From the IMG/VR virus record IMGVR_UViG_2675903289_000014: a stretch of DNA of 11,276 nt; one strand, given 5' to 3'. This document shows positions 1 through 11,276 of this stretch, piece after piece. The translations under genes were made by a program, and so were the position numbers. Numbering within the stretch: the stretch's first letter is position 1; the number at the start of each line of letters is the position of its first letter. The stretch comes from a virus (lineage: Duplodnaviria > Heunggongvirae > Uroviricota > Caudoviricetes). The notes under the pieces were generated by a model, which was given only the letters and a program-made list of their open reading frames with translations, searched no databases and was not told the DNA's origin.

Positions 1-162
1 AAACACTATCAATAAGTTGGAGTCATTACCAAACGGTTGAAATGTATGCCGCTACTTACGGGTCCTGTAATCCTCTGAATAAACCAGAGGGAAAAGATGA
101 TTTCGACAAAATTTACCGCTTCTTGGAGGACCGCTATATCAAAAGCTTAGAGGACGCAGGGA

Positions 163-430
163 TCAAATCCCCAGTGAAGTCACCATTGTCCTGAGAACTT
201 GCAGAACGTCATGATCATAACTTCCATCCAAACCGCGACGGCGAATTGCTTCTCGTATTACCGGAAGCAGTTCGCTGGAAATCTCGGTGCATATTTCACC
301 TGATAATACGCTTGGCTCAAGTGAGAATATTGGTGAACTTACGGTCTTGGTCTCGACAGTTTCAGAGTCAGTGCCAACATTATAAAGCTCAACGAAAGCG
401 GTCTTGATTTTCCGGGCCAGATCTTTTGCT
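163..430 (-). CDS. hypothetical protein, C-terminal 88 codons visible; N-terminus lies in masked block 431-772
   Basis: Open minus-strand frame from the mask edge to a TGA stop (complement of 163-165); translation ...AKDLARKIKTAFVELYNVGTDSETVETKTVSSPIFSLEPSVLSGEICTEISSELLPVIREAIRRRGLDGSYDHDVLQVLRTMVTSLGI looks protein-like. Frame differs from the MDT start at 818, so it is a separate gene or a frameshifted continuation. No family recognised. Confidence 0.4.
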
Positions 431-772
431 NNNNNNNNNNNNNNNNNNNNNNNNNNNNNNNNNNNNNNNNNNNNNNNNNNNNNNNNNNNNNNNNNNNNNN
501 NNNNNNNNNNNNNNNNNNNNNNNNNNNNNNNNNNNNNNNNNNNNNNNNNNNNNNNNNNNNNNNNNNNNNNNNNNNNNNNNNNNNNNNNNNNNNNNNNNNN
601 NNNNNNNNNNNNNNNNNNNNNNNNNNNNNNNNNNNNNNNNNNNNNNNNNNNNNNNNNNNNNNNNNNNNNNNNNNNNNNNNNNNNNNNNNNNNNNNNNNNN
701 NNNNNNNNNNNNNNNNNNNNNNNNNNNNNNNNNNNNNNNNNNNNNNNNNNNNNNNNNNNNNNNNNNNNNNNN

Positions 773-818
773 CGCCGCACACCAGAGATTCGTTGTTGCC
801 AAGATCGATAGTATCCAT
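773..818 (-). CDS. N-terminus of small hypothetical protein (MDTIDLGNNESLV...), paralog of the 1108..1398 gene; rest masked
   Basis: ATG at complement of 816-818; the first ~13 codons are near-identical to the start of the 1108..1398 gene (MNTIDLGNNESLVYG). Length and C-terminus unknown because 431-772 is masked. Confidence 0.3.
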
Positions 819-856
819 GCTGACCTCATTTCCCCTTAACGCCGGGGTGGCGGAAC
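773..856. repeat. direct repeat, copy 1 (84 bp), about 94 percent identical to 1353-1436
   Basis: Hand alignment of cgccgcacaccagagattcgttgttgccaagatcgatagtatccatgctgacctcatttccccttaacgccggggtggcggaac against 1353-1436 gives 5 mismatches in 84 bp. The left end abuts a mask, so the repeat may extend further. Confidence 0.75.
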
Positions 857-1107
857 AAAAAACCTGCTGCNNNNNNNNNNNNNNNNNNNNNNNNNNNNNN
901 NNNNNNNNNNNNNNNNNNNNNNNNNNNNNNNNNNNNNNNNNNNNNNNNNNNNNNNNNNNNNNNNNNNNNNNNNNNNNNNNNNNNNNNNNNNNNNNNNNNN
1001 NNNNNNNNNNNNNNNNNNNNNNNNNNNNNNNNNNNNNNNNNNNNNNNNNNNNNNNNNNNNNNNNNNNNNNNNNNNNNNNCCTAAGGTGGTTCTGTCGGCG
1101 GGAATAA

Positions 1108-1398
1108 TTAACTGTTTTTGCCTGGATACTGTCTTCGAGAATGCACAATATTTACTACTTCTATGCTTGATGCTGTTACTCGGTAAAGGATGATGTNNNN
1201 NNNNNNNNNNNNNNNNNNNNNNNNNNNNNNNNNNNNNNNNNNNNNNNNNNNNNNNNNNNNNNNNNNNNNNNGACGTGCGCCAGCTTCGGTTTTAAACGTT
1301 TTGCTTTTGGTATACGTCATGGCGGTGAATGTGCCGTCCTGGTTGGGGAACACGCCGTACACCAGAGATTCGTTGTTGCCAAGATCGATAGTATTCAT
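1108..1398 (-). CDS. hypothetical small protein (96 codons including 25 masked); N-terminus MNTIDLGNNESLVYGVFPNQDGTFTAMTYTKSKTFKTEAGAR; C-terminal 28 aa ParE/RelE-like (possibly chimeric or two adjacent genes)
   Basis: ATG at complement of 1396-1398 preceded by a G-rich stretch (aaggggaaatgggg); only this minus frame is open across 1272-1398. Visible C-terminus IILYRVTASSIEVVNIVHSRRQYPGKNS, stop TAA at complement of 1108-1110. An in-frame GTG at 1452 is an alternative start. Continuity across the 75-nt mask 1197-1271 is assumed, not seen. Confidence 0.4.
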   Translation of the reverse strand: MNTIDLGNNESLVYGVFPNQDGTFTAMTYTKSKTFKTEAGARXXXXXXXXXXXXXXXXXXXXXXXXXXIILYRVTASSIEVVNIVHSRRQYPGKNS

Positions 1399-1436
1399 GT
1401 TGACCCCATTTCCCCTTAACGCCGGGGTAGCGGAAC
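1353..1436. repeat. direct repeat, copy 2 (84 bp), about 94 percent identical to 773-856
   Basis: Same hand alignment as copy 1. Covers the start codon and 5' flank of the 1108..1398 gene. Confidence 0.75.
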
Positions 1437-1601
1437 TGTTTGCTGAGAACACCGTGCGGTGTCTTGATGAATGAAATTTAGAATAACCTAAGGTGGGCGG
1501 TCAAGATTTTTGTGTAGAAAAACCTAAGTTTTTTTGATGTAAAAAACACAAGTGTTTGAAAGTTTGTGCTTTTTATTACAGGGTGTGGAGAAAAAAGGGG
1601 A

Positions 1602-1930
1602 TTATTTGTTTGCGCTTCTTTTGCGAGCTTTGAGTAGTTCTTCAAAAAGTTTGTTGAAATTTTCAACTCGAGCACGCATCTCTGACAACAGGGCCTTTTG
1701 CTCTGACTCAGGCAGTGCGTCGAACAGTTGAAGTAACTCTTTTTGATCTTCTGTCAGAATGGCTGGCTGATTATCCGGGATCGGTTCGCCTGGTTGTTTA
1801 TCTTCATCCCCAAAAAGAAGCCAAGTCGGTGAGCACTGAAGCGCTTGGCTCAGTGCGAATAATCTTTTCCCCGCCGGCTGTGTTTCATCTCTTTCCCATT
1901 GAGAAATTGTTACGTGAGCCACTTTGACCA
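1602..1930 (-). CDS. XRE/DicA-like helix-turn-helix transcriptional regulator, C-terminal 108 aa visible; N-terminus masked
   Basis: Minus frame ends TAA at complement of 1602-1604. Translation ...VAHVTISQWERDETQPAGKRLFALSQALQCSPTWLLFGDEDKQPGEPIPDNQPAILTEDQKELLQLFDALPESEQKALLSEMRARVENFNKLFEELLKARKRSANK has the second half of an XRE-type HTH (ISQWER...LSQAL) plus a C-terminal helical extension, as in DicA-type prophage repressors. Confidence 0.6.
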
Positions 1931-2734
1931 NNNNNNNNNNNNNNNNNNNNNNNNNNNNNNNNNNNNNNNNNNNNNNNNNNNNNNNNNNNNNNNNNNNNNN
2001 NNNNNNNNNNNNNNNNNNNNNNNNNNNNNNNNNNNNNNNNNNNNNNNNNNNNNNNNNNNNNNNNNNNNNNNNNNNNNNNNNNNNNNNNNNNNNNNNNNNN
2101 NNNNNNNNNNNNNNNNNNNNNNNNNNNNNNNNNNNNNNNNNNNNNNNNNNNNNNNNNNNNNNNNNNNNNNNNNNNNNNNNNNNNNNNNNNNNNNNNNNNN
2201 NNNNNNNNNNNNNNNNNNNNNNNNNNNNNNNNNNNNNNNNNNNNNNNNNNNNNNNNNNNNNNNNNNNNNNNNNNNNNNNNNNNNNNNNNNNNNNNNNNNN
2301 NNNNNNNNNNNNNNNNNNNNNNNNNNNNNNNNNNNNNNNNNNNNNNNNNNNNNNNNNNNNNNNNNNNNNNNNNNNNNNNNNNNNNNNNNNNNNNNNNNNN
2401 NNNNNNNNNNNNNNNNNNNNNNNNNNNNNNNNNNNNNNNNNNNNNNNNNNNNNNNNNNNNNNNNNNNNNNNNNNNNNNNNNNNNNNNNNNNNNNNNNNNN
2501 NNNNNNNNNNNNNNNNNNNNNNNNNNNNNNNNNNNNNNNNNNNNNNNNNNNNNNNNNNNNNNNNNNNNNNNNNNNNNNNNNNNNNNNNNNNNNNNNNNNN
2601 NNNNNNNNNNNNNNNNNNNNNNNNNNNNNNNNNNNNNNNNNNNNNNNNNNNNNNNNNNNNNNNNNNNNNNNNNNNNNNNNNNNNNNNNNNNNNNNNNNNN
2701 NNNNNNNNNNNNNNNNNNNNNNNNNNNNNNNNNN

Positions 2735-2775
2735 AAATCATCACGAGCAGATGGTAGCCATAAAACGGGTAACAT
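2735..2775 (-). CDS. parE: ParE-family toxin, N-terminal 13 codons visible (MLPVLWLPSARDD...); remainder masked
   Basis: ATG at complement of 2773-2775 overlaps the upstream antitoxin stop (TAATG), the classic toxin-antitoxin coupling. The N-terminal peptide fits the ParE/RelE N-terminal pattern. Gene length cannot be seen. Confidence 0.4.
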
Positions 2776-2969
2776 TATTCACCTCTGTGAGTTGCAGCAG
2801 CAATTTGGGCAATAATTTGTTCCATTTCCGCCATTACCTCATCATGCGGAATCGCCGGGCGGGGATCCGCGAGGCTTGCTGCTACTTTGGCCCGCAGCCA
2901 TTCGTTGTAACTATTTTCTTGCTCAACTGTCTCAAATTCTGAAACCATTGGGGAAAGGACTGTACTCAT
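2775..2969 (-). CDS. paaA: small PaaA-like antitoxin of a ParE-type three-component toxin-antitoxin system (64 aa)
   Basis: ATG at complement of 2967-2969 with SD GGAG about 9 nt upstream; stop TAA at complement of 2775-2777. Product MSTVLSPMVSEFETVEQENSYNEWLRAKVAASLADPRPAIPHDEVMAEMEQIIAQIAAATHRGE. It sits between the cI-like repressor and a ParE-like start, the organisation described for paaR-paaA-parE in E. coli O157 cryptic prophages. Identity to PaaA2 is from memory, not verified. Confidence 0.55.
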   Translation of the reverse strand: MSTVLSPMVSEFETVEQENSYNEWLRAKVAASLADPRPAIPHDEVMAEMEQIIAQIAAATHRGE

Positions 2970-2988
2970 TTTACATATCTCCTCTGAT

Positions 2989-3489
2989 TTAGGCGCGACG
3001 GCCTTTTTGTGCAGCTAACCACCGCGCAACCGTACGATCCATTGATTCTTTTTTATCTTTCATCTCCTGAAGCATGTGTTCTTGATCTTCTTTCGGAAAA
3101 GCTCTGAACGTATGGATTAAATCTCGTTCCATCGGCTCTACGGCAAACGGTAGTTCATCCTCTGTTTGTTCTGTGTCTGCTGGTAATGCGACTATGTTAT
3201 CTTGCTGTGGTTCTCGACAATACATCCTTGCAATTTGCAGCAAATCTACCATGTCTGGCCTGATTGACTCAGGGGGAACTTTCAGTAAGCCAGCAAACTT
3301 TAGAACAGCCTCAAGGTTTAGTGGGGTTTGACCATTTAGGTAGTGACTTACCGCCCCTTGTGTTGAAAACCCCATAATTTCCGCCGCACGTTCCTGAGTC
3401 AATCCCAACTGAGATTTCTTTGCCATCCAGATTTCTTTCAGTCTTCTGGCGGCGTTGAGGTCGGTGTCTGACAATGATTTTCTTTTCAT
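2989..3489 (-). CDS. paaR: lambda cI-like HTH repressor lacking a LexA-type S24 peptidase domain (166 aa); PaaR-like
   Basis: ATG at complement of 3487-3489 (alternative GTG at 3519); stop TAA at complement of 2989-2991. The N-terminus SDTDLNAARRLKEIWMAKKSQLGLTQERAAEIMGFSTQGAVSHYLNGQTPLNLEAVLKFAGLLKVPPESI parallels the lambda cI DNA-binding domain. The C-terminus is short and acidic with no Ser/Lys peptidase motifs. It is divergent from the Cro-like gene. Confidence 0.6.
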   Translation of the reverse strand: MKRKSLSDTDLNAARRLKEIWMAKKSQLGLTQERAAEIMGFSTQGAVSHYLNGQTPLNLEAVLKFAGLLKVPPESIRPDMVDLLQIARMYCREPQQDNIVALPADTEQTEDELPFAVEPMERDLIHTFRAFPKEDQEHMLQEMKDKKESMDRTVARWLAAQKGRRA

Positions 3490-3600
3490 ACATCCAATTC
3501 TAATAAGATTGCTAATCACTTTGAAATAGTATCACTATTTACTTTTAAAAATAACAGTGCTATTAATTATGCATTGGTAACACATCACATAGGGCGGATT
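3490..3600. promoter_or_regulatory. divergent promoter/operator region of the immunity switch
   Basis: AT-rich 111-bp spacer between divergent repressor and Cro-like genes. Contains the 15-bp palindrome aatagtatcactatt (3525-3539, perfect 6-bp arms) and TATCAC-type half-sites (aatcact 3514-3520, tatcact 3530-3536, catcaca 3583-3589). Candidate rightward promoter: -35 tttact 3538-3543, 17-bp spacer, -10 tattaa 3561-3566. Candidate leftward promoter: -35 TTCAAA (complement of 3520-3525) and -10 TAGAAT (complement of 3497-3502), only about 8 nt from the repressor ATG. Confidence 0.5.
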
Positions 3601-3864
3601 ATGAATCTTGGAGAATATTTGCATCATTTTCATATAACCCAGAGTTCATTTGCTGAGATTGTTGGCGCATCCCAAGGGATGGTCAGCCACGTTATAACGG
3701 GGCGTGCAAAACTTACAGGAGAAAAAATATTACGTTGGTGTGAAGCAACGGGATGGGTGGTGACCCCACATGAGATTGACAGTAAAACCTACCCCAACCC
3801 AACTGACGGCTTGCCTGCTGAGTTTCAGGCTAACACACAACCATCGGCGGGGGTTGATTCATGA
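3601..3864 (+). CDS. ydaS: Cro-like HTH protein (YdaS family), 87 aa
   Basis: ATG 3601 with SD agggcgg at 3591-3597; stop TGA 3862-3864. Product MNLGEYLHHFHITQSSFAEIVGASQGMVSHVITGRAKLTGEKILRWCEATGW... has an XRE-type HTH. Position and orientation match cro. A TTG at 3574 is an alternative start. Confidence 0.6.
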   Translation: MNLGEYLHHFHITQSSFAEIVGASQGMVSHVITGRAKLTGEKILRWCEATGWVVTPHEIDSKTYPNPTDGLPAEFQANTQPSAGVDS

Positions 3865-4286
3865 AAATCAAGCATGAACACATCCGCATGGCGATGAAAG
3901 CCTGGGCGCATCCGGACGGTGAAAAAGTTCCGGCAGCTGAAATAACCAGGGTTTATTTCGAACTGGGAATGACGTTTCCGGTTCTGCATAACGACAGCAA
4001 GCACAACACGCTTTATCTCAACACCCAAAAGATTTTCCGTTGGCTGGATAAAGACACCCCTGACGCTGTTGAAAAAATTCAGGCGTTGTTACCTGCGATC
4101 GAAAGGGCAATGCCACCTCCGCTGGTGGCTCGAATGCGCAGCCACAGTTCAGCTTATTTTCGGGAACTGGTGGAGACGCATGAACGACTGGTGAGAGACG
4201 CTGATGATTTTGTCGCAGTGGCAATCGCCGGTTTCAATCAGATGAACCGTGGTGGCCCGGCAGGAAATGCTGTGGCAGTACATTGA
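3861..4286 (+). CDS. ydaT: YdaT-family protein (CII-like functional position), 141 aa
   Basis: ATG 3861 overlaps the Cro-like stop (ATGA) with a G-run SD upstream; stop TGA 4284-4286. The N-terminus MKIKHEHI... and the position directly after ydaS match Rac/CP-933P YdaT as I recall it. Confidence 0.65.
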   Translation: MKIKHEHIRMAMKAWAHPDGEKVPAAEITRVYFELGMTFPVLHNDSKHNTLYLNTQKIFRWLDKDTPDAVEKIQALLPAIERAMPPPLVARMRSHSSAYFRELVETHERLVRDADDFVAVAIAGFNQMNRGGPAGNAVAVH

Positions 4287-4357
4287 CTGACAATAGCCAT
4301 ATCGAATCGCTCCCGGCAACTCGTGAGTAAAAAGATTCGGTATCAGAAGAGGTGAGT

Positions 4358-4681
4358 ATGGCTAACGCCTGGCTCAGATTATGGCATGACATGCCAAATG
4401 ACCCTAAGTGGCGAACAATTGCCAGGGTGTCAGGGCAGCCAATTGCAACAGTGATGGCAGTGTATATCCACCTCCTGGTGAGCGCGTCACGAAATGTCAC
4501 GCGAGGTCACATTGATGTCACGACAGAAGATTTGGCAAGTGCGCTCGACGTGACAGAAGAGGTAATTGATTCAATTTTGCAGACGATGCAGGGGCGGGTA
4601 CTTGATGGTGATTTAATCACTGGATGGGAAAAACGCCAGGTGCTTAAAGAGGACAACGGCAATATTTCGCAAACCGCAAAA
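4358..4681 (+). CDS. ydaU: YdaU-like (DUF1376) phage replication protein, N-terminal 108 aa visible; remainder masked
   Basis: ATG 4358 with SD GAGG at 4349-4352. Product MANAWLRLWHDMPNDPKWRTIARVSGQPIATVMAVYIHLLVSASRNVTRGHIDVTTEDLASALDV... The gene runs into the mask at 4682. Confidence 0.6.
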
Positions 4682-6138
4682 NNNNNNNNNNNNNNNNNNN
4701 NNNNNNNNNNNNNNNNNNNNNNNNNNNNNNNNNNNNNNNNNNNNNNNNNNNNNNNNNNNNNNNNNNNNNNNNNNNNNNNNNNNNNNNNNNNNNNNNNNNN
4801 NNNNNNNNNNNNNNNNNNNNNNNNNNNNNNNNNNNNNNNNNNNNNNNNNNNNNNNNNNNNNNNNNNNNNNNNNNNNNNNNNNNNNNNNNNNNNNNNNNNN
4901 NNNNNNNNNNNNNNNNNNNNNNNNNNNNNNNNNNNNNNNNNNNNNNNNNNNNNNNNNNNNNNNNNNNNNNNNNNNNNNNNNNNNNNNNNNNNNNNNNNNN
5001 NNNNNNNNNNNNNNNNNNNNNNNNNNNNNNNNNNNNNNNNNNNNNNNNNNNNNNNNNNNNNNNNNNNNNNNNNNNNNNNNNNNNNNNNNNNNNNNNNNNN
5101 NNNNNNNNNNNNNNNNNNNNNNNNNNNNNNNNNNNNNNNNNNNNNNNNNNNNNNNNNNNNNNNNNNNNNNNNNNNNNNNNNNNNNNNNNNNNNNNNNNNN
5201 NNNNNNNNNNNNNNNNNNNNNNNNNNNNNNNNNNNNNNNNNNNNNNNNNNNNNNNGTGTGNNNNNNNNNNNNNNNNNNNNNNNNNNNNNNNNNNNNNNNN
5301 NNNNNNNNNNNNNNNNNNNNNNNNNNNNNNNNNNNNNNNNNNNNNNNNNNNNNNNNNNNNNNNNNNNNNNNNNNNNNNNNNNNNNNNNNNNNNNNNNNNN
5401 NNNNNNNNNNNNNNNNNNNNNNNNNNNNNNNNNNNNNNNNNNNNNNNNNNNNNNNNNNNNNNNNNNNNNNNNNNNNNNNNNNNNNNNNNNNNNNNNNNNN
5501 NNNNNNNNNNNNNNNNNNNNNNNNNNNNNNNNNNNNNNNNNNNNNNNNNNNNNNNNNNNNNNNNNNNNNNNNNNNNNNNNNNNNNNNNNNNNNNNNNNNN
5601 NNNNNNNNNNNNNNNNNNNNNNNNNNNNNNNNNNNNNNNNNNNNNNNNNNNNNNNNNNNNNNNNNNNNNNNNNNNNNNNNNNNNNNNNNNNNNNNNNNNN
5701 NNNNNNNNNNNNNNNNNNNNNNNNNNNNNNNNNNNNNNNNNNNNNNNNNNNNNNNNNNNNNNNNNNNNNNNNNNNNNNNNNNNNNNNNNCGACGGGCAAA
5801 AATACGCGCTGAGCCNNNNNNNNNNNNNNNNNNNNNNNNNNNNNNNNNNNNNNNNNNNNNNNNNNNNNNNNNNNNNNNNNNNNNNNNNNNNNNNNNNNNN
5901 NNNNNNNNNNNNNNNNNNNNNNNNNNNNNNNNNNNNNNNNNNNNNNNNNNNNNNNNNNNNNNNNNNNNNNNNNNNNNNNNNNNNNNNNNNNNNNNNNNNN
6001 NNNNNNNNNNNNNNNNNNNNNNNNNNNNNNNNNNNNNNNNNNNNNNNNNNNNNNNNNNNNNNNNNNNNNNNNNNNNNNNNNNNNNNNNNNNNNNNNNNNN
6101 NNNNNNNNNNNNNNNNNNNNNNNNNNNNNNNNNNNNNN

Positions 6139-6237
6139 AACAAACCTGAATCATGCCGCAATGAGCACGCTTCTTGGTGAGAGGATTATGGACCGCATGA
6201 CCATGAACGGTTGTCGGTGGGTGACGTTTAACTGGGA
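6139..6237 (+). CDS. possible C-terminal fragment of a replication gene (DnaC/YdaV-like helicase-loader tail); flanked by masks
   Basis: One plus frame is open across the whole unmasked island and reads ...NLNHAAMSTLLGERIMDRMTMNGCRWVTFNW. The LGER...FNW pattern resembles the C-terminal tail of DnaC/IstB-type loaders, and the position after ydaU fits ydaV in Rac. Weak evidence from a 33-codon island. Confidence 0.3.
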
Positions 6238-6327
6238 NNNNNNNNNNNNNNNNNNNNNNNNNNNNNNNNNNNNNNNNNNNNNNNNNNNNCGGGAGTTGTG
6301 AAGTAATTTTTGTTGGAGGATGTTTTA

Positions 6328-7053
6328 ATGGAAACTGTATTTGACGCACTGAAAGCACTGAAAAGAGCCTCTTCACATGTGGTGGCGTCCCGCCTTGGAA
6401 TCAGCCGTGAAGATGCGGTCAACGAACTGTGGAAACTGAAGCGCCGTGGTGAAGCGGATAACAAGGGTTCGATGTGGTGGCTGATTCAGGCTGGTGAAAG
6501 TGAACCAGTGTCACCGGTACCGAAAGTGACAGCGCAAATGCTGACTGAGGCGATTGAACAACATGGCCCACAAACGGCGGATGAGCTGGCACTGATGTTC
6601 GGGATTACCTCCCGCCGGGCGAATTCATCGCTGGCCATGGCAATCAGCAAAGGGCGTCTGATTCGCGTGAATCAGGGCGGTAAATTTCGGTACTGCATAC
6701 CGGGCGCTGATTTACCGGCAGAGCCGAAAGCCGCATCCATAGCGGAAACGGATGGTAAAGTCTTTCCTCAGCCAGCAGGTGTTGCGTTACCGGTACAGGA
6801 AGCTGCAACACAGGAAGAAATTAAAACAGAAACTGTGGCGGACATTGTGCAGTCGTTGCCATCGTTCACCGAAACGCAAGCGGATGACCTGGTTTTACCA
6901 TCGCTGCATATGGCAAACCGCGAACTGCGTCGGGCGAAAAGTCATGTCCAGAAGTGGGAGCGTGTCTGCGCCGCGTTGCGGGAGCTGAACAAGCACCGGG
7001 ATATTGTTCGACAGATTGTCGATTCCTCCGGTCGTATTGTGTCGGAAAAGTGA
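6328..7053 (+). CDS. uncharacterised protein with two tandem winged-helix-like repeats, a Pro/Ala/Glu/Thr-rich linker and a basic C-terminal helix (241 aa); possibly YdaW/DUF1627-like
   Basis: ATG 6328 with strong SD GGAGGA (6316-6321); stop TGA 7051-7053. Internal repeats [26 protein letters not shown] and [29 protein letters not shown]. Fully unmasked clean ORF. Confidence 0.7.
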
Positions 7054-7068
7054 TTGCCGGGGGCGCTT

Positions 7069-7491
7069 ATGGCAAAAGTATTTACACAGGAAGAGCGGGA
7101 AAAAATTAAGGGGCAGGTTGTTGAACTCGTACGCCAGAGTGGGCGCGAGACGTTACGACAACTGGAAGCTAAAACCGGGGCGACAAGATATTTAATAAGC
7201 GTTCTCGCCAGAGAGCTGGTTGCCAGTGGGGATGTATACAACTCTGGCTACGGGTTATTCCCGTCTGAACAGGCTCGTAAGGACTGGCAAAACGCCCGCA
7301 AAAAACTCTCGAGGGCAAAGCTGAAGAAACCATCTGTGGTTGATCCGGACCTTATCTGGTCATTACCGGACGGAGAAATACGCCGCTACGACAGACATCA
7401 GAACATAATCTGTCGCGAGTGCCGGAAGAGTGAAGTTATGCAGCGTGTACCGGCTTTCTATCAGGGTGATTTTCAGGAGGCGGTACTGTGA
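7069..7491 (+). CDS. uncharacterised small protein with wH-like N-terminal motif and basic C-terminus (140 aa)
   Basis: ATG 7069 is 15 nt after the previous stop, with a G-run upstream; stop TGA 7489-7491. Motif LRQLEAKTGATRYLISVLARELVASGDV resembles the repeats in the preceding protein. A TTG at 7054 is an alternative start. Confidence 0.6.
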   Translation: MAKVFTQEEREKIKGQVVELVRQSGRETLRQLEAKTGATRYLISVLARELVASGDVYNSGYGLFPSEQARKDWQNARKKLSRAKLKKPSVVDPDLIWSLPDGEIRRYDRHQNIICRECRKSEVMQRVPAFYQGDFQEAVL

Positions 7492-7548
7492 GTGAAATTA
7501 GCTATCAGGCTTCAATTACCGCTGGCATTCGCATCAAAGGAGAGGAGC

Positions 7549-7905
7549 ATGGAAATAAAACCAGAAGATGAGTTAAGCAATATTGTTTTATTTCCGGTAA
7601 AAGAGGATAACCCTCGTAATCAGGTTAATTTTCTTTATGAGCCATCGGAAAGACCATATTGCCATCACGCTTCTGTCCGGGTTGACGAAAAAGAGCGTCA
7701 GGTCCGCTGTAAAATCTGCGGTGCGGTTGTGGAGCCGTTTGACTGGATGCTCTCTGTGGCAAAAAGAGAAACCAGACTGGCAGATGATGTAAGGCTCTTG
7801 CGCCAGGAGGAGCGGGAAAGGCGAAAAAATATAGAAAAGCTAATCCAGATTGAGCGTAATGCGAAAGCGCGGATACGCAGGGTGACAAAATATAGCCCCG
7901 AATAA
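7549..7905 (+). CDS. uncharacterised zinc-ribbon-like protein with Arg/Lys/Glu-rich coiled-coil tail (118 aa)
   Basis: ATG 7549 with strong SD aaggagaggag (7538-7547); stop TAA 7903-7905. Product contains C-H-H-x14-C-x2-C (YCHHASVRVDEKERQVRCKICGAVVEP) followed by RLADDVRLLRQEERERRKNIEKLIQIERNAKARIRR. A GTG at 7492 is an alternative start. Confidence 0.6.
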   Translation: MEIKPEDELSNIVLFPVKEDNPRNQVNFLYEPSERPYCHHASVRVDEKERQVRCKICGAVVEPFDWMLSVAKRETRLADDVRLLRQEERERRKNIEKLIQIERNAKARIRRVTKYSPE

Positions 7906-8119
7906 TCAAGGTTATTTCTGGAAGTCAAGTCGTGAGTGATGAGGACTAACAAATACGGTGAACTCGATAAAGAGATTCAGGACGAACTGGAGGCCAGGAA
8001 TGATTGACAAATCACCAAGTGAGTTCAGCTACAAAGATTTATTGTCATAACGGGTTATGAGATCGACTTGGTGCGTGATATTCTTCGGGCCAGTTTGCTA
8101 TGCGCCACCATGAGATGTT

Positions 8120-10021
8120 ATGGCCCGCATGTTTGATACATTAGGATTTTACATTATGAATGTGCAACATTTTGATTTTTTTACAGATAATGAGTTTTCT
8201 AATCTGGAAAGATATCAAACTTGTAAAGCCATGGCCAAAGGTTATGCGGGCAATTACAAAACCGGGCAGTCAAGGTTGATGCATGCCCGCTCATACTGCT
8301 TCAGCATCGTAGCTGCATATTGGGATACCCTTGCAAAAAAGCAAAAAAGCAGCATTAAAATGAGGGCAGTACCGCACACTGTTTACATAGAAGACATTCC
8401 ATGTGATGCACGCGAGCTCGCTGAACGAACAGGTGAGCTTATTGCTCAATTTCCGGCGGAGGACGCTGGATATCTGATTGGGTCAATTTATACGGTAATG
8501 CTGCCATCCGCTTACCGTTCGGAATTGGGGGCTTACTATACCCCCCCACCTTTGGTAGCGCGTCTCTTGGACCTGGCTGAAAAGTCTGGTGTTGATTTTT
8601 CTCATGCATCGGTTATTGATCCTGCGTGTGGTGGCGGTGCATTTTTGGCACCAGTAGCCATTCGAATGTTAAAAAAAGACAAGGGGTCTTCCCCTGAATG
8701 GATGTTGAGGAGAATCAGTCGTCGTTTAAAGGGGATAGAGATCGATCCATTTGCGGCTTGGATGAGTTTGGTATTGCTCGAATCTGTACTAATGCCACTA
8801 TGTGTAAAGGTAAAACGTAGATTGCCTGAAGATACAATTATTGTTGCTGATGCGCTTCAGCAAGATAAATTTTCTGGTTATGATCTTGTGGTAGGGAATC
8901 CGCCTTACGGACGTGTCACTCTCGATATTAAAACGAGAGAAAAATATTCTCGTTCGTTATTTGGTCATGCAAATCTATATGGATTGTTCACCGACTTAGC
9001 TGTTCGCATGGTTAAAGAGAAAACAGGAGTTATTGCATTTCTTACGCCAACTTCTTTTCTTGGTGGGCAGTATTTCACCGCGCTGCGAACCCTTTTGACC
9101 GAAAAAACTACTCCNNNNNNNNNNNNNNNNNNNNNNNNNNNNNNNNNNNNNNNNNNNNNNNNNNNNNNNNNNNNNNNNNNNNNNNNNNNNNNNNNNNNNN
9201 NNNNNNNNNNNNNNNNNNNNNNNNNNNNNNNNNNNNNNNNNNNNNNNNNNNNNNNNNNNNNNNNNNNNNNNNNNNNNNNNNNNNNNNNNNNNNNNNNNNN
9301 NNNNNNNNNNNNNNNNNNNNNNNNNNNNNNNNNNNNNNNNNNNNNNNNNNNNNNNNNNNNNNNNNNNNNNNNNNNNNNNNNNNNNNNNNNNNNNNNNNNN
9401 NNNNNNNNNNNNNNNNNNNNNNNNNNNNNNNNNNNNNNNNNNNNNNNNNNNNNNNNNNNNNNNNNNNNNNNNNNNNNNNNNNNNNNNNNNNNNNNNNNNN
9501 NNNNNNNNNNNNNNNNNNNNNNNNNNNNNNNNNNNNNNNNNNNNNNNNNNNNNNNNNNNNNNNNNNNNNNNNNNNNNNNNNNNNNNNNNNNNNNNNNNNN
9601 NNNNNNNNNNNNNNNNNNNNNNNNNACAAAATCTGAATGTGTGCTTGTTCAGCGGACAACATCGAAGGAACAGGACAGAAGGATTTTAGCGGCAATTTTA
9701 CCTCAGGGATTTATAGNNNNNNNNNNNNNNNNNNNNNNNNNNNNNNNNNNNNNNNNNNNNNNNNNNNNNNNNNNNNNNNNNNNNNNNNNNNNNNNNNNNN
9801 NNNNNNNNNNNNNNNNNNNNNNNNNNNNNNNNNNNNNNNNNNNNNNNNNNNNNNNNNNNNNNNNNNNNNNNNNNNNNNNNNNNNNNNNNNNNNNNNNNNN
9901 NNNNNNNNNNNNNNNNNNNNNNNNNNNNNNNNNNNNNNNNNNNNNNNNNNNNNNNNNNNNNNNNNNNNNNNNNNNNNNNNNNNNNNNNNNNNCTGGTTTC
10001 TATGGAGTGATGATTGCATGA
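8120..10021 (+). CDS. gamma-class N6-adenine DNA methyltransferase, Eco57I/PstI-type (about 620-633 aa; target-recognition region largely masked)
   Basis: Motifs read directly: GAYYTPPPLVARLL (Eco57I-type motif X), VIDPACGGGAFL (AdoMet-binding motif I), VVGNPPYG (motif IV, NPPY indicates N6-adenine). Motif I precedes motif IV, the gamma arrangement. The frame is continuous through both masked blocks to TGA 10019-10021. Start is uncertain (ATG 8120, 8129 or 8156, none with a strong SD). Confidence 0.85.
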   Translation: MARMFDTLGFYIMNVQHFDFFTDNEFSNLERYQTCKAMAKGYAGNYKTGQSRLMHARSYCFSIVAAYWDTLAKKQKSSIKMRAVPHTVYIEDIPCDARELAERTGELIAQFPAEDAGYLIGSIYTVMLPSAYRSELGAYYTPPPLVARLLDLAEKSGVDFSHASVIDPACGGGAFLAPVAIRMLKKDKGSSPEWMLRRISRRLKGIEIDPFAAWMSLVLLESVLMPLCVKVKRRLPEDTIIVADALQQDKFSGYDLVVGNPPYGRVTLDIKTREKYSRSLFGHANLYGLFTDLAVRMVKEKTGVIAFLTPTSFLGGQYFTALRTLLTEKTTXXXXXXXXXXXXXXXXXXXXXXXXXXXXXXXXXXXXXXXXXXXXXXXXXXXXXXXXXXXXXXXXXXXXXXXXXXXXXXXXXXXXXXXXXXXXXXXXXXXXXXXXXXXXXXXXXXXXXXXXXXXXXXXXXXXXXXXXXXXXXXXXXXXXXXXXXXXXXXXXXXXXXXXXXXXTKSECVLVQRTTSKEQDRRILAAILPQGFIXXXXXXXXXXXXXXXXXXXXXXXXXXXXXXXXXXXXXXXXXXXXXXXXXXXXXXXXXXXXXXXXXXXXXXXXXXXXXXXXXXXXXXXXXXXXXGFYGVMIA

Positions 10022-11100
10022 ATCTGCCTGTTGTTCCCCCATTGAATGTTATCCGGGAAAGATTACAATTAATTTTCCCTGAAGGGACTGAGAATCGTGG
10101 ATATTTAATTCGGGAAATAGCTGCAAAAACAATTTTTGTCATGTTTTATGCTGGTGCGGTTGAGGGGCTGGGGCGATGGATAAGGCCCAGCCAGGTTGTA
10201 AGTATGGGAGATTCGCAGGCTGCTCTTACTGATGATGCGTCCAGAGAAAGCTGGGTAAAGATGACTTTCTCTAAACAAAAGATAAGGCCTGCTGATGCAT
10301 GGTATGCGGAAAATACGCGTGAGCCAATACGTGATGAAACTATAAAAAATGGCCTAATACCTTGCAATGCAATTGTTGAGCGTAAAGGTATACCCACCAC
10401 ATCCTCTCGTCCTCGTTACAGTTTGAATCGCTCTTTTGCAGCACTCTTTGATGCCGGGCTTGAAGGAGATTCGCTGCTGAGTGCAATAAGTTCCTGGCAA
10501 GAAAATCATTTGAACAAAGCCGCTCTTGCTAGGTTGCGTTTATTGAAATCAGGGGCAGTGATTGCTGCTGATGCCGTAGTCGTCACTTTCCCAAATGGAG
10601 AGAAGAGAACTTTAGCTCCGGGCCCGTCAAGTACAATAGCTAAGGCCGTCATCGAAGTTTTTGCTCCTAATTTTCTTAAGAATCCAACTGTGCTCTGGTT
10701 GTCTGAATCCGGGAATAAAGTTGTTGCTCAGGATGATGTATTGGCAAAAGCATTGGGGCTGAATATTGATGCCTCAAAAGCACTTCCAGATATTATTTTG
10801 ATTGATTTGGGAGAGGACCGAACGGGTTCGGACATGCTTGTAGTTTTCACTGAAGTAGTTGCGACAGATGGGCCTATAAACAGGGAACGAAAAGTTACTC
10901 TCACTCATTTGGCTATTGACGCTGGGTTCAGCGAGAAAAATCTTGCATTCCTTACGGCATTTATGGACAGAAGTGCTCTGCCTTTTAAAAAGGCAATACC
11001 AGAATTGGCGTGGGGATCTTATGCATGGTTTGCTTCTGAACCGGAGCACTTAATTGATCTTCGGGATGGTTATCCGGTAAAGATCAGCCAGAGAAAATGA
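10018..11100 (+). CDS. putative type II restriction endonuclease, BsuBI/PstI-like (360 aa)
   Basis: ATG 10018 overlaps the methyltransferase stop (ATGA) with GGAG about 10 nt upstream; stop TGA 11098-11100. The C-terminal region has a PD...E-type nuclease-like segment (LPDIILIDLGEDRTGSDMLVVFTEVVATDG). Family assignment rests on context (partner of an Eco57I/PstI-type methyltransferase) and size, not on a verified alignment. Confidence 0.7.
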   Translation: MNLPVVPPLNVIRERLQLIFPEGTENRGYLIREIAAKTIFVMFYAGAVEGLGRWIRPSQVVSMGDSQAALTDDASRESWVKMTFSKQKIRPADAWYAENTREPIRDETIKNGLIPCNAIVERKGIPTTSSRPRYSLNRSFAALFDAGLEGDSLLSAISSWQENHLNKAALARLRLLKSGAVIAADAVVVTFPNGEKRTLAPGPSSTIAKAVIEVFAPNFLKNPTVLWLSESGNKVVAQDDVLAKALGLNIDASKALPDIILIDLGEDRTGSDMLVVFTEVVATDGPINRERKVTLTHLAIDAGFSEKNLAFLTAFMDRSALPFKKAIPELAWGSYAWFASEPEHLIDLRDGYPVKISQRK

Positions 11101-11140
11101 CCAAAGTTTGATATCCGCCACGCCCTGAAGGATGGGGGTT

Positions 11141-11276
11141 TTACGGTGCACTGGATAAAAAATCGGTTTCATAGATTTGCCCACCGTGGTATACGCCTGC
11201 GATAAAAACTTTATTGTCATCAACGGCAAAAGCAATAATTGTTCTGTGGCGGGGTGATGCTGCCAACTTACTGATT
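11141..11276 (-). CDS. C-terminal 44 codons of a convergent gene, RelE/YoeB-like toxin tail (5' end beyond window)
   Basis: Minus frame open from the window edge to TAA at complement of 11141-11143; translation ...ISKLAASPRHRTIIAFAVDDNKVFIAGVYHGGQIYETDFLSSAP. The HR-(I/V)-x-A...DD...IA..YH pattern resembles RelE/YoeB-superfamily C-termini. Low-confidence family call from a fragment. Confidence 0.3.
   Translation of the reverse strand, partial: ISKLAASPRHRTIIAFAVDDNKVFIAGVYHGGQIYETDFLSSAP

Follow-up and report, generated by a model that had tools for sequence, protein, structure and literature searches.

Is ORF 1108–1398 a gene?

The question raised by this locus is whether a small reading frame with a toxin-like C-terminus is a gene at all. 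The DNA analyzed here (the window) is a stretch of 11,276 nt from a Caudoviricetes virus, IMG/VR record IMGVR_UViG_2675903289_000014. The ORF under study runs on its minus strand from an ATG at 1398–1396 to a stop at 1110–1108 and spans a run of N at 1197–1271. From the ATG, the translation gives MNTIDLGNNESLVYGVFPNQDGTFTAMTYTKSKTFKTEAGAR, 25 X for the mask and IILYRVTASSIEVVNIVHSRRQYPGKNS, with the stop at 1108–1110; the readable codons number 42 on the N-terminal side and 28 on the C-terminal side. The longest frame of the ORF opens further upstream, at GTG 1452. The initial annotation treated this as a single continuous ORF, but the frame is joined only via 75 N, and N-run lengths in the window are unreliable. 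We conclude that the "small gene" is almost certainly a 51-residue ydfA plus the 28-codon 3' end of a gene for a ParE2-type toxin, read together across N, and that ORF 1108–1398 is not a real gene. It is highly probable that two unrelated coding pieces have been misread as one gene across the N-run.

The ydfA piece

The 42 visible codons at 1272–1398 (minus strand) belong to a ydfA paralogue of the DUF1391 family, as identified by a match to Pfam PF07151 (83.5 bits against a cut-off of 27.3, profile positions 2–41 of 48) and by 100% identity to Shigella sonnei-type loci (L017, L019, L020, L021, L038, L079, L080 and L088). The start at GTG 1452 corresponds to the form of 69 aa in the S. sonnei annotation (P0001); as far as the mask, P0001 is the same as the GTG-started ORF of the window, and it finishes in RWLGRHSGE*. 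The last visible 49-mer of the piece occurs in 44 public loci, each with a stop 24–27 nt past it, which in the window would lie under the mask. By analogy with these relatives, we infer that a stop codon under the mask ends ydfA, probably ~27–29 nt in, which would give the usual 51-aa product. At full length (51 aa; P0207), the protein agrees with the window at the 42 visible residues, its last 9 being predicted here, and is 92% identical to K-12 YdfA; the K-12 protein is itself 51 aa long, as are the relatives. Among the options raised in the initial annotation, the one favored by these lengths and stops is a small ydfA-like gene beside a parE remnant, with a stop in the mask. A point against it is that the ydfA stop codon itself is hidden by N.

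The window has two ydfA paralogues, at 773–818 and 1272–1436 (both minus strand), which are ~92–94% identical over ~165 nt including the leader. One is resident and follows parE; its visible start (773–818, minus strand) is 100% identical to L004 6765–6810, and it is the copy that trails parE in all relatives, with DUF1391 called at the same position in L004–L013. The second copy belongs to a dicA-like block.

The dicA–ydfA block

The block is visible at 1272–1930. Besides ydfA, it holds the C-terminal 109 codons of a DicA-like repressor (1602–1930, minus strand), 100% identical to S. sonnei-type loci; in relatives the full-length protein has 135 aa. Taken in full from E. coli FDAARGOS_943 (L001), the repressor matches HTH_3 (E 7.8e-14) and shares 62% identity with K-12 DicA from end to end, the two being equal in length at 135 aa. 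The whole visible block is 100% identical to the same S. sonnei-type loci that match the ydfA piece (L017, L019, L020, L021, L038, L079, L080 and L088), and 99.7% identical to FDAARGOS_943. Its content in the S. sonnei-type loci is a 135-aa HTH repressor and then a 51-aa DUF1391 gene. At this position in a paaR2-paaA2-parE2 prophage, the DicA-like repressor is foreign.

Within the block, the order downstream of the dicA-type repressor is the end of the DicA homologue at 1602, a sigma-70-like promoter match at 1475–1504 (minus strand; TTGACC, 18-nt spacer, TAAATT) and the ydfA ATG at 1398. The promoter-like site, a consensus match only, lies upstream of ydfA where dicBp would be. The dicBF operon of K-12 opens with ydfA, which is transcribed from dicBp under the control of DicA (bioRxiv 10.1101/2023.04.14.536235). 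The paralogue in the window would come first after a DicA-like repressor and a dicBp-like promoter, with its own stop ~27 nt inside the mask and a product of 51 aa.

Both the block and an intact parE locus can be found in one genome, at separate sites. In CP104423.1, the intact parE locus lies at ~2.20 Mb (L004/L069), and a dicA–ydfA block 100% identical to 1272–1930 lies at ~3.09 Mb (L079), ~0.9 Mb from it.

In S. sonnei-type genomes, a dicC-dicA-ydfA block of ~1.67 kb sits between two direct IS3-family copies (L038 5034–8682; L016 ends; L079–L088), a layout that resembles a composite transposon. The junction of the block with an IS3-family copy reads GAGAC/TGAGGTAGCC, where the slash marks the boundary, and the bounding copies are presumably IS600. 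One IS3-family copy splits the ydaT-side of the prophage carrying the block in these genomes. In draft assemblies of this type, the block appears as separate contigs of ~1.7 kb. IS-mediated transposition of the block was considered for the window and rejected: the 75-N run is too short for an insertion sequence of ~1.27 kb, and the other runs are not grossly shortened.

The parE tail and head

The C-terminal half of the ORF is the tail of a parE gene, comprising the last 28 codons and the stop (1108–1196, minus strand; codons 69–96 of 96). It is 100% identical in DNA to intact parE in L002–L013, L058–L066 and L069–L078. The identity extends beyond the gene: the visible bases 1080–1196 (117 nt) are the last 89 nt of the intact 96-codon parE plus 28 nt of its downstream flank, matched at 117 of 117 positions, and the resemblance of the C-terminal 28 residues to ParE reported in the initial annotation is borne out against the end of a full-length RelE/ParE-family gene. 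The native 3' flank (1080–1107, minus strand) is 100% identical to L002 6090–6117 and L004 6486–6513. In relatives, parE is trailed by a CCACC-TTAG-GGTGG hairpin and then a T-run, and the flank includes one arm of this hairpin; the hairpin can be read directly in L002, and the terminator scan gave it no score in the window, as the second arm is under N there.

At the protein level, the full-length reference ParE is a close homologue of ParE2 in PDB entry 5CW7_B (E 6.7e-37), and the tail pairs with residues 67–92 of that structure (NYIILYRVTTSSVEVVNVIHARRQFP). The resemblances of the two halves, to DUF1391 and to ParE, both go far beyond chance. The intact reference ParE matches PF05016 with 64.1 bits over positions 1–89. 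The tail alone scores 12.2 bits (E 0.29; cut-off 23) and covers positions 66–89 of 89, which falls short of a whole domain. In-frame ATG, GTG or TTG codons occur in parE at codons 1, 14, 32, 41 and 85 only, with none at codons 42–84. The sole start within the tail is therefore GTG85, which would yield 12 aa; apart from it, an initiation signal downstream of the mask, the lack of which the initial annotation named as the sign of a dead remnant, is absent. Nor does the tail have a start coupled to an upstream antitoxin, since paaA2 ends at 2775, ~1.6 kb away in the window. The tail itself supplies neither a ribosome-binding site nor a usable start codon. As it covers the last quarter of the ParE fold and has no start of its own, it is predicted from sequence not to be expressed as a toxin.

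The other end of a parE gene is visible at 2735–2775 (minus strand). Its first 13 codons are 100% identical to L004 6195–6235, and the ATG overlaps the stop of paaA2 (TAATG). Exactly this head occurs in 33 fetched loci; in 29 of them, the tail completes an intact 291-nt gene, and the remaining four have a 1-nt frameshift (three loci) or a 157-nt deletion (one locus). None of the 33 has an insert between head and tail. Head and tail are 161 positions apart in relatives and 1,538 in the window. The ~1.4 kb that parts the two parE ends has 659 nt visible, which are the dicA-like repressor and ydfA. We infer that one gene accounts for both head and tail, and the supposed separate start of a full ParE-like gene at 2775 is probably the head of the same parE whose tail sits at 1108–1196. 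In the explanation we propose, this parE is the one in the prophage's own paaR2-paaA2-parE2 operon: the tail would be its 3' end, in native downstream context, with the 5' end at 2775, and what parts the two would be a dicA-like gene together with ydfA, both derived from a different prophage of the same kind of genome.

The hidden stretch 1931–2734 might instead carry the rest of a complete parE. In that case, parE would extend from 2775 to ~2485 under the mask, and the tail at 1108–1196 would be what remained of an additional, truncated copy after duplication and insertion. The mask at 1931–2734 has room for the other 250 nt of parE and also for as much as ~475 nt of dicA-block sequence preceding the start of the repressor, and parE does decay in several Shigella lineages. 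However, this requires two events, duplication and insertion, where one suffices; head and tail are each in native context at 100% identity; and two parE pieces were found in 0 of the 33 loci. We consider such a duplicate improbable. The degraded second parE copy proposed in the initial annotation is thus sustained as a remnant, and probably not as a second copy, given that the head at 2775 and the tail form one gene in relatives.

The identical parE decays in other Shigella strains while paaA2 remains intact. For example, S. sonnei L068 1615–1809 (CXDD01000391.1) has a 157-nt internal deletion of parE that leaves a 64-aa product (P0199). Single-nucleotide frameshifts in parE occur in L011/L076 and L067; that of L067 adjoins a 10-N assembly gap and might be spurious. 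A 53-aa partial ParE (P0186) was considered as an IS insertion in parE, a reading rejected on finding the 1-nt frameshift beside the 10-N assembly gap.

Lengths of the N-runs

Whether the two halves could share a frame depends on the lengths of the N-runs, of which the window has ten, amounting to 3,695 of its 11,276 bases. These lengths were calibrated against L004, L058, L065 and L069, references without an indel in any visible segment covered; L069 covers ~7.0 kb with 4 mismatches and L058 covers ~3.9 kb with none. The run at 431–772 is 342 nt in the window and 216 in the references (+126), that at 871–1079 is 209 versus 199 (+10), and those at 4682–5255 and 5261–5789 together are 1103 versus 981 (+122). 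For the run at 5816–6138 the figures are 323 and 340 (−17), for 6238–6289 they are 52 and 26 (+26), for 9115–9625 they are 511 and 457 (+54), and for 9717–9992 they are 276 and 261 (+15). With lengths off by −17 to +126 nt, the shared frame of the two halves across the 75 N is uninformative, and both coordinates and reading frames across any N-run of the window are unreliable. We also considered the length differences as in-frame indels and rejected this, as three of seven being multiples of three is the chance expectation. Tiny visible islands of 5 nt (5256–5260) and 26 nt (5790–5815) lie between N-runs.

The ends of the window were placed on the same references. The window corresponds to exactly L069 2097–11659, which is 9,563 nt in S. 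sonnei-type genomes. Its bases 1–30 match DNA under an annotated IS1 transposase, and its right end is 32 nt short of the start of IS1 insA in L069. The exact span on L069 and the presence of IS1 at or beside both ends make the window look like a whole draft contig.

Some further features were seen along the window. At the right end, similarity to E. coli FDAARGOS_943 ceases at 11252. Four differences from L004/L069, at 7716, 7725, 7737 and 7761, cluster in a 46-nt part of a 118-aa ORF (7549–7905); all four are synonymous and the protein is identical. From the sequence, this cluster may be a small gene-conversion patch. At 8120–11100 (plus strand), the prophage carries a restriction-modification pair, made up of a partly masked gene for a 610-aa N6-methyltransferase/Eco57I-like protein and a gene for a 360-aa BsuBI/PstI-family endonuclease.

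Searches for a fusion protein or the same arrangement

An in-frame chimera would consist of the first 42–51 residues of YdfA fused to the C-terminal part of ParE by illegitimate recombination. Taken at face value, the N-run does put both halves in the same frame. When junctions were enumerated as colinear models with hidden lengths of 30–130 nt, 11% yielded a fusion, which requires a ydfA continuation of at most 28 nt and a hidden length that keeps the frame; the same conditions are a point against our preferred reading. In all other colinear models, the tail could start only at GTG85, giving 12 aa. On the other side, the shared frame carries no weight given the unreliable N-run lengths, the stop is present in 44 of 44 relatives, and the ParE part would be without the N-terminal helices and first strands, having profile positions 66–89 of 89 only.

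Proteins spanning both halves were absent from the databases searched. A word-index search of 5.8 billion clusters, with the ORF given X for the mask, revealed no YdfA-ParE fusion in 15 billion proteins; the 197 proteins matched were all found via the YdfA part, at a coverage of 44% or less. Running HMMER exhaustively on 1.84 billion cluster representatives gave no fusion either: 137 matches covered one half each, 136 the YdfA part and one (P0344) a plain full-length ParE. A search with the intact ParE gave truncated and frameshifted Shigella variants, with no fusion to dicA or ydfA sequence. A new RelE-superfamily architecture, which had also been entertained, is unsupported: all 137 matching representatives were reached via one half only, and none has DUF1391 together with ParE.

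The arrangement itself was searched for in nucleotide collections. With the exact flanks of the masked junction, there were no hits in IMG/VR, GTDB representatives or JGI metagenomes for a gap of 65–85 nt, and none in JGI metagenomes for a gap of 35–65 nt. The ydfA 49-mer did not occur in GTDB representatives; in IMG/VR, it occurred in 36 loci and a 61-mer of the parE tail in 9, with none having both. Megablast of the region and of the whole window against 5,426 complete E. coli genomes found the ydfA block and the parE tail together in none, and the best genome record covers 39% of the window. Exact-protein look-ups with PaaA2, the 118-aa ORF, P0001, P0207, P0186 and P0199 returned the standard parE locus or the IS-bounded dicA–ydfA block, never both, among the 24 blocks with the longest contigs; rare draft contigs could be missed.

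On this evidence, fusion by illegitimate recombination is very unlikely. It is just as unlikely that the locus makes a protein of ~70–100 residues with a DUF1391 head and the C-terminal strands of ParE2, produced when illegitimate recombination put a second (DicA-type) immunity block into the toxin gene of a PaaA2-ParE2 addiction module.

Interruption or joining artifact

If the small ORF is ydfA followed by the parE tail, as we favor, the remaining question is whether parE is truly split. The juxtaposition could be an artifact, arising from a mis-scaffolded small repeat-bounded contig or from the construction of the window, in which case parE would be intact and the dicA–ydfA block would lie elsewhere. 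We give this about an even chance. It is compatible with the best explanation of the ORF and differs from it only on whether parE is truly split; the tail is not a gene under either reading. Several observations point to an artifact. The window resembles a whole draft contig that corresponds to L069 2097–11659 with IS1 at or beside both ends, and in S. sonnei-type genomes the block is repeat-bounded and found there as separate ~1.7 kb contigs. The block also lies close to the resident ydfA at 818, which is 92% similar and oriented the same way, such that cross-mapped read pairs would put it there. In addition, both junctions are under N-runs, the lengths of which behave as gap estimates, and the insert is in no genome seen. 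The masked junctions, the nearby ydfA and the repeats around the block elsewhere would suit a real insertion equally well. Against an artifact, the gap overestimate would be ~1.4 kb, far above the other N-runs, and many real rearrangements occur in Shigella genomes.

With both junctions masked, a real insertion and a mis-join are about equally probable. The absence of the juxtaposition from all other sequences searched, with no independent copy of the junctions, also weighs against our explanation. If the interruption is real, parE would be a pseudogene and PaaA2 an orphan antitoxin; if it is a joining artifact, parE would simply be intact. A real interruption would be a modest but neat case: an incoming second repressor block would have inactivated the toxin and left an orphan antitoxin behind, which would fit the decay of the toxin gene in other Shigella copies. 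The PaaA2-ParE2 addiction module has been proposed to guard the immunity region of the prophage against recombination (PMC8630535). Apart from a possible real interruption of parE, all components of the locus are already known.

Comparison with known systems

In the immunity region of the window, the gene upstream of the parE head is paaA2, a complete antitoxin gene of 64 aa (2775–2969, minus strand; Pfam PF21217, 81.9 bits); 6355 blocks of the collection list exactly this PaaA2 protein. It is preceded by a PaaR2/CI-like HTH repressor of 166 aa (2989–3489, minus strand; HTH_3, E 8.3e-9), in the gene order of L004 and L069. The divergent genes at 3601–4286 (plus strand), likewise complete, are ydaS-like and ydaT, recognized by YdaT_toxin PF06254 (E 5.1e-9) and a weak HTH_3 match. 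A paaR2-paaA2-parE2/ydaS-ydaT immunity region has been described for prophage CP-933P, with the PaaR2/CI-like repressor as the first gene of a three-gene operon, the ydaS-like gene as a Cro analogue and ydaT as a CII analogue (PMC8630535). Of the three-component module in the window, the repressor and PaaA2 are complete, and parE is visible as head and tail only, its middle being masked.

The module resembles PaaR2-PaaA2-ParE2 of the cryptic prophage CP-933P of E. coli O157:H7 in having the order CI-like repressor, PaaA2 (PF21217) and ParE, with divergent ydaS-ydaT; ParE2 structures are available from the O157:H7 system (5CW7, 5CZE). Unlike the CP-933P module, the window shows codons 1–13 and 69–96 of parE only, with foreign DNA between them, and the tail alone is not a ParE toxin.

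The ydfA piece is like YdfA of the K-12 Qin prophage in its 51-aa length, in its position downstream of a DicA homologue (62% identical, 135 aa) and in the promoter-like site at the position of dicBp. In contrast to the Qin dicBF operon, the ydfA of the window is followed, past the mask, by the parE tail instead of ydfB or ydfC. Finally, the locus can be compared with the decay of parE in Shigella (L068/P0199, L011/L076 and L067), in which the same, identical gene is affected. The lesions in those strains are small deletions or frameshifts, and none of them is an inserted second repressor module as in the window.

Follow-up and report, generated by a model that had tools for sequence, protein, structure and literature searches.

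A lambdoid immunity region of the Shigella sonnei/Escherichia coli type in which the prophage repressor gene probably heads a PaaR–PaaA–ParE operon

We find that an 11,276-nt stretch of viral DNA (IMG/VR record IMGVR_UViG_2675903289_000014; the whole stretch is called the window below) very probably carries a lambdoid prophage immunity region of the Shigella sonnei/E. coli type, built like those of CP-933P and CP-933M of E. coli O157:H7, in which the repressor gene heads a PaaR–PaaA–ParE operon; judging from the sequence, we put the probability of this reading at about 0.85. The genes for a 166-aa HTH repressor (R; 3489→2989) and a 64-aa antitoxin (2969→2775) and the start of a ParE gene are read directly in this order on the minus strand, as an earlier sequence-only reading had claimed. 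The ydaS-like (3601-3864) and ydaT-like (3861-4286) genes diverge from them on the plus strand, 111 nt from the repressor ATG, which confirms the claimed divergence from a cro-like pair. Gene order, spacings, domain families, operator repeats, and the YdaT site are established from the sequence at the locus. The arrangement is of the PaaR–PaaA–ParE kind that has already been described (Hallez 2010; Jurėnas 2021, PMC8630535), and the window holds an ordinary copy of it, not a new type of system. In relatives, replication genes lie to the right of the immunity region and ydfA/dicB to its left.

The repressor gene (2989-3489, minus strand) starts with an ATG at 3489 and stops at 2989-2991. A phmmer search of the PDB aligns residues 2-81 of R with the N-terminal domain of lambda cI (E 3e-9) and residues 2-90 with 1LMB, 1RIO, and 3BDN (E 3e-9 to 1e-8), which places its N-terminal region, also matched by Pfam HTH_3, among cI-type HTH domains. 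The C-terminal ~60 aa are common to PaaR1, PaaR2, and DicA, and residues 106-162 match the NCBIfam DicA profile. No Peptidase_S24 match is found in R with Pfam or NCBIfam, and the alignment to full-length cI ends at residue ~90, a DicA/PaaR-type C-terminus standing in place of the S24 peptidase/dimerisation domain. Because R lacks the S24 autocleavage domain, RecA/SOS induction is not expected. In the PDB search, R matches only lambda cI, and no solved PaaR2 structure is matched by its sequence. The identification of the repressor as PaaR thus holds for the C-terminal part, which is homologous to PaaR1 and PaaR2, but not for the DNA-binding half, which is no orthologue of either. A start at GTG 3519, an extension offered by the ORF list, was rejected, as the PRM-like -10 element would then fall within the coding sequence, the annotated start in relatives is the ATG at 3489, and the alignment with cI sets in at residue 2.

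The spacer between the repressor and antitoxin genes (ATCAGAGGAGATATGTAAA; 2970-2988, minus strand) measures 19 nt, not the 17 nt given before, and holds a GAGGAG Shine-Dalgarno/ribosome-binding site; no terminator-like site is found on the minus strand between 2735 and 3489. The 64-aa antitoxin (2775-2969, minus strand) belongs to the PaaA2 ('stability determinant') family and lacks a DNA-binding domain. It matches Pfam PF21217 (PaaA2) with an E value of 3e-23 and 81.9 bits (cut-off 27), PaaA2 in PDB 3ZBE/5CW7 (E 1.4e-23), and an NCBIfam RelB-family antitoxin equivalog (E 3e-27), so that the similarity to PaaA-type antitoxins, on which the earlier reading depended, is present. Among the best 120 matches of a homologue search, all have the PaaA1 type of tail, and PaaA2 itself is absent among them. 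For the comparisons below, PaaA2, PaaR2, and ParE2 were taken from the Sakai Sp12 annotation, and PaaR1, PaaA1, and ParE1 from Sp4.

The toxin gene is visible at its two ends only. Its first 13 codons (MLPVLWLPSARDD; 2735-2775, minus strand) overlap the antitoxin stop by 1 nt in the TAATG that had been claimed (2773-2777), preceded by GAGGTGA, and their DNA is 100% identical to S. sonnei parE loci. After these 13 codons, the reading frame runs into an N-run (1931-2734), which covers the sequence after codon 13 together with the first ~27 codons of a dicA-like gene, so that the middle of parE is masked in the window. The S. sonnei loci that are ~100% identical to the window encode an intact 96-aa ParE (PF05016) that matches ParE2 in PDB 5CW7 (E 7e-37), and an intact R-A-E module is present in all 29 of the S. 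sonnei-type loci fetched. Together, the PF21217 antitoxin, toxin codons identical to those of S. sonnei ParE, and the PaaR-like repressor C-terminus support the match to paaR-paaA-parE that had been proposed. About the last 28 codons of parE (68-96) plus the stop (IILYRVTASSIEVVNIVHSRRQYPGKNS; 1108-1196, minus strand; 100% identical to positions 6917-7005 of locus L007) are displaced from the 5' end. The distance between the two ends is 1,538 nt in the window, where N-run lengths are unreliable, versus 161 nt in 20 S. sonnei loci and in all 29 relatives, and the extra ~1.4 kb includes foreign DNA. The open reading frame that begins at 2775 is therefore a ParE start, as had been proposed, but its simple continuation under the mask has to be qualified, as 1.5 kb that includes foreign DNA separates the two ends of parE.

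The 111-nt intergenic region (3490-3600) resembles an OR control region and contains three putative AATAR-N5-CTAWT operators, at 3502-3516, 3525-3539, and 3550-3564. Within the window the motif is confined to this region, where three sites compare with 0.04 expected, a count reached in 0 of 200 shuffles; across relatives, the half-sites of the putative operators are invariant and the centre is variable. A second mask (871-1079) covers the parE-ydfA spacer, in which unmasked, 100%-identical relatives carry two further motif operators, a candidate OL analogue; in relative L026 these lie at 895-909 and 922-936 and are the sole other occurrences of the motif in its 5.9-kb locus. The half-site of the CP-933P operator (GTTTAGTAA) is absent from the window and from E. 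coli 90-3040. A promoter scan yields a PRM-like promoter on the minus strand (-35 TTCAAA, 3525-3520; -10 TAGAAT, 3502-3497) whose -10 element ends 8 nt before the ATG, predicting a leaderless repressor mRNA, and a candidate PR on the plus strand (TTTACT, 3538-3543; TATTAA, 3561-3566) was picked out by eye. The matches of the scan are at consensus level only, and the number of sites is no higher than in shuffles.

By homology with experiments on the O157 systems, these elements can be arranged into a mechanism. The leftward operon would encode the CI analogue R, then a PaaA-type antitoxin without a DNA-binding domain, and then a ParE-family toxin. The three operators that R would bind lie between the promoter of R and the rightward one; by binding them, R would repress ydaS-ydaT and regulate its own leaderless transcript, and from this control we propose that the toxin-antitoxin pair would be made only within the lysogenic (repressor) transcript. 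YdaS would compete for the R operators and shut the operon off, and YdaT would bind TTGATT-N6-AATCAA at the ydaS/ydaT junction and drive an alternative, PRE-like leftward transcript. The labile PaaA would sequester ParE, and loss of the locus would release ParE (addiction). The coupling of immunity to toxin-antitoxin expression had been suspected to be known biology, and indeed it has been shown for CP-933P (Jurėnas et al., 2021, PMC8630535). For the O157 homologues, it has been shown that the repressor acts as such, that ParE is toxic and its cognate PaaA neutralises it, and that the system stabilises plasmids (PMC8630535; Hallez 2010, as reviewed in PMC4803016). Binding order, activation, and bistability would be extrapolations, as the DNA-binding domain of R, YdaS, and the operators differ from those of both characterised systems.

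Two other accounts of the toxin-antitoxin genes were considered. If paaA-parE were an autonomous two-gene module with its own promoter beside the repressor gene, immunity and toxin expression would be uncoupled. Canonical type II systems are autoregulated two-gene operons, and PaaA-ParE alone is reported to act as a partial promoter repressor in O157 (PMC4803016). However, the 19-nt gap contains only a ribosome-binding site, the antitoxin is without any DNA-binding domain, and three immunity types have inherited the C-terminal domain of R, paaA, and parE together as a single conserved block. Homologues are moreover co-transcribed from a promoter upstream of paaR (PMC4803016; PMC8630535). The one internal promoter candidate, a single weak promoter-like match within the repressor gene (3402-3374), was rejected because such matches are no more numerous than in shuffles, and we regard autonomy of the pair as very unlikely. 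Still more improbable, to the point of being nearly negligible, is that ydaS-ydaT forms the toxin-antitoxin pair here, a reading prompted by the Pfam names YdaS_toxin and YdaT_toxin. PF06254 ('Bacterial toxin ydaT') does match the 141-aa ydaT product (E 5e-9), and earlier Rac papers describe these proteins as toxins, but a published study found no toxicity of YdaT and demonstrated a regulator function (Jurėnas 2021, PMC8630535), and its structure and operator are known (PMC9986795). PHROG 163, which the product matches with an E value of 3e-40, is annotated as a CII-like activator, and the known operator sequence is present at the locus: a putative YdaT operator OM (TTGATTCATGAAAATCAA; 3854-3871, plus strand) fits TTGATT-N6-AATCAA with no mismatch and spans the ydaS stop and the ydaT start, the same operator in the same position as footprinted in CP-933P (PMC9986795). 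Operator and PHROG match together fit a predicted role of YdaT as a regulator, a CII analogue. The 87-aa ydaS-like HTH product, a putative Cro analogue, lies below the Pfam HTH_3 cut-off and matches PHROG 35 (transcriptional repressor, E 8e-17).

The displaced parE end calls for separate consideration. Between the two ends lies a 659-nt island of a different lambdoid immunity region (1272-1930, minus strand), with a DicA-like repressor represented by its C-terminal 108 aa (1602-1928; NCBIfam DicA, E 1e-58) and a ydfA-like DUF1391 gene represented by its 5' part (1398-1272). In E. coli FDAARGOS_943, a 99.7%-identical copy of the island stands opposite a cro/ydaT pair of its own, and in IMG/VR locus L040 a 100%-identical copy has IS elements on its flanks. 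The N-runs were rejected as a ruler of distance: every mask differs in length from all relatives, in both directions (+126, +10, +26, +54, +15, +122, and -17). We give about even odds to the displaced end and the island being an artefact of assembly, scaffolding, or masking, the organism itself having the ordinary intact S. sonnei R-A-E operon. In its favour, S. sonnei loci match every unmasked segment at 99.9-100% identity, and the window stops at both ends where short-read assemblies have contig ends bounded by IS1. Ten N-runs interrupt its 11 kb, leaving 5-nt and 26-nt islands, and their lengths agree with no known genome. A ydfA stretch is furthermore 92.7% identical between the island and the true neighbour of parE. 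On the other hand, a foreign contig of 659 nt would not easily be mis-scaffolded into a true gap of 161 nt. A break of parE in the source genome, by a dicA-like/ydfA-like insertion or rearrangement after some codon from 14 to 67, is the less probable account; it would leave the repressor with an orphan antitoxin, a decayed toxin-antitoxin system, and no addiction. It would accommodate two parE ends that are both present but so far apart, and the island is 100% identical to a segment of a different, IS-flanked prophage remnant in Shigella-type genomes; genomes 2690316210 and 2713897141 hold both elements on separate contigs, so that donor DNA is available. Yet this distance depends on the same unfaithful N-runs, the junction of the parE 3' end with the truncated ydfA is found in none of 5,426 complete E. 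coli genomes, and searches with gapped patterns did not find it in IMG/VR or the JGI metagenomes either. S. sonnei is clonal, and all other copies have an intact parE, while a chimeric scaffold, or an intact parE with a duplicated 3' remnant, would look alike.

The PaaR–PaaA–ParE reading was compared with named systems. The region is most extensively alike to paaR1-paaA1-parE1 of CP-933M/Sakai Sp4 (ECs_1069-1067; Hallez et al., 2010) in gene order, spacing logic, and the downstream ydfA-ydfB-ydfC-dicB genes. Identities reach 86% for ParE (S. sonnei allele), 81% for YdaT, 77% for PaaA over its full length, including the MAEME..IAQIA tail, and 56% for the C-terminal 64 aa of R (residues 103-166). 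From its type of tail, the antitoxin is predicted to have a specificity like that of PaaA1. At the nucleotide level, an unbroken stretch of similarity enters from the ydfA side, covers parE and paaA, and takes in the last ~130 nt of R; similarity resumes at the end of ydaS and continues through ydaT. In contrast, R has 166 aa with a lambda-cI-like N-terminus here versus 133 aa with a different HTH in Sp4, YdaS is only 36% identical, and the intergenic operators are unrelated. The region resembles paaR2-paaA2-parE2 of CP-933P/Sakai Sp12 (PMC8630535; 3ZBE, 5CW7) in that a leftward immunity operon of three genes diverges from Cro and CII analogues, and the repressor has no peptidase domain and a start predicted to be leaderless. 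Both also have TTGATT-N6-AATCAA where ydaS meets ydaT and, on the far side of parE, a second set of OL-like operators, seen here in relatives. PaaA is 75% identical over 56 aa, ParE 67% (S. sonnei allele), and YdaT 77%. However, R aligns with PaaR2 (123 aa) over its last 44 aa only (residues 123-166, 52%), YdaS shows no similarity, the antitoxin has a C-terminal tail of a different type, the intergenic region is 111 bp versus the published 97 bp, and the predicted 15-bp operators replace the GTTTAGTAA repeats.

The likeness to lambda cI-rexA-rexB extends beyond the homologous DNA-binding domain of the repressor: three operators, predicted here, lie 23-25 bp apart over divergent promoters, accessory genes would by analogy be co-transcribed with the repressor in the lysogen, and a second, candidate operator set lies at the far side of the operon in relatives. 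Here, a ParE-type toxin-antitoxin pair takes the place of RexAB as passenger genes, YdaS and YdaT fill the places of Cro and CII, and there is no S24 domain. In RacR-YdaS-YdaT (Rac) and DicA-DicC (Qin) of E. coli K-12, too, a short HTH repressor that lacks a peptidase domain is opposed to genes of the ydaS/ydaT or cro type; the C-terminal domain of R fits the DicA family profile, and ydfABC-dicB is alike downstream, but toxin-antitoxin genes follow neither RacR nor DicA. Such genes are also absent after the DicA-like repressor of FDAARGOS_943 and after the LexA-family repressor of the sister prophage. As in the tripartite type II systems omega-epsilon-zeta and pasABC, one polypeptide binds DNA and another neutralises the toxin (PMC3141249), whereas the regulator here is the prophage immunity repressor and not a dedicated toxin-antitoxin regulator.

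These comparisons indicate that the copy in the window is a third, predicted specificity type, with a lambda-cI-like R N-terminus, its own putative operators, and a YdaS unlike those of the O157 systems. A segment of ~670 nt (window ~3117-3789), comprising the N-terminal domain of R, the operators, and most of ydaS, is unrelated to the O157 loci, while the C-terminal domain of R, paaA, parE, and ydaT are common to them. We tentatively suggest, as a possibility that we consider less than probable, that the immunity region is a modular scaffold in which a ~670-bp specificity cassette has undergone at least three exchanges (Sp12, Sp4, and the S. sonnei type) while the flanks were kept: the R C-terminal domain with paaA and parE to the left, and the ydaS 3' end, the YdaT operator, and ydaT to the right. 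The hypothesis of Jurėnas et al. (PMC8630535) that the toxin-antitoxin pair guards the immunity region against replacement predicts such a pattern, as only swaps that keep the pair would survive. If the modular reading is true, the breakpoints, one within paaR and one at the YdaT operator, would be recombination joints kept by selection, and the dicA-like fragment between the parE ends could be a failed or toxin-inactivating swap.

The parE-paaA-R C-terminal domain block is matched in 842 of 5,426 complete E. coli genomes (~1 in 6), an index of the collection searched lists exactly this repressor protein for ~6,000 sample blocks, and phage Evi carries a PaaR2-type module. A scan of GTDB species representatives with the repressor found no relative, which excludes such a representative as the source. 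The coupling of immunity to a ParE toxin-antitoxin system would thus not be peculiar to the two O157 prophages, and the heteroimmune variants offer a natural set that may be used to test whether the toxin-antitoxin pair stabilises the immunity region.

The repressor operon was read directly on the minus strand. Its first gene encodes R, a 166-aa immunity repressor running from an ATG at 3489 to a stop codon at 2989-2991, and a 19-nt spacer (ATCAGAGGAGATATGTAAA) separates it from a 64-aa antitoxin ORF (2969 to 2775). The TAA of the antitoxin and the ATG of the third ORF have one common base in a TAATG overlap (2773-2777) preceded by a GAGGTGA ribosome-binding site, and the third ORF, the 5' end of parE, translates as MLPVLWLPSARDD up to the masked stretch (N-run) 1931-2734, which starts 41 nt inside this gene. 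On the plus strand, divergent from the R operon and 111 nt from the R ATG, lie a ydaS-like gene (3601-3864) and a ydaT-like gene (3861-4286). The collinear order, the TAATG overlap, and the divergent ydaS-ydaT pair of the sequence-only reading stand, while the 17-nt gap it gave is in fact 19 nt.

The antitoxin belongs to the PaaA2 family (Pfam PF21217, 81.9 bits) and aligns with PaaA2 of PDB 3ZBE/5CW7 (E 1.4e-23), which, with 75% identity to PaaA2 over the first 56 aa, bears out its earlier assignment as a PaaA-type antitoxin; it also matches an NCBIfam RelB-family antitoxin equivalog. When the 64-aa protein was used as a query for homologues, the best of the matches listed was 88% identical, and the 100%-identical WP_005142544, present in thousands of genomes, was absent among them. 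The third gene in S. sonnei-type loci is an intact 96-aa ParE (29/29), matching PF05016 and ParE2 of PDB 5CW7 (E 7e-37). Residues 2-81 of R show homology to the DNA-binding domain of lambda cI (E 3e-9), the ~60 residues at its C-terminus fit the DicA profile, and no S24 peptidase domain is present in the 166 aa. The YdaS-like protein is an HTH protein (PHROG 35), and the YdaT-like protein matches PF06254 and PHROG 163 ('CII-like transcriptional activator').

Two reference loci were taken from the Sakai genome: Sp12 (CP-933P), which gave PaaR2 (123 aa), PaaA2, ParE2, YdaS, and YdaT with a 97-bp intergenic region, as published, and Sp4 (CP-933M), which gave PaaR1 (133 aa), PaaA1, and ParE1. In pairwise comparisons, ParE (S. 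sonnei allele) is 86% identical to ParE1 and 67% to ParE2, PaaA is 77% identical to PaaA1 over its full length, and YdaT matches its Sp4 and Sp12 counterparts at 81% and 77%. R is 56% identical to PaaR1 over its last 64 aa and 52% to PaaR2 over its last 44 aa, while YdaS is 36% identical to that of Sp4 and unrelated to that of Sp12. DNA similarity to Sp4 is continuous across parE and paaA from the side of ydfA and reaches into the last ~130 nt of the R gene; it is lost between ~3117 and ~3789 and returns through ydaT. Judged by these protein and nucleotide comparisons, the locus is therefore of the same kind as the O157 paaR-paaA-parE loci, with a PaaA1/ParE1-like toxin-antitoxin pair and a swapped specificity cassette that takes in the DNA-binding domain of R together with the operators and the bulk of ydaS. 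With its lambda-cI-like DNA-binding domain, the window copy represents a third immunity specificity. Both the arrangement and what it means for regulation have been published, as the sequence-only reading had suspected in likening the operon to paaR-paaA-parE.

Three candidate operators, AATAR-N5-CTAWT, lie in the 111-nt intergenic region (3502-3516, 3525-3539, and 3550-3564), with centers 23 and 25 bp apart. Across the window the motif occurs only there (0.04 expected; 0/200 shuffles), and in relatives its half-sites are invariant and the central five bases variable. A promoter scan called a leftward, PRM-like promoter (TTCAAA, 17 nt, TAGAAT; 3525..3497, minus strand), which has one operator between its hexamers and the next abutting its -35. 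Its -10 ends 8 nt ahead of the R ATG, and a leaderless R mRNA is therefore predicted, as has been shown for paaR2 and lambda cI (PMC8630535). A candidate rightward promoter, TTTACT/TATTAA, overlapped by the third operator, was picked by eye and not called by the scan. The half-site of the CP-933P operator, GTTTAGTAA, is absent from the window, as expected for a heteroimmune variant. In L026, an unmasked relative, the motif recurs elsewhere at just two AATAR-N5-YTAWT sites (895-909 and 922-936) in the parE-ydfA spacer, corresponding to the window mask 871-1079; by position and motif this pair is a putative OL-like set ahead of the leftward ydfA-ydfB-ydfC-dicB genes, equivalent to the OL/PL933P set known from CP-933P. 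A YdaT operator, TTGATT-N6-AATCAA, has been footprinted at the ydaS end in CP-933P (PMC9986795), and a predicted copy with zero mismatches lies at 3854-3871, straddling the stop codon of ydaS and the start of ydaT.

By homology with the systems studied experimentally by Hallez et al., 2010 (reviewed in PMC4803016) and Jurenas et al., 2021, R would repress ydaS-ydaT and regulate its own leaderless operon, which would also be the source of PaaA and ParE. YdaS would compete for the operators bound by R, and YdaT would activate a PRE-like leftward promoter. Labile PaaA would sequester ParE, making the immunity region addictive. Because R has no peptidase domain, no SOS induction is predicted.

A complication absent from the sequence-only reading is that the last 28 codons and stop of parE can be seen at about 1108-1196, matching the S. 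sonnei gene at 100% identity, but the two visible parE pieces (2735-2775 and 1108-1196) lie 1,538 nt from each other in the window versus 161 nt in every relative. Between them is a 659-nt island (1272-1930), a piece of another lambdoid immunity region, which codes for the last 108 aa of a DicA-like repressor (1602-1928) and for a ydfA-like gene start (1398-1272, minus strand). The island is 99.7% identical to E. coli FDAARGOS_943, in which its counterpart stands opposite a cro/ydaT pair of its own, and 100% to the IMG/VR locus L040, a different prophage remnant of Shigella-type genomes in which IS elements lie on either side of it. Some Shigella-type genomes carry the parE locus and the island element on separate contigs. 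The two DUF1391 (ydfA-like) gene starts, 773-818 and 1272-1398, share 92.7% DNA identity, one being of the resident prophage and one of the foreign island.

The parE toxin may thus be split, partly duplicated, or mis-assembled. An assembly, scaffolding, or masking artifact is rated highest (probability about 0.5). Searches of complete E. coli genomes, IMG/VR, and JGI metagenomes gave no instance of the parE 3'/island junction. The ten N-runs (431-772, 871-1079, 1197-1271, 1931-2734, 4682-5255, 5261-5789, 5816-6138, 6238-6289, 9115-9625, and 9717-9992) leave unmasked stretches as short as 5 and 26 nt, and every mask is unlike all relatives: 342 versus 216, 209 versus ~199, 52 versus 26, 511 versus 457, and 276 versus 261 nt, with the masks around the 26-nt stretch 5790-5815 differing by +122 and -17 (range, +126 to -17 nt). 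Distances across masks are therefore unusable. A real split of parE by rearrangement is a tentative second choice. An intact parE with a duplicated 3' remnant is less probable still.

The exact R protein occurs in thousands of samples, and the complete genomes returned with it are Shigella sonnei (e.g., 53G, HE616528). Identity to S. sonnei loci and IMG/VR prophage contigs is 99.9-100% in all unmasked parts of the window, and the window ends fall at IS1-bounded contig ends. The closest complete 'E. coli' copies, FDAARGOS_944 (99.8% over the parE-paaA-R C-terminal domain block) and RMDEC465 (94.6% over 2735-4681), carry the module inside a lambdoid prophage, where integrase, exonuclease, dicB, and ydfABC lie on its left and replication genes on its right. 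The prophage of the window also holds a type II restriction-modification pair (8120-10021 and 10018-11100), an N6_Mtase/Eco57I-type methyltransferase and a BsuBI/PstI-family endonuclease, found at ≥99% identity in only 2 of 5,426 complete E. coli genomes. A second, unrelated toxin of the RelE/ParE family is cut off by the right end of the window, which includes its C-terminal part (11141-11266, minus strand); in relatives its partner, a ParD-family antitoxin, lies just outside the window (L001, 9322-9884; L056, 12173-12747).

The conserved parE-paaA-R C-terminal domain block is present in 842 of the 5,426 complete E. coli genomes, and the deposited genome of Escherichia phage Evi (LR597642) carries a PaaR2-type module. 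In the latter, an intact ParE2 ORF downstream of PaaA2 (L057, 1163-1445) is unannotated in the phage record. The sister prophage L056 (E. coli FDAARGOS_943, 1.58-1.60 Mb) shares the replication, restriction-modification, and ydfABC/dicB backbone, and its immunity slot, with a LexA-family repressor and no toxin-antitoxin pair, illustrates cassette exchange. Because sister prophages of the same backbone with DicA-like or LexA-family repressors lack any such pair, the toxin-antitoxin module is an optional passenger that goes with the PaaR-type C-terminal domain. The new value is modest: the boundaries of the swap are now mapped, and they are relevant to the published proposal that the toxin-antitoxin pair guards the immunity region against replacement.

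Follow-up and report, generated by a model that had tools for sequence, protein, structure and literature searches.

We propose that the three genes at positions 6328 to 7905 of the 11,276-nucleotide window (the whole stretch of viral DNA analyzed here) are delayed-early accessory genes of a PaaR2-repressed rightward operon in a lambdoid backbone of the Rac/CP-933P type, and that they stand apart from the restriction-modification (R-M) cassette that follows them. We give this reading a probability of about 80%; a functional tie between the trio and the cassette is not supported by the sequence comparisons described below. The three genes are co-oriented, encode proteins of 241, 140, and 118 amino acids (ORF1, ORF2, and ORF3), and are separated by spacers of 15 and 57 nt, a layout given by the original prediction that is borne out both by our reading of the sequence and by independent gene calls in unmasked relatives, which recover the identical three genes. 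Profile matches (PF07789, 309 bits; PF06163, 106 bits; phrog_1621, E = 1e-54) indicate that they are real genes and not chance open reading frames. The flanks are likewise as predicted, namely, a replication module on one side and an R-M cassette on the other. The 3' end of a DnaC/IstB-like, ydaV-like replication helper gene (6139 to 6301, plus strand) ends 26 nt before ORF1, and in the unmasked relative L009, to which the window was mapped, a 248-amino-acid IstB_IS21/Bac_DnaA protein ends just 5' of the DUF1627 gene. On the 3' side, a type II methyltransferase gene and then a BsuBI/PstI-family endonuclease gene follow from position 8120. The window is an IS1-truncated lambdoid prophage remnant such as those found in Shigella sonnei, IS1 having reduced the element to about 10 kb; no RNA family in Rfam was matched anywhere in the window.

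Upstream of the trio lies an immunity region of the CP-933P type (2485 to 4286), recognized by Pfam matches to PaaA2 (E = 3e-23), HTH_3, and YdaT_toxin. Its minus strand carries a paaR2-like repressor gene (2989 to 3519), paaA2 (2775 to 2969), and a masked parE2 (about 2485 to 2775), the latter seen as a ParE_toxin gene call in L009, and its plus strand carries a ydaS/cro-like gene (3574 to 3864) and a ydaT/cII-like gene (3861 to 4286). PaaR2, YdaS, and YdaT have been described as analogues of CI, Cro, and CII, respectively (PMC8630535). The rightward early operon reads ydaS(cro), ydaT(cII), replication genes, an optional DUF1627 gene, the DUF977 gene, ORF3, nin region, and Q, with the trio in a distal position, and on this analysis the immunity region should control the operon that contains the trio. 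A scan of positions 6150 to 8250 found neither a promoter-like site nor, on the plus strand, a terminator-like site. Since no internal promoter or terminator was detected, the trio would be cotranscribed with the replication genes and expressed only when the CI-like repressor PaaR2 is lifted.

ORF1 (6328 to 7053, plus strand; ATG at 6328, TGA at 7051 to 7053) is preceded by a ribosome-binding-type sequence, GGAGGA, at 6315 to 6320 and encodes a member of the DUF1627/YdaW family, as the original prediction had cautioned it might. It matches PF07789 (DUF1627) along the entire profile (1 to 155 of 155; E = 5.9e-93; 309.2 bits, with a cutoff of 28.1 bits) and phrog_630 with an E value of 1.7e-121. 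It is located after the DnaC-like gene, as in E. coli O145, 13E0780, S. sonnei-type loci, and the K-12 Rac prophage, where the order is ydaU-ydaV-ydaW. AlphaFold2 models were made of ORF1 and ORF3, both of moderate confidence (pLDDT values of 63.5 and 72.6 for the two models). The ORF1 model contains an N-terminal helix-turn-helix (helices 4 to 39), a complete winged helix (69 to 123), a disordered linker (131 to 189), and a long helix (183 to 240). The best Foldseek match of this model was the tandem winged-helix protein ScpB, followed by MarR/ArsR winged helices; every match had an E value above 0.001, and only generic winged-helix matches were returned. In the literature on DUF977, DUF1627, and YdaW, no functional study was found beyond a winged-helix prediction (PMC2686095) and an overexpression screen in which K-12 ydaW was one of the prophage genes able to block the toxicity of the retron-Sen2 toxin RcaT (bioRxiv 10.1101/2020.06.22.160242). 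We envisage ORF1 as a tandem winged-helix protein with a putative dimerizing helix; its probable ligand is DNA, something DNA-like, or a protein, in the context of early replication or host takeover.

ORF2 (7069 to 7491, plus strand; ATG at 7069, TGA at 7489 to 7491) starts 15 nt beyond the ORF1 stop codon, with merely a weak G run (GGGGG) upstream. It is a 140-amino-acid protein of the DUF977/LygF family and a distant relative of the lambda protein Ren. It matches PF06163 (DUF977) over the full profile (1 to 134 of 134; E = 2.2e-30; 105.9 bits, with a cutoff of 22.1 bits) and phrog_142, annotated as "Ren-like exclusion protein," over positions 1 to 115 of 116 (E = 2e-46), and lambda Ren itself matches phrog_142 with an E value of 1.6e-41. 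In a direct BLASTP comparison with Ren, only the C-terminal motif of ORF2, ECRKSEVMQRV, was aligned (E = 1e-5). The gene order is O-P-ren in lambda and replication genes-DUF1627-ORF2 here, and in many relatives the DUF977 gene directly follows the replication genes. LygF appears in the literature just as a name, taken from the sdf region of Salmonella Enteritidis. Toothman and Herskowitz reportedly observed in 1980 that ren mutant phage are sensitive to Rex. From this kinship, we infer a Ren-like role for ORF2 in replication or anti-exclusion: most likely, it would act as Ren does, as a small winged-helix protein that associates with the replication complex of the phage, and would spare the lytic development of its own phage from Rex-type abortive-infection systems. 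Lambda ren has been described as "likely involved in DNA replication," and two-hybrid assays showed interaction of the Rex proteins with O and with Ren (bioRxiv 10.1101/2021.04.19.439022).

ORF3 (7549 to 7905, plus strand; ATG at 7549, TAA at 7903 to 7905) starts 57 nt beyond the ORF2 stop codon, shortly after the sequence AAGGAGAGGAG. Its 118-amino-acid product matches phrog_1621 (E = 1.1e-54; residues 1 to 115 on profile positions 1 to 118 of 134). Residues F15, P16, C38, H40, C54, and C57 are invariant, an N-terminal motif, ELxNVVxFP, is present, and the C terminus, LRxEExxRRxNIEKLIQIERNAKARIRR, is highly conserved. In the AlphaFold2 model, a β-hairpin (43 to 54) lies amid the CHCC zinc-ribbon residues and is followed by a long basic helix (63 to 115). 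Together with the model of ORF1, this agrees with the tandem winged helices, zinc ribbon, and basic coiled coils that had been proposed from the letters. A fold search of the ORF3 model against the PDB and viral predicted structures gave nothing significant, the top match being a 27-column alignment with the TFIIB zinc ribbon (E = 0.29). For all three proteins, a sequence search of solved structures gave a best E value of 0.35, and NCBIfam gave no match. The profile searches that the original prediction had named as a check placed the trio in DUF1627, DUF977/phrog_142, and phrog_1621, and the fold matches of the ORF1 and ORF3 models were weak. ORF3 would be a zinc-ribbon protein of the nin region with a coiled-coil-type helix, and the extreme conservation of its C terminus suggests a conserved binding partner in the host or the phage.

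The distribution of the three genes is that of common prophage backbone genes. Of 5426 complete E. coli genomes, 4278 carry parts of the trio (median, 2 places per genome) and 100 carry all of it; ORF3 was found in 1679 E. coli genomes at 2132 places. The R-M cassette occurs in 2 of the 5426 genomes, in one of which two other genes lie between the DUF977 gene and ORF3. Both carriers lack DUF1627, and hence the 100 genomes with the whole trio exclude them. Prophages of E. coli 13E0780, ST131, O145, and C1 carry replication genes, an optional DUF1627 gene, the DUF977 gene, an identical 57-nt spacer, and ORF3, followed by DUF7167, Ea22, DUF551, and hokD genes and no R-M genes. Across genera, scanning for loci with the profile of ORF3 yielded a small sample of 12; in Erwinia, Photorhabdus, and Pantoea, ORF3 has NinG/DUF968 genes on one side and the antiterminator gene Q on the other, and DUF977, DUF1627, and R-M genes were not detectable at these loci. 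ORF1, ORF2, and ORF3 therefore assort independently of one another. The earlier description of three uncharacterized proteins of nucleic-acid-binding style, encoded just behind the replication genes, is borne out.

An alternative is that the trio is a dedicated phage counter-defense set, with ORF2 directed against Rex-like systems, ORF1/YdaW against retron-type toxins, and ORF3 assisting or targeting another system. The membership of lambda Ren in PHROG 142 and the blocking of RcaT by K-12 ydaW both point in this direction, and the genes are expressed early, small, nonenzymatic, and mosaic, as many anti-defense genes are. However, the ydaW evidence is a screening result obtained with a truncated K-12 allele and comes with no mechanism, the kinship with Ren is remote, independent assortment argues against an obligate three-part system, and no link of the trio to restriction was found. 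We consider this alternative unlikely, and we attach similarly low odds to its broader form, in which the conserved post-replication genes of Rac/CP-933P-type phages constitute an early counter-defense set, each acting on a different abortive-infection system. The anti-restriction module that had been proposed is not supported: among the Pfam, PHROG, and NCBIfam matches, the anti-restriction families ArdA, ArdB/KlcA, Ocr, and Ral were absent, though a purely structural mimic could escape such sequence comparisons, and nothing else in these comparisons appears to tie the trio to restriction. An anti-defense flavor persists only indirectly, through ORF2 and Ren and through the K-12 ydaW screen, neither of which bears on restriction.

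The type II cassette itself (8120 to 11100, plus strand; Pfam Eco57I/N6_Mtase and BsuBI_PstI_RE(_N)) consists of a partly masked N6-adenine methyltransferase gene (8120 to 10021, plus strand; PADLOC MTase_II, 5.9e-155), whose product has 610 amino acids in unmasked relatives, and a BsuBI/PstI-family endonuclease gene (10018 to 11100, plus strand; PADLOC REase_II, 4.9e-128), whose product has 360. It is preceded by a cassette-specific leader of about 215 nt (7906 to 8119, plus strand), which occurs only in the two cassette-bearing E. coli genomes and in S. sonnei-type loci and in which no consensus promoter was found. A 22-codon open reading frame within the leader (7950 to 8018, plus strand) was examined as a possible remnant of an Ea22 gene and rejected as such; it is confined to cassette-bearing loci. 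The window was aligned with four E. coli loci, two of which bear the cassette and two of which do not. Similarity to the cassette-free prophages stops in the final four codons of ORF3, which defines a mosaic junction at 7892 to 7905. Most megablast matches to ORF3 halt at query position 343 of 357, and the GC content, which is 0.50 to 0.55 in ORF1, falls to about 0.41 where the cassette begins. As judged from the end of similarity in these last codons, the rare module made up of the R-M genes and their leader is separate from the backbone, to which it is joined at the 3' end of ORF3. The cassette-bearing loci are near identical across the junction and may therefore reflect a single acquisition. 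The idea that the trio travels with the cassette does not agree with this junction, nor with the three families being found overwhelmingly in prophages without R-M genes; all three are conserved lambdoid families, an outcome that makes up the comparative half of what the original prediction had itself named as telling against a link to the cassette.

It follows that a regulatory role for the trio, or for ORF3 alone, as a substitute for a C protein that delays expression of the endonuclease is very improbable, even though the cassette does not encode a C protein, all three proteins resemble nucleic acid binders, and ORF3 lies directly 5' of the methyltransferase gene in every cassette-bearing locus seen. 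The cassette accompanies ORF3 in just 2 of 1679 E. coli genomes, both without DUF1627, and with the junction lying inside the last codons of ORF3, the adjacency is that of a recombination joint. C proteins are small and of the Xre-type helix-turn-helix class, whereas HTH_3 and HTH_31 matched none of ORF1, ORF2, and ORF3, although they matched the repressor-type genes of the window. Furthermore, where the methyltransferase gene comes first and overlaps the endonuclease gene, expression can be ordered in the absence of a C protein, and in this cassette the methyltransferase stop codon overlaps the endonuclease start. The only inverted repeat in 7880 to 8140 has 8-nt arms (8013 to 8020 and 8066 to 8073) that are 45 nt apart. 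The regulator originally proposed as a stand-in for the missing C protein thus receives no support when 2 genomes with the cassette are set against 4278 with parts of the trio, but ORF3 may still have a local effect on the cassette, for example, by read-through transcription. A BsuBI-like endonuclease of Stx2a phages was also considered as a case of linkage with ORF3 and was discarded, as it lies about 9 kb away and is only 27% identical.

Least probable of all is that the trio is an uncharacterized anti-phage defense system carried as prophage cargo: the nearby R-M and toxin-antitoxin (ParDE) modules give the region the look of a defense island, but in PADLOC-DB 2.0 neither ORF2 nor ORF3 had a match and ORF1 had one only at an E value of 0.0099 (12.5 bits, over the winged helix; threshold, E ≤ 0.001), none of the proteins has an enzymatic or effector domain, the genes lie inside an early lytic operon that is under repression, where no separate promoter for them was found, and most E. 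coli genomes have them, often as several copies and mostly in R-M-free prophages, at a fixed backbone position behind the replication genes, so that the cassette-linked defense system envisaged earlier receives no support.

Taken together, these data favor delayed-early accessory genes whose families (DUF1627, DUF977, and phrog_1621) are already catalogued and are among the commonest prophage genes of E. coli and Shigella. The rare inserted cargo is the R-M cassette and not the trio, and the locus provides a clean case of a rare R-M and ParDE module spliced into a lambdoid nin region exactly at the end of a gene. These early genes are very abundant, one of them being a relative of Ren, and assigning them a function could annotate thousands of genomes. 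If the counter-defense reading were true, it would give a function to a family that most E. coli genomes carry and a mechanism to the 45-year-old Ren phenotype.

In comparison with known systems, the trio resembles R-M C proteins in lying 5' of an R-M pair and in presumably binding nucleic acid, and in nothing else: it belongs to the winged-helix and zinc-ribbon fold classes and not to the Xre-type helix-turn-helix class, it is not codistributed with R-M genes, and no C-box-like operator was identified in 7880 to 8140. The likeness to CP-933P/Sp12 of E. coli O157:H7 is known for the immunity region, where the paaR2-paaA2-parE2 and ydaS-ydaT layout is the same and here lies upstream of the trio, whereas IS1 has cut the present element down to about 10 kb, and R-M genes are present in it. 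ORF1 is a full-length DUF1627 protein in the same place after the DnaC-like ydaV as YdaW of K-12 Rac, while K-12 ydaW has been cut to 561 bp by an internal deletion in Rac. ORF2 is the counterpart of lygF in the ydaW-lygF pairs of Rac-type phages, in which ORF3 is often missing, the matches ending after DUF977. With regard to lambda Ren, ORF2 is longer (140 versus 96 amino acids), about 40 residues being inserted between its winged helix and its C-terminal motif, the Pfam DUF977 profile does not detect Ren, the identity in the alignment is only about 26% and marks a remote link, and a DUF1627 gene here intervenes between the replication genes and ORF2. Nevertheless, the two proteins have in common an N-terminal winged helix, the C-terminal signature N-[IL]-[IV]-x-x-ECR-x-S-x-x-M-x-RV-x-A-x-Y, membership in phrog_142, and a gene that follows the replication genes within the rightward early (pR) operon.

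The three co-oriented plus-strand genes at 6328-7905 are real, with our reading of the sequence and gene calls on unmasked public relatives, which predict these same genes, in agreement. ORF1 (6328-7053, 241 aa) has GGAGGA 7 nt 5' of its ATG, ORF2 (7069-7491, 140 aa) starts 15 nt past the ORF1 stop with just a G-run upstream, and ORF3 (7549-7905, 118 aa) starts 57 nt past the ORF2 stop with AAGGAGAGGAG upstream. The trio is preceded by the 3' end of a DnaC/IstB-like replication gene and followed, after 215 nt, by a restriction-modification (R-M) cassette consisting of a type II N6-adenine methyltransferase gene and then a BsuBI/PstI-family endonuclease gene. Profile searches place all three proteins in already-known families with unknown function. 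ORF1 is a full-length DUF1627 protein (PF07789, E=5.9e-93; phrog_630, 1.7e-121), which bears out the suggestion that it is a YdaW/DUF1627-type phage gene. ORF2 is a full-length DUF977 protein (PF06163, 2.2e-30) that also matches phrog_142, "Ren-like exclusion protein" (2e-46), and ORF3 belongs to phrog_1621, of unknown function (1.1e-54), its sole Pfam signal being a TFIIB-type zinc ribbon below threshold. In deposited phage records, the counterparts of ORF1 and ORF2 are named ydaW and lygF; the K-12 Rac prophage has the order ydaU-ydaV-ydaW, although the Rac deletion has cut ydaW short. It is of note that masked runs of the window (e.g., 431-772, 4682-6138, and 9115-9625) do not preserve the underlying length: the offset from L009, a near-identical unmasked Shigella sonnei-type locus, shifts by 10 to 126 nt across each, and hence the methyltransferase reads 633 aa in the window versus 610 aa in unmasked relatives.

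A sequence search found no related solved structure for ORF1, ORF2, or ORF3. The AlphaFold2 model of ORF1 (mean pLDDT, 63.5; about 80-89 in the second winged helix) comprises a three-helix HTH (residues 4-39), a complete winged helix (69-123), a disordered linker (131-189), and a long helix (183-240). Foldseek matched it to the tandem winged-helix protein ScpB and to many MarR/ArsR winged helices; probabilities were close to 1, but no E-value was better than 2e-3. The tandem winged helix and long helix suggest that ORF1 may be a dimeric binder of DNA or a partner, which would be active at the same early stage as ORF2. In a screen by overexpression, K-12 ydaW was one of the prophage genes that blocked RcaT, the retron-Sen2 toxin (bioRxiv 10.1101/2020.06.22.160242), which is a lead rather than a mechanism. 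The ORF3 model contains a beta-hairpin (43-54) and a helix (63-115), and a fold search with it gave no significant match. Across 28 homologues from Escherichia, Salmonella, Klebsiella, Kluyvera, Serratia, Erwinia, Yersinia, and others, F15-P16 and C38-x-H40...C54-x-x-C57 are invariant, and the C-terminal helix LRxEExxRRxNIEKLIQIERNAKARIRR is almost so. The conservation of this helix suggests that ORF3 would bind a conserved partner. Residues 1-16 (window 7549-7596), otherwise disordered, carry the motif E-x-E-L-x-N-V-V-x-F-P, kept across all genera, which resembles a short linear motif by which a partner would be bound. The models of ORF1 and ORF3, together with the ORF3 alignment, agree with the winged helices and zinc ribbon first read from the sequence.

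Thousands of assemblies encode a protein identical to ORF1; the long contigs examined are chromosomes of 4.8-5.0 Mb, and S. sonnei is the source of the most similar named proteins. In S. sonnei-type loci, the element has been reduced to a remnant of about 10 kb with IS1 copies at its ends, dms genes on one side, and a mannitol-dehydrogenase gene on the other, and it contains no integrase or late genes. The left part of the element is a CP-933P-type immunity region (window 2485-4286), in which the three-gene toxin-antitoxin/repressor operon paaR2-paaA2-parE2 (minus strand; PaaA2, E=3e-23; the ParE gene hidden by masking here and called in relatives) faces ydaS (cro-like) and ydaT (cII-like). 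In O157:H7, this locus shows bistability, and PaaR2, YdaS, and YdaT act as analogues of CI, Cro, and CII (PMC8630535). Since a scan of 6150-8250 revealed no promoter-like or plus-strand terminator-like site, the trio would be transcribed together with the replication genes, starting from the rightward promoter that PaaR2 represses. Relative to the S. sonnei-type loci compared, the window has a surplus of about 1.4 kb (1197-2734). Part of this is a second DUF1391-like copy (1273-1436) that has diverged from the one with an exact match at 773-870, the two being 92.7% identical; also included, on the minus strand, is the C-terminal portion of a further HTH_3 repressor-like gene (1605-1934).

The original prediction included a possible link of the trio to the cassette, and gene-neighbourhood comparison does not support this link. 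A search of 5426 complete E. coli genomes located pieces of 6300-7960 in 4278 of them (at 9889 places; median, 2 per genome), all three genes in 100, and ORF3 by itself in 1679 (2132 places), versus 2 for the cassette; the trio thus consists of conserved lambdoid families found overwhelmingly without R-M genes. DUF1627 is missing from both cassette-bearing genomes, and in one of them DUF4406 and Ea22-like genes sit between DUF977 and ORF3. In E. coli 13E0780, the best trio match, the trio follows the replication genes and precedes DUF7167, Ea22-like, DUF551, hokD, DUF968, and RusA genes, with no R-M genes; prophages of ST131, O145, and strain C1 are alike, with an identical 57-nt DUF977-ORF3 spacer. 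In an alignment, cassette-bearing and cassette-free loci are identical up to about window 7891, diverge in the last four ORF3 codons, and are unrelated beyond. This distribution, the junction at the ORF3 end, the 215-nt leader found only together with the cassette, and the drop in GC (0.50-0.55 in ORF1, about 0.41 where the cassette begins) show that the trio is backbone and that the cassette, along with the ParE/ParD pair following it in E. coli, is a separate module inserted into the nin region where a gene ends.

Within the leader, a 22-codon ORF (7950-8018; MRTNKYGELDKEIQDELEARND) is conserved in every cassette-bearing locus and in none of the others compared, and an 8-nt inverted repeat (8013-8020/8066-8073) lies beside it. 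In some S. sonnei-type assemblies (L011:11793-13624 and L014:11792-13623), the methyltransferase gene is broken into two ORFs and the endonuclease gene is intact; this could be sequencing error or real decay, and real decay would be unexpected if the R-M pair is live. Immediately after the endonuclease gene, another RelE/ParE-family toxin gene starts (11050-11276, minus strand; L002:14167-14741). In E. coli FDAARGOS_943 its ParD antitoxin gene comes next, and in S. sonnei-type loci the endonuclease gene is instead followed by IS1. A further 16 E. coli genomes, which lack the cassette, contain ParE-like sequence of 89% identity.

Nor do the three genes form an obligate unit, as common combinations are DUF1627 and DUF977 without ORF3, DUF977 and ORF3 without DUF1627, and DUF977 alone. 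Near the ORF3 homologues of Erwinia, Photorhabdus, Pantoea, and Kluyvera, phmmer (E<1e-3) detected no DUF977, DUF1627, or R-M genes. In Erwinia, Photorhabdus, and Pantoea, the homologue has NinG/DUF968-type genes on one side and the Q antiterminator gene on the other, which indicates that ORF3 is a nin-region gene; a Klebsiella phage copy also adjoins NinG.

That the trio is a counter-defence set has a low probability, and this reading overlaps the analogy with lambda Ren discussed below. An anti-phage defence system is contradicted by the absence of PADLOC matches and effector domains and by the fixed backbone position within a repressed lytic operon. A stand-in for the missing C protein of the cassette is contradicted by distribution, fold class, and the backbone-cassette junction. 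The original prediction is partly supported, in its description and not in its cassette link; the comparative findings are those that it had named as counting against such a link, and none of the roles proposed here for the three backbone genes concerns restriction.

Of these roles, that of ORF2 would be to act as lambda Ren does. Toothman and Herskowitz reportedly found that lambda without Ren becomes sensitive to Rex exclusion. The ren gene is transcribed together with O and P from pR (PMC3640518), and Ren is likely involved in replication and interacts with Rex proteins in two-hybrid assays (bioRxiv 10.1101/2021.04.19.439022). Ren (J02459) matches phrog_142 (1.6e-41), as ORF2 does, and both have an N-terminal winged helix and a common C-terminal motif (NIICRECRKSEVMQRVPAFY/NLVFKECRQSAAMKRVLAVY). 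Pfam DUF977 is matched by ORF2 and not reached by Ren; ORF2 is thus a distant Ren relative. It takes the place of Ren downstream of the replication genes, although here a DUF1627 gene sits in between.

Follow-up and report, generated by a model that had tools for sequence, protein, structure and literature searches.

How does a prophage carrying a restriction-modification pair avoid self-restriction on establishment when no controller gene is visible, and to which family does such a pair belong? We considered these questions for two adjacent genes at positions 8120–11100 of an 11,276-nt viral sequence (IMG/VR record IMGVR_UViG_2675903289_000014; the whole stretch is called the window below). 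The pair is a true but ordinary two-gene restriction-modification system carried by temperate phages, and databases already annotate it; its importance is modest and current understanding is unchallenged. Positions 7998–11100 very probably constitute a complete, predicted active type II operon that belongs to a sister clade of the PstI/BsuBI/SdaI systems and runs without a controller protein. As in an orthodox type II system, methyltransferase (methylase) and endonuclease are encoded by separate, adjacent genes (Table 1).

Table 1. Features of the cassette and its surroundings (positions in the window)
Feature	Position	Strand	Basis or remark
Second IS1 end	1–30		Bases 1–30 match three IS1 ends in the reference locus L003
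Upstream phage backbone genes: DUF977/Ren-like, then phrog_1621	7054..7905	+	Pfam DUF977; PHROGs 142 and 1621
Leader with presumed promoter region; left edge of the mobile module	7998..8155	+	Similarity between cassette copies
Methyltransferase gene, gamma-class N6-adenine, Eco57I/N6_Mtase type	8156..10021	+	Partly masked; RefSeq start 8120
ATGA: methylase stop TGA / endonuclease start ATG	10018..10021	+	4-bp overlap in gcATGAat
Restriction endonuclease gene, 360 aa, BsuBI/PstI/SdaI family	10018..11100	+	Pfam, PDB and PADLOC matches
3' remnant of ParE/RelE toxin gene (37 codons)	11141..11251	-	Context, outside the restriction-modification system
IS1 terminal inverted repeat	11253..11276	+	Cuts the prophage off 153 bp past the endonuclease stop

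Genomic context

The window is 100% identical to Shigella sonnei chromosomes (reference locus L003) and represents a decayed prophage fragment of 9.5 kb with IS1 at both ends. Its alignment to the reference runs to 11259, and the IS1 transposase genes come next, at 11291–11988; the repeat at the right end is one that we take to be that of IS1. An intact ParE/ParD pair occupies the place corresponding to the toxin remnant in an E. coli prophage (L001). The preliminary description had called the pair prophage-borne, which holds for the cassette as phage cargo in more complete prophages of E. coli, Kluyvera, Citrobacter and Serratia; its carrier here is an IS1-cut remnant. It had also found the cassette more AT-rich than its flanks, and this is true by a modest difference: the G+C content of unmasked bases is 43.8% in 8120–11100, 49.8% in 5800–8119 and 45–47% in the left part of the window. 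Two N-masks in the window (9115–9625 and 9717–9992) are longer than the sequence they hide (511 versus 457 nt and 276 versus 261 nt; real lengths from L003).

The exact endonuclease sequence is indexed in 4192 blocks of an assembly collection, in which it is found on at least 1000 contigs. A survey of 994 S. sonnei genomes counted 982 type II systems, which were described as 'highly uniform' (PMC13293514). The present pair is apparently the one type II system in almost every S. sonnei isolate.

Methyltransferase

The first gene had been assigned to the methyltransferases by its motifs, and the Pfam matches expected from that assignment were obtained (Eco57I, 3e-13; N6_Mtase, 6e-10). The open reading frame extends over 8120–10021 on the plus strand, read through both masks, and its unmasked part contains the AdoMet-binding motif DPACGGGAF and the catalytic motif NPPYG, which together characterize a gamma-class N6-adenine methylase; D155/P156/A157/C158/G159 and N248-P249-P250-Y251 were invariant in an alignment of homologues. 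PADLOC model MTase_II PDLC03338 matched the protein over its full length (992 bits). In the protein, a helical, HsdM-like N-terminal domain is followed by a catalytic core of the gamma-class N6-adenine type and by a target-recognition domain at the C-terminus. A model of residues 1–319 (pLDDT 89.8) had its best PDB matches in BsaXI, CamA, HsdM, DrdV, MmeI and M.TaqI.

Translation most likely starts at ATG 8156 rather than at 8120, because the Serratia homologue has neither an ATG nor frame continuity at the 8120 position, an AGGA before 8156 is conserved, and alignments of homologues open at about residue 13. The real length, seen in 10 identical loci, is 598 aa from 8156 or 610 aa from 8120. 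A 633-aa methylase with in-frame insertions in the recognition domain was rejected as an artefact of masks exceeding the hidden sequence. One locus (L005) has a split methylase, caused by loss of a single nucleotide from a C7 run; as that assembly has 7 gap positions over 21 kb, the split most likely stems from faulty sequencing.

Endonuclease

The downstream gene had been described as a putative BsuBI/PstI-like endonuclease that was recognizable by its context only. The first part of this description stands, and the second falls: both Pfam domains of the family, BsuBI_PstI_RE_N (PF17728; 1.2e-30, 106.6 bits, positions 2–136 of 140) and BsuBI_PstI_RE (PF06616; 9.3e-45, 152.2 bits, positions 2–152 of 154), were found far above the curated cut-off of 27 bits, and PADLOC model REase_II PDLC03589 matched with 426 bits, so that PADLOC models cover both proteins of the pair at full length. 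SdaI (PDB 2ixs), the only solved relative, was matched both by sequence (1.8e-16) and by predicted fold (1.9e-16), and was the only significant fold match of the model. The endonuclease thus consists of an N-terminal winged-helix DNA-binding domain and a C-terminal catalytic domain of the PD-(D/E)XK type, with the two-domain plan and the PD...E core of SdaI. Identity to SdaI is about 19% and the N-terminal domain is about 35 residues longer here, and the global TM-score is low (0.40–0.45) because the model sets the two domains at a different, or an uncertain, angle to each other.

SdaI residues D233, E248 and K251 (numbering counted from the alignment) are those that we take to be its catalytic triad. 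The first two correspond to D258 and E279, and K251 is aligned to A282; P257-D258, E279 and A282 were invariant in 58 homologues. A threonine stands in place of the lysine in a Stx2a-phage homologue (a frameshifted copy in phage ArgO145, of the lineage that includes R.EcoGIII). Because this position is Ala here and Thr in the EcoGIII-type homologue, the third SdaI residue is no defining feature of the BsuBI/PstI family. Loss of nuclease activity through the alanine was considered and rejected, given the threonine in the Stx2a-phage homologue and the invariance of Ala282 within the clade.

Gene junction and leader

The overlap of the methylase stop with the downstream start, which the preliminary description had reported, is read directly in the sequence. 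We scored the junction in 76 of 80 relatives (47–70% protein identity), and 62 of the 76 have an in-frame NTGA overlap (50 ATGA, 9 GTGA and 3 TTGA); with this recurrence, the ATGA junction is no chance feature. The methylase lies directly upstream of the endonuclease on the same strand in 78 of the 80 relatives. From the overlap, obligate co-expression had been proposed. The overlap itself stands, and obligate coupling would follow from it by inference: no RNA structure hiding the endonuclease start was found, the region folding no better than shuffled sequence (z = +1.5). A GGAG lies 10 nt upstream of the endonuclease ATG, within the codons for the conserved Tyr-Gly at the methylase C-terminus, and coupling may be loose, with the endonuclease using its own Shine-Dalgarno sequence.

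Cfr9I and Eco29kI are type II systems under translational coupling without a C protein, in which coupling has been tested experimentally. The present pair resembles such systems in its overlapping stop and start, single operon and lack of a controller gene (see also PMC3039593), whereas the protein families are unrelated and coupling is here deduced from the overlap. Enzymes of about 840 aa in which methylase and endonuclease are fused, which we take to be of the YenI type, offer another parallel. In these (PADLOC PDLC03359, PHROG 1639), the domain order equals the gene order here, the methylase matching positions 28–257 and the endonuclease 595–831; in the present pair, two polypeptides are joined only by a 4-bp gene overlap.

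Upstream of the methylase, similarity to the Kluyvera copy begins near 7998 and to the Citrobacter copy near 8052, and the block TTGGTGCGTGATATTCTT (8068–8085) is kept even in the P2-like Serratia copy. A scan for consensus sigma-70 promoters across the leaders of four phage contexts passed none, and nothing conserved reached the consensus; RNA folds in the leader were not significant compared with shuffled sequence. By eye, a weak extended -10-like element, TGATATTCT, is seen at 8076–8084, and it is not kept in Serratia. A search for terminators found none in the window; in Kluyvera and Citrobacter, terminator hairpins follow the endonuclease gene outside the shared sequence.

That no controller gene is visible before the methylase was confirmed: the 214–250 bp preceding it hold only ORFs of 32 aa or less, the genes further upstream belong to the phage backbone, and the small Xre-type HTH gene that marks a C-protein-controlled system is absent from the cassette. 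Two candidates were rejected. The upstream DUF977 gene, which has weak winged-helix hits, belongs to the phage backbone (PHROG 142, 'Ren-like') and is not carried along with the cassette; neither it nor the phrog_1621 gene precedes the Kluyvera and Serratia copies. The extra N-terminal stretch of about 125 residues in the methylase is a helical bundle without HTH rather than a built-in C-like controller, and its model (pLDDT about 95) resembles the N-domains of HsdM, MmeI, DrdV and BsaXI. Among the 80 relatives, most lack a conserved small HTH gene; an HTH_3 gene stands before the methylase in about 12 loci only, all of them alphaproteobacterial. The missing controller, which had been raised as a puzzle of this copy, is therefore the normal state of the clade.

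Mobility, relatives and recognition specificity

The cassette appears to be a compact module of 3.1 kb that is passed from one temperate phage to another. In four phage contexts, homology opens 100–160 bp before the methylase and stops at the endonuclease stop codon. The lambdoid prophages that contain the module belong to E. coli, Kluyvera and Citrobacter, and have it behind their replication genes; a P2-like prophage of Serratia has it in a cargo slot flanked by the replication gene gpA and the portal gene. One module with sharp boundaries in differing backbones is the pattern of a phage moron or defence cargo. A resolvase adjoins the cassette in about 29 relatives, and serine recombinases are neighbors in other Proteobacteria.

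The group with a 360-aa endonuclease and a 598-aa methylase is a sister clade of the PstI/BsuBI/SdaI systems, without a characterized member. Homologues of this large clade number in the thousands across Proteobacteria, their architecture hardly varies (the methylase comes first, the genes overlap by 4 bp and a controller is usually absent), and characterizing one member would annotate many genomes. PstI, BsuBI and SdaI cut CTGCAG or CCTGCAGG, the latter being the site of SdaI. The genes of PstI and BsuBI are divergently transcribed and encode proteins of about 320 and 500 aa. The present pair shares with these two PF06616, PF17728 and a gamma-class adenine methylase with a homologous recognition domain; by description, it differs in its tandem, overlapping genes and its longer proteins.

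The preliminary description placed the pair as a probable member of the CTGCAG-specific group on lambdoid prophages, which would make it a PstI-isospecific system of the EcoGIII group. We consider this unlikely. EcoGIII, from Stx2a prophages of E. coli O104:H4, O145 and O111, is a family member of recorded specificity, shown experimentally to be CTGCAG (PMC6602927, PMC3893438), whereas the present pair is known from sequence. Both are Escherichia prophage-borne pairs of a BsuBI/PstI-family endonuclease and an N6-adenine methylase, with the methylase first, a 4-bp overlap and no annotated C gene, and similarity between our methylase and its Stx2a-phage (BsuBI/EcoGIII-type) counterpart extends from motif IV to the end of the recognition domain (E = 7e-27). 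However, the endonucleases are only about 27% identical over 75% of their length and the methylases about 25%. The EcoGIII methylase, at 489 aa, is 110–120 aa shorter than the 598–610 aa found here and lacks the N-terminal helical domain, and its endonuclease has about 317 aa compared with 360 aa. The prophage positions also differ: the order in phage ArgO145 is cI, methylase, endonuclease, with the pair directly downstream of cI, whereas the cassette described here follows replication genes. In addition, megablast found no nucleotide similarity to Stx phages, and PADLOC keeps the two lineages in separate models. Because the pair is not of the EcoGIII lineage, PstI specificity is a family-based hypothesis and no finding.

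Site counts were examined in the same context. CTGCAG is absent from the S. sonnei cassette and from the unmasked window, as the EcoGIII assignment would predict, with only 0.7 sites expected in the cassette; in 74 related cassettes, however, it is not depleted (observed/expected 1.29), nor is it in their flanks (0.87–0.98). Markov-corrected counts of all 64 palindromic hexamers, made over about 0.9 Mb of the relatives' loci and the 74 cassettes, gave no signal of depletion for CTGCAG, ATGCAT, GTGCAC or TTGCAA. The most depleted hexamer in these loci and cassettes was CTCGAG, a ranking obtained without control genomes for comparison. Literature searches for an S. sonnei methylome or a named enzyme found none. 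A phage that is cut by PstI and had been grown on K-12 plates very well on S. sonnei (PMC6823313), which argues weakly, and with confounding, against PstI specificity.

Activity and establishment

Published transposon insertion (TraDIS) data for S. sonnei 53G bear on whether the pair is active. In Table S1 of that study, 1 insertion site was recorded for the methylase SSON53G_RS09155 (1833 bp), with 147 reads in total and an insertion index of 0.0006, compared with indices of 0.006–0.013 for its small neighbors; the endonuclease is absent among the low-count rows considered here, which extend to genes with 571 reads (PMC13098226). The authors' binary call for the methylase was 'not essential'. 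An asymmetry of this kind is the expected signature of an active endonuclease, and as far as the listed rows extend, a single methylase insertion site together with the absence of the endonuclease from the low-count rows implies an expressed, active system. These data indicate that the methylase is not an orphan, and the protein downstream has both a family match and an SdaI-like model, as the preliminary description required of a restriction-modification pair.

We propose the following course for the type II operon in its sister clade. The methylase would protect the host's sites, and the endonuclease would cut unmodified DNA at the sites that the methylase protects. On entry into an unmodified cell, timing would be set by gene order and the conserved 4-bp overlap: the methylase would be transcribed and translated first, and the endonuclease would follow at a lower rate, made either by ribosomes that reinitiate after termination or by initiation at its own GGAG, and would have to accumulate and assemble before making double-strand cuts. 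Once the system is established, a cell losing the methylase would die; this would account for the survival of the cassette amid a decaying phage. In S. sonnei, the module has become fixed in a prophage remnant worn away from either end by IS1; it offers a clean natural case of restriction-modification genes persisting longer than the prophage that brought them in.

A broader version, in which a widespread sister clade recognizes a sequence other than CTGCAG, is active and near-universal in S. sonnei, acts there as an addiction module preserving the IS1-bracketed fragment and forms a species-wide DNA barrier, is a tentative possibility that we rate as doubtful as a whole. Knowing target and activity could help in understanding what hinders transformation, phage therapy and plasmid uptake in the increasingly drug-resistant S. 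sonnei, and in removing these barriers.

The cassette could instead be silent cargo of the phage early operon, expressed only once the prophage is induced, for instance in order to break down DNA of the host or of rivals, and without a standing role in lysogen defence. Its location downstream of, and co-directional with, replication genes in all four phage contexts and the lack of a detected consensus promoter of its own would suit this explanation. Nevertheless, it is quite improbable: judging by the TraDIS rows listed, S. sonnei requires the methylase in ordinary growth, and its prophage is a fragment that cannot be induced; a leader of 100–160 bp accompanies the genes across phages of unrelated type; and simultaneous first expression on induction would expose a replicating, unmethylated phage genome. 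Very improbable indeed is an inactive endonuclease beside a solitary epigenetic methylase kept for gene regulation, for which the alanine at the SdaI lysine position and the youth of the S. sonnei clone (intact frames alone being no proof of selection) might be cited, but against which stand the invariance of A282, P257, D258 and E279 alike, unlike what decay would produce, the equally lysine-free EcoGIII-type homologue, with R.EcoGIII reported as biochemically active (PMC3893438), the intact endonuclease retained next to the methylase in the 78 relatives, and the transposon insertions that a dispensable orphan methylase would tolerate and that the S. sonnei methylase, in the rows listed, does not.

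Results and discussion

The cassette belongs, as an uncharacterised member, to the type II systems of the BsuBI/PstI family. Pfam Eco57I and N6_Mtase were matched both by the unmasked N-terminal 331 residues of its methylase and by the full methylase of the identical Shigella sonnei locus, and the methylase scored 992 bits against a full-length PADLOC type II methyltransferase model. Its motifs DPACGGGAF and NPPYG were invariant in 57 homologues. A structure model of residues 1–319 (pLDDT 89.8) resembled gamma-class adenine methyltransferases (BsaXI, CamA, HsdM, DrdV, MmeI, and M.TaqI), with the first ~125 residues forming a helical bundle without an HTH domain, as in HsdM-type N-terminal domains. 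The endonuclease matched both Pfam domains of its family (1.2e-30 and 9.3e-45), and the 360-aa protein scored 426 bits against a PADLOC model dedicated to type II endonucleases. SdaI (PDB 2IXS) was its sole match among solved structures, by sequence (1.8e-16) and by predicted fold (1.9e-16). The preliminary description, which regarded this partner as recognisable only by context, was therefore too cautious, as both a nuclease family and a predicted nuclease fold were matched.

Counted along the alignment, D258 and E279 of the endonuclease correspond to SdaI D233 and E248, and neither residue varies among 58 homologues. The position of SdaI K251 is occupied by an alanine, also invariant. This is not a sign of decay, because the endonuclease of Stx2a prophages (EcoGIII-type) has a threonine there, as read from the frameshifted copy of phage ArgO145, and R.EcoGIII is reported to be biochemically active (PMC3893438). 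A family of fused methylase–endonuclease proteins (~840 aa; PADLOC PDLC03359 / PHROG 1639) matched both cassette proteins in the same order, pointing to fusion and fission events at the 4-bp overlap in the history of that family.

The reading of the cassette as an Eco57I/PstI-type methylase with a BsuBI/PstI-like endonuclease was thus supported by Pfam, PADLOC, and SdaI; its interpretation largely stood, except for the proposed membership in the prophage-borne CTGCAG group. RefSeq already annotates the two products as "HsdM family methyltransferase" and "BsuBI/PstI family type II restriction endonuclease"; the system is already captured by defence-system catalogues, and its architecture is typical of its clade.

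EcoGIII methylates and cuts CTGCAG (PMC6602927; PMC3893438). When the endonuclease was compared by tblastn with 50,697 phage records, 97 matches were obtained, nearly all from Stx-converting phages, at ~27–28% identity over 75% of the query. In one such phage, ArgO145, the cassette is of the EcoGIII lineage and, as in the window, has the methylase first, overlapping the endonuclease by 4 bp. The ArgO145 methylase has 489 aa and is 25% identical to that of the window from motif IV to the C-terminus, and its cassette lies directly 3' of cI, whereas that of the window follows replication genes. The cassette had been described as probably a member of this prophage-borne CTGCAG group; given the low identities (~27% for the endonuclease) and the different prophage slot, sequence comparison instead places it outside the group, as a distant sister of EcoGIII.

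As to the recognition sequence, family membership would point to CTGCAG or a related site, but this is a guess because identity to characterised enzymes is 25–27%. Markov-corrected counts gave CTGCAG an O/E of 0.87 and 0.98 for the relatives' loci and of 1.29 for 74 related cassettes, showing no avoidance of this site; the S. sonnei cassette contained 0 CTGCAG sites against 0.7 expected. A P2-like phage grown on E. coli K-12, with DNA cut by PstI, plated on S. sonnei at 10^3–10^4 times its level on K-12 (PMC6823313), a weak and confounded hint against strong CTGCAG restriction. Among 6-bp palindromes, CTCGAG was the most depleted in the 80 distant relatives' loci, with O/E of 0.24 in 74 cassettes and 0.36 across 751 kb of flanking sequence from Alphaproteobacteria, counted without control genomes. 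This depletion may be a general trait of these bacteria, apart from the cassette.

Ten N runs cover about a third of the window, the last two lying inside the methylase gene (see the table). Outside them, the window is 100% identical to the S. sonnei locus CP104423.1. Where comparable with that locus, the masks were longer than the sequence they hide (209 vs 199, 52 vs 26, 511 vs 457, and 276 vs 261), so ORF lengths read through them are inflated and a 633-aa methylase is an artefact. In ten loci with exactly the same endonuclease, the methylase is 610 aa long, or 598 aa when counted from the second ATG. When upstream regions from four phage contexts were aligned, the Serratia homologue had neither an ATG nor frame continuity where 8120 falls, whereas the 8156 ATG was conserved, as was an AGGA nine bases ahead of it. 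Homologue alignments start near methylase residue 13, and the 598-aa form is already the one predicted by some gene callers. Position 8156 is thus the likelier start by these comparisons. A seven-C run at 8541–8547 (Thr-Pro-Pro-Pro codons ahead of the AdoMet-binding motif) is a potential slippage site; in one S. sonnei assembly (L005), a 1-nt deletion in this run splits the methylase, probably through a long-read error.

Features of the window with their coordinates, strand, and basis
Feature	Coordinates	Strand	Basis
Methylase ORF	8120-10021	+	ORF scan of the window, read through N-masks
Endonuclease ORF, 360 codons	10018-11100	+	ORF scan of the window
ParE/RelE-type toxin gene remnant, last 37 codons, cut by IS1	11141-11251	-	
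IS1 ends	1-30 and 11253-11276		Comparison with the identical S. sonnei locus (L003)
N runs	431-772, 871-1079, 1197-1271, 1931-2734, 4682-5255, 5261-5789, 5816-6138, 6238-6289, 9115-9625, 9717-9992		

The methylase TGA and the endonuclease ATG share the four bases ATGA at 10018–10021 (read as gcATGAat), and a GGAG ten bases upstream of this ATG lies inside conserved Tyr-Gly codons of the methylase C-terminus. To assess how general this arrangement is, we scanned one genome per species and obtained 80 loci with endonucleases 47–70% identical, mostly from Alpha-, Beta-, and Gammaproteobacteria and a few from other phyla. A homologous methylase of ~590–610 aa lay immediately upstream on the same strand in 78 of the 80. 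The previously noted stop/start overlap was borne out and recurred, as NTGA in frame with the endonuclease, in 62 of the 76 scorable relatives, indicating an old, conserved feature of the clade.

As the preliminary description stated, no C-protein-like gene precedes the methylase: the leader in the window contains only ORFs of ≤32 aa. The upstream DUF977 (PHROG 142) and PHROG 1621 genes were rejected as controllers, being phage backbone that is not carried along with the cassette. Among the relatives, about 12 alphaproteobacterial loci have an Xre-type HTH gene (~109 aa) immediately 5' of the methylase (e.g., 3880–4218 in L050 and 3868–4194 in L063), a candidate controller, and a serine recombinase adjoins the pair in ~29 of 80 (e.g., 3119–3694 in L030); beyond these, nothing around the pair is conserved. 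The clade therefore includes both controlled and uncontrolled systems, moved by different vehicles, and absence of a controller is the rule. The missing controller is thus real but less of a puzzle than had been supposed, since the conserved gene order and overlap would stand in for it, as in other type II systems that lack a controller.

Under this arrangement, transcription would start within the conserved leader, where a promoter search found no consensus promoter. Through gene order and overlap, the methylase would appear earlier and in larger amounts than the endonuclease, whose translation would depend either on ribosomes that restart or on initiation at its own GGAG. Cleavage would then have to wait until the endonuclease had accumulated and assembled on DNA. 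In a folding test, the junction RNA was not unusually structured, which leaves room for less than strict coupling. Once the cassette is established, cells losing the methylase would die, and this lethality plausibly explains why the 3-kb unit is intact where IS1 has removed the prophage to 153 bp from the end of the unit.

We traced the module through contigs carrying close endonuclease relatives (75–89% identity). In Kluyvera and Citrobacter, the pair is found in lambdoid prophages, 3' of replication genes and 5' of dinI/rusA/DUF968 or recA-like genes. The Serratia marcescens copy is carried by a P2-like prophage, flanked by the replication gene gpA and the portal gene. Nucleotide similarity among copies starts 100–160 bp ahead of the methylase (~7998 in Kluyvera, ~8052 in Citrobacter), with a short leader block (8068–8085) conserved even in Serratia, and among phage copies it stops exactly at the endonuclease stop codon. 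Strong terminator hairpins lie ~80–125 bp 3' of the endonuclease in Kluyvera and Citrobacter, outside the shared sequence. The shared cassette has at its left edge an inverted repeat, TCATAAC-GG-GTTATGA (8045–8060), that could represent an operator or a recombination joint. Kluyvera has an identical copy, Citrobacter retains half of it, its homology beginning within the repeat, and Serratia lacks it. The cassette is more AT-rich than its flanks, as had been suggested, yet the difference is small (G+C of unmasked bases: 43.8%, against 49.8% in the 2.3 kb upstream and 45–47% further left).

The assembly collection indexes the exact 360-aa endonuclease in 4192 blocks, and its exact sequence occurred on at least 1000 contigs, with source names overwhelmingly S. 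sonnei, whereas among 5426 complete E. coli genomes only 2 carried the cassette. In S. sonnei, a repressor, a cro-like gene, ydaT, replication genes, DUF1627, DUF977, and a small phage gene precede the methylase and endonuclease, followed by IS1 and the chromosomal ydfI–ydfZ genes. From its IS1 ends, the window is a prophage fragment truncated by IS1 on both sides. Since the flanking IS1 copies are on the same strand (1014–1711 and 11291–11988 in locus L008), this 9.5-kb fragment, carrying immunity, replication, and restriction–modification genes, is bracketed like a composite transposon. Only the ParE-type remnant separates the endonuclease stop from the right-hand IS1. In E. coli FDAARGOS_943, a 99.9% identical cassette lies in a fuller lambdoid prophage adjoining potC, where DUF977 and a hypothetical gene flank it on one side and parDE (intact, 15173–15747 in the E. 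coli prophage locus L001), DUF968, rusA, and Q on the other. A PaaA2-type antitoxin gene (2775–2969, minus strand) and a ParE toxin gene under the adjacent mask (2668–3152 in the S. sonnei locus L003) directly adjoin the prophage repressor, forming a second toxin–antitoxin module of the remnant. The DUF977 gene upstream of the cassette (7054–7491) belongs to PHROG 142 ("Ren-like exclusion protein"), with weak winged-helix matches, and may be another phage-exclusion gene.

A literature search found no biochemical or methylome data on the cassette. One survey counted 982 type II systems in 994 genomes of S. sonnei, a "highly uniform" species (PMC13293514); from this prevalence, we infer that they represent the present cassette. 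In TraDIS data for S. sonnei 53G (Table S1 of PMC13098226), the methylase gene has as neighbours a hypothetical gene of 357 bp and a DUF977 gene of 423 bp, matching the gene order of the window. It had one insertion site in every replicate (index 0.0006, 147 reads), its small neighbours had indices of 0.006–0.013, and its logCPM in the starvation table (1.903) equalled that of the essential gene ribF; the authors' binary call was "non-essential". Searched by the text "restriction endonuclease" or "BsuBI", the tag SSON53G_RS09150, and coordinates, the endonuclease was not among the rows analysed, which cover every chromosomal gene with up to 571 reads. The methylase is apparently not disruptable and the adjacent endonuclease, absent from these low-count rows, apparently disruptable, an asymmetry that an active restriction–modification system predicts and that argues against regional silencing.
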